From an uncultured Verrucomicrobiae bacterium (GTDB lineage Bacteria; Verrucomicrobiota; Verrucomicrobiia; Palsa-1439), in assembly GCA_963812605.1 (NCBI GenBank), contig CAWEWF010000005.1, positions 288,001 through 352,000 of the forward strand: 64,000 bases of DNA, given 5' to 3'. The notes beneath the pieces were generated by a model. It was not told the origin of the DNA. It saw only the letters and a list, made by a program, of their open reading frames with translations, and did no database searches. Of the stretch, positions 1-64,000 are shown piece by piece. The position numbers were made by a program, and so were the translations under genes. Position 1 is the stretch's first letter, and the number at the start of each line of letters is the position of its first letter.

Positions 1-220
1 GGTAGTGGGCGATTACCTGGCAGGGCCAAGCCACGAGCTGCCAACCGGAGGCGCGGGCGCAGCGTTTGCGGGGTTGACCGTGGATCAATTCCAACGGCGT
101 ACGAGCGTCATCGAATTTTCTCGCGCGGCATTGGCCAAATCCCTGCCAGCGTTGGAAGCGTTTGGAGAGGCGGAAGGTTTGGACGCACACGTCGCCTCGG
201 CGCGGGTCAGGTTTCGATGA
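1..220 (+). CDS. hisD: Histidinol dehydrogenase, C-terminal part (5' truncated by window)
   Basis: GDYLAGPSHELPTGG...EGLDAH motifs; stop overlaps the hisC ATG. Confidence 0.93.
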   Translation, partial: VVGDYLAGPSHELPTGGAGAAFAGLTVDQFQRRTSVIEFSRAALAKSLPALEAFGEAEGLDAHVASARVRFR

Positions 221-1268
221 GCTACATCCGCCGGCAAGTTGAGCGGATGAGCGCGTACACACCCGGAGAGCAGCCGAAGGTCCGGGCCTCATCAAGCTCA
301 ACACCAATGAGAACCCATATCCGCCATCGCCGAAAGTCCTGGAGACGTTGCGCGGAGCGATTGACGGGAAGCTGCGGTTGTATCCCGACCCGACGTCCTC
401 CGCGCTACGGACGAAGCTTGGCAAGATTCATGGGTTTGACCCCGAGCAAATCATCATCGGCAACGGTTGCGACGATATTCTTAATCTCTCTGTGCGCGCC
501 TTCTGCGGCGAATGCGAGAAGCTGGCGTACTTCTGGCCCAGCTATTCGCTGTACCCCGTGCTGGCGAACATTCAGGGCGCAACGCCGGTCGAATTGCCGC
601 TCGATGTGAACTTTCAGATCGAGGTGCACCCGCCGTTGCTCGCAAAACTCACGGGGGTGAAGCTGGTATTCATCACGCAACCGAACGCGCCGAGTGGCGT
701 GTGGTTACAACGCGTGGGACTGCAGCGCGTGATTGAGGAGACGAAGGGGGTCGTCGTGATTGACGAAGCCTATGTGGACTTCGCGTCGGAGAACTGTCTC
801 GATCTCGTGAACGAGTACGACAACGTGATCGTCGCGCGGACGTTTTCGAAAGCGTTTTCGTTTGCGGGCATGCGCGTCGGTTGGGCGGCCGGTCCGCGCG
901 AGTTGATCGCCGCACTCAACAAAGTGAAGGACAGTTACAATGTCAGCCGCCTGAGCCAACTTGGCGCGGAGGCCATGCTGGAAGAATGGGATTACTTCCG
1001 ACAGAACGTGAAGAAGATTTGTGCCACGCGAGAGCGGACAGCGGCGGCACTCGCCAAACTCGGTTTCTTTGTTTATCCTTCGCAAACGAATTTCGTATTC
1101 GCCAGGCCACCATCGCCATTGACCGCGAAGCAATGGTTCGACGGACTGCGAGCGAAAAATATTCTCGTGCGCTGGTGGGACGCTGATCGCATCCGCGATT
1201 TTGCGCGGGTCAGCATCGGCACGGAGGAAGAAATGGACAAATTTCTGGCGCAACGACTGTCATTCTGA
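217..1268 (+). CDS. hisC: Histidinol-phosphate aminotransferase (one frameshift near 280, probably an assembly error)
   Basis: YTPGEQP in the first frame; KLNTNENPYP, DEAY and RTFSKAFSFAGMRVG in the second frame. Confidence 0.93.
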
Positions 1269-1335
1269 GCGAAGCGAAGAATCTCAGTCGTAAAGAAGGA
1301 AACGACAGAGACCCTTCGACAGGCTCAGGGTGACA
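1258..1335. repeat. REP-like palindromic element (TGTCATTCTGAGC...GCTCAGGGTGACA)
   Basis: Imperfect inverted repeat with inner hairpin GTCGT..ACGAC; contains the hisC stop codon. Confidence 0.75.
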
Positions 1336-1353
1336 GAGAAGAGGAAGGAAACT

Positions 1354-1971
1354 GTGAAGAAGCGAATAGCTAGTTGTCATCGAAAGACGAAGGAGACAGA
1401 CATCTTCGTTAGGTTGAGTATTGACGGCAGAGGCAAGTCGAAGGTGTCAACGGGCATTCCGTTCTTCGATCACATGCTCACGCTGCTGGCAAAACATTCG
1501 TTGTGCGATTTGACCATTACCGCGAGGGGCGATGTCGATGTGGACGCGCATCACACCGTCGAGGATATCGGCATTGCGCTCGGACAGGCATTCGTGAAGG
1601 CGCTCGGCGACAAGCGCGGGATTCGACGCTATGGCTGGGCATTGATTCCAATGGACGAGACGCTGGCGCAAGCGCGCATTGCGCTGGATTTCAGTAATCG
1701 CCCATTCCTCGTGTTTGAGGCGAAGAACTGGAATCGCATCGCGAATGTGTCGCTCGGGCGGAAAAAGGAATTTCGTGTCGGTCTCGTGAAAGAATTCTTA
1801 CAAGGGTTCGCCAACGAGGCGCGGTGCAATCTGCACGTGGATGTATTACGGGGTGACGAACCGCATCACGTAGTGGAAGCGATCTTCAAGGCGTTGGCAA
1901 AAGCGCTGGATATGGCCTGTCAGCGGGATCCGCGTGTTAAGGGCGTGCCGAGCACCAAGGGCAGGTTGTAG
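1354..1971 (+). CDS. hisB: Imidazoleglycerol-phosphate dehydratase
   Basis: RKTKET, FFDHML, HHTVED, HHVVEAIFKA, PSTKG; GTG start after a purine-rich SD. Confidence 0.96.
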   Translation: MKKRIASCHRKTKETDIFVRLSIDGRGKSKVSTGIPFFDHMLTLLAKHSLCDLTITARGDVDVDAHHTVEDIGIALGQAFVKALGDKRGIRRYGWALIPMDETLAQARIALDFSNRPFLVFEAKNWNRIANVSLGRKKEFRVGLVKEFLQGFANEARCNLHVDVLRGDEPHHVVEAIFKALAKALDMACQRDPRVKGVPSTKGRL

Positions 1972-2015
1972 TCGCGACTATTACCGGGTTGCCGCGAAAA
2001 GGTTTCGCGGCTACA
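1967..2015. repeat. GTAG-type REP-like inverted repeat between convergent hisB and dinB
   Basis: TGTAGTCGCGA...TCGCGGCTACA; its TAG and CTA are the stop codons of both genes. Confidence 0.7.
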
Positions 2016-3405
2016 CAAACTTCGAAGTACGGCTGGTAGAACGGCCCCAGGTGCGGGGCAGAGGCAGCGGCGCGGCGGGAAGCTCGCCCTCCAGCGGCTT
2101 CCATTCGTCCTCGTAAACCAAATCGAGCATGGCCTCGGGGATTTTGTCCATTTTGATTTCCATTTCACGCTGCGGCATAAATGGGCATTTGGGTTTGTCG
2201 CCGACAAGATAGGCGGCTTCTTTTTCGAGTAACAAACGCGTGCCGGTCTTGACGCAACGCTTGCCGTAGCGCGCCTCGACTGCTTCCAGCGCGTGGTGCA
2301 GTTCGCGGCGCTTGAATTCCACGTCGTGATTGAAGAAGTTGGGCTCCAATTCCAGCGGTTGCAGGTTCCAGAAGTTGATGCAGACCTGGCGGATCGGTTG
2401 CTCTGCGTGCGCGGTAAGTTCGTTGAACAATCGCTCCACCTGCGGATTGATGAGCCGCGGTTCGAACTGCGCCGTGGGGAATTTCACGTTGGCGCCATTG
2501 CCTTCATGGTTTTTAAAGCGTACGTAGATCCCCATCTCACGAGCCTTGAGGTTCTCGCGAAAGAACGTCGTCACGACCTTTTCCGCCTGGTCGAGCAGGA
2601 ACAGCAGGGCGGTTTCATAGTCCGGCTCGTCATAGGGCAGGGTGGTGGCGCTGCCGATGCAGGTGCGCGGCTTGTGGGCCAGCGACAACCGTTCGCGCAA
2701 TTGGCCGCTGGAGAGCAGCCACAATTCGAGGCCAAAAAATCCGTAGCGTTTCTCCAGCAATCCCAACGGCAGGTGAGCAATATCGCCCAGCGTCCAAATC
2801 CCCAGCGCCCGCAGAGAGCACGCCCGTCGGGTCGCGATACCCATTAGCTTCTGGATGGGAATATCGCGGAGAAATTCGCGCTCCTCGTCCTCCTTCACTT
2901 CGCGAAAGCCGTCGGGTTTGCAATGCTCCGTCGCCAGCTTCGCCAGCCAGCGCGAGGAACCCAGCCCCATCGACACCGGGACATCGACTTCCTCGGCCAG
3001 CTCGCGCTTCATGCGCGCGACCAGTTCCGCCGGAGTGCGACACCGAAACACGGCGGGCGAATCAGTAAAGTCCAGGTACCCCTCATCGATCGAGGTGGGC
3101 ACGAGCAAGGGAGTGTAGTAGCGCACGCGTCGGAAGATTTCCAGCGATAACCGCCGATACTCGTCGTAGTGCGGAGGCACCAACACACCGTCGGGACATT
3201 TGTGCTTCGCCTCGAAACACGCCATGCCGGTGAGGATGCCGTAGGCCTTGGCGAGGTAGTTGGCCGCGATCACGATGCCATCGCCCCGCCGTCCGCCGCC
3301 GACAAAGACCGGCTTCTTCTTCAGCTTCTTATCGAGCGCCATCTCACAAGAAGCGAAGAACGAATCGCCGTCAACATGAAGGATTCGTTGAGGTCGCAGC
3401 CGCAT
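2011..3405 (-). CDS. dinB: Y-family DNA polymerase IV (DinB-like)
   Basis: HVDGDSFFASCE, AANYLAKAYGI, SIDEGYLD, LAKLATEHCKPDG. Confidence 0.9.
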   Translation of the reverse strand: MRLRPQRILHVDGDSFFASCEMALDKKLKKKPVFVGGGRRGDGIVIAANYLAKAYGILTGMACFEAKHKCPDGVLVPPHYDEYRRLSLEIFRRVRYYTPLLVPTSIDEGYLDFTDSPAVFRCRTPAELVARMKRELAEEVDVPVSMGLGSSRWLAKLATEHCKPDGFREVKEDEEREFLRDIPIQKLMGIATRRACSLRALGIWTLGDIAHLPLGLLEKRYGFFGLELWLLSSGQLRERLSLAHKPRTCIGSATTLPYDEPDYETALLFLLDQAEKVVTTFFRENLKAREMGIYVRFKNHEGNGANVKFPTAQFEPRLINPQVERLFNELTAHAEQPIRQVCINFWNLQPLELEPNFFNHDVEFKRRELHHALEAVEARYGKRCVKTGTRLLLEKEAAYLVGDKPKCPFMPQREMEIKMDKIPEAMLDLVYEDEWKPLEGELPAAPLPLPRTWGRSTSRTSKFV

Positions 3406-3442
3406 ACCACACAAATGTGTGGTATTGGGTGGGGAGTGTCAA
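3404..3442 (-). promoter_or_regulatory. sigma70-type dinB promoter with overlapping 22-bp palindromic operator
   Basis: TTGACA (3442-3437), N17, CACATT (3419-3414); ATACCACACA-AA-TGTGTGGTAT at 3404-3425. Confidence 0.6.
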
Positions 3443-3463
3443 GTGGTCAAATGACGGAAGGGG

Positions 3464-3904
3464 CTATCTGCTAGTCATTCCGATGTAACTGATGGTCGGT
3501 GGCTCGGGTGTGACAACATCCACCAGATCATTGAGACAATATATTCCGTAATGAAAAAGAGGACGACGATGGACATCGCTAAAGAATGTAGACTTCTCAG
3601 TAAAGTCGAGGAATTGGGACTTTTGGTAACGGCGGAAACTAGTCCCTTCAAAGACCTCATCATCGCGGGCGCTGAAATACCCCTCATCCCTCACCATAAA
3701 AGTAAGATACTTTGGAAAAGAAATTTCGAATGTTTCTGACTCAGCTAAAACTAAGGGCGCAGACAGGATATCTCTCACATGCTTGCCAAGAATCTCAGGC
3801 ACCGGTTGGTTCCCAGCAGCATGACGGACGACCGCAACCAGCCTTTGGTTTGGCTGCCATCGAAGTTCTACCAGGAGCAAATGTTTTTGGAGCCGCTCGA
3901 ACAC
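3464..3904 (-). CDS. Hypothetical protein (lower GC)
   Basis: 146-aa ORF, co-oriented with neighbours, AT-richer than the flanks. Confidence 0.6.
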   Translation of the reverse strand: MFERLQKHLLLVELRWQPNQRLVAVVRHAAGNQPVPEILGKHVRDILSAPLVLAESETFEISFPKYLTFMVRDEGYFSARDDEVFEGTSFRRYQKSQFLDFTEKSTFFSDVHRRPLFHYGIYCLNDLVDVVTPEPPTISYIGMTSR

Positions 3905-3957
3905 AGTGTTCTCTTAGCCCAATCAGCGGACAGGTAGCAAGAACTTGTTGTTTGGCT

Positions 3958-4548
3958 CTAATCCGACAAATTCCCGTGCATGGTTTGTGAATGCGGTTTC
4001 GCGCCGGCGTTATCCACCATCAAGTGAAACGTCGTGCCGGCGTGGTAGGCGAGGCGCTTTGAGAGCAGGGATTCTATGCGCTCGATGAGCGGGCCGGTCA
4101 ATTCTTCGATCTCGTCGGCGCGGATGCGGACGGTTGGATTGAGGCCCTGTTTTGGCGGGAGAAGATCAGCGAGCACATCGGCCTGGGCGATGGCGGCGTC
4201 GCCGGAGGTTTGGTCAGCATGGTAACGGCGCACATCGAAGTTCAGCGGTGTGTCGGACGGGTAGTTGGCGAATGTCGCGGCGCGTTCGCGGGTGCAATGC
4301 GGCGCGTCGTCGAACTGCACAAGGCAATGGAGTGGGGCGGGAAGGTAGAGGTCGGCGACAATAGTGACGTGATTTGGGGTGCGGGAACTTGTTCCCGCTT
4401 TGGTGTTCTCTGAAAGCGCCGACAAGTCGGCGCACTCCAAAACGAACTGCTTGTTGCGCTCGGCTTCGACGTTGAAACGCTGCCGCATGAGGGACGCGAC
4501 GGCATCCAGCACGGAGTCCTTCGTGATCTTCACAATGACTTCAGGCAA
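3958..4548 (-). CDS. Hypothetical protein, possibly a degenerate PD-(D/E)xK-like fold
   Basis: ADLYLP...VQFDDAPHCT...DLLPP.QGLNPTVRI resembles a 'DFxLP..EFDExQHFT' family; overlaps the upstream stop. Confidence 0.6.
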   Translation of the reverse strand: MPEVIVKITKDSVLDAVASLMRQRFNVEAERNKQFVLECADLSALSENTKAGTSSRTPNHVTIVADLYLPAPLHCLVQFDDAPHCTRERAATFANYPSDTPLNFDVRRYHADQTSGDAAIAQADVLADLLPPKQGLNPTVRIRADEIEELTGPLIERIESLLSKRLAYHAGTTFHLMVDNAGAKPHSQTMHGNLSD

Positions 4549-5618
4549 TCGTCGAGCATGGCGTGCAATTGCCCAACGGTCTCGGGAGTTTCGTCGCCCA
4601 TGTGCGCGAGGCGGAAGCTCTTGCCCTTGATCGGGCCGTAGCCGCCGTCGATGAGGACCTTGTATTTGTCCTTGAGCGCTTTTTGCAACTTGGCGACGTC
4701 GATGTTCTTATTGTTTTTGACGCAGGTCAGCGTGATAGATTCGTAGCCCGCCTTCGGAAACAACTCGAAGCCGTTTGCTTTGGCCCACGCACGGGTCATC
4801 TGCGCCATCTTGAGATGCCGCGCATAGCGGTTCTCGAGTCCTTCTTTCCCAAACTGATCGAGTTTGAAGTTCAACCCGTAAATGTGCGAAATGCTCGGCG
4901 TGGACGGCGTCATGTTCTTGTCGTGGTTTGCCTTGAACTCGAGGAAATCGAAGTAGTATCCCCGGCCGGAAATTGTCTCCGCTCTTTTTAACGCTCGCTC
5001 GCTCACAGCAAATACAGACAATCCCGGTGGCATCGCCCACGCCTTCTGCACGCCCGCGAGCAACACGTCAATGCCCAGCGCATCGGTGTCAATCTTCAGG
5101 GCGGTCATCGAGCTGACGGTGTCCACAATAAACATCACGTCGGGATATTTCTTCACGACCTGTGCGATCTCCGTCAAGGGACTCATAACGCCGGTCGAGG
5201 TTTCATTATGCACGAGCGTGATGGCGTCGAACTGGCCGGTCTTCAATTTCGCCTCAACCATTTCCGGCAGGATCGGCTGGCCCCATTCGACCTTGAGCGC
5301 CTCGGCTTGTTTGCCACAGCGTTGGCTCACATCGAGCCATTTGTCGGAAAACGCGCCGCAGGAACAATTGAGCACTTTCCTGGCGACAAGATTGCGGATG
5401 GACGCTTCCATCACGCCCCACGCGGACGAAGTGGAAAGGAAAACGGGGTTCTTCGTATAGAGCACCTGCCGCAGCTTCGGTTGGATGGCGCCGTACAGAT
5501 CCTGAAATCCGCTGCCACGATGACCGATCATCGGCTGGCTCATTGCCTGGAAGGTATCTTCGCTAACCTCCACGGGGCCAGGGATAAACAACTTTACGTG
5601 CGGCTTGGTCATGGGCAT
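4530..5618 (-). CDS. Class V PLP aminotransferase (alanine-glyoxylate/serine-pyruvate type)
   Basis: LFIPGPV, HNETSTG, VDTVSS, GVQKAW, TPSTP, FRLAHMG. Confidence 0.92.
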   Translation of the reverse strand: MPMTKPHVKLFIPGPVEVSEDTFQAMSQPMIGHRGSGFQDLYGAIQPKLRQVLYTKNPVFLSTSSAWGVMEASIRNLVARKVLNCSCGAFSDKWLDVSQRCGKQAEALKVEWGQPILPEMVEAKLKTGQFDAITLVHNETSTGVMSPLTEIAQVVKKYPDVMFIVDTVSSMTALKIDTDALGIDVLLAGVQKAWAMPPGLSVFAVSERALKRAETISGRGYYFDFLEFKANHDKNMTPSTPSISHIYGLNFKLDQFGKEGLENRYARHLKMAQMTRAWAKANGFELFPKAGYESITLTCVKNNKNIDVAKLQKALKDKYKVLIDGGYGPIKGKSFRLAHMGDETPETVGQLHAMLDDCLKSL

Positions 5619-5711
5619 TTTCCTCTCTTTTCTCGTGACAAACGGGGCAAGCCAATGAGTATAATGTTTCGCAGTAAATCTCAACCCTTTTTGCGAGCGA
5701 GAGGCCAAGCA

Positions 5712-6848
5712 ATGCCAAAGACCCTGAATGTCGGGATGATCGGGTACAAATTCATGGGCCGCACGCATTCCAATGCCTGGCTGAAAGCGGACAAATTCTT
5801 CGACCTCAAGGCCCGTCCCATTATGAAGGTCATTTGTGGCCGCGACAGGACCGGCGTGATGAATGCCTGTAGCCGCTGGGGCTGGAGCCAGTTCGCGACG
5901 GATTGGCGCGAAGTCGTCAATGATCCGACCATCGACATCGTCGACATCAATACCCCCAACGACACACATGCCGAGATCGCCATTGCCGCCGCCAAGGCCC
6001 GCAAAGCGATCCTTTGCGAAAAACCCCTCGCGATGGATGTGAAGCAGGCCAGACAGATGGTCGACGCGGTGAAGAAGGCCGGGGTCGTCAACATGGTCTG
6101 CCACAACTACCGACGGATTCCCGCCATCGTCCTGGCGAAGAAGATGATCGCCGCGGGCGACCTCGGCAGGATTTACCATTATCGCGCCCGCTATGCACAG
6201 GATTGGATCGTTGATCCAAACTTCCCGCTCGTCTGGCGGCTACAGAGCAAGATTGCCGGCTCCGGCGCGCACGGGGACATCAATGCCCATATCATCGATC
6301 TCGGTCGCTATCTCATCGGCGAGTTCAGCGAAGTGTGCGGACTGATGGAAACCTTTATTAAGGAACGTCCGCTGCCAGGCGAGTCGAGCAAAAAGGGAAA
6401 GGTTACCGTTGATGATGCGGTCATGTTCGTCGGCCGCTTTGAGAATGGCGCGCTCGCGAACGTCGAGGCGACGCGTTTTGCGCTGGGCCGCAAGAACGGC
6501 ATTCAAATTGAGATCAACGGCAGCAAAGGTTCACTCGTTTTCGATTTCGAGGAGATGAACCGGTTGAAGTATTACAACGAAGCCGATCCCGAGGATCGGC
6601 GAGGCTTTCGGGACATTTTGGTCACCCAGGGCGGCGGGGTGCATCCGTACGTCGGCAACTGGTGGCCACCGGGCCACATCATCGGTTATGAACATACCTT
6701 CGTCCACACCATCGCCGACTTTATCAACGCGGTCGTGGACAAACATTCCGTCCAGCCAACTTTCGAGGATGGGCTCGCGGACCAGATTGTGCTCGATGCC
6801 GTCGAAAAATCTGCCAAAACGCGGAAATGGGTCACCATTGGAAAATGA
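5712..6848 (+). CDS. Gfo/Idh/MocA family oxidoreductase
   Basis: GMIGYKFMG, CEKPLA, GAHGDINAH, WWPPGHIIGYEH. Confidence 0.92.
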   Translation: MPKTLNVGMIGYKFMGRTHSNAWLKADKFFDLKARPIMKVICGRDRTGVMNACSRWGWSQFATDWREVVNDPTIDIVDINTPNDTHAEIAIAAAKARKAILCEKPLAMDVKQARQMVDAVKKAGVVNMVCHNYRRIPAIVLAKKMIAAGDLGRIYHYRARYAQDWIVDPNFPLVWRLQSKIAGSGAHGDINAHIIDLGRYLIGEFSEVCGLMETFIKERPLPGESSKKGKVTVDDAVMFVGRFENGALANVEATRFALGRKNGIQIEINGSKGSLVFDFEEMNRLKYYNEADPEDRRGFRDILVTQGGGVHPYVGNWWPPGHIIGYEHTFVHTIADFINAVVDKHSVQPTFEDGLADQIVLDAVEKSAKTRKWVTIGK

Positions 6849-6852
6849 TTGA

Positions 6853-7722
6853 ATGACCTGGAGCGAAATACTCGGGGTTTTTACCAAGCCGCTGTTTCAA
6901 CTGGGGCAGACATGGATCTCGCTGGCGACGATCGTGGAGTTCGTCGTCGTCGTCTCGATTGTTGTCCTGCTGTCGCGGCTGGTGCGCCGCCTTTTGCGCA
7001 CGCGGGTCCTCTCACGCACGAAGCTCGCCGTGGGCCAACAATACGCCATCGCACGGATCGTCAGCTATATCGTGCTGGTGTTGGGCTTGCTCATTGGTGT
7101 GGAAACGGTGGGGGTGAACCTCAGTTCCCTGGCGGTCCTCGCGGGCGCCCTGGGCGTGGGGATCGGCTTCGGGCTTCAGAACATCGTCAACAACTTTGTG
7201 AGCGGGCTGATCATCCTGGCCGAACGGCCCATCCAGATTGGCGACCGGATTGATTTGGGCAACAACACGGTGGGGAAGGTTGAGCGCATCGGCGCTCGCG
7301 CCACGCACGTCTTGACCAATGACAACATCTTGATCATTGTGCCGAATTCGGAGTTCGTTTCCAGCCGTGTCGTTAACTGGACACACATCGACCCGCGCGT
7401 ACGCTTTCGCATCGAAGTTGGGGTCGGTTACGGCAGTGATCCGCACGTGGTGGAAAAGCTTCTCCTGGAAGTTGCCGACGGCAACCCGAATATCCTCAAG
7501 AACCCTCCGCCAACGGTGGTCTTCAAGGCATTCGGCGAGAGTTCGCTCAACTTCGAACTGCGGGTATGGTCGGCGGACATGGCGCACCGGGCAGGTTCAC
7601 TCGAAAGCCAGTTGAACTTCGCCATCTGGGACAAGTTCAAGCAGCAGGGGATTGAGATTCCATTCCCTCAACGCGATCTGCGCATCCGGGAGCCCGTCCG
7701 CGTCGAGGTCAAATCGGTGTAG
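6853..7722 (+). CDS. Small-conductance mechanosensitive channel (MscS family)
   Basis: GALGVGIGFGLQNIVNNFVSG, IGARAT, IPFPQRD. Confidence 0.93.
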   Translation: MTWSEILGVFTKPLFQLGQTWISLATIVEFVVVVSIVVLLSRLVRRLLRTRVLSRTKLAVGQQYAIARIVSYIVLVLGLLIGVETVGVNLSSLAVLAGALGVGIGFGLQNIVNNFVSGLIILAERPIQIGDRIDLGNNTVGKVERIGARATHVLTNDNILIIVPNSEFVSSRVVNWTHIDPRVRFRIEVGVGYGSDPHVVEKLLLEVADGNPNILKNPPPTVVFKAFGESSLNFELRVWSADMAHRAGSLESQLNFAIWDKFKQQGIEIPFPQRDLRIREPVRVEVKSV

Positions 7723-7998
7723 ACGGTGACTGCTGTCCGGCTGGGAAAAGAAGGAGCGCAGCCGCAGGTGAGTTCACCGAGTCGTGAACGAGGCATTTTT
7801 GTTTCTTGTTATTGCCTCTCCCTAACGGCTGCGCCCTAGTGAAAACGGCGGTCAAAAGAACGATCTCACACTGAAAAGCTCCCGCTTGGTCAACCACAAC
7901 TCCGCGTATCATCATCCACCATGTTCTGACATTTTGCAAGTGTCCGGCCCATTTCACACTCACGTTGCCTGTCTATCTTACATGGTGAAAACCGCTTA

Positions 7999-9636
7999 CT
8001 ATTGTCCTATATCGATTCGATAAAATTCTGGTGATTGTGTCGCGCCACCGAAATTGGTCAATGTTACCGCGCTACCGGTACCGGTCACTGTCGCGCCGAC
8101 CACGTTGCTCCAGTTGCCCGAAGTCAATGAACTGCGGGATTGAAGTTGATACGATTGGCCGTTCACGGAGGGGGCGGTGACGACAACATTCGAGCCCGTT
8201 AACTGGATAGCGCTGATCTGCGTAAGGGTCGGGTTGGACGAAGCGCTTAGAGCCAGATTATTGTAAAACGCATAGAACTGAGTGCCCGTGCCCCCATTGA
8301 AGTCAAACAGGCGAACCTGGGTAATGGCGGCGCCTGAGATTCCTTCCAACGGAATGCCATTTGTGCGGAAGAAACTCGCGTTCCCATTGAGTTCGTAGAT
8401 GGCCACGTTCATCGTATCTGCGCTCGCGAGGGTGAAGGCGACTTGCAGGCCCGTGCCAGTAAACCCGAGATGAGTATCGATACCCCCCGCGCCATTCGTG
8501 TTCTGAACAATGTAGTCCGTAGTCCCGCCGACAAAGAAGAATTCGACGCGGGAATTGCCACCGGCGTCCTGCAGCGCGAACCCAACCGTGCCACCGCCAT
8601 TGATGAAGCCGTTCTCGAAATCCATCGTAAATGTTTGGCCGATAGAGAGGGGATTGGCAAGGGAGCGATTGGCGCTGGCGGTCTGCCCGTTGCTGGCCGT
8701 CAGACCGAACGCCTGGCCGGTGGTCGGCGAATTGATACCGGCATGACCGGCGCCGCCATTGGTCGTCGAATCACCGAGGAACTCATTGTTCTGGGTAAGA
8801 TCGTTGGTGGTATTGCCGAAACTCCATGCGCCAAAGCCTGCGCCGGCACTGCTGCCATTCGTCCAGCCGTTGGTGTAATTGCCGGCGATATCAAAGCCAC
8901 CAAGCTGGCTGGGCGGCACCGTGAGGGCCAGATTATTGTAGAACGCGTTGTTCGGAGCGCCCCCGCCGGAATTGAAATTAAACAGGCGAACCTGGGCGAT
9001 GGCCGAGCCCAGGGTTCCTTCCAGCGGAATGCCATTGGTAGTGAAGCTGTTCGTGTTCCCATTTAAACCGGTGATGGTCACGTTGATGGAATCGGCACTC
9101 GCGAGCGTGAACGTGAGATGCAGCCCTGTGTCGGTGAAAGGAATGCCTGTTGTAATGCCATTGGTGGTCTGAATTGTGTAGGCGGTTTGCCCGCCGATAA
9201 AGAAAAATTCCAGGCGGTTGTTGCCGGAAGGATCTTGCAATCCGATTCCCACAGTGCCGCCGCCGTTAATAAAGCCGTTTTCAAAATCGATGGAAAACGT
9301 TTGGCCGACGGCGAGCGGGCTGGCGAAAAGCAGCGGACGAGAGGCGCTGGCAGTCTGGCCACTGTTCGCGTAAAGGCCAAATGCCTTGCCGGTGATGGGC
9401 GAGTTGATTCCCGTGCCGTTGGTGTTTCCTCCGTTGTTGGTTGAATCGCCGAGGAACTCGCCATTCTGGCCTGCGTCATTGGTGCTGTTAGCCAGGGTCC
9501 AAGCGGCGAAACCGGTGCCATTATTGCTGCCGCTCACCCAGCCATTGGTGTAATTATCGGCGTTGTCAGAACCCTGGCCCCGTGCCGAAATCGCAGAGAG
9601 TGCAATCATCAAAAGTAGGGCTGAAAATTTTCTCAT
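7999..9636 (-). CDS. Secreted protein with two tandem ~215-aa beta-rich domains and a C-terminal 'FYR' domain
   Basis: Signal peptide MRKFSALLL..ARG|Q; duplicated NYTNGW..GF.AW..DFENGFINGGGTVG..QVRLF..YNNLAL. Confidence 0.85.
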   Translation of the reverse strand: MRKFSALLLMIALSAISARGQGSDNADNYTNGWVSGSNNGTGFAAWTLANSTNDAGQNGEFLGDSTNNGGNTNGTGINSPITGKAFGLYANSGQTASASRPLLFASPLAVGQTFSIDFENGFINGGGTVGIGLQDPSGNNRLEFFFIGGQTAYTIQTTNGITTGIPFTDTGLHLTFTLASADSINVTITGLNGNTNSFTTNGIPLEGTLGSAIAQVRLFNFNSGGGAPNNAFYNNLALTVPPSQLGGFDIAGNYTNGWTNGSSAGAGFGAWSFGNTTNDLTQNNEFLGDSTTNGGAGHAGINSPTTGQAFGLTASNGQTASANRSLANPLSIGQTFTMDFENGFINGGGTVGFALQDAGGNSRVEFFFVGGTTDYIVQNTNGAGGIDTHLGFTGTGLQVAFTLASADTMNVAIYELNGNASFFRTNGIPLEGISGAAITQVRLFDFNGGTGTQFYAFYNNLALSASSNPTLTQISAIQLTGSNVVVTAPSVNGQSYQLQSRSSLTSGNWSNVVGATVTGTGSAVTLTNFGGATQSPEFYRIDIGQ

Positions 9637-9963
9637 TTGGGAGTCTCCTTTCCGTGGAATACGCATGTGAAAGTAAAACGCTTAACTTGGGCATTCAATA
9701 ACGCATTTGGCACATCGCGTCAACACAATTCTGCCTCATCCGGTGGGTCAATCGTCCTTTCACACTTGTCATCGTTTTACACAGCCTGTATAGAAGCTAA
9801 CAGGCTGGTTACGTGGCAGTCTACGTTTTGACAAAAAGTTGTGATGTCGTAACATATTTGGCAGGAAGCGCCTGCATATAATCAAACGCGCAGTCGCACC
9901 GAGCGCGGTTTATTTCTTGCTAAACATGAAGCTGTTGTAACCCCCTTAAGGAGGAGGGATAAA

Positions 9964-10470
9964 ATGAAGGACAGATTGGAAAACACAAACCCTCTGGCTG
10001 AGTTGATTCGTTCGCAGCGGGAGGAGATTGAAACCTATCGTTGGATCGAAAGTGAGAAGGCAGGTCGGGACATCGGCTGGAAGCGCGCCAGCGAGGAATG
10101 GAAAAGGAGGCATTTAGTGGATTGGAAGCGCTCTCTTCGTGACCGGGGCATCTTGCATCCCCTGTTTGAAGTCCTTTGGTCCCAGCAGCAGGAAATCGAA
10201 AGTTACAAGTGGATTGAGAGCGAGAAGAGAGGTCATGACATCGGCTGGAAGCGCGCTGTGACGGAATGGCAGGACCGGTATTACGGCGAGTGGAAGACGC
10301 ACGTGATGCTCGGCAGTCCTGACCACCCTATCAACGCGAAGGGATTTACATCTTCTTCCGCGATCAGGAAGCCCAAACGTGCCTTCTCCGAGGAGCACCG
10401 CCAGAAACTCGCGCTGGCAATGCAAGCCTGGCATGGGAAGAGGAAATCCAAGGGCGCGGGCAGGATGTAA
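9964..10470 (+). CDS. Protein with two tandem DUF4032-like domains and a basic C-terminal tail
   Basis: EIExYxWIESEKxGxDIGWKRAxxEW twice; strong SD AAGGAGGAGG. Confidence 0.85.
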   Translation: MKDRLENTNPLAELIRSQREEIETYRWIESEKAGRDIGWKRASEEWKRRHLVDWKRSLRDRGILHPLFEVLWSQQQEIESYKWIESEKRGHDIGWKRAVTEWQDRYYGEWKTHVMLGSPDHPINAKGFTSSSAIRKPKRAFSEEHRQKLALAMQAWHGKRKSKGAGRM

Positions 10471-10511
10471 AGCCCGTGATCCTTATCCATCGCAGGGGTT
10501 GACTACCAGCC

Positions 10512-10970
10512 TTACGCCTTGCCGCCAAAGCTCACGTAATCGTCCAGATCGAGGAGATCGAACCAGCCAAGAATGTCTTCCCGATTCTTGCTGAGCTTCG
10601 CGAGCAAGCCGGTAAAGAACTCGCGCGTTTCCACATCGTTGGGGCCGCGCTGTTCGGCAAACGCGCTCCATTGCGCGATTTGCCAGGGTTGCGGCCTGGT
10701 GGTGGAGTTGGCGTTGATCCACTCCAGGATTTCACTGTCGCCCTTGCCGAGCGCCAACTGTTTCTTGAGGGCGTCACCTTTGATGCCCGCAAACTCCAGC
10801 ACCCGCTGGTCGAGCGGACAATTGAAATTATATTCCCCGTTCTTGCCGGCCAACAACGCCCGGCCTTTGTCGAGACAGCGGGGAAGGATGGCATAGCCGC
10901 CGAGGCGTACTCGCGGGCTGCGCGGCGGATGTTGTGTGAGATCAGGCGCATGGATGTTCTTCGATTTCAT
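10512..10970 (-). CDS. DUF5069 domain protein
   Basis: PPRSPRVRLGGYAILPRCLDKGRA..GEYNFNCPLD..FDLLDLDD. Confidence 0.85.
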   Translation of the reverse strand: MKSKNIHAPDLTQHPPRSPRVRLGGYAILPRCLDKGRALLAGKNGEYNFNCPLDQRVLEFAGIKGDALKKQLALGKGDSEILEWINANSTTRPQPWQIAQWSAFAEQRGPNDVETREFFTGLLAKLSKNREDILGWFDLLDLDDYVSFGGKA

Positions 10971-11027
10971 AATTCTACTCTCGTGCTTGGTGTGGGATGT
11001 GCGGTTACGGCAATCGGTTTCAGAAAG

Positions 11028-11060
11028 AAAAAGAGCGCCCCGAATTGGGACGCTCTTTTT
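11028..11060. terminator. Intrinsic (bidirectional-type) terminator downstream of the RRM gene
   Basis: AAAAAGAGCG-stem/loop-CGCTCTTTTT. Confidence 0.8.
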
Positions 11061-11084
11061 GTGAACCTTCGTTCGGCTGTCGAA

Positions 11085-11405
11085 TTAACGACGGCTGAAT
11101 TCACGCTTGCCGCCGCGACCGCCGCCACCACCGCCGAAGTCGCCACGAGGACGCTCTTCACGGGGTTTGGCTTCGTTGACGGTCAACGCGCGACCGTCCA
11201 ATTCCTTGCCGTTGAAATCGGTGATGGCCTTGGTGGCCTCTTCCTGCGTGCCCATCTGGACGAACGCAAATCCGCGGGACTTGCCCGTGAACTTATCCAT
11301 GATGAGTTCGCAGCTGCTGACGTTACCGGCCTGCTTGAACAGGTCGAGGATGTCGCCTTCAGTGGTATTGAACGATAGGTTGCCTACGAATAGCTTGGTA
11401 GCCAT
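11085..11405 (-). CDS. RRM RNA-binding protein with Gly-rich tail
   Basis: RNP2 KLFVGNL, RNP1 RGFAFV, LTVNEAKPRE. Confidence 0.95.
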   Translation of the reverse strand: MATKLFVGNLSFNTTEGDILDLFKQAGNVSSCELIMDKFTGKSRGFAFVQMGTQEEATKAITDFNGKELDGRALTVNEAKPREERPRGDFGGGGGGRGGKREFSRR

Positions 11406-11439
11406 TGAGTTGTTTATTCTTTCTGCTGCGGAAGGTGGT

Positions 11440-11482
11440 CTCAGTGACTGTTCCCGTTTTCGGGTTTCGGACTGTCACCGAG
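11440..11482 (-). promoter_or_regulatory. Structured 5' leader of the RRM gene
   Basis: On the mRNA strand CUCGGUGAC/GUCACUGAG stem (one G-U) encloses a CCCG-AAAA-CGGG hairpin. Confidence 0.5.
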
Positions 11483-11652
11483 CTACGTGGCCTGACTGAC
11501 AATCTACCAATCTCACTGCGGACTGCATCTCTCTGCTAGCGACGGAACGATACACCAAGGCGCAGCGATTGCAAGAACAACTTACAGCCAGCTCTGGAAA
11601 CCGCGAAATGCGGTGCTGCAAGATATTGTGGCTGTGAGGGTAACATCTTCGC

Positions 11653-12303
11653 TCACGAGGGTTGCGTAGCGGGTAGCCAACCGAGACTCTCAAAGCGCAG
11701 GTACAACTCGCGGCAGGCCCACGCGTCTGTCGCGGCGTAGAGTTGCTGCTTCGGCGAAAGGGTCGGCTGCGACCAATTCGACGTTTGCGGGCCTTTCGTG
11801 ATGCGACCGCCAAGGAACAATCCCGTCAGGTTGCGCAGACCGGTTTGCGCCATCCCACGGCGCTTGGCGATATCGCCGAGATCGACCACATTCGCGGGTG
11901 TGAACGTAAATAGCTTTTGCAGTTCCAAGAGATCGCGCCCTAAAGCCACACCGGCCTTGATGATCTGTGCGTTCCCGAACACTTCCGCGAGCGGCTGCGA
12001 GAAATCCTGCCGTGCGAGCGGAAACAGGTGCACGGCGTGTCCCGTCGCGAGCTGCACGAGGCTGGGAGCATGGAGCTGACCTTTGCGAAACGTTGGACGC
12101 GTCTCTGTATCGAAGCCCACCACGCGCTCGGAGCGGATCTCCTGCAAGGCGCGACGCAGACCGTCTTCCGTTTCAATGAAATGAATCGCGCCGCGATATC
12201 GCACAATCGGGAGCTGCATCAATTCCTCGTGCGGAATCGTGCGGCGCGACGCAGGCTCGTCGGTCTTGGTAACCGGAGGATGTTTGTCGTCGGTCATCGG
12301 CAA
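11653..12303 (-). CDS. 3'-5' exonuclease (DEDDy, RNase D/WRN-like)
   Basis: VGFDTET, LVQLAT, SNWSQPTLS..YAATDAW. Confidence 0.9.
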   Translation of the reverse strand: MPMTDDKHPPVTKTDEPASRRTIPHEELMQLPIVRYRGAIHFIETEDGLRRALQEIRSERVVGFDTETRPTFRKGQLHAPSLVQLATGHAVHLFPLARQDFSQPLAEVFGNAQIIKAGVALGRDLLELQKLFTFTPANVVDLGDIAKRRGMAQTGLRNLTGLFLGGRITKGPQTSNWSQPTLSPKQQLYAATDAWACRELYLRFESLGWLPATQPS

Positions 12304-12370
12304 GGCGTCACGTTACTTCATGCAACCGACAAGCGTCGAGCGGATTTCCAAAAATGGCGGTCACGGTTGC

Positions 12371-12673
12371 CTAAAAGCGGCCCTCCCAGTGCCGGTCGTC
12401 CTGCTTGGTGTGGGTCACCGCAAGAATGGTGATCACATCGTCATCGACCATGAAGACGATGCGGTAAGGGAAGCGATGTGCCAGCACCCACCGCACGCGA
12501 TATCTTGTGTGGCGAATCCGGTACAGAAGGGGGTTTACTTGAAGCGATCGGACATTCCGCCGGAGCTCTTCGACAAGCTTTGCACTCAAGCCCGGTTGCT
12601 GGCGTTCGTACCAATCGACCGCTTTGAGAATGTCTGTGGTAACTTCGGGACGGGCGCTGAGCCGGTACGTCAT
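12371..12673 (-). CDS. Type II TA toxin, RelE/ParE family
   Basis: DI..AVDWYERQQPGL, RFPYRIVF, ILAVTH; ATGA-coupled to the antitoxin. Confidence 0.85.
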   Translation of the reverse strand: MTYRLSARPEVTTDILKAVDWYERQQPGLSAKLVEELRRNVRSLQVNPLLYRIRHTRYRVRWVLAHRFPYRIVFMVDDDVITILAVTHTKQDDRHWEGRF

Positions 12674-12903
12674 TTGCCGAAGCGAGCGATTAGTTTCGCT
12701 TCAACATCTTCCCACGGAACGGCCGCCTCAGGATTCTGACGGTGCGCTTCGAGACGGGATTCGATCAGACGTTGTTCCTCGTCAGTAAGATCGGCGGCTT
12801 CAAACCAACCCTCTCCTTCAAGCTGCAAAAGTCTCTCGAGGATCTCCTGACGCTCCTTGGCGCTGAGGGTGGGCAATACCTGTAGGATTTCCGTTTTGCT
12901 CAT
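12670..12903 (-). CDS. Putative addiction-module antitoxin (TIGR02574-like)
   Basis: LSAKER..LL, LTDEEQRLIESRL..NP..PWEDV; TTGCAA-N17-TACTTT promoter at 12938-12910. Confidence 0.82.
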   Translation of the reverse strand: MSKTEILQVLPTLSAKERQEILERLLQLEGEGWFEAADLTDEEQRLIESRLEAHRQNPEAAVPWEDVEAKLIARFGK

Positions 12904-12954
12904 GGGTACAAAGTAGGTGAAAACCGACTGATTTGCAATGCACAGTGTTCGCGA

Positions 12955-13837
12955 TCATTTCATCAGCTTGACGAGTGTCTCGCCCATTTCGGCGGGGGTC
13001 TTGGCGATGGCGATGCCACAGGCTTCGAGGGCTTTGATCTTGTCCGCGGCGGAACCGCTACCGCCGCTGATGATCGCGCCCGCGTGACCCATGCGACGGC
13101 CTTTGGGAGCGGTCGCGCCCGCGATGAAGGCGGCGACAGGCTTGGTGAAGTGTTCCTTGATCCACAACGCCGCTTCTTCCTCCGCGTTGCCGCCGATTTC
13201 GCCGATAACGATGACGGCTTCCGTCTGCGGGTCGGTTTCAAACATTTCCAGCAGATCGATGAAGTCGAGACCCTTGACGGGATCGCCGCCGATCCCGATG
13301 CAGGTGGACTGGCCGATGCCGCGCGAACTGAGTTGCCACACCGCTTCATACGTGAGCGTGCCGCTGCGCGAGATCACGCCGACCGGGCCGGTTTTGTGGA
13401 TATAGCCCGGGCATGATGCCGATTTTGCAGGCTCCCGGTGTAATGATACCGGGGCAATTCGGGCCAATGAGTTTCACGTCCGTGCCTTGCAACGCGCGTT
13501 TCACGCGCACCATGTCGATCACGGGAATGCCCTCAGTAATTGCGATGATCAACGGAATGCCCGCGTCCGCTGCCTCGAGAATCGCGTCGGCTGCAAACGG
13601 CGCGGGCACAAAGATACAAGAGACATTCGCTGCCGTCTCGCGCACGGCCTCGCTGACAGTGTTGAAAACGGGAATCTTCTGCAAGTCGAGTTCAATGGTT
13701 TCCCCGCCACGGCCCGGCGTGACGCCGCCAACGAGTTTGGTCCCGTACTTGAGACATTGTTCCGCGTGGAATTTGCCCGCGGTGCCGGTGATGCCCTGGA
13801 CGATCAGCCGCGTATTCTGGTCGACCAGAATGCTCAT
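12955..13837 (-). CDS. sucD: Succinyl-CoA synthetase alpha subunit (frameshift near 13410)
   Basis: QGITG, GPNCPG in one frame; [22 protein letters not shown] in the next. Confidence 0.95.
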
Positions 13838-14037
13838 GATCGCACCGTGGTGTGTTTCTCATGTACGACGGCCATCAGGCCGCCGATGCGAAAGCTGGAG
13901 CTTTTCCATTGGAAGGTCTCGACGGAAGTGTCGTGCAGCGCTTCCTCGTACTCCTGCAGAAACCCGTCGACTTCGTTATCGGGGATATCAACCACCAATG
14001 CGTGCTGGACGTTTTCGTAGTAAAGATAGAGTTTCAT
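13834..14037 (-). CDS. Small acidic hypothetical protein
   Basis: 67 aa, ATGA overlap with the sucD start. Confidence 0.65.
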
Positions 14038-14039
14038 GT

Positions 14040-14393
14040 TCAGGACTTCCGCTTGTGAATGATAATTTTATTGCCATCGGGGTCGCCAATCATCGCGAAC
14101 CGGCACACAGGCGTATCCATTATTTCCATCAGGACCATCACATTCCGCGCCTTCAACCGTGACAGCTCCTCATCGAGATTGTCGACTTCGAACCCGACTG
14201 TTGTTCCTTGAGCCGAGGGCTCCCAGCCAGGATAGGAACCGATTCCCAAGGTACCCGCGCCGATATCGTATTCGATCCACTTGCCGCCCGCAGACTCCAT
14301 GGTTTTCTTGAGTCCAAGAACGTCCTCATAGAAAGCGCGAGCGCGCGCCATGTCGGTCACGGGAATGCCGGTAAATGCGATCTCAGTAATCAT
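14040..14393 (-). CDS. VOC/glyoxalase family protein
   Basis: [29 protein letters not shown]. Confidence 0.9.
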
Positions 14394-14396
14394 GGT

Positions 14397-15557
14397 TCAC
14401 TTCGCGGCCTGGACGATTTTCTGCGCGGCATCGGCCATCGAGTCCGCGGGAATGATGGCGAGGCCGCTCTCTTTCAAAATCTTTTTACCCAATTCGACGT
14501 TGGTGCCCTCGAGGCGGACGACCAGCGGCACGCTGACGTTTACCTGCTTGACGGCGGTGAGAATGCCATTGGCGATCACGTCGCATTTCATGATGCCGCC
14601 GAAGATATTGACGAGGATGCCTTTGACGTTCTTGTCGGAAACCAGGATCTTGAAGGCCTCGGTGACCTGTTCGGTGGTCGCCCCGCCGCCGACATCGAGG
14701 AAGTTGGCCGGCGAACCGCCGTAGTACTTGATGATGTCCATCGTGGCCATTGCGAGGCCGGCGCCGTTCACCATGCAGGCGATATTGCCGTCGAGACCGA
14801 TGTAATTGAGGCCGAACTTGCTTGCCTCGACTTCGCGCGCGTCTTCCTCATGGATATCGCGCATGGCGAGGATGTCCTTGTGGCGAAAGAGAGCATTATC
14901 GTCGAAATTCATCTTGGCATCGAGCGCCATCACGCGGTCATGCTGGTCGATGATCAGCGGATTGATCTCGATGAGCGATGCGTCCGTTTCGACGAAGGCG
15001 CGATAGACCCCCAGGATGAGATTCACGGTGGCCTGTAAATGATTGCCGCCGAGGCCGAGCGCATAGGCAATCTTGCGGGCCTGGTAGGGCTGCATGCCGA
15101 CCGCGGGATCGACAGGTTCCTTGAGAATTTTCTCCGGTGTCTGCGCGGCGACGGCCTCGATATCCATCCCGCCTTCCGTGCTGGCAAGGAAAGACGGGCG
15201 CGCAATGGCGCGGTCGATCAAAATGCTCAGGTAAAGTTCGCGTTTCGGAATGCTGCCTGCTTCGATGAGCACTTTGCGGACTTCTTTACCTCGCGGACCT
15301 GTTTGGTGCGTGACCAGAATCTTGCCGATGAGTTCGCGCGTGGCCTTCAGCACTTCCTCGGGCGTTTTGACGACCTTGATGCCGCCGGCCTTGCCGCGGC
15401 CGCCGGCGTGGATTTGCGATTTCACGGCAAAAACATCCGCCTTCAGCGAGCGCGCGATTTTCTCGGCTTCCTCCCGCGCGAAAGCCACCGCGCCTTCGGG
15501 CACGGGCACGCCGAAACGACGAAGGATTTCCTTGGCCTGGTATTCGTGGATATTCAT
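14397..15557 (-). CDS. sucC: Succinyl-CoA synthetase beta subunit
   Basis: [39 protein letters not shown]. Confidence 0.97.
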
Positions 15558-15575
15558 GAAGTTATCGGCTCCGGG

Positions 15576-16697
15576 TCAGCGCTGGTCGATGGGCACGACC
15601 TTCAACCCCTCCGGGCCCGTGTACTCGCTGAGGGGACGGATGAGGCGATTGTCGGCCAATTGCTCCAGCACATGTGCCGTCCAGCCCGCCATGCGCGCGA
15701 TGGCGAAGATCGGCGTGAAGAGGTCGGTCGGGATGCCGAGGCTGTAGTAGACCGTGGCGGAGTAGAAATCGACATTGGCATTGAGATTTTTTTCCTGCTT
15801 CATGATCGAGGCGATGCGTTCGCTCATGCGCAGCCATTTCGGCTCGCCGACTTTCGCGGAAAGTTGTTCCGCCAGGCGCTTTAAGTGCGGCGCGCGCGGG
15901 TCGAGCGTCTTGTAAACGCGATGACCGATGCCCATGATACGCTTCTTATTGGCCAACGCGCTGCGAACATAGTCGTCCACCCGGCTTTCGTCGCCGATTT
16001 CCTGGAGCATGTGAATCACGCCCTCGTTGGCGCCGCCATGCAGCGGACCCTTCAGGGTGCCGATGGCACTGGTGATCGCGGAATACATATCCGACAGAGT
16101 GGCGATGGTCACGCGCGCGGAAAATGTCGAGGCGTTGAAGGCGTGCTCGGCGTGCAGCACGAACGCCATGTCCATCGTCGCGGCAGCTTCGTCGCTCGGG
16201 GGTTCGCCATTGAGCATGTTGAGAAAGTTGGCCGCGGAATTCAGCTTGTGCGACGGCGCGACCGGCGGTTTGCCGGAGCGGATGCGATGGAAATAGGCCG
16301 TGATGACCGGCAACTGCGCCGTCAACTGCACGGCCTTGCGCCGATTCGCTTGTGGCGTGTTGAGGTCGGCATCGGGATCGAGGGTGCCGAGCATGGAGAC
16401 CGCCGTGCGCAGGACGTGCATGGGCGGCGCGTTCCTGGGAAGCAGATGCAGCAAATCGACGACTGCCTTCGGCAGCGGCCGGGCAGCGATCAATTCGCCT
16501 TCCAACTGCTCCAGTTCCTTGCGATTGGGAAGGCGACCTTCCCAGAGGAGATGGATGACTTCCTCGAAACAGACCTTTCCCGCCAGTTCGTTGATGTCGT
16601 ACCCGTAATAAATGAGCTGGCCGATGTCCCCGCGCACGTCGCCGATACGGGTCTGGGCCACCGCAATTCCTTCGAGACCTTTTGTGACAATAGGCAT
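15576..16697 (-). CDS. gltA: Citrate synthase (short type)
   Basis: KGLEG, HAEHAFNASTF, GPLHGGAN, GIGHRVY, NVDFYS. Confidence 0.92.
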   Translation of the reverse strand: MPIVTKGLEGIAVAQTRIGDVRGDIGQLIYYGYDINELAGKVCFEEVIHLLWEGRLPNRKELEQLEGELIAARPLPKAVVDLLHLLPRNAPPMHVLRTAVSMLGTLDPDADLNTPQANRRKAVQLTAQLPVITAYFHRIRSGKPPVAPSHKLNSAANFLNMLNGEPPSDEAAATMDMAFVLHAEHAFNASTFSARVTIATLSDMYSAITSAIGTLKGPLHGGANEGVIHMLQEIGDESRVDDYVRSALANKKRIMGIGHRVYKTLDPRAPHLKRLAEQLSAKVGEPKWLRMSERIASIMKQEKNLNANVDFYSATVYYSLGIPTDLFTPIFAIARMAGWTAHVLEQLADNRLIRPLSEYTGPEGLKVVPIDQR

Positions 16698-16779
16698 GTA
16701 TTTTCCTTGTCCAGTGCGATTGAACCGACTCGCGGAGGGCGCCACGGATTGACAGCCACACTTCTCGCGCCGCGCAGTT

Positions 16780-16808
16780 AATCTATGGACGCGCGCCCGT
16801 AGCGTCAA
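16780..16808 (-). promoter_or_regulatory. sigma70-type promoter of the gltA-sucC-sucD operon
   Basis: TTGACG-N17-TAGATT. Confidence 0.6.
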
Positions 16809-16893
16809 GGAAAAGTGGAATTCATTGCGCAACGATGGACGAGCCCTACGGCATATCCATTTGCCTTGAAATTGCGCGCCGTTTTATGCGACG

Positions 16894-17943
16894 TTGCGCG
16901 GGGAAGGAACAACCTTTTTGCGCTTGGCTGACAGATCATTTTCATGGAGCATTTTTGTTCTCGGGCTGGTCTGCGCGAGCGCGGCGTTCGCCCAGCCGAC
17001 GACGCTGAAGGCCTATCGCTACGGCAACACCTACTATATCGCCGCCGGCGATGTGGCGTATTACTACGGGCTCGGGCCGGAGGCCCGCGGCGTGGTCAAT
17101 CGCGCCGAATACAAGACGGGTTTCGCGCAACTCGAAATCGAAGTTGACCGCCGCGACATCCTGGTCAATGGCGTGAACCACTGGCTCTCCACGCCGATTC
17201 TGGCCACGCGCGGCAAGCTCTGGATATCCGAGATCGACGTTTTGAAGACCCTCGATCCCGTGCTGCAGCCCGAGCGGTTGCGAAAACCCGGCAGGTCGGT
17301 CCGCACCATTGTGATCGATCCGGGACATGGCGGCAGCGATCGCGGGACGCGCGGGCGGTCAAGTTTCGAGAAGGAGATGACCCTCGACCTGGCGAAGCGC
17401 CTCGAGCGCAACCTGGCCGGCAGCGGCGTCCGGATCTTGCTGACGCGCACGGTCGACAAGACCGTGGCGCTGGAAGACCGGGTGGCGTTTGCGAAGGCGA
17501 AGGGAGCCGACCTGTTCGTGAGCCTTCATTTTAATTCAGGCGGCAGCGCCGAGGGAATTGAGACGTACTGCACACCTCCTGCCGGGGCGACGTCAACGGC
17601 GGACTCTCGCGCGGATAGCGGCGACCGCGACGCGGTGCCAAGCAATCGCTTTGACGACCAGAACGTGTGGCTGGCGCATTGCGCGCAGAAAGCGGCGTTG
17701 CGGGCGACACGGGCGGTGGATCGAGGTGTGCGGCGGGCACGGTTCTATGTGTTGCGGTATGCGACTTGTCCGTCGATTTTGATTGAGGCCGGATTTTTGT
17801 CGAACCCCGCCGAGGAGCGGCGCATCCTGCAGGGCGATTATCGTGAGATGCTGGCAAAAGGCATTGCGGGTGGCATCTTGACGTACAAGAGAACGTTGGA
17901 AACGCCCCCGGGGGTTGTTGGCGCATCGGATCGAATCAAATGA
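16894..17943 (+). CDS. N-acetylmuramoyl-L-alanine amidase (Amidase_3); start uncertain
   Basis: IVIDPGHGG, EK, FVSLHFN, ILIEAGFLSN; signal-like N-terminus. Confidence 0.9.
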   Translation: MRGEGTTFLRLADRSFSWSIFVLGLVCASAAFAQPTTLKAYRYGNTYYIAAGDVAYYYGLGPEARGVVNRAEYKTGFAQLEIEVDRRDILVNGVNHWLSTPILATRGKLWISEIDVLKTLDPVLQPERLRKPGRSVRTIVIDPGHGGSDRGTRGRSSFEKEMTLDLAKRLERNLAGSGVRILLTRTVDKTVALEDRVAFAKAKGADLFVSLHFNSGGSAEGIETYCTPPAGATSTADSRADSGDRDAVPSNRFDDQNVWLAHCAQKAALRATRAVDRGVRRARFYVLRYATCPSILIEAGFLSNPAEERRILQGDYREMLAKGIAGGILTYKRTLETPPGVVGASDRIK

Positions 17944-18431
17944 AAATGATCACCTTCGCTGTTGGCCTCGCAGTATTCGCCTCCGCCTGCAATTACAGCC
18001 ACGTCGGGCCCGCCAGCACGACATTCCACCGGCTGGCGCCGCCCTTGGGCGAGGCTCCAAATGAAACGGCGGGCGGCCCGATCGTCTTACGGCTCACCCG
18101 CCACCTCGATACGGTGACCCACGCGCCCGACGTTGACGAAGATCAACTTCTTATCCTTACGGTACAGGACTTTCGCATTGGCCAGAAACTCAAGATCCCT
18201 TCGGAAAATGTGACACCTGAATTCACCGTCACCCGTTTTGGGCCCGGCTCGTTGGGAGACACCTTCGTCGGCTACCTGATCGTGAGAAAAGTCAGCGCGA
18301 CCAAGGTGGATGCGTCGTTGCACCTCGACGTGACCGCCCACACCCGATCTGGTTCCTACACGCAAACCGCCAAATTCCATGGTAACTACAGTTTTGTGTA
18401 TCGGACCTCTGACGACGATTCGGCGCCATGA
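17940..18431 (+). CDS. Hypothetical lipoprotein
   Basis: Hydrophobic leader with ASA-C lipobox; ATGA-coupled on both sides. Confidence 0.7.
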   Translation: MKMITFAVGLAVFASACNYSHVGPASTTFHRLAPPLGEAPNETAGGPIVLRLTRHLDTVTHAPDVDEDQLLILTVQDFRIGQKLKIPSENVTPEFTVTRFGPGSLGDTFVGYLIVRKVSATKVDASLHLDVTAHTRSGSYTQTAKFHGNYSFVYRTSDDDSAP

Positions 18432-18823
18432 AAGAATTGGTAATCAAGACCAGTCGTCACACCGAGTTCGTGGAAATCACGGACCGGGTACAAGGCGTGG
18501 TGGATGACGCGGGTGTAAAAGAGGGTGTTTGCATTTGTTTCGTGCCGCACACGACCGCCGGTATCACCATCAACGAAAACGCCGACCCGGATGTCATGAC
18601 CGACATGATTTACGCGCTCGACCGGGTCGTTCCATGGAAAGATCCCCAGTACCGGCACGGCGAGGGCAACACGGCGGCGCATGTGAAATCGAGCATGATG
18701 GGACACAGCGCGCACCTGCTCGTGCGCGACGGAAAGCTGCAATTCGGCACGTGGCAGGGGATTTATCTCTGCGAGTTCGACGGTCCGCGTTTCCGCAAGG
18801 TGTGGGTGTCAGTCATCGGATAA
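18428..18823 (+). CDS. yjbQ: YjbQ/UPF0047 family protein
   Basis: PHTTAGITINENADPDV, HGEGN..AHVKSS, GTWQGIYLCEFDGPR. Confidence 0.92.
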   Translation: MKELVIKTSRHTEFVEITDRVQGVVDDAGVKEGVCICFVPHTTAGITINENADPDVMTDMIYALDRVVPWKDPQYRHGEGNTAAHVKSSMMGHSAHLLVRDGKLQFGTWQGIYLCEFDGPRFRKVWVSVIG

Positions 18824-18990
18824 GCTTATGATTGGTCTCGTTGACGATCAATCTCGCCGCGTAGACCGTAACCACACTTCTCAGCCGCAGCGGAACAACA
18901 CTCGGTTCGGGCAACGCGAGGCTGATGTCGGCGGGACTACGACGGTGCGAATAAACGTCCTCTTTATGCGGCCCCGTAATCCGGTGTGAT

Positions 18991-19554
18991 CTAGTGGATG
19001 TCCGCCTCGCCGTTGCCGTTGGTGCCGTTGTGGACTGCGCCGCCAATGCCGGCAAAGTCCTGGAGAAGCTCGTGCGCGACGCGGGCGATCTTTTTGCGGT
19101 GCTTGATCACCGCCGGGTGGGTGACACCGAGTTCGCGGGCAGTCTGGCGGACGCCGCAACCCTTCATCAGGAGGAAGAGCACTTGCCGCTGCCTGCCCGA
19201 AAGCAGCGGGAGGATGAGATTGGCGATGTCATTGGTGATCGGTTCGCCCTGGATTTCGATCGGACCGATCGAGGGGCAAGGAGCAAGCGCGCCATTGGCG
19301 CAGCGCTCGTCGTCATGCGGAGCTTCTTCGGCGGGCCCGGATGAAACGATACCGCAGCCATGTTTAAGAAGGTAGTTACGCGCGTGCAATTCACAGTTCC
19401 TGAGATACCAGCTCGCAGTCTGCCCGGGCGCGGCAGTCTGAATGCGGACCAGGTGCAGAAACATCTCCTGCATCAGGTCCTTTTGCAGATCCAGATTCCC
19501 CGCCAGCTCCGAGGCGATCCCCTGCAACTGTTTTACGATCACGTTCTCAATCAT
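18991..19554 (-). CDS. sigma-70 region 2/4-like (ECF-like) HTH protein
   Basis: DLMQEMFLHL (region 2-like); LSGRQRQVL..G..VRQTARELGVT (HTH). Confidence 0.7.
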   Translation of the reverse strand: MIENVIVKQLQGIASELAGNLDLQKDLMQEMFLHLVRIQTAAPGQTASWYLRNCELHARNYLLKHGCGIVSSGPAEEAPHDDERCANGALAPCPSIGPIEIQGEPITNDIANLILPLLSGRQRQVLFLLMKGCGVRQTARELGVTHPAVIKHRKKIARVAHELLQDFAGIGGAVHNGTNGNGEADIH

Positions 19555-19892
19555 ATGATAACACCCGTCCCTTCTAACGTTTCAAGTTAGGCACAACAAC
19601 AGGCTAGACGTGACCTGTGTTCGACCATCACCGCCACGACATACTTCCTTAGCCACGATCTAATTAGCGACCCACATGCCAATAAAACAAGGACTTTGGA
19701 GGCATCGGTAAGCAGCCCGTGCAAGTGATAGATGATGTGGATGTTATAGAACTGCGGGACGACCCAATTACCTGCGAAGTCCTCGTCGAGGTCCAAAACA
19801 GGGGTGGCGAGTGTTCAGCAGGGTTTACATGGCCGCACAGTTCACCTGAACACACTGAGTGCTTGAGGTAACCACCTGGCGGCAAGGTTTTG

Positions 19893-21770
19893 CTATTGCG
19901 GCAGGAGAATGAATGCGTCGGCAGTCAGGGTGAAATTAGTCGAGGGATTGCCTTTGCCGGTCACGGTTAGCCGGACGGCATGATTTCCCGTGGTTGGAAG
20001 GTTGGTCACACCGAAGTCCACCAGCGGATAAAAATTGGTCGGCCAGTATTGATCGAGTGTTGTGCCGAACACATTGCCGTCGCAAGTAAGGTTCATTTGC
20101 CCGCGGTTGTTGCCGGCTTTGAACGCGAGCAGGAGGCGATATATGCCTGCCGGAACATTGGGGATGGTGAACTCGATATAATTGCCCGCGCCCGTGCTAT
20201 TGAGCGTTATCAGTGCATCGCCGCTGGCGTTGGTGTCGATGGACGAGGAGGCGGTCGCGCCGTTGGTGACATACGCCAGAGATTCGGCCTCAAAATTCAG
20301 GGGCACCGGCGCGCTGGGCGGCGGGAAATGAAGACGATAAAACCCGCAATTGGCAACCGACCCGGTGGCGATATTTTGCCAGCTTGAACTCACCGAGAAC
20401 GTGCCAATGAAGGCCGTCCAGTCGGCGAGATTGGTTGACGTTTCGAAGATGAAATTGGTGATGCCCGCATTCCAGGAAACCACGACCTGGTTATTGGTTG
20501 CGGCAATATCCAGTTGCGGGCTCAGCAAGATCTCCGCGCCGGCGAGCATGACCGGGCCGGGCCCGTGCGGGTCGTTGCTGGCGGGTTGTTGCGTGACGAC
20601 GTAATAGTTGAAGCTATTGGTGAGACTCGTACCGGGGCAGACCTGGTTGACGACGCCGTTGGTCGTGATGTAATTGCAGAGGCCCGCGAAAGCTTTGCGG
20701 GCCACCGCCATGGTCGCGGGATCGATCCAACCGCGATTGACCGCGCGCGCGATGCTGTAGGCGAACATGGCGGTGCAGGAGGTTTCCTTCCAGACTTCCG
20801 GGTGATCCAGCACTTGATGCCACATACCGTCGGTGTCCTGCACGGATTCGATGCCGGCGATGTGGCGGCTGAGGATATCCAGCAAAGCAGGGCGCGCCGG
20901 GTGATTCGTCGGCATCGCGGAAAGCACTTCCACCGTTGTTACCATGGCCCAGCCGTTGGCCCGGCCCCATTTGATGCCGTTCACGGAATGCGTGTCGTGA
21001 TAGTAACCGTGAAACCAAATGCCGTTCGTATCCTGGAGATAACCGGCCATGTTCATGACCTGCGTGGCCGCATCGTTCAGATAATTCGAATTGCCGGTGT
21101 ATTTATACATGCGGACGAGAAATGGGCAGCTCATGTAAAGATCATCCGCCCAAATCGTGTCCGAACTCTCCGGCCGCCAGAGCGTGCCGTCGGGCAGGCG
21201 CGACTGGCCGGTGCTGACCCAATTGGCGGTCGTCTGGGCGACGAAGGCCTGCAAGTTCGTCATCGTCCCCGTGTGATGGAGCGCGCCTTCGAACAATTGC
21301 GCCGTCATCGCGCCGCAATAGTCCAGGCGGTCGATCGCCATGAATTCGCTCAAAGCGGTACCGGCGTAGAAGGATGCCAACTGCGCGGAGGTCGCGTTGG
21401 TGACGGTGCTTTTCAAGCTGTTCAGCCAGGAATAATAACGGGCGCAGATCAAATTGTGATCGAGGACGAAATTCTCAAAGGTCGTGTTGCCGGTTGCGTC
21501 CTTGACGCGGAGCATTCCGTAGAGGGTGACGCCCCACTGATAGGTCCAGGTGATACCGGTCGGTTTTTGGGCCGACTGCGCCGCCGAGAGCGTTTTGGCG
21601 GTGGCATAATTTCCGTCGGCCAACGTTTTGAGCTGGTTGCTGGCCACGAGTGAGATGACGTTGTATATCGAGGCATCCGTCAGGCCGGACAAGTCACCGG
21701 CCCGGACGACGCTGCAAAGAAGCAAACAGGCGCACATGACAGGAAATCCGAGCTTTGCAGCCTGGCGCAT
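19893..21770 (-). CDS. Secreted GH105/GH88 glycoside hydrolase with an internal 'FYR' domain and a CBM6/35-like C-terminus
   Basis: WADDLYM, WGRANGWA, GMWHQVLD..ETSCTAMF; FEAE motif. Confidence 0.85.
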   Translation of the reverse strand: MRQAAKLGFPVMCACLLLCSVVRAGDLSGLTDASIYNVISLVASNQLKTLADGNYATAKTLSAAQSAQKPTGITWTYQWGVTLYGMLRVKDATGNTTFENFVLDHNLICARYYSWLNSLKSTVTNATSAQLASFYAGTALSEFMAIDRLDYCGAMTAQLFEGALHHTGTMTNLQAFVAQTTANWVSTGQSRLPDGTLWRPESSDTIWADDLYMSCPFLVRMYKYTGNSNYLNDAATQVMNMAGYLQDTNGIWFHGYYHDTHSVNGIKWGRANGWAMVTTVEVLSAMPTNHPARPALLDILSRHIAGIESVQDTDGMWHQVLDHPEVWKETSCTAMFAYSIARAVNRGWIDPATMAVARKAFAGLCNYITTNGVVNQVCPGTSLTNSFNYYVVTQQPASNDPHGPGPVMLAGAEILLSPQLDIAATNNQVVVSWNAGITNFIFETSTNLADWTAFIGTFSVSSSWQNIATGSVANCGFYRLHFPPPSAPVPLNFEAESLAYVTNGATASSSIDTNASGDALITLNSTGAGNYIEFTIPNVPAGIYRLLLAFKAGNNRGQMNLTCDGNVFGTTLDQYWPTNFYPLVDFGVTNLPTTGNHAVRLTVTGKGNPSTNFTLTADAFILLPQ

Positions 21771-21835
21771 CCAGGCATTTTACCACATACGGATTTCTCT
21801 GCTCGATATTATTCCAATCGCCTTGTAGCATTGCG

Positions 21836-23301
21836 ATGATGGTATCGACTGGGAACAAACTACTGCGACGGGTTCTCCAGACTGTCCTATTCAGTGTGGT
21901 GGCGATGGAGGCGCACGCGGGCCTTTGGATCTCGGCTTACTACGCGGGCTGGATGCAAAGTTACCTGCCGGCGCAGCAGGTCGATTTCACGGCGATGACG
22001 CACATTATCCATTTTGCCGTGGTGCCCAGGGTTGACGGGACCCTCGACGGCGACGCGAATGCTGTCACGTTGGCGAATTCCAAGGATATCGTCGCTCGCG
22101 CGCATGCCGCGAAGGTCAAGGTACTGATTTCCGTGGGCGGAGAGAATAGCGCGGATGGTTTTCGGGGCGCGACGACCGCGGCGAACCGGCCGCGTTTCAT
22201 CACGAACCTCGTAAACTTCGTCACCGCACGCGGCTACGATGGCGTCGATTTGGACTGGGAACCGTTGGATGCGCCGGATGGCGGTCCATATTCCAATTTG
22301 GTCAACGAGCTGCGTCTCGCGCTGGATGCCATCACTCCACGTCCACTGCTGACGGCGGCCGTGGGATCTCAGCCGTCACTGTTTGCTTCCCTGCAAAGTC
22401 GGTTCGACCAGATCAACCTGATGACCTACAGCTTTTCCGGGGCATGGCCCGGTTGGGTGACGTGGTTTCATGCACCCATTTACGACGGTGGCTATAGGTT
22501 CGCGAGTCGGGCGAGTTGGTGCCATCCGCCGACGGAGTCGTTAGCAATTTTCTGGCGCATGGTGTGGCTGCCGGCAAACTTGGGATCGGGATTTCCTTCT
22601 ACGGTTGTGTTTGGAGCGGAGGCAACGGCACGTCCACCGGCGGCGCGGCGTTGCCGCGCCAATCCTGGACGACAGCACCGACGGTGGCCCCGGTCGCCTA
22701 CTCGGCGATCATGTCCAACTACTATCAGCCGCAATTGTATTTCTGGGATACGAACGCGCAGTCGGCTTATCTCAGTATCGACCGTCTGGGGGCTGCCAAT
22801 GACAAGTTCATTTCCTACGACGATCCGACAGCCTGCCGCGCCAAAGTTGCGTACGCCAAACTGAAAGGATTGGGTGGCCTGATCATTTGGGAGTTGGGAG
22901 GCGGCTACCGCGCCGACCAACCGGCCGGTCAGCGCGACCTGCTATTGCAATCCGTCAAACAAGCGATCGCCAGTCACGCAGTCGCAGCAGACGCGGCGAT
23001 AGAGTGCTTCGTAGCGGGGCACGATGACCTCCGCGGAAAATCGTTCGCGGGCGCGATCTTTTGCCGCGCAACCCAGTGCGGACCGGCGGACCGGGTCTTT
23101 AATCAAACTTTCGACGGCCCGCGCCAGGATATCAGCGTCTCCCGATGGCACCAGCAGTCCGGTCACGCCATTTTCGACGACCTCCGGAATCCCGCCTACG
23201 CTTCGAGCAATGCTGGGGCAGGCAAAACACATCGCTTCCAAAATGCTCAGGCAAAAACTCTCCGTTTCGGATGTAATCAGCCCAAGGTCGGCGGCCTGTA
23301 G
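21836..23301 (+). CDS. Secreted GH18 chitinase-like hydrolase (frameshift near 22510; domain ends ~22975, frame runs on into bshA)
   Basis: LISVGG, DGVDLDWE, NLMTY, ISYDD, GLGGLIIWEL. Confidence 0.85.
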
Positions 23302-24115
23302 ATAATCTTCGATGTCGTTGACCTTGTCGCGCACGATGACCCGGTTTTCGAGGCCAAGCCGCCGCACCATGTCGACGAACGGCGTGAAGTCCCCGCCAGC
23401 GAGAATAAGCAGTTTGAACGAATCTTGCGGACGAATGCGCGCGACGGTATCGAGCAATAAATCGATGCGTTTCAACGGACGAAGATTGGAGGAATGCAGT
23501 ATTAGCACCTCGTCTTGCACGCCGAGGTCGCGCCGCACTTCCGTCCGCGAGCGCAGAGGCGGGCGGGGCGCGAAGAAATTATGGATCACATCGATTGGTC
23601 GATCCACCGCGAGCAATCGCTGGGTTTCCTGTTGCAGGAAAGCCGACACGGTCGTGATGGCATCCGAGCAGGCGAGGGCGTGGCGGATCGCCGGCCCGTA
23701 CCCCGGATCGCGGCCCAGCAACGTGGTGTCCGTGCCGTGCAGTGTGGTGACCACGCGGGGTTGTTGCTCCGGCGGCAGCATCGACTGCGCGAGGATGGCG
23801 GCCGTCGCGTGGGGCACGGCGTAGTGGACGTGCAGTACATCCAACTGATGGTCGCGGCTCACTTCCGCCATCTTGACGGAGAGCGGGCAGCGTGTAATCG
23901 GGGTACTTGAACAGATCGTAGTCGTTGATGATCACCGGGTGGAAATGCAGGCGAGGGACATCGACCGGCAAACGGAACGGACGTTCGTAGCTGATGAAAT
24001 GCACCTCGTGGCCGCGTTTCGCCAACTCTTCGCCCAGGGCGGTGGCGAGGATGCCGCTTCCCCCCACCGATGGGTAACAGGTGATGCCGATTTTCAATGG
24101 GCGGCTGGTGGTCAT
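22942..24115 (-). CDS. bshA: N-acetyl-alpha-D-glucosaminyl L-malate synthase (frameshift near 23885)
   Basis: [50 protein letters not shown]. Confidence 0.9.
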
Positions 24116-24121
24116 GGCAAA

Positions 24122-24859
24122 TCAAAAATGCCGCGCGCCCCGGCTCACGGGCACGAGCGAGTCGAAAACGAGTGGATCGTTCGGAAAGAGGGCGATGGCA
24201 TGACCGATTCCGGCGCGCAGTCCGCGCAGACGGGCGCGGGTGAGTTGCAACTCGACGTAATTGCGGGTGCGAGCCTGCGACGCATGCGCTTCCATCGCGG
24301 CAGTCCACGCGCCGAGGATTTCCCGTGCGGAGACGTTGATGAGAATCGGCGTAATGTCGGAAGGCTCGGCTTCGGGCGTTACTGCGTAGAAAAAGAGTTG
24401 ATCGATGGCATGCGGAGGCGCGGCGCGCAATTCCTTCACGCCGCCGTAACGAGCCAGCCGCGCCGCGTCGCGGACGAGTTGTCCGAGTCGCGCGTGGTCG
24501 GGATGCTGATTTTCCACCAGGCTCGGCGCGAGCACGATGCCGGGTCGCGTGCGGCGGAAAATTCTGGCGAGCTTGATGGCGTGGGCGACGCGGACCTCCA
24601 GGTGCGCATCGCCATCGAGTTCGATGAACTCCACTGTCGCACCGAGGAGCGCCGCGGATTTTTTTGCCTCGGCGACCCGTTGCGCGGGCGTGCCGTGCGT
24701 CGCCGCTTCGCCGCGCGAGCAGACGACGAAATGCGCGGCGCGGCCGGCGCGGGTCTCGCTGGCGACAACCCCGCCACAGCCGAACTCGATATCGTCGGGA
24801 TGCGCGCCAAAGGCCAGGAGCGATGCGAGTTTACGACGGGATTTCGGTATAAGCTTCAT
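24122..24859 (-). CDS. bshB1: Bacillithiol biosynthesis deacetylase BshB1-like (PIG-L family)
   Basis: AFGAHPDDIEFGCGG, SRGEAATHGT..R, HPDH; adjacent to bshA. Confidence 0.82.
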   Translation of the reverse strand: MKLIPKSRRKLASLLAFGAHPDDIEFGCGGVVASETRAGRAAHFVVCSRGEAATHGTPAQRVAEAKKSAALLGATVEFIELDGDAHLEVRVAHAIKLARIFRRTRPGIVLAPSLVENQHPDHARLGQLVRDAARLARYGGVKELRAAPPHAIDQLFFYAVTPEAEPSDITPILINVSAREILGAWTAAMEAHASQARTRNYVELQLTRARLRGLRAGIGHAIALFPNDPLVFDSLVPVSRGARHF

Positions 24860-25607
24860 CGGAACGGTCAATTGTATCACGGTTTACGAACGTAATCCCC
24901 GGCGTTTCTTGCGGATGCAGATAGATCTGTTCGCTGGCCCCGCAAACGTAGTGGGTGCAATGCACGACTGATTGCATCCAACGAAGCCGGGTGTCGCGCG
25001 CCGGGCTGATTTGGTCCCTGGTGAATGCGGTTGCCGGCAGGGTCACGAAACGGTCTCCGCCCTCGTGAAGCGTGAAGACGCCATCGCAACACCGGGCGCG
25101 CACGATTTCACCCTCGTGCGGCACGTCGACGAAGAACTCCTCGACGTCGCACGCCGCGCGCCGGAACGACGGGTCGCTCGAACGCGCCACGCGCAGGCCA
25201 TCGAGCAGTCCAATGCGGCGGTACATCTCCAGACAAAAATCAGCCGCATTTTTGGCGGAAGTTTCCTGGAAGATCTCGATACAGCGGCGCTCGACGTAAT
25301 TGGGCAATTGAAGCGCGGTCCGGGCGTGCCAGTCCGGGGGGATGCGCTTGAGATAGAGCGGGGAGAATTTTCGCTGGAGTTTGTTCTCGAAAGTGAAGTT
25401 GAGGTGCGCCGGTTCACCGGTCTTGCGGTGGCGCAGGAGGGTTTTGGTCTCGCGCGGATCGTGGTCGCTATCGTGGTAGAAAAACACGATCTCGCCTCCG
25501 ATCTCGGCTTGCAGCCGCCGGGCTGTCTGGATTTTTGCCACCAGAAACCGTTTCGGGAAGAACCCGCACGGCTGCTGGCCGAAACAGATGACGGGCGTGG
25601 TGCTCAT
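24831..25607 (-). CDS. Short (258 aa) BshC-like protein
   Basis: FGQQP, FFYHDSDHD and YVCGASEQIY match the BshC GQQ, DHD and YVGGPGE..Y motifs; coupled to bshB1 and the symporter. Confidence 0.65.
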   Translation of the reverse strand: MSTTPVICFGQQPCGFFPKRFLVAKIQTARRLQAEIGGEIVFFYHDSDHDPRETKTLLRHRKTGEPAHLNFTFENKLQRKFSPLYLKRIPPDWHARTALQLPNYVERRCIEIFQETSAKNAADFCLEMYRRIGLLDGLRVARSSDPSFRRAACDVEEFFVDVPHEGEIVRARCCDGVFTLHEGGDRFVTLPATAFTRDQISPARDTRLRWMQSVVHCTHYVCGASEQIYLHPQETPGITFVNRDTIDRSDEAYTEIPS

Positions 25608-27295
25608 GGGGCGGCCAAAAGCGGCGCGGCCTGGATGATCAGGCTGAACAGAATGCAGGCGGCGCAGCCGATGAAGTTGTACCAGAGATAGCTGATGTTC
25701 AGCGAAAAATAGAGAATGAAAACGAGGGCTTGCGCCGCCAGGGCTCCCCAAAAGATCGCCGTACCGCCGACCCGACGGAAGAAGAACGCCACGAGGAACA
25801 GCGCGAGCACCACGCCGTAAAAGATCGAGCCGACGATGTTGACGGCCTGGATCAGGTTCTCGACCAGGTTCGCAAAAAGAGCGAAGGCGAGCGCCACCAG
25901 GCCCCAGAAGAGGGTGAACCATTTTGAGGCGGCCACATAGTGCGCATCGGTCGCATCGCGCTTGATGATGTGCCGGTAGAAATCGATGGTGGTCGTCGAA
26001 CCGAGCGCGTTGAGTTCGGCGGCTTTCGACGAGAGCGCGGCGGCGAAGAACGCCGCGACGAGCAGCCCGATCACCCCGTGCGGCAGATGGTCCAGCACGA
26101 AGGTGATGAACACGTAGTCGGAGTCGTTGGTTTTCGCATGCGAATCCGCCGCCAGCAGCGCCGTTTTGACGTCGGCGCGCACGGCCTCGCTGCGTTCGAG
26201 CGCCGCCTGCGCCTGCGCGCGGGCCGCGGCCTCCGCTTTGTGGTCGCCCGAATGTTTGGCGTCGAGCCAGGTGTGAATCAGTCGTTCCTTCTCGGCGTGG
26301 ATCGCGGCGAATTGCTGCTGGAGGGAATGCAGCCGGTCGCCCGGATCATGTTTGGCCTCGAGGTTCCAGGCAGTCTGGTTGAAAAAGACCGGCGGCCGTT
26401 CGAACTGGTAGAAGACGAAGATCAGCGAGCCGAGCAGGAGAATGAAAAATTGCATGGGGATTTTGAACACGGCATTGAACATCAGGCCGAGCCGGCTTTC
26501 GCGCAAGGACGCACCCGAAATATAGCGTTGCACCTGGGATTGGTCGGTGCCGAAGTACGACAGCGACAGGAAAATGCCGCCGAGCAAGCCGGACCAGAAA
26601 GTGTAGCGCCGCCTGATATCGAGCGAGAAATCCACCGCCTGGAGTTTGTGGAAGCCGCCGGCCACGGTGAGGGCGTCGGTCAGCGAAAGGTTCGACGGCA
26701 ATCTTGCCAGCAAGACGACGAAGGCGGTCACCATCCCGCCAAAGATCACGGCCAACTGGTATTTCTGGGTGAGGGTGACCGCTTCGCTGCCACCGGCCAC
26801 GGTGTAGACGATGACCAGCAGGCCGCTGAGGACGATGGTGAGGTCCAACCGCCAGCCCAGCATGGTGGAGAGGATGATGGCGGGCGCGTAAATGGTAATT
26901 CCCGCGGCGAGCCCGCGTTGCAGGAGAAAGAGCGCCGCCCCGAGCAGACGGGTCTTGGTGTCAAAGCGGTGGCCCAGGAACTCGTAGGCGGTGTAGACAT
27001 TCAAGCGCCGGTACATTGGCAGGAAGACCGCCGCGATGATGATCAGCGCCAGCGGCATCCCGAAATAGTTCTGCACGAAACCCAGTCCATCCTGATAACC
27101 CTGGCCGGGAGTGGAGATGAAAGTGATTGCGCTGGCCTGGGTAGCCATGACCGAAATGCCGATAGCGGCCCATTTCACGTTTGGGTCACCCTTGAGGTAG
27201 TCGCTCAGGTTCTGCTGGCCGCGCGTGCGCCACATGCCATAGAGGGCGATTCCGACCATGCTGCCGATCAGGACTACGAAATCGAGCGGGCTCAT
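25604..27295 (-). CDS. Sodium:solute symporter (SSS family)
   Basis: SVMATQASAITF, YFGTDQSQVQRY, multiple TM helices. Confidence 0.93.
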   Translation of the reverse strand: MSPLDFVVLIGSMVGIALYGMWRTRGQQNLSDYLKGDPNVKWAAIGISVMATQASAITFISTPGQGYQDGLGFVQNYFGMPLALIIIAAVFLPMYRRLNVYTAYEFLGHRFDTKTRLLGAALFLLQRGLAAGITIYAPAIILSTMLGWRLDLTIVLSGLLVIVYTVAGGSEAVTLTQKYQLAVIFGGMVTAFVVLLARLPSNLSLTDALTVAGGFHKLQAVDFSLDIRRRYTFWSGLLGGIFLSLSYFGTDQSQVQRYISGASLRESRLGLMFNAVFKIPMQFFILLLGSLIFVFYQFERPPVFFNQTAWNLEAKHDPGDRLHSLQQQFAAIHAEKERLIHTWLDAKHSGDHKAEAAARAQAQAALERSEAVRADVKTALLAADSHAKTNDSDYVFITFVLDHLPHGVIGLLVAAFFAAALSSKAAELNALGSTTTIDFYRHIIKRDATDAHYVAASKWFTLFWGLVALAFALFANLVENLIQAVNIVGSIFYGVVLALFLVAFFFRRVGGTAIFWGALAAQALVFILYFSLNISYLWYNFIGCAACILFSLIIQAAPLLAAP

Positions 27296-27423
27296 GAAAA
27301 CGTGACCGTCAGCGCGACGAGGAGTCCCACCCAAATGACGAAGGAGACGAGAACGAAAATGTAAACCGCGCGCCAGGTATTAAGCCACGGCAAGCCGGTC
27401 GCTTTGTCGTCCAATGGCTTCAT
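27292..27423 (-). CDS. 43-aa single-TM peptide (absent from the ORF track)
   Basis: MKPLDDKATGLPWLNTWRAVYIFVLVSFVIWVGLLVALTVTFS; ATGA overlaps at both ends. Confidence 0.8.
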   Translation of the reverse strand: MKPLDDKATGLPWLNTWRAVYIFVLVSFVIWVGLLVALTVTFS

Positions 27424-29929
27424 TTTCCCAGTGAAATCAGGTTGGCAAAGAGCCGGTAAGCGCCCGGTACGCCTTCGGGCAACTGGCGGAACCAGGACAG
27501 CCCGGTGTAAACGAAATAGCCGCGACCGTAATGCGCCACGAGGAGGCTCCCGTTCTTGGGCGACTCGCCGGGATCGTTGCAGGCAAGGAGCGGCGTGAAA
27601 TGGTCATCCCATTCGCCGGCGAAATACAGTCCGCGCTCCTGCACCCAACCATCGAAATCGGAGGCAACGATACGGTTGGGGGTCGTAAACACCGGATGGT
27701 CGGGAACGAGCAGGGTCATCGGCGCATTTTCGTCCGTGACGCGGTCGCGCGAGATCTTCAGGTTGTAAGGAGCGAGATGGGTCGTCAGCAAACCATCGGT
27801 CGTATTGTATTGGACGATGACATTGCCGCCGGCTTCGACGTACGCGAAGAGGCCGGGCAGATTTTGGACGAGGTCCGTGCGGGTATTGAAAGCGCGGATG
27901 CCAATCACCACCGCATCGAAGCCGCGCAGGCGGTCCGCTGTCAGATCCGCGCCGGTAAGAAGTGTCACGGCGTAACCCATTCGTTGGAGGCTCTCGGCGA
28001 CGGAATCGCCGGCACCGGGCAGGTAGCCGATTTGATGGCCACGAATCGCCAAGTTGAGACTCAGCGCCTTGAACTGCGCGGGGGGCTGCAGCAATAGCGA
28101 TGGGATATGATCGTGGTGAATCTCGACGTGCCGATTGTGGTAGGTCTTGCCATCGATCTCGGCAGCGGCGAGGATTTTCGCAGTCGTGGAGTTCGTCGGG
28201 GCGGTGATGGTGAAAGTAAAGCGCGCCAGCTCATTGTAATTGGTCAGGGAGAACGAATATGTCGCGGGCGTTACTTTCCAATCGGCGGGCATTTCCAGAT
28301 GGAGCGTGCCGGTTGCCCCGGCGCGGGCCGAGGTGACTTCGACCACCACGGGCTTGGCCGTGCCCGGAGCGAACAGCGCGAGGTCTTCGGGAAAATTGAG
28401 CGAAACGGGCGGGATCACTTCCAGGCGCTGACGAATTTCGCCTTTCACCCGGTCACCGATAACTTGTACAGGTTCGTCGGGAATGACCAGCGTTTGGCCG
28501 TCGACTTCGAACACATACTCCACCGGAAATGCCGGAGGATTTTCGGGACGGCCAATGAGCGAAGGATCGTCCACGCGGAACATTCCGATTGTGCCCTCTT
28601 CGCGCAACCAATAAGGTTGGCTCAACGCGGTGTTGGCCGGCAGCGTCCGGGACGATTCCTTGACTGCGGCCTGATTGGGTTTCAAGTCGGCGTTGGTCGC
28701 GAGTTCGTCTCCGCCGGCGGGGTAACGCACGGCAGTCCAGCGCACCGGGAAATCCGTCCGCACCATGGCGCTGTGACGCATCTTCAAGGTTTCGCCGGGC
28801 ACGGCCTCGGCCAGCGGAATCGACGTCTCGACGTACAGCCCGAGGCAGCCTTGCAGGATGTGATCGAGTTGCCGGCGTTTGTATGCAATCACGGTGTCCG
28901 TGGGCAGAGCGGCGAGCCGTCTTCGCAATGTCAACAGGGCCGGCACACTGGCGGCGGGATTCTGCGGGTTGAATTGTGCGATGCCCTCGTCAGTCAATTT
29001 TCCGATCTCCGCGCCATTGGGAACGCGCGCCCAGGTTGTGTCGACGCCATCAAGGATGTCTTTGGTTGCGGGCTCGCCAGCGAGGAGTTGGAAGGTTTCG
29101 TTGGCGTTCCCGCGAGTGCCGACGCTGCCGAAGCCCTGGGTCTTGTGCATGGACCGGCTTTTAGCGGCGATTTCGCCGTAGGATTCACCGAGGAGCGGGT
29201 TGTAGCCGCCGATGTCGAGCTGAAGGCCGGGAGGTGTGTTGGTTCCACTGTCTGTGCCGCGTCCTCCGAATCCCCGGGGGAAGCCATTCCAGAGAATGCG
29301 TTTTGGCTGCCACGGCTGCAACTCGCGGAGTTGGTCGGGAAAAGCATTGGTGTCACCGGCGAGCTTGAAGGCTTCGACGGCGAGAATTGCCGACGCGGTG
29401 TGATGACCATGCGTGTTGCCGGGTTCGGTGGAAAAGCGCGTGATAAGCACATCGGGTCGGAATTCGCGGATGACCCGCACAACGTCCGCCAGCACTTGTT
29501 GACGGTCCCAGATGCGGAACGTCTCGCGGTAGTCCTTGGAAAATCCGAAGTCGAGAGCGCGCGTGAAGAATTGCTGGCCACCGTCGATGCGGCGGGCGGC
29601 GAGCAACTCCTGGGTGCGGACCACGCCCAGTTCTTCGCCCAACTCGGGGCCGATCAAGTTTTGGCCGCCATCGCCGCGGGTCACGGAAAGATAGCCGGTA
29701 CGATAGCCGCGACCGCGCGAGAGGTAGGCGATGAGGCGGGTGTTTTCGTCGTCGGGATGGGCGGCGATGTAAAGCACGCTGCCCATTTCGCGAAAACTGC
29801 GGAGTTCCTGCAGAATCGCTGACGCCGACTGTGGGTCGGCGGCTTGGGTGCCGACCGGAAGGCCGAGCCAGCGTCAAGACACCAGCGGCAAGGAGGCGGA
29901 AGGAACCAAGGACTGCGGATGGCCGGCAT
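27420..29929 (-). CDS. Large secreted PIG-L/LmbE family deacetylase/amidase (indel(s) in the signal-peptide region)
   Basis: AAHPDDE, TRGDGGQN, HGHH; C-terminal GWVQERGLYF domain; hydrophobic leader split across frames at 29850-29929. Confidence 0.85.
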
Positions 29930-29931
29930 TT

Positions 29932-30501
29932 TTATTTTTTGACCGTGAACGGCACTGAGAATTGCGTGCTTTCCCACATCATCTTTAATAGACCACCGCC
30001 GGACGAATTCTTCTCAATCGCCATGGTGAATTGATCGACTGGCTTGTCCAGAGCGTCCTTCTTCAGGTCGATGCGCGCGACATCTTGAGACTCGTCATAT
30101 ACTTCTTTGAAATCACCGCGACTGGCGCCCCATTGGCCGATTTGTTTGTTAATGACCAACTTGGCCGTGCCGTCTTCATTCGGGAGGGTCCAGAGCGTGT
30201 ACGCGCCCGCGGGGATCGTCGTGTCGCCAAAGGCGAGCGGCTTTTGCGTGATGAGGAGCGTGGCTTCGTCGGAGCCGGTGCGCCAGACCTTGCCGTAAGG
30301 CACCAGTCCTCCCCAGATTTTGCGGCTCTCGCCTGTCTTGGGGTCCTTGGTGTACGGACGCCCGTAAATAATCGTGATGCGATTGCCATCGATGACGGTG
30401 CTGATGGTGTCATGGGGGCTGACGCGTTTTTGCTGGGCCATAAGCGGCGAGGCGCTGAGGATAACGGCGGCGATCACAAATGCGGACTTGAACTGGTTCA
30501 T
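29932..30501 (-). CDS. DUF2911 domain secreted protein
   Basis: RVSP, YGRP, LVPYGKVWRTG, PAGAYTLWTLP. Confidence 0.88.
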   Translation of the reverse strand: MNQFKSAFVIAAVILSASPLMAQQKRVSPHDTISTVIDGNRITIIYGRPYTKDPKTGESRKIWGGLVPYGKVWRTGSDEATLLITQKPLAFGDTTIPAGAYTLWTLPNEDGTAKLVINKQIGQWGASRGDFKEVYDESQDVARIDLKKDALDKPVDQFTMAIEKNSSGGGLLKMMWESTQFSVPFTVKK

Positions 30502-30531
30502 GCTGTCTCCCGTGTAGGTTGGGCAACTAGT

Positions 30532-31417
30532 TTATTTGGACGAAAGGCTGGAGATCAGGTCCTGGTTCATCTTCACGAATGAACTGGAGGGACCTTCGGC
30601 TTTGACTGCCAACTCGCTGGATTCCTTGGCGGCGGCAATCGCGCCGGGCTTATCGCCCTGCTTCGCGAGAATCTTCGCCTTCAGGTTTAGCAACTCATAG
30701 GCAATGCGGGGCTTGTCGGCGAGACCCGTATCCAGCCACGCGAGGGCCTTTTTCAGGTCGAGATCGTGATTGAAATAAAATGTCGCGGCCTGGAAATAAA
30801 ACTGCGGTTGCTTTTTGTCCGTCGACGCCATGGCGGCTTCGACTTGCGGCACGACCTTGCTGACGACCTCGACTTCGAGATGGATGGGGACGACGGTCTT
30901 TTCCCAGACGAGTTCGAGAAGGGCGGTTTCGTCGCGGATATGATTAAACTCAATCGCGAAGGTCTCGATGCTGTTTCTCCGCCAGCTTCACGGGAGCGGC
31001 CTTGAAGCGCACCAGATCGTTCTCCGGCTTGTAACCGAACGCTCCAAAACTATTGGTGTCCTTGGAGATGATGATCGTCCACTCCTCTTCTCCGGGAATG
31101 GTAAAGAGCGAATACTTGCCCGCGGGAACTGCGTTGCCGTTGAGCTTCACATCGGTTGAAAAGGAAATCTTTGTGGAGGCGTTCGCGCCCGTGCGCCACA
31201 CTTCGCCGTAAGGAACGATGCCGCCGTAGATCGTCCGTCCCTTGACGCTGGGCCGGGAATAGGTGATCTCGATGTCGGTGAGACCGATGTGTTGTTTGAG
31301 AGTAGCGGTGGGACTGGCCTGAGGGAAATCGACTTTGGGTGTCTGGGCCAGGAGCCCGGTCGCGAAAGCCCAGACGAAAACAGACAGCAGAGAGAAGTAG
31401 CGCGCGTGTGATTTCAT
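30532..31417 (-). CDS. DUF2911 domain secreted protein with TPR-like C-terminus (frameshift(s) near 30940-30975)
   Basis: PQASP, YSRPSVKGR, VPYGEVWRTGAN; helical YFQAATFY..ALAW tail. Confidence 0.85.
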
Positions 31418-31471
31418 GATTCGAAAGGCTAGCATAACCGAAACGGAATGAAAGCGGGAAGTGGGGGGTGC

Positions 31472-31685
31472 TGTAGGCCGCCTCTGCGAGGCGGCGTAAC
31501 GTCGCTGTAGCCGCGAAACATTTTCGGGGCGGGGAAAGGCCGCGAATGCGATTCGCGGCTACAAAGCGGCTGGAGTCCGGGGCAGTGTCTTAATTTGCCG
31601 CATTGCTTATCGTTCGTGTTTTATAGCCGAAGCGTAAGCTTCGGTGGTAGGAATGCGGATTCCCGAAGCTTACGCTTCGGCTACA
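31472..31685. repeat. Cluster of GTAG-type REP-like inverted repeats
   Basis: 31472 TGTAGGCCGCCTC..GAGGCGGC; 31506-31563 TGTAGCCGCGAA..TTCGCGGCTACA; perfect 21-bp IR at 31624-31644/31663-31683. Confidence 0.8.
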
Positions 31686-31773
31686 GTTGGCGTTTGCAAA
31701 TTAAGGCGCCGCCCGGTCCGCGCTTGCATTGATGGAGGCGGTGTGTTACCCCAGCATCCGCGAGGAATGTTCG

Positions 31774-32262
31774 ATGCCTGAAGCCCTTGACCCGGTAGTT
31801 ACGATCAGCTTGCTTGACCCGGTGGCGGGTTATGCGATGCAGAGTTGGGAATTTGAAGGGGCGTCGCTGATTCGCATCGGGCGCGCGGAAACGAACGATG
31901 TGGTCCTCAGCGACACTTCGGTCTCGCGAATGCACGGCGAACTCACGCGGACGGAGGCCGGCTGGAACGTCACCGCCCTGGGGCGCAACGGCATTGTCGT
32001 CGGCGGTCACGCGATCACCGGTGCCACGCCTGTCACCCATGAAACCGTCCTCCGCCTCGCCGCCCACGGGCCGTACTTGGAATTTCGATTCGGCCACAGA
32101 CACGACACGCTCGCGGAGAAACTCGACGCAGAACGGCGCTGGTCGGATGCGCGGGAGCGCGAAGAAGAGCGTCAGCGCGCCGACCAGACCGATGCGACTG
32201 AACTGGATTTTCGCCGGCGGGTCCACGGATTACACGAAGGAGACTCGAAGGACACGAAGTGA
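31774..32262 (+). CDS. FHA domain protein
   Basis: IRIGR..NDVVL...VSRMH, GRNG. Confidence 0.85.
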   Translation: MPEALDPVVTISLLDPVAGYAMQSWEFEGASLIRIGRAETNDVVLSDTSVSRMHGELTRTEAGWNVTALGRNGIVVGGHAITGATPVTHETVLRLAAHGPYLEFRFGHRHDTLAEKLDAERRWSDAREREEERQRADQTDATELDFRRRVHGLHEGDSKDTK

Positions 32263-32474
32263 GGTGGACGATAGGGCGCGGGATCGGCGGATGGATAAGG
32301 CTCGACTTCCTATCGACGCGTTGCTAGACTCGACTTGTTAGCAAGCGGGTGAGGGAACGTCTGGCAGAGAAGCGTCGGGTATGAACAAGTGGATTTTTAC
32401 AGGTGTTTTACTTAGCGGATTTCTGAACTGCGGTACAATCGTGTCGTAAGCAAGGCCACACACTTGAGGACATC

Positions 32475-33907
32475 ATGAGGCCGCGAACTGCACTGTTGCT
32501 GGTTGGTCTGCTACTGGGATTACATGTTCTCGGCTCCATAATTCCTAATGTCGACGCACAGACGCTGACGATTCTTTGGTCGTTCACCAACGGAGTCGAT
32601 GGCGCCGGTCCGTATGCCGGGCTGGTTCAAGGCAGTGACGGGAACTTCTACGGTACGACGGAAGGTCGGTCGGGAACTGTGTTTCGGATCAGTCCGAGCG
32701 GCACTTTCACGAATTTGCACACGTTCACCGGCATCGATGGAGTCCATCCTGCTGCCGGGCTCGTGCAGGGCATCGATGGCAATTTCTATGGCACTACCAG
32801 GTTTTCCGGGACTACTGAATCTACCCGGCACCGTGTTTCGGATTAGTCCGGGTGGCAGCTTCACGAATCTACACATATTCAGCGGTAGTGATGGATCTGG
32901 ACCGGTTGGAGGGCTCGTACAAGGGAACGACGGAAATTTCTACGGTACAACCTACGCTGGTGGGACAAGCAATGTGGGCACTGTGTTTCGGATCAGTCCG
33001 ATAGGCAACTTCACGACTTTGTATTCATTTAGTGGCATTGATGGGGCAGGGCCAGGAGGCGTCCTGGTGCAAGGGAACGACGGTAATTTCTACGGAACAG
33101 GCTCCTGCGGCGGGGCGTTCACAAACAATGCTCCCGGCGGCACGATCTTCCCCGGCTGACGGTACGGTGTTCCGTATCAGTCCGGGCGATAGCTTCACGA
33201 ATCTGTACTCGTTTAGTGGCGGTGATGGGAGTCTTCCCATTGGGGGATTGGTGGTGGGCTCCGACGGCAATTTCTACGGCACGACCTTTTATGGGGGGAC
33301 GAATGGCAACAATGGCACCGTGTTCCGGGTCACTCCGAGCGGCAGCCTTACGATGCTTTGGTCATTTACGGACGGTAGCGACGGAGCTGCGCCCAATGCC
33401 GCGTTAGTGCGAGGTAGCGATGGAAACTTATACGGAACGACTTTGGCAGGCGGGCCGACCTTCTTATTTAACGGCACGTTGTTCCGAATCACTCTAAGCG
33501 GCAGCTTGACGAATCTGTACTCTTTCAGTCTCAGCAACGGAGGCGGTCCGACTGCCGGCCTGGTACAAGGCAGCGACGGGAGTTTCTATGGCACGACTGA
33601 GAGTGGCGGGACAAGCACCAACTGTTATAACGGCTGCGGCATGGTTTTCAAGCTTCCTGTCCTGCTTAATCCTCCAGCCAATGAAATCAGTCAAATTCAG
33701 TTGTCGGGCACTGACATTGTTATTGGTATTCCGTCGGTGGCGTACGAGACCTATCAATTGCAGTTTAGCAGTTCGATGACTCCTACCAACTGGGTCAATG
33801 TGCCCGGTGTATCGGTGACCAACAGCATTGGGGCGCTCCTGACGCTGACCAACTTTGGCGGGGCTTTGGAGCCGCAAGGGTTCTACCGGTTCGACATCAC
33901 GCCGTAG
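32475..33907 (+). CDS. Secreted choice-of-anchor/GloVer tandem-repeat beta-propeller protein with C-terminal 'FYR' domain (two frameshifts)
   Basis: Repeated '[25 protein letters not shown]' units across three frames. Confidence 0.85.
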
Positions 33908-34111
33908 GTGAAGTGGGAATTGGCTGCGGAGAATTCCACCAATCGACAACCCGGTTGTAGGGCGGGATGCCCCCGTCCGACGGGTGTATCCCGCCGCACG
34001 ACGCATCAAATGCCGAAGGAAACGGCGGGATACCTACACGACAGGCATCCCGCCGTACAATTCGGTGGTGATCCGCTTAATATCGCCTCCAGTGAAAACG
34101 CTTTCCAGAAA

Positions 34112-34438
34112 TATCGTATATCGATAATTTTGCTGGACGGCTTGCTGCGGATTGGGCATAGTTCCGGAACGGCAAAGCTGCGACGAGTCGCAGCACTCCA
34201 AAGGGAGAGCAGGAATTGGGAAACGGAAGGATACAGGCGGGACGCCTGTTCAACTCGATGCCGGAATGACACTCCGTCATGCGACGGAGCGCCACTATCG
34301 GCGGAGAAGAGAGGGGCCCATATAGTGTTTCTGCGAAACGAACCGGATCGGAATTTGGTATTTTTCTGGCAGATGTATCAGGACGAGAGGAAGTTATGTC
34401 GTGAGGGTGAATTTTTTCAATCCGGTTCGTTTTTTGGA
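34112..34438 (+). other. Repeated non-coding module, copy 1 (operator + promoter + long stem)
   Basis: TATCG-N5-CGATA, TGGACG-N17-CATAGT, stem 34335-34348/34420-34433; homologous to 53020-53315. Confidence 0.7.
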
Positions 34439-34536
34439 TTGGCGAAGTTGGGAGACCTTCGGTCGAGCAGCGTGCGCGGTCGGGTCCCGAAAGAGGTTGG
34501 GGTAAAAGACCGGCGCACAAACGAGAGAATGGATTT

Positions 34537-34574
34537 AACGTCCAACGTTCAACGCTCAACTTTCAACGTCCAAC
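34537..34574 (+). repeat. Heptamer tandem repeat (AACGTCC-like x5)
   Basis: AACGTCC AACGTTC AACGCTC AACTTTC AACGTCC AAC. Confidence 0.85.
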
Positions 34575-34718
34575 ACGAAGGGGAACTTGGCATGGCGGGC
34601 CGGGCAGAGAACACGGCGGTCATAGACCGCCGCTACAAGGGCAACTTGAGGGCAGGGGTCGCGACGGGGACGCTGCTTCACAGGGGCGGCCTACATTACC
34701 CGGTTATGCCGCTCCGCG

Positions 34719-34747
34719 TTGACACACCACACTGTGCGTGATAGTTT
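34719..34747 (+). promoter_or_regulatory. sigma70-type ileS promoter
   Basis: TTGACA-N17-TAGTTT with TG extension. Confidence 0.65.
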
Positions 34748-34771
34748 TGCGCGCTCTTGGCGGGGCGCACC

Positions 34772-37564
34772 ATGGCTGAGACCCAATTGAATTACAAAGA
34801 TACGCTGAACCTTCCGCAGACGGACTTCCCGATGAAGGCCAACCTGCCGCAGCGCGAGCCGGAGATGTTGGGGCGCTGGGAGACGGGGCAGCTCTACGAG
34901 AAGATCATGTGGGCCCGCCGCGCCGCGCCGCTGTTTGTCCTGCACGACGGTCCGCCGTTTGCCAACGGCGATGCGCACATCGGCCACGTGCTCAACAAGA
35001 CCCTCAAGGACGTCGTGGTGAAGTACAAGACGATGAGTGGTTTTTGCGCGCCGTACGTGCCGGGGTGGGATTGCCACGGATTGCCCATCGAATTCAAGGT
35101 CACCCAGGAAATGCGCAAGGCGGGCGATACCACGGCGGACCCGGCGATGATTCGACAGGCGTGCGACGCTTATGCGCGCAAGTACATCGACATCCAGCGC
35201 ACGCAATTCAAGCGCCTCGGCATCTTGGGGGACTGGGAGCATCCGTACCTGACGCTCAACAAGGAATATGAGGCGGACGAATTGCGGTTGTTCGCGGACA
35301 TCGTGGAGAAGGGGTTCGTTTATCGCGGCAAGAAGCCGATCTACTGGTGCGCGACGTGTCGCACGGCATTGGCGGAAGCCGAAGTGGAATATGCCGACCA
35401 CGTTTCCCCGTCGGTCTATGTGAAGTTTCCCGTGAAAGGTCGGGACAAGGAGTTCGTGGTCATCTGGACGACGACTCCCTGGACCTTGCCGGCCAACCTC
35501 GCGATTGCGGTGAAACCCGATTTGACCTACGTCCGCGTGAAAGCGCCCAACGGCGAAACGTGGATCCTGGCCGAAGGGCTTGTCGAGCGGGTCGGTCAGG
35601 CCTGCGGAGTTGAGTTGGTCGTACAACAGAAGGTTTCCGTTGACGAACTCGAACGACTGGTCACGCGTCATCCGTTTATTGAGCGGGACTCGCCAGTGGT
35701 CTTTTCGCCCTACGTGACGTTGGAGCAGGGGACGGGTCTGGTGCACACGGCGCCTGGCCACGGCGCGGAGGACTACGAGATCGGCGAGAAATATGGACTG
35801 GAAACGCTCGCGCCCGTCGATGATGGTGGCGTTTTCACGAAAGAGGCGGGACAGTTCGCGGGTCAATTTGTCTTCAAGGCCAACAAGACCATCGTCGAGC
35901 ATCTCCAGGCCATCGGGGCGCTGGCGGGATACGCCGAGGTCAAGCACTCGTATCCGCATTGCTGGCGTTGCAAGAACCCGATCATCTTTCGCGCGATGGA
36001 ACAGTGGTTTCTCGCGCTCGATCACCAGGACCTGCGGCAGCGCGCCCTGGAAGAAGTGCGCACGGTGAAATGGGTGCCGCAATGGGGCGAGAACCGCATC
36101 GCGGGCACAATCGCGCAGCGCCCGGATTGGTGTATTTCGCGACAACGCTCGTGGGGCGTACCGATCCCGGCGTTTTACGACGCGGAAGGCCAACCGATTC
36201 TCGACGCGCAGATTGTCCGAGGCGCCGCCGACCTGGTTGAGAAGTATGGCTCGAACGTCTGGTTCGAAAAATCCGTCGCGGAACTTTGGTCGGCATTGAA
36301 GCCGAAGGATTGGAAGGGGGCCGAGGCGGTGACCAAGTCCAACGACACGCTCGACGTGTGGATCGATTCTGGCTCGTCTTCGCGGGCGGTTTTGATGCGA
36401 CGGCCCGAACTGAAGCACGCGGCGGCCGACGCGAAACACCCGGCCTGGCAGGCGGACTTATATATGGAAGGCAGCGACCAGCATCGCGGCTGGTTCCAAT
36501 CTTCCCTGCTGCTTTCCGTGGCGGGCAACGGTGTTGCGCCTTTCCGGGCGGTGGCGACGCATGGTTTTCTCGTCATCCAGGTCGAGGAGACCGGGAAGAA
36601 ACAAAAGATTTCGAAGTCAGCCGGCAAACCGGCCAATTCGGAGGAGTACGTCAAGCGCTTCGGGGCGGATGTCCTGCGGCTCTGGGTGGTTTCGGAGGAC
36701 TACCAGGGAGACGTGCCGTTGTCGGAGGAGATTTTTGAGCGAGTCTCCGAAACCTATCGTAAGGTGCGCAACACCCTGCGGATTCTGCTGGCGAACCTCT
36801 ATGATTTCGATCCGGCAAAACACGCGGTGCCGCACGGGAAACTGGCGGAGATCGACCGCTGGTTGCTGTCGCGTTTGCAGGCGCTCGTTGCCGATTTGAC
36901 CGAAGCGTATGAGAACCTGGAATTCCATCGCGTGTACCATTTGGTGAACGCTTTCTGCGCGGTGGAAATCTCGTCCTTTTACGTTGACGTAATGAAAGAC
37001 CCGTTGTATACGCTTGCGCCCAATTCGGCGGAACGGCGGTCGGCGCAGACCGCGATTTTTGAGACGGTGGCGACGCTGGCGAAGGTGCTGGCGCCGATTG
37101 TGCCGTTCACGGCGGACGAAGTCTGGAGCTTCCTGCCAGCGCGGGAGACAGAGTCGGTGCATTTGGCGAAGTTTCCGGTGGCGGACGCGAAGCGGCGCGA
37201 CACGGAACTGGAAGCGCGCTGGGAACGGTTGCTGGAAGTCCGCCGCGTGGCCTCGCTGGAGTTGGAGAAGGCGCGCCAGGGCAAGACGATTGGCAAGTCG
37301 CTCGAAGCGCGGGTGGAAATCGAGGCGAACAACGACGCGACGCGCGACTTGCTGTCGGCGCTCGGGTCAGCGCTGGAGACGGTGTTGATTGTGTCGCAAG
37401 TTCAGGTCGCGCCCTTGACGGGAGGCGAATTACGGGTGAAGGTCAGCCCGGCTTCCGGCCGCAAATGTGTGCGGTGCTGGCGGTGGACCGAGGATGTGGG
37501 CGCCGACGCGGCGCATCCGGAACTGTGCGGGCGCTGCGCGGAGGTCGTGAAACAGCGGGCGTGA
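34772..37564 (+). CDS. ileS: Isoleucine--tRNA ligase (type 1)
   Basis: HDGPPFANG, HIGH, GWDCHGLP, WTTTPWT, EGSDQHRGWF, KISKS, C-terminal CxxC..CxxC. Confidence 0.98.
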   Translation: MAETQLNYKDTLNLPQTDFPMKANLPQREPEMLGRWETGQLYEKIMWARRAAPLFVLHDGPPFANGDAHIGHVLNKTLKDVVVKYKTMSGFCAPYVPGWDCHGLPIEFKVTQEMRKAGDTTADPAMIRQACDAYARKYIDIQRTQFKRLGILGDWEHPYLTLNKEYEADELRLFADIVEKGFVYRGKKPIYWCATCRTALAEAEVEYADHVSPSVYVKFPVKGRDKEFVVIWTTTPWTLPANLAIAVKPDLTYVRVKAPNGETWILAEGLVERVGQACGVELVVQQKVSVDELERLVTRHPFIERDSPVVFSPYVTLEQGTGLVHTAPGHGAEDYEIGEKYGLETLAPVDDGGVFTKEAGQFAGQFVFKANKTIVEHLQAIGALAGYAEVKHSYPHCWRCKNPIIFRAMEQWFLALDHQDLRQRALEEVRTVKWVPQWGENRIAGTIAQRPDWCISRQRSWGVPIPAFYDAEGQPILDAQIVRGAADLVEKYGSNVWFEKSVAELWSALKPKDWKGAEAVTKSNDTLDVWIDSGSSSRAVLMRRPELKHAAADAKHPAWQADLYMEGSDQHRGWFQSSLLLSVAGNGVAPFRAVATHGFLVIQVEETGKKQKISKSAGKPANSEEYVKRFGADVLRLWVVSEDYQGDVPLSEEIFERVSETYRKVRNTLRILLANLYDFDPAKHAVPHGKLAEIDRWLLSRLQALVADLTEAYENLEFHRVYHLVNAFCAVEISSFYVDVMKDPLYTLAPNSAERRSAQTAIFETVATLAKVLAPIVPFTADEVWSFLPARETESVHLAKFPVADAKRRDTELEARWERLLEVRRVASLELEKARQGKTIGKSLEARVEIEANNDATRDLLSALGSALETVLIVSQVQVAPLTGGELRVKVSPASGRKCVRCWRWTEDVGADAAHPELCGRCAEVVKQRA

Positions 37565-37590
37565 AAAATGCAGTGGGATCGACAGTGTTT

Positions 37591-38229
37591 ATGAAGAAAC
37601 AAGCCAGGAAAATCAAAATCGAGAAACCGAAAGCGGTTACCAAAAAGGGGACCATGGGGACAACTGCAAAAGTCAAAGCGGCGCCGAAAGAGAAAGTGTC
37701 AAAAGCGGAGGCGAAGAAGCGAGCGGCAGCGCTGGCGATCGCCGCCGAAGCCGAGCGTCCGGCGAAGACGCTGAAACTTTCCAAGGATGACTCGACGAAG
37801 TTCAAGAAACTGCTGCTCGATTTGCGCGATCATCTCATCGACGGCGTGAATTTCCTGGCCAGCGACAACCTCAAGCGCACCCAGCGCGATGCGTCGGGTG
37901 AATTGAGCAATTACAGCCTGCACATGGCGGACGCCGGGACCGATAATTTCGACCGTGAATTTGCCCTGAGCCTGGTGTCGAACGAACAGGAAGCGCTGTA
38001 TGAAATTGAGGAGGCGCTCAAGCGGCTGGAGCACAGCACGTATGGCGTTTGCGGCAACTGCGAGAAGAACATCATGAAGGCGCGGCTGGAGGCGGTGCCG
38101 TTTGCGCGGCTGTGCGTGAACTGCCAGTCCGAGATTGAAAAAGATCATCATCGGCCGGCGCCGCAGGGGCCGATGTTTACCGAGGCCGCCGACGAAGATG
38201 GCGGCGACGCGGAGGAGTCCGAGGAGTAA
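37591..38229 (+). CDS. TraR/DksA C4-type zinc finger protein with Lys-rich N-terminus
   Basis: HMADAGTD, YGVCGNC..RLEAVPFARLCVNC. Confidence 0.9.
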   Translation: MKKQARKIKIEKPKAVTKKGTMGTTAKVKAAPKEKVSKAEAKKRAAALAIAAEAERPAKTLKLSKDDSTKFKKLLLDLRDHLIDGVNFLASDNLKRTQRDASGELSNYSLHMADAGTDNFDREFALSLVSNEQEALYEIEEALKRLEHSTYGVCGNCEKNIMKARLEAVPFARLCVNCQSEIEKDHHRPAPQGPMFTEAADEDGGDAEESEE

Positions 38230-38243
38230 CCCCGGGGCGTGCC

Positions 38244-38726
38244 ATGCAATGGGTCGCGCTCATCGCTGTCACGGTGGCCGTCCTCGATCAACTGACGAAG
38301 TGGCTCGTGGTGCGTTTCATCGGGCCGGAGGAATCCTGGGTGATCATCAGCGGCTTCTTCAACCTTGTCAACTGGAGCAACACCGGCGCTGCGTGGGGCA
38401 TCTTTCAACATTACAATCTCGTCCTGGCGATCATTTCGCTGGTTACGGTGCTGGCGCTCTATCTGTTCCGGCGTTCCTTCCAGCTACAGCACTGGGGTCC
38501 GCGCATCGCGCTCGGACTGATCACGGGCGGGATCATTGGCAATCTCATTGACCGGATTCGCGTCGGCTACGTGATTGATTTTCTTTCTTTCTATGTCGGC
38601 CAATACCATTGGCCGGCCTTTAATGTGGCCGATAGCGCGATTTGCGTGGGAGTGGGGTTGTACATTATCCTGTCGTGGCGCAATGACGCGGCGGAACGGA
38701 AGCGCCAGCCGGCAATTTCATCGTAG
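38244..38726 (+). CDS. lspA: Lipoprotein signal peptidase II
   Basis: DQLTK, NTGAAWG, GNLIDR, VIDF, FNVAD. Confidence 0.95.
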   Translation: MQWVALIAVTVAVLDQLTKWLVVRFIGPEESWVIISGFFNLVNWSNTGAAWGIFQHYNLVLAIISLVTVLALYLFRRSFQLQHWGPRIALGLITGGIIGNLIDRIRVGYVIDFLSFYVGQYHWPAFNVADSAICVGVGLYIILSWRNDAAERKRQPAISS

Positions 38727-38749
38727 GGCGCGCAGGTTAAAGCCTGCGG

Positions 38750-39552
38750 CTAAAGATTGTACAACTCGCGTTTGCGCCTTTCAAACTTCGCCAACTGCCG
38801 GCAATTCTTCCGTTTCAGGAATGCTTCGACTTCGCGGAACTTGAGGCCGACCTGATCCGGCGCGTGCGCGTCCGAGTTGACCGTGAGCGGGATGCCGAGC
38901 GCCAGCGCCTCTTCGACAAGGGGAAGCATCGGGTAGGGCTGTGGCTCGGGCAACTCGGAGTGGCGATACCCCGAGGTGTTGATCTCCAGGCAAATTCCCG
39001 CCGCTTTGATTTCCTGCAAGGTACGGGTGACATCTTCGGCTTCGCGCTCACCGGGCAGGAGGCCGGTGCGTTTCACCACATCGAAATGCGCCACGATATC
39101 GCACAGGCCGCTGCGCGCCAATTGCCGCAGACGCTCGAAATAACGGGTGTAGAGCGCATGCGCATCACCGGCGAACGGGCGCGGCCACGATGACTCGCGG
39201 CAGGCGTTGTCGAGAAAGTGGATTGAGCCAATCACATAGTCCCACGGATAGCGCGCGAGTTGCTGCGCGAGATAATCCTCGAGGCCCTCGAGGTAATCCA
39301 TCTCCAGGCCGAGCATCACGTCGATCTTGCCGCGGTAACGAAAACGCAGTTCCGTCACGCGCTCCACATAGTAGTGGACTCCGCTTCCGTCATCCGCACG
39401 TTGCGGCTGCGGCCGTCGGGCAGGGGATTGTGGTCGGAAAAACCGATTTCGCGCAGCCCGAGTTCAATGCCACGCTCGACGTAGTCCTCCATCGGTCCCG
39501 CGGCATGTTTGCACAGGGGCGTATGCATGTGATAATCGCACTGGATGGGCAT
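38750..39552 (-). CDS. PHP-family histidinol-phosphatase (HisJ/HisK-like; frameshift near 39380)
   Basis: DYHMHTPLCKHA, GFSDH, GLEMDY, GSIH, AHFD, EINTSG, SDAH. Confidence 0.85.
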
Positions 39553-39581
39553 GGCGCTGACTGTAACGGCGGAGCGGCGCG

Positions 39582-39610
39582 TTGACAATGACTTTGGCCG
39601 ATTCTAGTAT
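39582..39610 (+). promoter_or_regulatory. sigma70-type promoter, leaderless arrangement
   Basis: TTGACA-N17-TAGTAT, 8 nt before ATG 39619, no SD. Confidence 0.65.
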
Positions 39611-39618
39611 CGCGGCGC

Positions 39619-40389
39619 ATGGAAACGCCGATCGTCTTTGAATCCAAAGGCCAGCAAGTAGTGGGGATGTTACATTTGCCGGAGGGAACGGGCCGATTTC
39701 CCGCGGCGTTGCTACTGCACGGATTCACCGGCACGAAGGTCGAGCCGCACCGCATGTTTGTGAAAATCTCGCGGACTCTTGCCGAGCATGGGATCGCCAG
39801 CCTGCGTTTTGATTTTCGTGGTTCTGGCGATAGCGCGGGCGACTTCGAAGACATGACGATCCGGTCGGAAGTGGCCGATTCCTTGGAGGCGATCAAGTTC
39901 CTCCGCGTCACAAACGCATCAACTCGCGACGGCTGGCGCTGATCGGGATGAGCATGGGCGGCGCGATTGCGGCGCACGTTGTCGCCCGCGAGAAACATCG
40001 CATCAAATCACTGGTGCTCCTGGCGCCCGTGGCGGAAGGCGAGGGCATTCTTGATGAATTGTCCACGCCCGAGGCGGTTTCTTCGCTGGCCGAAACCGGT
40101 ATCACCGACCATGACGGCAATCTTGTCGGCGTGGCTTTCATTCGGCAGTTCGCGGAAATGAGGCCATTGCGCGAGGTGGTAAAATCCGCCTGTCCCGTGC
40201 TCATCGTCCACGGCTCGAAGGCCAGACCGTGCCCGCCCTGCATGGGGATATGTACGAGCGCGTGCTACAGGCGCACAAGCGGGTGGTCAAGAAGGTGATC
40301 ATCCCGGAGCGGACCACACATTCAACAAGCACATCTGGGAAATGCGCGTCCTGACGGAAACGGTCGATTGGTTGGGCGAGACGATGTAA
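39619..40389 (+). CDS. Alpha/beta hydrolase (several frameshifts)
   Basis: HGFTG, RFDFRGSGDS, GMSMGG nucleophile elbow, LIVHG, DHTF. Confidence 0.82.
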
Positions 40390-40421
40390 CGGCGAGTGCC
40401 CGTTTTCCCAAAACGTTTCTG

Positions 40422-41859
40422 CTATTTCCACGTGAGGGTCGTAACTGAATCCGACGGTAGGTCGACTTTGACTTGGTTCGATCCATCGCGCAACTGCACT
40501 GTCGTTGGGGTTTTGCCATTGTTTGTCAGAACGGCGGCGAACTGACCGTCAGGATTCACAACCGCTATATGCTGTACATTTTCGATTTCTCCCTCCGACC
40601 CGATCACGACGGCATTGCGTTGCATGGCGCGCGCATAATGCGCAAACGCCCAGAACTGCCCGCTGCGGGCAACTTCGTTTGTTTGGGAATTAATCGTTAC
40701 CAAACCCGCGCACTTATAGGGACCGATGTTTGGCTTGCCGGTTTCATCCAGCGCCATGTTCCAGCCGATGATGCCACGCATGCCGTTGCGCAGGATCCCG
40801 GTGAATTTTGAGCTCCACTTCGACCAGCAGGTTGCGTAGTCCTCATCGTCGAAGTGCTGGCCGCCTTCCGTCCAGTACATTTCAGCCTCTGGATGCACCG
40901 CCAGAACTTTCTCGACCCATTCTGGTTTCCCCACGTAGCCGTGCCAGGCGATGGCCGTCGTATATTTGTTTACGTTTGTGTCATCGAGTTCGGCTATGGC
41001 GCGGCCCCCAGAGATTGTAATTATGGTCCAGAAGCCAGATTTTCGTCTTCAAACCAGCGCTTTCCAACACCGGCCCGAGATTTTGGCTCACGTAGCGAAC
41101 TTCAATTTCCTGTGGAAAAAGGCACGCGGGCATTTTGCTGTCCTGGTCGGTATCGACTTCGTTTTGAGAACTGACAGCGTTGATTTCCACGCCTTCCTTT
41201 TCGTAGGCTTGCAAAAACTTCACAAAATAATCCGCATAGGCTCCGAGGTAGTGCGCGCGGATGGTGCCGCCAAACATGGCATTATTATCCTTCATCCAAC
41301 CCGGTGGACTCCAGGGCGACGCGAATAGATACAAATCCGGATTGATCTCCCGCGCGCGGCGAACGATCGGCAGAATGTACGCGCGGTCATGCTCAATGGA
41401 GAAACGCTCGAGTTGTGGGTCAGGCTCGCCTTCGTCGAAACTGTACATGGTTTTTGCATAGTCGCTCGATCCAATGCACAAGCGGCAGAGGCTAAAACCC
41501 ATTTCCTTCGGGTCAAAAAGCTCGTGGAGCAACTTGTCGCGCTCGGCTTCAGGAAGTTGGTTGATCATGTAGCAGGCGGCATCCGTTAAAGCGGCGCCAA
41601 AACCGAGGATGGGCTGCTGTTTTTTCCCGGGCAGAATCACGATGGTGTTCGTGCTGGCTTTACCGGATACCCGGCGCCAGCGCAGCGGGTCAACCAGGGC
41701 ATAGCGTTTATCGGCAGCGGTGACCCGCACGGTAATGCTACCTTCGGGCCGCGGTTCCTTCGTCTGCGCGAAGGTGCTTGTGGGGCATTTTCCAGCCAGA
41801 AACAAGACCACGGCGATCATCTTCCAGAAATCATGGCGACTGTGTGGAAACATTTTCAT
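40422..41859 (-). CDS. Secreted GH30 glycoside hydrolase (frameshift near 41005)
   Basis: GFGAALTD, SPWSPPGWMK, QNE, DHN, WTEG, WNMALDE. Confidence 0.88.
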
Positions 41860-42033
41860 CTCCAATGTTTGCTCGAGTTTTGGTTGTGGTGCAGCTTGCC
41901 CGATGACCCGTCTGAGCAACACCGAGAATGCCGCAAGATCGATGTCGCTACCAGCGTTTTCTGGCAGGCGTGACCAGGAAAGTCCGACGTAGTGATATTG
42001 CGGATCGCCATGGCTGTGTTAGATTCGTACCCG

Positions 42034-44099
42034 ATGCCTTTCGACCTTGTCAGCAAATATAAGCCACGCGGGGACCAGCCGCAGGCGATCAAAGCGTTGA
42101 CCGAATCGATCCAGGCGGGGAACCGCTACCAGACGCTCCTGGGCGTCACGGGCAGCGGCAAAACGTTTACAATGGCGAATGTCATCCAGAACCTGGATCG
42201 ACCGACGCTGGTCATTTCGCATAACAAGACCCTTGCGGCGCAACTCTTCAGCGAATTCAAGCAATTCTTCCCCCATAATGCAGTGGAATATTTCGTCAGT
42301 TACTACGATTACTACCAACCGGAGGCGTACATCCCGCAGACGGATACTTACATCGAGAAGGACTCGGCGATTAACGAGCAGATCGAAAAGCTGCGGCTTT
42401 CCGCCACGAGTTCGTTGTTGTCACGGCGCGACGTAATCGTGGTTTCCAGCGTCTCGTGCATTTACGGCCTGGGCTCGCCCGAGGATTACTTTGAAATGAT
42501 GGCGCGGATCGAGGTGGGAAGTGAGATGGGCCGCGAGGATCTGCTGCGGAAGTTTGTGGACATGCAGTACAACCGCAATGATGTCGAGTTCGAGCGCGGG
42601 AATTTCCGCGTGCGCGGTGACACGGTCGAGATTTGCCCGAGCTACACCGAGGACGCGGTGCGCATCGAATTTTTTGGCGACCGCGTGGAGCAGATCACGC
42701 GTTTCGAGCCGTTGACGGGCCACAAGATTGAAACCAACAGCTCGGTTTCGATTTATCCCGCCAAGCACTGGGTCATGCCCTATTCGAAAATTGTGCGGGC
42801 CTTCGAAGCCATCAAGGCCGAGATGAAAGACCGCGTCGCCTGGTTCGAATCGCAGAACAAACTTGTGGAAGCGCAGCGATTGTATTCGCGGACCACGTAC
42901 GACCTGGAAATGCTCAAGGAAATGGGCTTCTGCGGCGGCATCGAGAATTACTCGCGCCATCTTAGCAATCGCACCGGGCGAACGGCCATTTACGTTGATG
43001 GATTTCTTCCCGAAGGATTACCTGCTGATTATCGATGAATCGCACGTCACGGTCTCACAAATCGGCGCCATGTACGCGGGAGATCGTTCGCGCAAGACGA
43101 CGCTGGTGGAACACGGCTTCCGACTGCCCTCGGCGCTCGACAATCGACCGTTGAACTCGACGGAGTTCGAGACGCTGGTCAACCAGTGTACGTTCGTTTC
43201 CGCCACACCAGGGCCGACCGAGATCAGCCGCAGCGCGGTGGTCGCGGAGCAGATTATCCGGCCGACCGGCCTGATTGATCCGGCGGTGACGATCAAGCCG
43301 CTGAAGGGACAGATTGATGATCTCATCGAACAATGTCGCGCGCGGGCCGAGAAACACGAGCGCGTGCTGGTGACGACGTTGACCAAGCGCACTTCGGAAG
43401 ACCTCACCGACTACCTTCGTGAAGTCGGCATTCGCGTGAAGTATCTGCACAGTGAAATCGACGCAATCGAACGCGTCGAGGTACTGCGCGGATTTCGCGC
43501 TGCGGATTTTGACGTGCTGGTGGGCATCAACCTGTTGCGGGAGGGGCTCGATTTGCCGGAAATGTCGCTGGTGGCGATCCTGGACGCCGACAAGGAAGGT
43601 TTCCTGCGCAGCGCCACGTCGTTGATCCAGACGGCGGGGCGCGCCGCGCGTCATATCAACGCGGCGGTTATTCTCTACGCCGATGTGATGACCGATTCGA
43701 TCAAGAAATTTCTCCAGACCACCGAGTATCGTCGCACCAAGCAACTGGCGTACAACAAAGAGCACGGCATCACTCCCAAGACGGTGAAACGCGAATTGCA
43801 ACTGAGTCTCGCCGATCTCACGAAGGCGCGCGCTGTGGAAGCTTCGGTGGTTCGCGAAGCCCCGGCGGCTACGAGACGGCGAAGCTGCTGCGTGAATTGG
43901 AAGCGGAGATGTTGGAGGCGGCGGAGAACCTGCAATTTGAGAAGGCGGAGATCCTGCGCGACCAGATTGACGAACTCAAGAAGGGCGAACCCGGCGGATT
44001 TGCCGATTCGCCGAAGCCCCGGCCCGTCGTCAGGTGAAGTACGACCGCAAATTGAAGGTCAATGTGGTGAAGAAGACGCGTCCCGCCAAGGCGCAATGA
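42034..44099 (+). CDS. uvrB: Excinuclease ABC subunit B (frameshifts near 42975 and ~43870-44030; end approximate)
   Basis: [61 protein letters not shown] coiled coil. Confidence 0.95.
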
Positions 44100-44973
44100 C
44101 CACTCTTCCTCCCGAAATCATCCGCAACCTCGTCGTTGCAGCGCTGGCTGAGGACATTGGCGCTGGCGATATCACAACCGAAGCGGCGATCCCCGCCGAG
44201 CAGCGCGCGGAAGCTTGTATCGTCGCAAAGGAACCCTGCGTTGTGGCCGGCTTGCCGCTGGTCGAGGCCGTATTCACGCAGATCGATCGGGCTGTTGCGG
44301 TGAAGTTGTTGGTGGAAGAGGGCGATGCCGTGGAAATGGGGACGCGTGTGTGTGAACTCAGGGGCCCGGCGCGCGGGATTTTGACCGGCGAGCGGACGGC
44401 GCTCAACTTCTTGCAGCGGCTTTCGGGAATCGCGACGCTGACGCACCAGTTTGTTGCCAAGGTGGCACAAGCCCCCGTACGCGTGAAACCGAAGATTTTG
44501 GACACGCGCAAGACCACGCCTACGCTCCGCATCCTGGAGAAATACGCTGTCGCCATCGGCGGAGGCACCAACCATCGCATGGGACTTTTCGATGCGGTGA
44601 TGATTAAAGATAATCATCGCGTTGTGCTGGCGCGCCTTTGGTTCGAAGGCCCTCGGCGATGCCGCTGCTTTGGCACGCAAAAAACATCCGAACGCGCCAA
44701 TCATCATCGAAGCCGACAATCTGGAGCAGGTTGAAGAAGCCCTAGCCGCCGGCGCCAATCATATTCTGCTCGACAACATGACGCCCGACGAATTGCGAGA
44801 AGCCGTGACGGTCGTTGCCGGTCGCGCGAGAACAGAAGCCAGCGGGGGCGTCCGACTCGATACCGTCATCGCCATCGCCACACGGTGTCGACTACATTTC
44901 CGTCGGCGCGCTCACACACTCGGCGCGGGCGGTGGATTTTACGTTGGAGTTACTCGAAGACCGTGGTGCTTAG
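44096..44973 (+). CDS. nadC: Quinolinate phosphoribosyltransferase (frameshifts)
   Basis: [49 protein letters not shown]. Confidence 0.92.
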
Positions 44974-45004
44974 GTAAACAAACTAATTGGGGAGGCAAGC
45001 ATCA

Positions 45005-45471
45005 ATGAAAACAGTTTTTGGGATGGCAAAATCATTCTTGGATCTTGGAGGTTGCCGTCACGCAAAGGCTGAGTTGGATCTCTTCAAGATCGCTTATGCA
45101 CTGGAGTTTCTTAAGGGGCGAGGCCAAGAAGGCATTGGTTACATGTTGGTCATGACACCGAGTATCAAAAAGACGGTTAGAGGATGCCGATCAGGGAATT
45201 GGCGCTCTCCGGGGTAATCAGGGTGGTAGTTCCTGAGGTGACTGACGCAGAACGAATTACCCTTTCCGATGAGAAAGTAAAAAACAAGCGAGGCATGATG
45301 AAGGGCAGCGCTGGAGAAAACACAGACGCTGATTCATGGGCGACTCAAGGAAGAACACTAGGAGAGCGCTATTTGTTCGAGACAATTGGACGGGAACACG
45401 CGAACATTCGGCCCATCACTTCAAACGTGCAGATTGAAAATCAATTGGGATTACTGTGGGGTAATCGATTA
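45005..45471 (+). CDS. Lower-GC hypothetical protein (apparently frameshifted)
   Basis: GGAGG SD, MKTVFGMAKS...; continues in the 45184 frame; atypical codon usage. Confidence 0.5.
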
Positions 45472-46448
45472 ATGAAGGCGGGTACTGCAATTCTTCGAGA
45501 CGTTTTACCAGGCAGCGGGGCGGTTTACCGGGTGGATGACCTGGGGCGGCGCTTGAAATTTCCGGCGACGGCAGTGAATGCGGAGATCGCGGAGTTGGAG
45601 AAGGTCGGCTACACGATCGAGTCGCATCCGCATTTTGGGTATCGCTTGCTGGGCACTCCCGACCGCTTGACCGCGGACGACATTAAGGCGCAATTAAAGA
45701 CTTCGCTGATTGGATCGGAGATCCTGGTTTTCCAGGAGACGGCGTCGACGAACGAAGTGGTCGAGCACCTGGCAAAATCCGGGGCGCGGGAAGGGTTTGG
45801 TGGTGTTTGCGGAATCGCAGACGCGCGGACGCGGCAGGCGCGGGCGTGCGTGGGCCTCGCCGCATGGGAAGGGACTCTGGTTTTCGGTTTTGTTGCGACC
45901 AACGTTGCCGACAAGCGCGGCCAGTCGCATCACGGTGGCCGCGAGCGTGGCCGTGGCGCGGGCAATCCACCAGAATTGCGGCGTGGATGCGCGCATCAAG
46001 TGGCCGAATGACGTGATGGTGAACGGCAAAAAGCTGGCGGGCGTTTTGACGGAACTGCGGGCGGAGGCCGACGAGATTCTGCTCGGCGACCCTTGGCATC
46101 GGGATCAATGTGAATTCCCGGCGGGAGATTTTTCCGGGCGAGTTGGCGGGTATTGCCACGTCCTGAATGGAAACCGGGATGGCGCAGGATCGACTTGCGC
46201 TGGCGGCGCAGGTGTTGATTGCGTTGGACGAGTGCTACGAGGCGGCGCTCACGAATTTTGAAGCGGTGGTGGATGAGTGGGCGAAACTTTGCACGACACT
46301 CGGTCGGCAGATCGTGGTGACGATGGGGCAACATCGCATCGAGGGGTTCGCGCAGGCGCTGGACAGTGATGGGGCATTGCTGTTACGGCGCGATAGCGGG
46401 CAAATCGAGAGAATTTTGGGCGGCGACGTGGTGGTGGAGCGCGCATGA
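45472..46448 (+). CDS. birA: Bifunctional biotin-protein ligase/repressor (frameshifts)
   Basis: N-terminal HTH..GYRL, STN, AESQTRGRGRRGRAW, IKWPND, KLAGVL, DGALLL. Confidence 0.9.
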
Positions 46449-47167
46449 AGAAGGAACGTCCATTCCTGTTGGTGAACATCAACAATACCAACACCAGTTT
46501 TGCGCTCGCGAATGCCAAGCGCATTTTGCGGGTGGTCAAAGTGCCCACGGCGTCCGTCCATAAGATTCCTTTTACCGGTGCGAACATCAAGGGGATGATC
46601 TTGGCGTCGGTCGTCCCGAAGATGACGAAGCGCATCCAGCACTTGTTGCCGATGCGGCCAATTATTGTCAGCACGGCATTGACCTGGGGGTCGGCGTTCG
46701 CTATCCGAACAAGAACAGATTGGGTCGACCGGTTGGCGAATGCGGTGGGCGTCGCGAAACTCTACGGGACGCCGGCCATCGTGGTGGATTTCGGCACGGC
46801 GGTCACTTTCGATATCGTGAATTCTTCCCGCGATACGCCGCGGGGTGATCGCGCCGGGGTTGGCGTGGTGACCGTATCTTTACCAACGCACGGCGCTGTT
46901 GCCGCGCATCAAGCTGGCCGAACCGGACTCGGTGATCGGCAAGAGCACGGTCGCGGCCATGCGGGTGGGCGCGGTGATTGGGTATGCGGTGGTGAAGGAA
47001 ATCCTGAGCGCCCTGAAGCACGGCGCGCATGGAGAAAGCGGTGATCGTGGCGACGGGCAGCGATGGCGGACTCTATTGCGAAGAAGATCCGTGAAATCGA
47101 ACACATAAATCCGTTGTTGACCCTCGAAGGCCTGCGGTTTATCTACCTGCGCAACCGCGCCGCGTAA
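46445..47167 (+). CDS. coaX: Type III pantothenate kinase (several frameshifts)
   Basis: ASVVP, DRLAN, VVDFGTA, IGKSTV, LTLEGL; follows birA. Confidence 0.85.
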
Positions 47168-47189
47168 GATCACGCAGGCGCTGAAAATA

Positions 47190-47998
47190 ATGAATCGAAT
47201 TGATATCAAGTTTCGCGCGTTGCGCGCCGCCCGCCAAAAAGGTTTCATCGCTTACATTTGCGCGGGCGATCCGAACCTGCGGGCGACGGCGGCGCTGGCG
47301 CGGGGGTTCGAGCGCATGGGCGTGGACGTGCTGGAGTTCGGCGTCCCGTTCAGCGATCCGCTGGCTGACGGGGTCGTGAACCAGTTAGCCGCCGAGCGAG
47401 CGTTGCGCAGTGGCACGACGCTGCACGGCGTATTAAAGATGGTGGGCGCGTTGCGGCGCGGTGGCTATAAGGTCCCGATTGTGTTCTACGTTTACTACAA
47501 CGTGGTGCACCATTACGGGCTGAAGAATTTTGTTCGCGATGCCGTGGCAGCCGGAGTGGACGGCGTGCTGGCGCTGGACTTGCCGCCGGAAGAGGCGGGG
47601 AACGTATGAAGCGGCGATGAAGGGCGCGGGATTGCATCCGAGATATCTGGTGGCACCGACGACGCCTCCGCACGTATCGGCAAGATTAGCCGGGATGCCA
47701 GCGGTTTCATTTATTACGTGTCGCGCGAGGGCGTGACGGGATGCAGAAGAAACTCGCGCCAACCGCGACGAAGCATGTCGCAATCATTCGCAAACACTCG
47801 AAGTTGCCGGTTGCCATTGGGTTTGGAATTTCGAATCCGGCGCAGGCGCGCGTGGCGGTGCAGGCGGCGGACGCGGTGGTGGTGGGCAGCGCGATTGTGA
47901 ACCAGATCGCGAAACATGGAACGGATCGGCAACTGGCGGCCAAAGTGGCCCGTTTTGTCGGCGCGATGGTACGCGCGGTAAAGAAAGAGGGAAAGTGA
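47190..47998 (+). CDS. trpA: Tryptophan synthase alpha chain (frameshifts)
   Basis: AGDP, EFGVPFSDPLADG, DLPPEE, SREGVTG, GFGIS, VVVGSA. Confidence 0.93.
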
Positions 47999-47999
47999 C

Positions 48000-49071
48000 A
48001 TGAATTGGGCAGTCGTCATGGCGGGTGGGTACGGCGAACGGTTCTGGCCGCGGAGTCGGCGCAAGCAACCGAAGCAATTGCTGCCGATTGTCGGCGACAA
48101 GACGATGATCCAGCAGACGGTGGAACGCGTGCGGCCGTTGGTGAGCGATGCGCGGATCGTGGTCGTGACCAACCAGGAGCAGGCGCCGCTCGTGCGCAAA
48201 CAGCTTCCGCGCGTGAAGCACATCATTGCCGAGCCCATGGGACGCAATACCGCGCCGGCTATTGGAGTGGCGACGGCGGTGATTGGCAAGCAGGACCCGA
48301 CGCGGTCATGGCGGTCTTGCCGGCGGACTCGTACATTCCCGATATCGAAGGCTATCGACGGGTCGTTGGCGATGCCTTGAAACTGGCGGCGGCGCAGGAG
48401 GTTCTCGTGACCATTGGGATCAAGCCGAGTGGGCCGCACACGGGATATGGGATATCCAGGTCGGCGAGGAACTCTCCAACAAATCGGCGACGAAATTTTG
48501 GAGGGCGCGGCGCTTTGTCGAAAAGCCGGACCGCAAGACGGCTGAGGAGTTCGTGGCGAGCGGCGATTATCGTTGGAACGCGGGGATGTTCGTCTGGTCG
48601 TTTCGCGCGGTGGCGGAAGCCTTTCGAAAGTTTCAGCCCGCGCTCTGGGACGCTTGCGGGCGGATCCAGAAGGCCGCTGGCACGAAGTCGTTTGCGCGGG
48701 CCCTGGCGCGGGAATATCCCAAGATGGAAAAGATTGCGGTCGATTACGCGATCATGGAGAAGGCGAACAACGTGGTTGTCGCCAACGGCGATTTTGACTG
48801 GGACGATGTCGGCGACTGGCAGGCCATCGGGCGGCATTTCGAGAAGGATGGGGGCGGCAACGTTGCGGTGGGTGAATTTGTGGGATTGGATTCCACTAAT
48901 TGCATCGTGCTGAGTGACAAGAAGCATCTGGTGGCAACGGTCGGCGTGCGGGACCTCGTGATCGTCCACACCGACGATGCGACGCTGATTTGTCATCGCG
49001 ACCAGGCGCAGAAAGTGCGCGAGGTGGTGAAGAAATTGGCGGCGGAGAAGAAGTATAAGAGACTGTTGTAG
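48000..49071 (+). CDS. manC: Mannose-1-phosphate guanylyltransferase (frameshifts)
   Basis: MAGGYGERFWPRSR..PKQ, EPMGRNTAPA, FVEKP, WNAGMF, DYAIMEK, WDDVG. Confidence 0.9.
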
Positions 49072-49133
49072 GGCAGGCGCTCCGCCTGCGTTGTTTACTT
49101 TGCATTCATGGCAAGCGGAGCGCTTGCCCTACA
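49067..49133. repeat. GTAG-type REP doublet
   Basis: TGTAGGGCAGGCGCTCCGCCTGC / GCAAGCGGAGCGCTTGCCCTACA; supplies the manC stop; related half-copy at 52889-52912. Confidence 0.8.
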
Positions 49134-49144
49134 AAATCAATATT

Positions 49145-49669
49145 ATGCGTGTTCTCGGCGTTGATTTCGGTCACAAGCGTATCGGGCTGGCGCTCAGCGA
49201 TGAGACCGGCACGGTCGCGTCGCCGCTGACGTACATCGACGGCGGCGGGATCGCCGCGGTTAGCCGTGAGATTGCGCGGATCTCCACGGAGCGCCAAGTA
49301 GGAAAAATCGTCGTGGGCGTTCCCTTGCGATTGGATGGAACGCGGAGCGAGCAGACGGAGCGCACGCTGGCGTTTATCGCGGAGTTGGAGCGAACGACGA
49401 CGATCCCCGTGGTGAAATGGGACGAGCGGCTGACGAGCGTGCAGGCCAACCGCGCGTTACTTGAAGGAAACGTGCGGCGCAGCGACCGCAAGGAGAAGAT
49501 CGACAAGCTCGCCGCGCAAATCATGTTGCAGAGTTATCTCGATGCGACAAACCCGCCTCCAACCGAAGGTATACTTCATATCGCAGATGGTGGGACAGGC
49601 CTCGGCCTGTCAAAATCTGTCCCCACAGGCAGGGACGCCTGTCCACCGGGGGCCGATGAGAACCTTTAG
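49145..49669 (+). CDS. ruvX: YqgF/RuvX pre-16S rRNA nuclease (C-terminus reads through a REP)
   Basis: LGVDFGHKRIGLALSD, VGVP, WDERLTS, IDKLAAQIMLQ. Confidence 0.92.
   Translation: MRVLGVDFGHKRIGLALSDETGTVASPLTYIDGGGIAAVSREIARISTERQVGKIVVGVPLRLDGTRSEQTERTLAFIAELERTTTIPVVKWDERLTSVQANRALLEGNVRRSDRKEKIDKLAAQIMLQSYLDATNPPPTEGILHIADGGTGLGLSKSVPTGRDACPPGADENL
49588..49648. repeat. REP-like doublet (GACAGGC..GCCTGTC)
   Basis: GGTGGGACAGGCCTCGGCCTGTC...ACAGGCAGGGACGCCTGTCCACC. Confidence 0.7.
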
Positions 49670-50402
49670 GCACTTCAAGCTGACCATCACTTACGATGGG
49701 ACGCAGTATGCCGGCTGGCAGTTGCAGCCGAACGGCAAGACGATCCAGGAAGTCGTGGAACTTGCGCTCGCGAAGATTGGCGGGCGCGAGGTGCGGGTGC
49801 ACGGCTCGGGCCGCACGGATGCCGGGGTGCATGCGCGGGGACAGGTGGCGAGCTGTTCGTTGCGAACGCAACTCAAGTCGCCGACGCTGTTGCGGGCGTT
49901 GAATGCGAATCTGCCCGAGAATATTCGCGTGGTGCGGGGGCAGGAGACCGACACGAAATTCCACGCGCGTTTCTCCGCGAGGGGAAAGGAGTATCGTTAC
50001 CAGATCGATTGTGGCGCGGTCGCCGATCCGTTTCTTCGCTTCTATGCGTGGCATCATCCACGACCATTGAACGTCGCGACGATGCGACAGGCCGCGAGAT
50101 TGCTGAAGGGGCGGCATGATTTCTCGGCGTTGTCGGCCAATCCGATGCGTCCCGTGGAAACCACTGTGCGGACGATTGAGAAGTTGTCGGTGACGAAGCA
50201 GGGGAATGTCGTGACGGTGGCGGTGGTTGCGGACGGGTTTCTTTACAAGATGGTACGTTCGATTGTCGGGGCGCTCGTGAAGGTGGGCGAGGGCCGGATG
50301 ACGGTCGAGGAGTTGGGGAGCTTGGTGAAAGTGAAGAAGCGGACGGCGCAGGTGGAAACGGCGCCGGCGCACGGATTGTTTCTCTGGCGGGTGTTTTACT
50401 GA
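49656..50402 (+). CDS. truA: tRNA pseudouridine(38-40) synthase
   Basis: YDGT..GWQ, GRTDAGVHA, FHARF, GFLYKMVR, APAHGL. Confidence 0.95.
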   Translation: MRTFRHFKLTITYDGTQYAGWQLQPNGKTIQEVVELALAKIGGREVRVHGSGRTDAGVHARGQVASCSLRTQLKSPTLLRALNANLPENIRVVRGQETDTKFHARFSARGKEYRYQIDCGAVADPFLRFYAWHHPRPLNVATMRQAARLLKGRHDFSALSANPMRPVETTVRTIEKLSVTKQGNVVTVAVVADGFLYKMVRSIVGALVKVGEGRMTVEELGSLVKVKKRTAQVETAPAHGLFLWRVFY

Positions 50403-50980
50403 TGAACGTGGTCCTCGTTGAACCGGAAATTCCGCCGAATACGGGAAACGTGGCGCGGTTGTGCGCCGCGACACAGGCGACATTGCATCTGGTCGGGCCG
50501 TTGGGGTTTCGCTTGGACGACAAGACGCTGAAGCGCGCGGGGATGGATTATTGGGAGCAGGTGACGTGGAAATGCTGGGAGTCGCTCGAATCGCTGCAGG
50601 CTGGGATTGAGAAAGCGGAAAGCGGAGAGCCAGCGAAAGGAGAAAGCGGAGAGCGGAAAGTGAGGAAGGCGGAAGGGCGACCGACGTTCTACTATGTCAC
50701 CACGAAGTCGAAGCGGCCTTACACGCAGCCCCGCTACCGCGGGGACGATTACCTGGTGTTCGGACGAGAGACAGCAGGTTTGCCAAAGGCGTTGCTGGAT
50801 GCGAATCCGGAGACGACAATCACGATCCCAATGTTCAACCCGCAAGCCCGCAGTTTGAATTTGGCGACGGCGGTCGCGGTGGTGCTGTATCACGCGATCT
50901 GGCAAACAACCAATAATTTCGAGGGTTGGCAGGGAGGGATTCGCCCGATAGGTTCCTCACCAAAGGAGCCTGTTATATGA
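50402..50980 (+). CDS. trmL: tRNA (cytidine/uridine-34-2'-O)-methyltransferase
   Basis: PEIPPNTGN, RAGMDYW, FGRETAGLP, IPM..RSLNL; in-frame low-complexity insert at 50611-50680. Confidence 0.93.
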   Translation: MNVVLVEPEIPPNTGNVARLCAATQATLHLVGPLGFRLDDKTLKRAGMDYWEQVTWKCWESLESLQAGIEKAESGEPAKGESGERKVRKAEGRPTFYYVTTKSKRPYTQPRYRGDDYLVFGRETAGLPKALLDANPETTITIPMFNPQARSLNLATAVAVVLYHAIWQTTNNFEGWQGGIRPIGSSPKEPVI

Positions 50981-51232
50981 AGACTTGGAACAGTTCAAAG
51001 AAGCAGAGCAAGGTGCAGAAGGGGATCGTCGGGACGGTGATCCTCGTGATCCTGGCGGGCGCGGTGGTTGCCCGGTCCCTTCGGGATTCTGATTGCAGTG
51101 ATCCTGTTTGGAATCTACGCGATCAACAAGTCCGCGCAGAAGCGGCACGATGAGCGGGTGCTATCGGAGAACCTCGGCAAGGTCCGGGTTGTCAAGACGG
51201 ATGACCGGGACGGGATGCCCAACAGCCTCTAG
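50977..51232 (+). CDS. Small two-TM membrane protein (probable frameshift near 51070)
   Basis: SD AAAGGAG; GIVGTVILVILAGAVV then GPFGILIAVILFGIYAINK in the shifted frame. Confidence 0.55.
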
Positions 51233-51262
51233 TCAGCCCGGCCCAAAGTCCCAGGCGAGTGA

Positions 51263-51325
51263 TTACCGGACCCGCTTCACCAGTTCCTTGAGGTTTGCGG
51301 CGCAGTCTTCGATGTCCAGTCCCTG
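51263..51325 (-). pseudogene. 3' fragment paralogous to the 50-aa ORF at 52649-52801
   Basis: LDIEDCAANLKELVKRVR* versus LGIEDAATNLKELAKRLK*. Confidence 0.65.
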
Positions 51326-51356
51326 GCCCGATAGGTTCCTCACCAAAGGAGTCCTG

Positions 51357-52559
51357 TCATTTCGCGCTTTCAAGATCGAGCAGGCAATGAGGTACATCAT
51401 CAAGAGCCAGCATATTCACATTCCCCATAACTGCGACTGGGTATTCCCCATCCTTTTGTGGCTCAATCCACACGAGCCAAAAGTAGTGTTCCGTATGCTC
51501 AATCACCCTACTACCGACGGTGAGCAATGCGTATTTTTTGCCTTTGGACACCTTGAAGGAAAACTGCCCGTCAGCATCAGTCGTGGTTGTGTGCAGTGGC
51601 GACCCAAGTTGTGAAAAAAAGTATGGCAAGTCCGTTTCTGGCTTCAAGCCATCCAAAATCGACTTGGTAACCTTTTCCAGTTGTTTAACCCTCTCGGTAT
51701 CAGCATCGTTGCGTGAAGTGAGGGCTGAAATTTCGTTTTCCGCCACAGTCAATTCAGTTTGTATTGGTTTGTCGGCATCTGCGTTCCGGGTCATCTCTAT
51801 GGCGACAGCGACATCTCGGTTGCTGGTAAACAGTTTTTCCTCCAAATCACGCGTGGCGGTCAGTTTTGCCAATTTGGCTGAGTAAATCCCAAGAATACCC
51901 CCGTCATCAAAACGATATGCGGAAGGTTGCGCAACAGTTGTCGTGGTCGTCCCACCAAGGGCACGATAAGTTCCAGAATGGCGCCAACTTTCACCGCTGA
52001 GTTGCTGTTGCGACGCGGCATTAGATTGAACCTGTTGCTGATGTAACTTTTCCTGGGCTGAATTCATTTCCGAAACCTGTTCCTCGGCTTGGGCGACCTG
52101 TTGTGCCTTCCGATCCTCCAGGTTTCTCGCGTTCTCCTCGTACCACTTGTCCCACTTGGCAATAGAGTCATCATTGGACTTGTTAATGGCATCAAGGCGC
52201 TGATTCAGCCCGTCCTCGTTGATTTTCAACTTCAACTTGTCCGCATCTACCAAGTTGTGGTCCGCGGCAATCATAACAGTGGTTTCAGTGATATTCTTCT
52301 GAAGACCGTCAATGCTTCGATGAATCTCGGCAAGATGTGGCTGGGCTGAAATTCCTTTCTGCTCCATTTGCGCCAAATAGGTCACAATATTTGTCTGAAA
52401 ATGAATGATCGTTTGCTCGTCATAGATTGAAATGGGGAGACCGGCCAAGCGAACCGACTGCCCGGAATTTACCACGACAAACACCTGCCCTTTCACAACC
52501 CGCCTTGAACAGCCGGTAAGGCAGACTAAGGCCAGCAACAATGAGATTGCGTCATTCAT
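51357..52559 (-). CDS. Lower-GC lipoprotein with a long coiled coil inside a split beta-domain
   Basis: LTG-C lipobox; Q/E/K-rich heptads; TTTDADGQFSF motif. Confidence 0.75.
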   Translation of the reverse strand: MNDAISLLLALVCLTGCSRRVVKGQVFVVVNSGQSVRLAGLPISIYDEQTIIHFQTNIVTYLAQMEQKGISAQPHLAEIHRSIDGLQKNITETTVMIAADHNLVDADKLKLKINEDGLNQRLDAINKSNDDSIAKWDKWYEENARNLEDRKAQQVAQAEEQVSEMNSAQEKLHQQQVQSNAASQQQLSGESWRHSGTYRALGGTTTTTVAQPSAYRFDDGGILGIYSAKLAKLTATRDLEEKLFTSNRDVAVAIEMTRNADADKPIQTELTVAENEISALTSRNDADTERVKQLEKVTKSILDGLKPETDLPYFFSQLGSPLHTTTTDADGQFSFKVSKGKKYALLTVGSRVIEHTEHYFWLVWIEPQKDGEYPVAVMGNVNMLALDDVPHCLLDLESAK

Positions 52560-52648
52560 TGCCCGATTCGGATAGTGTCAGACCGACGAGCAAAGTCGTC
52601 CATGCGCTCAGGCTACGCACAGGGATAGCCACAGTCAAACCGATTCCA

Positions 52649-52801
52649 CTACTTCAAACGCTTCGCCAGTTCCTTGAGGTTGGTTGCCGCGTCTTCGATG
52701 CCCAGGAGGTCCACGGCATCGACTTCCGCCTCGGCGGCTTCCAGCAGGGATTTGTCCATCTCCACGTTTACCACATCCAAGTATTTCCTGATCGTGGTCA
52801 T
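52649..52801 (-). CDS. 50-aa acidic helical protein (absent from the ORF track)
   Basis: MTTIRKYLDVVNVEMDKSLLEAAEAEVDAVDLLGIEDAATNLKELAKRLK; GC3-rich codons; paralogous fragment nearby. Confidence 0.6.
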   Translation of the reverse strand: MTTIRKYLDVVNVEMDKSLLEAAEAEVDAVDLLGIEDAATNLKELAKRLK

Positions 52802-53019
52802 GGTCGGCTGGGGGCGTGAATATTAGCGCAGATTCTTTTGCGGGGCGATAAGGAAAACCGGGGCGGGGTAGACGGGGAGGGGAACAACGGCAAGCGGGCC
52901 GCTTGCCCTACAATTAACTTGGGAACGGGAGGGGCAACGAGGCCGGACGCCTGTTCAACTGGGAAGATCTGCGCTTCACAGAAACGCAGCTACACCAACA
53001 AGGGCGACAGGCGACGGCT

Positions 53020-53315
53020 TATCGTAAAACGATAATTTTGCTGGACGTGGTGGTGGGGGAGGGGTATAGTCGGTGCGATTCTTTGACACGGGGAAAGCGG
53101 CAAATACCCTCACCTCAATCCTTTGCTCCGAACTCCGAGTCGGAGTTCGTGGCGTCTCGCTGCTCGGCTCCCCCAAGGGGAGAGGAGGCGGCGCAAAACA
53201 TGTGTTTCTGCGAAACGAACCCGTTTTGGATCGGTGCTGTTTTGGGTGGAAGTAAAAGGGCGATAGGCAGTTAGGAGGTCACAGCTTGTTTTTGCAAACG
53301 GGTTCGTTTTTTGGA
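53020..53315 (+). other. Repeated non-coding module, copy 2
   Basis: TATCG-N5-CGATA, TGGACG-N17-TATAGT, stem 53212-53226/53296-53310. Confidence 0.7.
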
Positions 53316-53396
53316 CTTCAGCCTCGGCGCGACCGGCGGTCACGCCCTACCTCGGAAGACGCCGCGTCGGGGACGCGGCCTATAACTGGTTCTATC

Positions 53397-54122
53397 TCAT
53401 TGCCCGGGGAGGACTTTTTTGAGGTTGTTGAACAAGCCTCCGACGACGTTCGTGGCGCCTTTGAGGGCTTCGCCGGCGACGTTGGTGACGTTGCCAAGGT
53501 CTTTCTTTAGATCGTCGGGCTTGATGCCGATGTCCGGCAGGGGAACGCTGCCGGCGATGGTGAGGAGGACGAGTCGGGTGATGTCGGTGGAGTCGTTGAT
53601 GTTCTTGTACGTGCGCTGGAGGTTAAGGGTGAGCGTGCGCTCCGTGGGCTTGGCGCGGCTGTAGTCCTTGATGGTGACGGTGCCGACCTGGATGCGCAAC
53701 TGGTCGATCTGATATTTTGCGGAAGATTTGGAGTCGCCACCAGAGACGACGCCTTTGAGCTTCATGGCATTGGAGTCACCCTTGTCGTTCTTCACGATCA
53801 CGAGTTGCTTGATGTTGATGAGCATGTCGTTGATGTGGGGCGTGCCGCTGAGCATGGAGCCGAGACGGTAATCGACATAAAGCTCGGGCATATCGACGAA
53901 CATTCTCTCCTGAAACTCGGGCGGGTTCATCAGCGTGAGATCGCGAACATCCAGTTTGCTGGAGAAGAGGCCGACATCGACGGAGCCGATTTTCAGGGGG
54001 AAGCCCGTGACTTTTTTAGCGCCGACCTCGACGGAGACACGGGCGATGAAATTGCGGGAGAGGAAAAGAACCACCAGAAGAACGACCAACCCGGCAGGGA
54101 CGATCCAAAGGAGCTTTTTCAT
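53397..54122 (-). CDS. AsmA-like membrane-anchored protein
   Basis: N-terminal TM, LTLMNPPEF, beta-rich body, amphipathic tail. Confidence 0.7.
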   Translation of the reverse strand: MKKLLWIVPAGLVVLLVVLFLSRNFIARVSVEVGAKKVTGFPLKIGSVDVGLFSSKLDVRDLTLMNPPEFQERMFVDMPELYVDYRLGSMLSGTPHINDMLINIKQLVIVKNDKGDSNAMKLKGVVSGGDSKSSAKYQIDQLRIQVGTVTIKDYSRAKPTERTLTLNLQRTYKNINDSTDITRLVLLTIAGSVPLPDIGIKPDDLKKDLGNVTNVAGEALKGATNVVGGLFNNLKKVLPGQ

Positions 54123-54165
54123 ATTCCAGTGTTACCGCGTTTTGTCCGCGCAATCAAGCCACGGA

Positions 54166-57349
<3,184 letters not shown>

Positions 57350-57395
57350 TGGGATTGCAGTGTAGCACAACCCCGGCGCGTGACAAGGCCCGCCG

Positions 57396-57968
57396 TCAGC
57401 GTTGCACTTCGGCGTAGCGGAAGCAGGTGATGAGGTGATCGTTAACCAAGCCGGCCGCCTGCATGAAGGCGTAGCAGATGGTCGAGCCGCAGAAGTTGAA
57501 TCCGCGCCGTTTCATGTCCTTGCTCATCGCGTCGGACTCTTTGGACGTGGCGGCGATTTCTTTCATCGACCGGAGGCGGTTGACGCGCGGTTTGCCATCG
57601 ACAAACTGCCAGATGTAACGGTCGAAAGAACCGAATTCATCGCGCACCTTCAGGAGCGCCTGCGCGTTCGTGACCGCCGAACGCACCTTCAATCGGTTGC
57701 GAATGATGCCCGGATTCGCGAGCAGTTTCTCGATGCGTTTCTCCGTGTAGCGCGCCACCTTCTCCGCGTCGAAGTTGTCGAATGCTTTCCGGTAATTCTC
57801 GCGCTTGAGCAGCACCGTGCGCCAACTCAGGCCCGCCTGCGCCGCATCGAGCACGAGGAACTCAAAGAGCTTGCGGTCATCATGCACCGGCACGCCCCAT
57901 TCGGTGTCGTGATACGCGATCATCGTAGGATGGTCGAGAGACCAGCCGCAGCGAACTGGTTCAAGCAT
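57396..57968 (-). CDS. tag: DNA-3-methyladenine glycosylase I
   Basis: RCGW, YHDTEWG, QAGLSW, GIIRNRLK, FMQAAGLVNDH. Confidence 0.95.
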   Translation of the reverse strand: MLEPVRCGWSLDHPTMIAYHDTEWGVPVHDDRKLFEFLVLDAAQAGLSWRTVLLKRENYRKAFDNFDAEKVARYTEKRIEKLLANPGIIRNRLKVRSAVTNAQALLKVRDEFGSFDRYIWQFVDGKPRVNRLRSMKEIAATSKESDAMSKDMKRRGFNFCGSTICYAFMQAAGLVNDHLITCFRYAEVQR

Positions 57969-58038
57969 GCCGCGAGTTTACCAAATTGGCAGTGCGCAGT
58001 GCGAGGCCCTTTCAAGGGCGGTAGCGGTTTTTATTGGA

Positions 58039-58440
58039 TCAATGATGGGGAACGCTTATGGTCCAGAGGACCCACCCCGGCGGAATCACGTCCGTGCAAT
58101 CGAATCCGGTTGTCCACTCGACTGCATTGGCGAGAATCCACAAAGCTGCGAGTGGCAGCAGCACGTAACGAAACAGGAAACCTGCGCGTCGCCTGGAAGC
58201 GGTCCGAGATTCCACAACGGTCGCTTCGGACGGCAGGTAAGCCAGTTTCCAATTCGGATAATGTTTTGCTCTCCAATCATACAAGGCTGTAGGCAAGCCG
58301 ATATCACGGCCAGCCTTTTCGCTTTCGAGCCACTTGTGCCGGAGGATTTCTTCGGTCGGCGGCCTCGGCTTTCCGAACGCAATGATTAATAATTCGTCTA
58401 CGTTTTCAACGGGATGAGTTACATCCTGGATCGTATTCAT
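58039..58440 (-). CDS. DUF4032-like domain protein with C-terminal TM segment
   Basis: EEILRHKWLESEKAGRDIG..ALYDW..H; FLFRYVLLPLAALWILA. Confidence 0.75.
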   Translation of the reverse strand: MNTIQDVTHPVENVDELLIIAFGKPRPPTEEILRHKWLESEKAGRDIGLPTALYDWRAKHYPNWKLAYLPSEATVVESRTASRRRAGFLFRYVLLPLAALWILANAVEWTTGFDCTDVIPPGWVLWTISVPHH

Positions 58441-58790
58441 CTTCCTGCCCCCCACGGTTGGTTGTTACTTTCTCCTTGACGTGCATACCCCCAACATTTT
58501 CCATGCCGGACGCAGTTTCCAAGCGAGGATGCGGCTCTGCTCGGTCGAAAAACTGGCGAAATCTGGACAGGCTGGCCTGCTATCGCCAGTCGCAGTTGGA
58601 TGCAAGGCTGTTGGACGGAGACAAGCATATTTCCAAAGCGACTCCGTCGGATTGGTTTCATTCCTTCGCATCTGGGACTAAAGTGTTTGGGATTGGATCA
58701 GAGGAAGCGGCATGCCGATGGGTGATTTCTACTCGACAAGGGGCTCATTTCCAGCTAAATACGGCCACATAAGGAGGTGGGATTTCCACC

Positions 58791-59768
58791 ATGACAAAGA
58801 AGGCGTTGGGCAGGGGACTGGATGCATTAATCAGTGGCGGGGTCGTTCGCAGCGTGGCGGCCGAACCTCCTCATGTTGAAGTTGCCATCGCACTTCCCGC
58901 GACGAACGTGGTCCAACCACTCGGCACCAGATCCGCCAGCACTGTCGGCGAGAGCAACGGCAACGCCGTTCTTCATCTCGACATTGACACCATTGAGCGC
59001 AGCCGCTTCCAGCCGCGCACCGATTTTGACCCGGAGCAACTTCGCGAGCTGGCCGATTCCATCAAACAACGCGGCGTTATCCAGCCATTGCTGGTGCGAC
59101 CGTTTATTGGGACCGATGGCATGCGCCGCCATGAACTGATTGCCGGCGAACGCCGCTGGCGGGCGGCACGGGAAGCGGGGCTGACGACGATCCCCGCCAT
59201 CGTCCGCGAGGCGAACGACCAGGAAGCGCTTGAGATCGCGCTCATCGAAAACCTGCAACGTGAAGATCTCAATGCGGTCGAGGAAGCGCGAGCGTACGAA
59301 CAGCTTTCCACGCAGTTCAAACTCACGCAGGAACAAATCGCCGAAAAAGTGGGCCGCAGCCGTGCGGCGGTGGCGAACTCGGTGCGGCTGCTCGGATTGC
59401 CGGGGGAAGTGCAGTCGTGGATTGCCGACAACCGGCTCAGCGTGGGCCACGCCAAGGCGATTTTGGGGTTGGCCAATCCGTCTGAGCAGCGGCTGGTTGC
59501 CGAGCGCGTGCTGAAGCGCAATCTCACGGTGCGCGAGACGGAACGGCTCGTGGAACAACTCAAGGGCGAAGCGAAAGTTCGCGCGCGCACGCTCGGTGGA
59601 GTTGCGAAATCCACGCATGTCCTCGCGGTTGAAGAGCGGTTGCAGCAGAAGCTCGGCACCCACGTCAGTGTGTATCACGGCAAGAAAAAGGGGCGCATCG
59701 AGATCGAGTATTACGGGAACGATGATCTCGCGCGCCTGCTCGGTATCCTCGGTATCGACAATCTCTAG
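58791..59768 (+). CDS. parB: Chromosome partitioning protein ParB/Spo0J
   Basis: LGRGLDAL, QPR, GVIQP, IAGERRWRA, ENLQREDL, HTH; SD AAGGAGG. Confidence 0.95.
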   Translation: MTKKALGRGLDALISGGVVRSVAAEPPHVEVAIALPATNVVQPLGTRSASTVGESNGNAVLHLDIDTIERSRFQPRTDFDPEQLRELADSIKQRGVIQPLLVRPFIGTDGMRRHELIAGERRWRAAREAGLTTIPAIVREANDQEALEIALIENLQREDLNAVEEARAYEQLSTQFKLTQEQIAEKVGRSRAAVANSVRLLGLPGEVQSWIADNRLSVGHAKAILGLANPSEQRLVAERVLKRNLTVRETERLVEQLKGEAKVRARTLGGVAKSTHVLAVEERLQQKLGTHVSVYHGKKKGRIEIEYYGNDDLARLLGILGIDNL

Positions 59769-59789
59769 CGGCGCTCGCCGAGTGCCGAA

Positions 59790-60905
59790 ATGGACGACCT
59801 CAGCCAACAGCAACGCGCCAAACGTTACGAGGCGATCCACAACCTTCTCTTCGTGGTGGAGACGGTTTACACGATCTTGTTGCTGGTCGCATTTCTCGGC
59901 TGGAAGGGTTCGGACATTCTGGCCAACGCGGCGCAATCCATTTCGCCGAATCCATGGATTCATGTGGCGATTTACGGCGCCGTGGTCGTCATCGCGACCA
60001 AGCTGCTGTTTTTGCCGCTCAATTATTACGGCGATTATCATCTCGAACATAAATTTGGGCTTTCCAACGAAAACCTCGGTGCGTGGGCGTTCGATGAACT
60101 GAAGTCCCTCGGGTTGAATTTGCTCCTGAGTGTCGCGTTGCTGGACGTTTTGTATTTCGTTCTGCGACGCGCCGGAGACTGGTGGTGGGTCGGCGCGGGG
60201 CTTTGTTTCCTGGTGTTCGGGGTGGTGATGTCGGCGTTGTTTCCCGTGCTGATTCTCCCGTTGTTCTACAAATTGCAACCCTTGGAGAATGAGTCACTGC
60301 GCGAGAAACTTACGGCGCTTGCGCAACGGGTTGGCGCGAAGGTTCTCGGTGTTTATCGAATGGGAATGAGCGAGAAGACGAAGAAAGCCAACGCGGCCTT
60401 TGCGGGACTCGGCAGCACCAAGCGCATCATTCTCGGCGATACCTTGCTGGATAAATTTGCGGAGGACGAAATTGAGGTGGTCATGGCCCACGAGATGGCG
60501 CACTACAAGCACGGCGACATTACGAAAATGATCGCCTGGGGGGCGGTGACGACCTTCCTCGGGCTCAAGGTTGCCGATCTCGGGTTGCATTGGGGCATGG
60601 TCAAACTCGGCTATGCGCATGTGTGGGACATCGCCGCGTTTCCATTGTTGGCCTTGTGCCTGTTTATTTTTGGGCTGGTGGCGATGCCGCTGAACAACGT
60701 CTTCTCCCGTTCGCGTGAATGGAAAGCCGACGCCACGGCACTGGAGTTGACTTCAAATCGGGATGCTTTCATTCGCGCCATGCGCAAGCTCGCGGAACAG
60801 AACCTCGCGGATCTTTCACCGCATCCGCTGGTGGAGTTTCTCCTGCACGATCATCCGTCGCTTGCGCGGCGCATTGCCTGGGCCGAACAATGGCAAAACG
60901 ACTAG
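59790..60905 (+). CDS. M48 (Ste24-like) membrane zinc metalloprotease
   Basis: NAAFAG..KRIILGDTL, HEMAH, EWKAD, HPSL..R. Confidence 0.92.
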   Translation: MDDLSQQQRAKRYEAIHNLLFVVETVYTILLLVAFLGWKGSDILANAAQSISPNPWIHVAIYGAVVVIATKLLFLPLNYYGDYHLEHKFGLSNENLGAWAFDELKSLGLNLLLSVALLDVLYFVLRRAGDWWWVGAGLCFLVFGVVMSALFPVLILPLFYKLQPLENESLREKLTALAQRVGAKVLGVYRMGMSEKTKKANAAFAGLGSTKRIILGDTLLDKFAEDEIEVVMAHEMAHYKHGDITKMIAWGAVTTFLGLKVADLGLHWGMVKLGYAHVWDIAAFPLLALCLFIFGLVAMPLNNVFSRSREWKADATALELTSNRDAFIRAMRKLAEQNLADLSPHPLVEFLLHDHPSLARRIAWAEQWQND

Positions 60906-61801
60906 GCCTAATCCTCATCGTTGGGATCATCTGTGGCTGCGGCGGGTCGCGACCGCCGCCGCCCATTCCCTGGCAACAATACAGCGGCGAACGGGCCTAC
61001 CAGCATGTTGAAAAACTGGTCGGATACGGAGCGCGGCCCAGCGGAAGCGATGCGCTGGGACGCGCGGCCACATACATCAAGGCGCAACTGGAGGAGTATG
61101 GGCTGACCGTCGAAGACCAGGTCTTCATCGCGCAAACGCCCCTGGGTCCGAAGCAATTTCGAAACATCGTGGCCAAAACACGCGTGCAACCGGGTGGTCC
61201 CAATCGCGTGATCATTATCGGCTCGCACTACGACACGAAGTTCTTCACGAACATCACCTTCGTCGGCGCCAACGACGGCGGCTCAAGCTCGGGCGCACTG
61301 CTGGAGATCGCGCGCATCGCCGCCGAGCAACCGAGCCTATGGTTCGTATTCTTCGACGGCGAGGAGGCCATGGTACAGTACGGCGATGAGGATGGGTTGT
61401 GGGGCAGCAAGTTCTTCGTCGAAGATCTCAAGGGGAAGAACCAGGTCGGCCAGGTCAAAGCGATGGTGTTACTCGACATGATCGGCGACAAGAACTTGAA
61501 TGTCACCGTCAACGGCTCGCTCATTTCGCCAGCGTTTGACGCTTCGCGCGCTGCTGGTTTCCGCGACTATTTCGCCTACGGGGGAAACGGGATGCTCGAC
61601 GACCACGTACCGTTCATGCGCGTCGGAATCCCGGCGGTTGATCTGATCGATTTCGAATTCGGGAGTAAGCCAGGGCTGAACGATTACTGGCACACGGAGA
61701 AGGACACGCTCGACAAGATCAGCCCGCGCAGCCTGGAGATCGTCGGAAAGACCACGCTGCGGCTTGTCGAACTCCTTCAGAATCAAGCGACTGCCCATTG
61801 A
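60890..61801 (+). CDS. M28 family lipoprotein, glutaminyl cyclase-like
   Basis: Lipobox-like ICG-C; SHYDTK, GANDGGS, FFDGEE, LLDMIG, DDHVPF, YWHT. Confidence 0.85.
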   Translation: MAKRLGLILIVGIICGCGGSRPPPPIPWQQYSGERAYQHVEKLVGYGARPSGSDALGRAATYIKAQLEEYGLTVEDQVFIAQTPLGPKQFRNIVAKTRVQPGGPNRVIIIGSHYDTKFFTNITFVGANDGGSSSGALLEIARIAAEQPSLWFVFFDGEEAMVQYGDEDGLWGSKFFVEDLKGKNQVGQVKAMVLLDMIGDKNLNVTVNGSLISPAFDASRAAGFRDYFAYGGNGMLDDHVPFMRVGIPAVDLIDFEFGSKPGLNDYWHTEKDTLDKISPRSLEIVGKTTLRLVELLQNQATAH

Positions 61802-61892
61802 TTCGGCTTGCGGCTTGCTTTACTATAGGTCGTGAAGGAAATGAGCGTCAGCGCTCTGGTTGAAATGGTGCAGCGGCGGGAAGGATTGCGGC

Positions 61893-63875
61893 ATGGAGGA
61901 CAAGTTCCAAGTACTTGAGAACGTGCCAGTTCTGGCCAGCCTTGGCAAGGAATTGATGAAAGGCCTGGCCGAGCGCGCTGAATTTGTCGCCGTCAAAAAA
62001 GGCGACCTTATCGTGCGCGAAAATGACCCTGGCGACGCGCTTTACGTCGTTGTTTCGGGTCGACTTCAGGCTTACACCCGGCTCAAGAGCGGACGGGACC
62101 GCATTTTCGCCACCTATTGTGACGGCGATTGTTTTGGCGAGATGCCGCTGCTCAGTGGTGAAACGCATTGGGCGAATGTGCGCGCGCTCAACGATTCGAT
62201 GCTCCTGAAGATCCCGCGCGAGGATTTCGATTCCGTGGTCAATCGCGACCCGCGCGTGGCGGTCAGCTTCAGTCAACGGCTCGGTCATCGCATCAAGGAA
62301 CTTCGTGAAGAGAAACATCGCGCCAAGCGGAGCACGATCATCTCGCTCTACGGTTCCCTGCCCGACACCGGGAAAACGACCCTCGCGCACAACCTGACCG
62401 CGAGCCTCGCCCACGAAACGCACGAACCCGTGTTGCTTCTCGATTTCACCGGCACGCAGCGTGGCGTGCCGTTGTTGAAGTGCGAACGCCTCGATTTTCG
62501 CGGGGGCCTCGGGTTGCAGGACATCACGTTGCATTCCGCGCTCGGTTACGACCGCTTGAATCTGGACCTCGTGGGCGACGAACGCGAGATCGCGCTCATC
62601 GCACCCGTATTCGGCCACCTGGTGAAGCAGTACGACTACGTGATTTGTGATCTTCCCAATACCGTCTCCGCGTCCGTCTTCGCCTGCCTCGTGCAATCGG
62701 ACCAGGTGTTCGTTATCGCCAAGTACGACGACGAGCACCTGTACCGCACGAGGTTGTTGCTGGAGGATTTCCGTTCCCACGCGGCGGCGCGAGAGCCGCA
62801 GGTGCGGGTGATTCTCACGGCAGTTGGTGACGCCAGCGCGCCGTACGTGGAAGAAGCCGAGCGGAAGGTTGGGCAACCGATCGCGTATCTCCTGCGCTGG
62901 ATTCCCGAATCCGAGATCGTCGAGGCCGTGGATGGAACTCCGTACGCGATTCGGAAGCCGATGGAGCCATATGGCCTGGTGGTGCGTCGTATGGCGCGCG
63001 AATTGGGCAACGTGCTGGTCGGGCTGGCGCTGGGCACGGGTGGCGCGCGCGGTCTGGCGCACATCGGGGTCATCCGGGTGTTGGAACGAGAGGGGATTGC
63101 CATCGACATGGTCGCGGGCAGCTCGATGGGCGCGCTCATCGCGGCGGCGTGGGCGGTCGGCAAGAACGCCGACGAGATGGAGGAGATCGCCAAGCAGATC
63201 CGCAACAAGCGCACGTTCCTGAAATTGCTGGACCCGATGTTTCCCGGCGCGGGCATTTTTCGCGGCATCAAGGTGTATAATTTCCTGCATTCGATCGTGG
63301 ACGGCTTGACGTTTGCCGACACGCTCATTCCATTGAAGATCGTCGCCAGTGACATCAACACGTTGGAAGAAGTTGTCTTCGAAGACGGCAAGCTCATCGA
63401 TGCGATTCGCGCGAGCATCACGATTCCGGGTGTCTTCCGTCCCGTGGTGACCAACGGTCACACGCTGATCGACGGCGGCATCACGGATCCCGTGCCGGTG
63501 CAAGTGCTGGCGCACGCGGGCGTCGCGAAGATCATCGCCGTGAATACCATTCCCAATGTCGACGAGATGAAACAGCGCGAGCGCTACCGCAACGAGATGT
63601 CGCTGGCGTCCCGGAAGGAGCGCAAGGGCGGAATGCGGGAAACGGGGCCGGTCGTGGAAACGCCGACCAGCCTGATCAATGTGTACATGCGTTCGATGCA
63701 CGCGATGCAGTCGCGCATGGCGGAGGTGGCCTGTAATAATGCCGACGTGGTGATCCGCCCGATCCTCGCGGACAGCGTATGGTATGACTTTTATCATCCC
63801 GAGCGCTACATTCGCTGCGGGGAAGAGGCGGCGCAGGCCGCGTTGCCCTTGCTGAAGGGGTTGGTGGGCGTATGA
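61893..63875 (+). CDS. cNMP-binding + deviant P-loop (MinD/ParA-like) + patatin phospholipase
   Basis: FGEMPLL (CNBD); DTGKTT, VLLLD, ICDLP; GTGGARG, GSSMG, DGG. Confidence 0.88.
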   Translation: MEDKFQVLENVPVLASLGKELMKGLAERAEFVAVKKGDLIVRENDPGDALYVVVSGRLQAYTRLKSGRDRIFATYCDGDCFGEMPLLSGETHWANVRALNDSMLLKIPREDFDSVVNRDPRVAVSFSQRLGHRIKELREEKHRAKRSTIISLYGSLPDTGKTTLAHNLTASLAHETHEPVLLLDFTGTQRGVPLLKCERLDFRGGLGLQDITLHSALGYDRLNLDLVGDEREIALIAPVFGHLVKQYDYVICDLPNTVSASVFACLVQSDQVFVIAKYDDEHLYRTRLLLEDFRSHAAAREPQVRVILTAVGDASAPYVEEAERKVGQPIAYLLRWIPESEIVEAVDGTPYAIRKPMEPYGLVVRRMARELGNVLVGLALGTGGARGLAHIGVIRVLEREGIAIDMVAGSSMGALIAAAWAVGKNADEMEEIAKQIRNKRTFLKLLDPMFPGAGIFRGIKVYNFLHSIVDGLTFADTLIPLKIVASDINTLEEVVFEDGKLIDAIRASITIPGVFRPVVTNGHTLIDGGITDPVPVQVLAHAGVAKIIAVNTIPNVDEMKQRERYRNEMSLASRKERKGGMRETGPVVETPTSLINVYMRSMHAMQSRMAEVACNNADVVIRPILADSVWYDFYHPERYIRCGEEAAQAALPLLKGLVGV

Positions 63876-63883
63876 AGCGGAAT

Positions 63884-63923
63884 CCCCTCACCCTAACCCT
63901 CTCCCCCAACAAGGGGAGAGGGG
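63884..63923 (+). repeat. CCCTCACC-type palindromic repeat
   Basis: CCCCTCACCCTAACCCTCTCCCC..GGGGAGAGGGG; related, interrupted copy at 53107-53188. Confidence 0.7.
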
Positions 63924-64000
63924 ACGCGAAGAGCAAGTCTCTCTCACCTCTTGGGCGAGAGGATGAAAGCCAGAAGGATGTGCGCGCATGAAATGGGACT

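Follow-up and report, generated by a model that had tools for sequence, protein, structure and literature searches.

Across many Verrucomicrobia, a conserved 258-amino-acid relative of BshC appears, judging from sequence, to take the place of BshC beside the thiol-pathway genes bshB and bshA. We examined this protein, here called mini-BshC, in a 64,000-nt stretch of DNA (the whole stretch analysed, referred to below as the window). Most likely, with a probability that we put at roughly 60%, it is a cytoplasmic homologue of the BshC core that does the job of BshC, cysteine acylation being the most probable reaction.

The mini-BshC reading frame (protein P0001) is intact and overlaps the genes on both of its sides (Table 1), as the preliminary description of this DNA had stated and as sequence and translation confirm. 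Its ATG start shares the four letters ATGA with the TGA stop of the upstream gene for a symporter of the sodium:solute symporter family (SSF). At its 3' end it would overlap the gene of the BshB-like protein by 50 nt if GTG 24880, the start given in the list of open reading frames, were used; since the methionine of "MKP..." is conserved in 19/19 relatives and 8 of these 19 have a stop codon upstream of it, the true start is most likely ATG 24859, which leaves an overlap of 29 nt. The protein ends 29 residues past Y229, and its GQQ motif already lies at residues 10-12; because the flanking genes overlap both ends, there is no space for the domains that distinguish full-length BshC. A 363-aa reading from ATG 25922 was rejected as the mini-BshC gene, since the homologues start at the 258-aa position. 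Scanning positions 22500-30200 for promoters and terminators gave counts inside the range of shuffled sequences, and no RNA run containing the stretch is listed.

Table 1. Features of the mini-BshC cluster in the window, with coordinates, strand and the basis of each assignment
Feature	Position	Strand	Basis
bshA (N-acetylglucosaminyl-L-malate synthase), split over two frames	22942..24115	-	TIGR03999
BshB1-like PIG-L deacetylase	24122..24859	-	PF02585, 76.6 bits
mini-BshC (BshC-core homologue, P0001)	24831..25607	-	ORF (ATG at 25607) and translation; best PDB match 4WBD
S201..R207..(M211-Q212)..C217-T-H219-Y220..G223..E226..Y229	24921..25007	-	profile alignment
Y220-V-C-G-A-S-E-Q-I-Y229 motif alone	24921..24950	-	
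H45-D46-S47-D48-H49-D50-P-R-E53 loop after strand 2	25449..25475	-	profile alignment
H45-D-S-D48-H49-D50 alone	25458..25475	-	
G10-Q11-Q12 loop after strand 1	25572..25580	-	aligns with BshC invariant G88-Q89-Q90 (P0271 numbering)
SSF (sodium:solute symporter family) transporter, 576 aa	25604..27334	-	PF00474; TIGR00813, 217.5 bits
788-aa PIG-L (LmbE) protein, first gene of the five-gene cluster	27420..29786	-	PF02585, residues 5-139

The AlphaFold (AF2) model of mini-BshC (pLDDT 94.5, pTM 0.91) predicts a Rossmann-type core of five strands into which helical and beta subdomains are inserted, and nothing beyond that core. A Foldseek search with this model retrieved only two matches at E≤1e-3, the first of which was BshC itself (4WBD; E 4.9e-10, TM 0.68 normalised to the query). 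VIA-align superposed the model on the same B. subtilis BshC structure with a Z score of 20.2 (rmsd 2.8 Å, 242/258 residues aligned), with the class-I lysyl-tRNA synthetase (LysRS) 1IRX as runner-up at Z 14.7 and the other listed matches at 9.6 or below. The structural likeness to BshC that the preliminary description had asked Foldseek to look for is therefore present, 4WBD being the best match in the PDB.

Profile comparison points the same way. An hhalign comparison of 20 members of the mini family (alignment A2) with 25 BshC sequences gave a probability of 91.7% and an E value of 7.6e-7 over 222 columns, and separate runs yielded a probability of 81% at E 1.2e-5 in local mode, and E 1.4e-6 in global mode. 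By language-model features, mini-BshC lies nearest to two clusters of its own family and then to a PF10079 BshC cluster, at a score of 0.91. The two proteins share 14-15% identity, and the curated BshC models are blind to the short form: P0001 matched nothing in Pfam and NCBIfam (including TIGR03998 and PF10079) at E≤1, PF10079 had no match at E≤10 among the 20 A2 members, and TIGR03998, run against the entire genome in six frames, returned nothing at E≤1e-3. Against PDB sequences, the mini-family profile had 0 matches at E≤10, and phmmer with P0001 produced only chance-level STING matches (E 0.47-0.5). As gauged by profiles and the predicted structure, mini-BshC is distantly homologous to the BshC core, domain-minimised and very divergent; with 4WBD as its best structural match and the hhalign E value given above, the earlier label of a "minimal Rossmann-core BshC" is a fair one for fold and ancestry.

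The GQQ, DHD and YVCGASE..Y motifs, earlier described as following the order of BshC, are in register with BshC in both the profile and the structure alignment, and the E value and Z score of these alignments place them above chance. Of the 20 A2 members, at least 90% retain the GQQ loop. In P0271 numbering, K25 of mini-BshC aligns with K103 of BshC, residues D48, H49, D50 and E53 with D132, H133, D134 and E137, and residues S201, R207, G223, E226 and Y229 with S314, R320, G336, E339 and Y342. Over the aligned span, 37 BshC columns are at least 90% conserved; the mini consensus is identical in 18 of them and different in 19, the changed columns including G92, G96, P97, T100, R280, P321, Q324 and R363. 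The BshC invariants R50, P124, P477, Q482-E483-R484 and H514 have no counterpart, and the first ~80 residues of BshC and its coiled-coil domain (PF24850) are missing altogether. A separate gene carrying PF24850 was found in 0/4 carrier genomes (G000, G177, G180 and G189); the domain was found in G070, a genome of the phylum with canonical BshC. The mini family has invariants of its own that are absent from BshC (C8, C125, H219, D46 and S47) and two near-invariant positions (C217 and H45), with H45, D46 and S47 conserved solely in this family.

We found 6898 relatives of mini-BshC, all of them unnamed and without a Pfam or NCBIfam match. Among the best 120 of these, which stem from numerous independent contigs and sources, 107 are 254-260 aa long and the remaining 13 are 264-301 aa; a further 13 longer relatives (453-2000 aa) are read-throughs or fusions with neighbouring genes, and none holds a BshC domain. 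Searching 1.84 billion representative proteins with P0001 by phmmer gave 242 matches, and the 150 listed were all members of the mini family or fragments of them. Species-representative genomes contain at least 597 stretches that code for the family, and the gene is present in three complete genomes assembled as single contigs (G177, G180 and G189). The titles of records among the loci point to genera of which some members are cultured, such as Lacunisphaera, Oleiharenicola, Pedosphaera and Methylacidimicrobium. These data bear directly on whether mini-BshC is a piece of full-length bshC, truncated or miscalled, or else a reading frame that codes for nothing. Such an origin could draw on the frameshift in the adjacent bshA of the same assembly (see below), which makes local sequence errors possible. 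However, close homologues are not full length, the short form recurs across independent contigs, species-representative genomes and complete genomes, the overlapping neighbours leave no room for lost domains, and the fold is predicted with high pLDDT. The length distribution and the gene context refute the artefact that the preliminary description had allowed for, and we consider it wholly improbable.

The gene is part of a conserved cluster in the order PIG-L protein, SSF symporter, mini-BshC, bshB, bshA. We assessed this synteny over the 80 best loci of the mini family, counting in each case the loci that could be judged. BshB adjoins mini-BshC in 71/75 loci (the exceptions being L017, L060, L050 and L051), BshA lies within 2 kb in 64/67 (exceptions L045, L051 and L096), the symporter is directly upstream in 63/74, and the gene of the 788-aa PIG-L protein is upstream on the same strand in 64/67. 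Median identity to the window proteins, taken over the same 49 loci, is 73% for mini-BshC and 72% for each of BshA and BshB. The BshB1-like protein has TIGR04001 (BshB1) as its best NCBIfam match, at 121 bits and under the cut-off of 182.5. The N-terminal domain of the 788-aa protein has Mca, the mycothiol conjugate amidase, as its nearest match (TIGR03446, 55.5 bits, far under the cut-off of 277), and the other ~640 residues of the protein match no family; neither this protein nor the symporter has a counterpart among the Bacillus genes. The idea that a ~90-residue insert of the symporter replaces the coiled coil and docks the enzyme was dropped, as hydrophobic segments counted by hand suggest that the insert faces the periplasm. 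Complex prediction for mini-BshC with the BshB-like protein gave scores of 0.00 and 0.00, a "no answer" that speaks neither for nor against an interaction.

In the window itself bshA is split, a feature overlooked in the preliminary description. One frame matches TIGR03999 over its positions 1-71 (92.4 bits) and a second frame over positions 76-373 (282.6 bits, cut-off 273.7); a CCC run at about 23885-23888 holds the additional base responsible for the shift. The two parts lie 13 nt apart, as compared to 12 nt in 63/63 relatives. Among public runs, a contig of a more distant relative (X6) spans the site and has one letter fewer at 23888, and the near-identical contigs (X1) miss it, their pieces ending at 23781 and resuming at 23886. 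The "this bshA" that was proposed for co-expression with mini-BshC is therefore not intact in this assembly; given the frameshift, which may be real or an assembly error, the pathway may be broken here.

The mini-BshC family occurs in 10 of 201 genomes of the phylum. BshA exceeds its curated cut-off in 11 of the 201, namely these ten carriers and G070, and in 10/10 carriers it lies next to the mini gene and scores 381-402 bits against the cut-off of 273.7. Canonical BshC was found in a single genome of the 201 (G070), and in none of the carriers in any of three sets (0/10, 0/5 and 0/50; 0/65 together). Mini-BshC and BshC were thus never seen together, and the pattern is therefore one of replacement, not of an accessory protein. 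The carriers also stand apart in the redox partners that were found. YpdA above its cut-off and YtxJ were each found in 0/4 and 0/50 carriers (0/54 each, the completeness of the 50 being unreported), with two carrier genomes reaching 296-301 bits for YpdA against a cut-off of 339.9; BrxA/B and the glutathione synthetase gene gshB were each found in 0/4. G070 has YpdA, YtxJ and BrxA/B, and in the control genomes YpdA was found in exactly the three that hold BshC, YtxJ in two and BrxA/B in one. Because the carriers are without YpdA and YtxJ, the thiol product or its redox partners may differ in them. Our literature search, with subscription journals mostly outside its coverage, retrieved no report of a short or alternative BshC, or of bacillithiol in Verrucomicrobia.

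In the pathway that we propose, BshA would make GlcNAc-malate, the BshB1-like deacetylase would convert it to GlcN-malate, and mini-BshC would acylate the free amine of GlcN-malate. The acyl group would most probably be cysteine and the product bacillithiol or a near variant of it. Mutants of bshC accumulate GlcN-malate. Fold, homology, constant length, gene order and the exclusion of BshC are results of the computation; we infer these substrates, this product and this chemistry for a subset of Verrucomicrobiota and for some genomes labelled Planctomycetota or Obscuribacterales. The catalytic part would be the Rossmann core, which resembles that of class-I aminoacyl-tRNA synthetases. The residues kept from BshC (G10-Q11-Q12, K25, D48-H49-D50, E53, S201, R207, G223, E226 and Y229) are placed along the C-terminal edge of the sheet of parallel strands, the site of substrate binding in this fold; the coiled coil through which BshC dimerises, and its N-terminal ~80 residues, would be dispensable in this lineage.

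The gene order, and the fact that the family and BshC exclude each other, favour the same cysteine ligation as in BshC, and a different acyl group is kept alive by the loss of several BshC invariants and by the lack of YpdA and YtxJ. The latter reading, that the fold and the place in the pathway are retained with another chemistry or product, seems to us unlikely. The enzyme would then attach a non-cysteine group to GlcN-malate or use another activation route, for example a direct ATP-dependent ligation with a metal site made of the family-specific Cys/His, and the product, which would have partner enzymes of its own, would be either a variant of bacillithiol or a GlcN-malate conjugate that is not a thiol. 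The invariant Cys/His and D46-S47 unique to the mini family could indeed signify different chemistry, and the changes in about half of the conserved BshC columns, the loss of the C-terminal Q-E-R and H, the lack of the three redox partners in the carriers, the sub-threshold score of the BshB-like protein, and the conserved dedicated symporter and unusual 788-aa PIG-L protein all agree with it. However, the residues common to the two proteins are precisely invariant motif residues of BshC, the BshA scores lie above an equivalog cut-off and argue for the usual GlcNAc-malate, and YtxJ and BrxA/B are not universal even among the BshC-holding controls. We regard as improbable a BshC-derived protein that is no ligase at all, working alongside the symporter and the amidase-like PIG-L protein in the recycling or salvage of an imported amino-sugar conjugate, for example, or serving as a regulatory or scaffolding subunit. 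The tight coupling to the importer would fit such a role, as would the few loci without an adjacent bshB or a nearby bshA and the fact that BshC itself has no demonstrated in vitro activity (PMC5790435), but near-invariant motifs of active-site type would be unexpected in a scaffold, BshA, a synthase, accompanies the gene in all ten carriers of the phylum sample, and the replacement pattern argues against an accessory protein.

A broader form of the preferred reading, in which mini-BshC does the job of BshC, would see the five-gene module as the missing low-molecular-weight thiol system of the Verrucomicrobiota, with a self-sufficient 258-aa ligase that makes bacillithiol or a new derivative and whose invariant Cys/His bind metal or cysteine. 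This version is doubtful. If it were true, the ligase could be reconstituted in vitro, because the coiled coil and the need for the unknown co-factor of BshC would be gone, and the chemistry of the BshC step would finally be revealed.

Hiras et al. (2018) count Verrucomicrobia and Planctomycetes among the lineages for which a low-molecular-weight thiol is "no[t] documented or predicted", and the same authors urge the study of genomes with partial pathways (PMC6282198). A pathway survey of 2025 demanded full-length BLAST matches to BshC (PMC12719100), and so would miss the mini-BshC genomes. If mini-BshC does the job of BshC, the predicted range of bacillithiol-type thiols gains a large group that is abundant in soil and freshwater, and the missing YpdA and YtxJ point to unknown redox partners. 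A natural version reduced to the Rossmann core also shows which residues and domains of BshC are indispensable, and offers a smaller protein for biochemical and structural work.

Among known systems, BshC (YllA; 4WBD; TIGR03998; PF10079 and PF24850) is the closest. Both proteins have a Rossmann-type core with inserted subdomains, carry GQQ..K, DHD..E, S..R and G..E..Y in the same order and register, and are encoded with bshA and bshB; mini-BshC is the sole BshC-like gene of its genomes. They differ in length (520-570 aa in BshC, about twice that of mini-BshC), in the N-terminal region with its invariant R50 and the C-terminal coiled coil, both missing from mini-BshC, in the C-terminal Q-E-R and H of BshC as against the Cys/His of the mini family, and in YpdA and YtxJ, which the mini-BshC genomes lack. 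The literature describes the BshC dimer as formed by its C-terminal coiled-coil domain (PMC4360819, PMC5790435). BshC is the putative cysteine-adding enzyme of bacillithiol synthesis, and it was first identified through its co-occurrence with bshA and bshB (PMC5790435).

Class-I aminoacyl-tRNA synthetases share the nucleotide-binding Rossmann architecture, most clearly class-I LysRS (1IRX, 209 residues aligned), followed by the cores of TyrRS, GluRS, GlnRS and GluQRS (Z 8.3-9.6), all of these being clearly weaker matches than BshC. The similarity is confined to the core: mini-BshC has no anticodon-binding domain, and HIGH and KMSKS, as read by eye, are absent, with GQQ sitting after strand 1. 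PDB sequence searches gave no sequence-level signal to these synthetases, and the genes around mini-BshC belong to a thiol pathway, not to translation.

MshC of mycothiol synthesis is a paralogue of CysRS. Neither MshC nor CysRS chains were found among the 50 VIA-align matches listed or the Foldseek matches listed for mini-BshC. MshC is an ATP-dependent cysteine:GlcN-inositol ligase with a fold of class-I synthetase type like that of mini-BshC, and we may speculate that the invariant Cys/His of the mini family make up a zinc site of the CysRS and MshC kind. The step is analogous in the two pathways: after a GT4 transferase and a PIG-L deacetylase have prepared a GlcN conjugate with a free amine, cysteine is added there by MshC, as it would be by mini-BshC.

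The preliminary description had called the mini-BshC gene, which encodes P0001, an intact open reading frame coupled to both neighbours and carrying BshC-type motifs, and the frame, the overlaps and the motifs were all confirmed. The start ATG and the stop codon of the sodium:solute symporter gene just upstream overlap in an ATGA, the C-terminus of P0001 lies 29 residues past Y229, and the downstream PIG-L deacetylase gene overlaps the 3' end of the mini-BshC gene. The ORF listing places the deacetylase start at GTG 24880; since a later 'MKP' start is common to 19 of 19 relatives, with a stop preceding it in 8 of them, the likely start is ATG 24859, which would make the overlap 29 nt.

Features of the mini-BshC locus and sequence motifs of its product
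Feature	Position	Strand	Remark
bshA, two frames, one extra base in CCC run at ~23885-23888	23871-23900	-	profile match split
mini-BshC (P0001), 258 aa	24831-25607	-	intact ORF in the window
P0001 motif G10-Q11-Q12	residues 10-12	-	translation of ORF
P0001 motif H45-D-S-D48-H49-D50	residues 45-50	-	translation of ORF
P0001 motif Y220-VCGASEQI-Y229	residues 220-229	-	translation of ORF
SSF transporter	25604-27334	-	insert of ~90 residues at roughly residues 310-400
788-aa protein with N-terminal PIG-L domain	27420-29786	-	first gene of cluster

A word-indexed search retrieved 6898 relatives of P0001 at E≤1e-3. The best 120 of these (71-89% identical) are all annotated as 'hypothetical', none with a Pfam domain; 107 measure 254-260 aa and the other 13 measure 264-301 aa. 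When 1.84 billion cluster representatives were searched exhaustively with phmmer, there were only 242 matches, and all 150 matches listed belonged to the mini family or were fragments of it. Thirteen longer relatives (453-2000 aa), found by a length-restricted search, carry PIG-L (4), SSF (7) or BshA glycosyltransferase (1) domains or no domain (1), and none has a BshC domain, so that the length distribution, a check named in the preliminary description, speaks for a genuinely short family. Three of the 13 were inspected: P0400 and P0399 are frameshifted read-throughs, and P0392 (495 aa), a metagenome protein, is a clean in-frame fusion of mini-BshC to a BshB-like deacetylase. The metagenome proteins P0396, P0401 and P0402 are likewise in-frame fusions to a BshB-like deacetylase; each of the four, known from one sequence on one contig, may be fused in nature or only appear so through a single-base error. 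Some members, such as P0089 and P0103 (282 aa), have a Gly/Ser/Ala-rich insertion of ~24 residues in a beta-subdomain loop, between P0001 residues 175 and 176 (columns ~306-330 of the family alignment A1). In the most divergent full-length member, P0168 (257 aa, 33-34% identical), SEQ replaces GQQ and W-D-S-W-H-R replaces H-D-S-D-H-D, changes that would fit a paralogue which has lost its activity or been put to another use.

Curated models are silent on this family: P0001 matched nothing in Pfam or NCBIfam at E≤1, PF10079 matched none of 20 members at E≤10, and neither P0001 nor the mini-family profile found BshC among PDB sequences. The preliminary description had proposed a structural comparison with B. 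subtilis BshC, and its expectation held. AlphaFold2, run on the alignment A2 (20 full-length members drawn from the word-indexed and phmmer searches, leaving out eight frameshifted or partial representatives present in A1), gave a model with pLDDT 94.5 and pTM 0.91, for which Foldseek returned only two PDB matches at E≤1e-3, the top one being B. subtilis BshC (4WBD; E 4.9e-10, 14% identity) and the other class-I LysRS (1IRX; E 2.5e-4). Upon re-scoring with VIA-align, 4WBD reached Z 20.2 (rmsd 2.8 Å, 242 of 258 residues aligned) and 1IRX Z 14.7, with every other row listed at 9.6 or below. At the sequence level the seed was P0271, the sole canonical BshC found in the sampled phylum (genome G070), and 25 BshC sequences picked for diversity from its 120 listed relatives formed alignment A3. 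Comparing A2 with A3, hhalign aligned 222 columns at 91.7% probability (E 7.6e-7), placing P0001 5-231 on P0271 83-344; in additional runs the probability was 81%, with E 1.2e-5 (local) and E 1.4e-6 (global). In a protein-language-model search, a PF10079 cluster (score 0.91) came directly after two clusters belonging to the mini family. Despite the silence of the curated models, these comparisons and the predicted structure show by computation that mini-BshC is a homologue of the BshC core.

Among 201 genomes, one sample of the window's phylum, the mini family occurs in 10, and BshA exceeds its curated cut-off in 11, namely these 10 carriers and G070, the only genome of the 201 with canonical BshC. 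BshA lies ~0.7-0.9 kb from mini-BshC on the same strand in all 10 carriers, bearing in mind that genomes within one clade are not independent. BshC was found in none of 65 carriers (10 from the sample, 5 and 50 further); G000 is 90% complete, and for the 55 further carriers completeness is unreported. By record title, mini-family loci are mostly from Verrucomicrobiota, with some from Planctomycetota/Phycisphaerales and Obscuribacterales/Cyanobacteria; in the phylum of G202 (titled Cyanobacteria bacterium SZAS-4), G202 alone of 101 genomes has the family. Loci L046, L050 and L057, at least 73% identical to the verrucomicrobial gene and with the full cluster, lie in MAGs whose titles read 'Bifidobacteriaceae' and 'Akkermansia muciniphila' (5.8 Mb for the second), which are probably mislabelled or mis-binned records. 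The unpublished genome G350 (locus L062) is among the 50 further genomes and the 80 loci described below and supplies one row each to alignments A4 and A5; no conclusion rests on it.

The gene neighbourhood was examined in the 80 best loci from named records, a biased sample since all are at least 68% identical, and revealed a recurrent five-gene cluster. Among judgeable loci, the 788-aa PIG-L protein lies upstream of mini-BshC in 64 of 67, the SSF symporter adjoins it in 63 of 74, BshB adjoins it in 71 of 75, and BshA is no more than 2 kb away in 64 of 67. Mini-BshC is conserved to the same degree as its two partners BshA and BshB, with median identities to the window proteins of 73, 72 and 72%, respectively, at the same 49 loci. 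The bshA gene directly follows the mini gene, with no bshB between, at L017 and L060 (6001-7031), and L050 likewise has no bshB beside the mini gene; L051 has neither gene within 6 kb, bshA was not found at L045, and it is 3.4 kb away at L096. In genomes of this kind, deacetylation may fall to the cluster's second PIG-L protein. At 121 bits, the BshB-like protein stays below the BshB1 cut-off of 182.5. The PIG-L domain of the 788-aa protein comes nearest to the mycothiol conjugate amidase Mca, scoring 55.5 bits, far below the cut-off of 277, and the protein's remaining ~640 residues match no family, with chance-level flavodoxin matches at ~residues 580-647; the protein may be a thiol-conjugate amidase, the Mca likeness being a lead only. 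The SSF transporter matches the pantothenate symporter PanF weakly (52.8 bits), and its insert, charged and helical-looking, lies between two stretches matching SSF models, on the periplasmic side by a hand count of hydrophobic segments. In the window, bshA itself is split: one frame covers BshA profile positions 1-71 and a different frame positions 76-373. A gap of 13 nt separates them, versus 12 nt in 63 of 63 relatives, and a relative's contig has one letter fewer at 23888; near-identical contigs do not span the site. The extra base may have arisen in assembly, or it may be a genuine mutation that inactivates the gene.

The simplest reading, to which we assign a probability of about 60%, is that this minimal homologue replaces BshC, carrying out the pathway's third step once BshA and BshB have acted. 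That the product is a variant one or the chemistry different is a serious rival, if an improbable one. According to PMC4360819 and PMC5790435, no one has demonstrated BshC activity in vitro, nor is it known what donates the activated cysteine. The usual bacillithiol partners are missing from carriers: YpdA over cut-off and YtxJ were each found in none of 4 and none of 50, and BrxA/B in 0 of 4, with G338 and G350 scoring 301 and 296 bits for YpdA against a cut-off of 339.9. G070, with its canonical BshC, has YpdA, YtxJ and BrxA/B. In control genomes YpdA exceeded its cut-off in exactly the three with BshC; YtxJ matched in two and BrxA/B in one, and these are therefore weaker markers. The gshB gene was found neither in the four carriers nor in G070. 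YpdA-like N-terminal domains (profile positions 1-265; 137 and 163 bits) sit inside open frames of ~770-820 aa in the carrier G180 (G180:C1:102181-102951) and in G070 (G070:C1:1502785-1503579), and such a protein could be an alternative disulfide reductase.

A non-ligase role for mini-BshC is less likely again. That the gene is an artefact can be dismissed in practice; in species-representative genomes, at least 597 stretches were confirmed among the 600 listed. PMC6282198 gives no thiol as documented or predicted for Verrucomicrobia or Planctomycetes, and a 2025 pathway survey demanded full-length BshC matches (PMC12719100). In the literature searched we found no report of a short or alternative BshC, or of bacillithiol in Verrucomicrobia.

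Since mini-BshC fails several features that define the curated family (model scores, coiled coil, N-terminal segment and YpdA association), it is not filed as a BshC member; it is a new, domain-minimised variant of a BshC-kind enzyme. Compared with BshC (P0271 numbering), it lacks the first ~80 residues and everything past ~residue 375, and with it PF24850, the coiled-coil domain that forms the BshC dimer according to the reviews PMC4360819 and PMC5790435. No stand-alone gene for PF24850 was found in G000, G177, G180 or G189. R50, N61, L77, P124, P477, Q482, E483, R484 and H514 have no mini-family counterpart. Inside the aligned span, 37 BshC columns are at least 90% conserved, and 19 of these differ in the mini family, including G92, G96, P97, T100, W127 (to F), R280, P321, Q324 and R363. 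The consensus keeps the same residue at the other 18: G88/Q89/Q90, K103, F126, D132/H133/D134, E137, G215, F272, S314, R320, G336, E339, Y342, P358 and T367, the counterpart of the last being poorly conserved. Residues C8, C125, C217, H45, H219, D46 and S47 are invariant or nearly so in the mini family and are its own.
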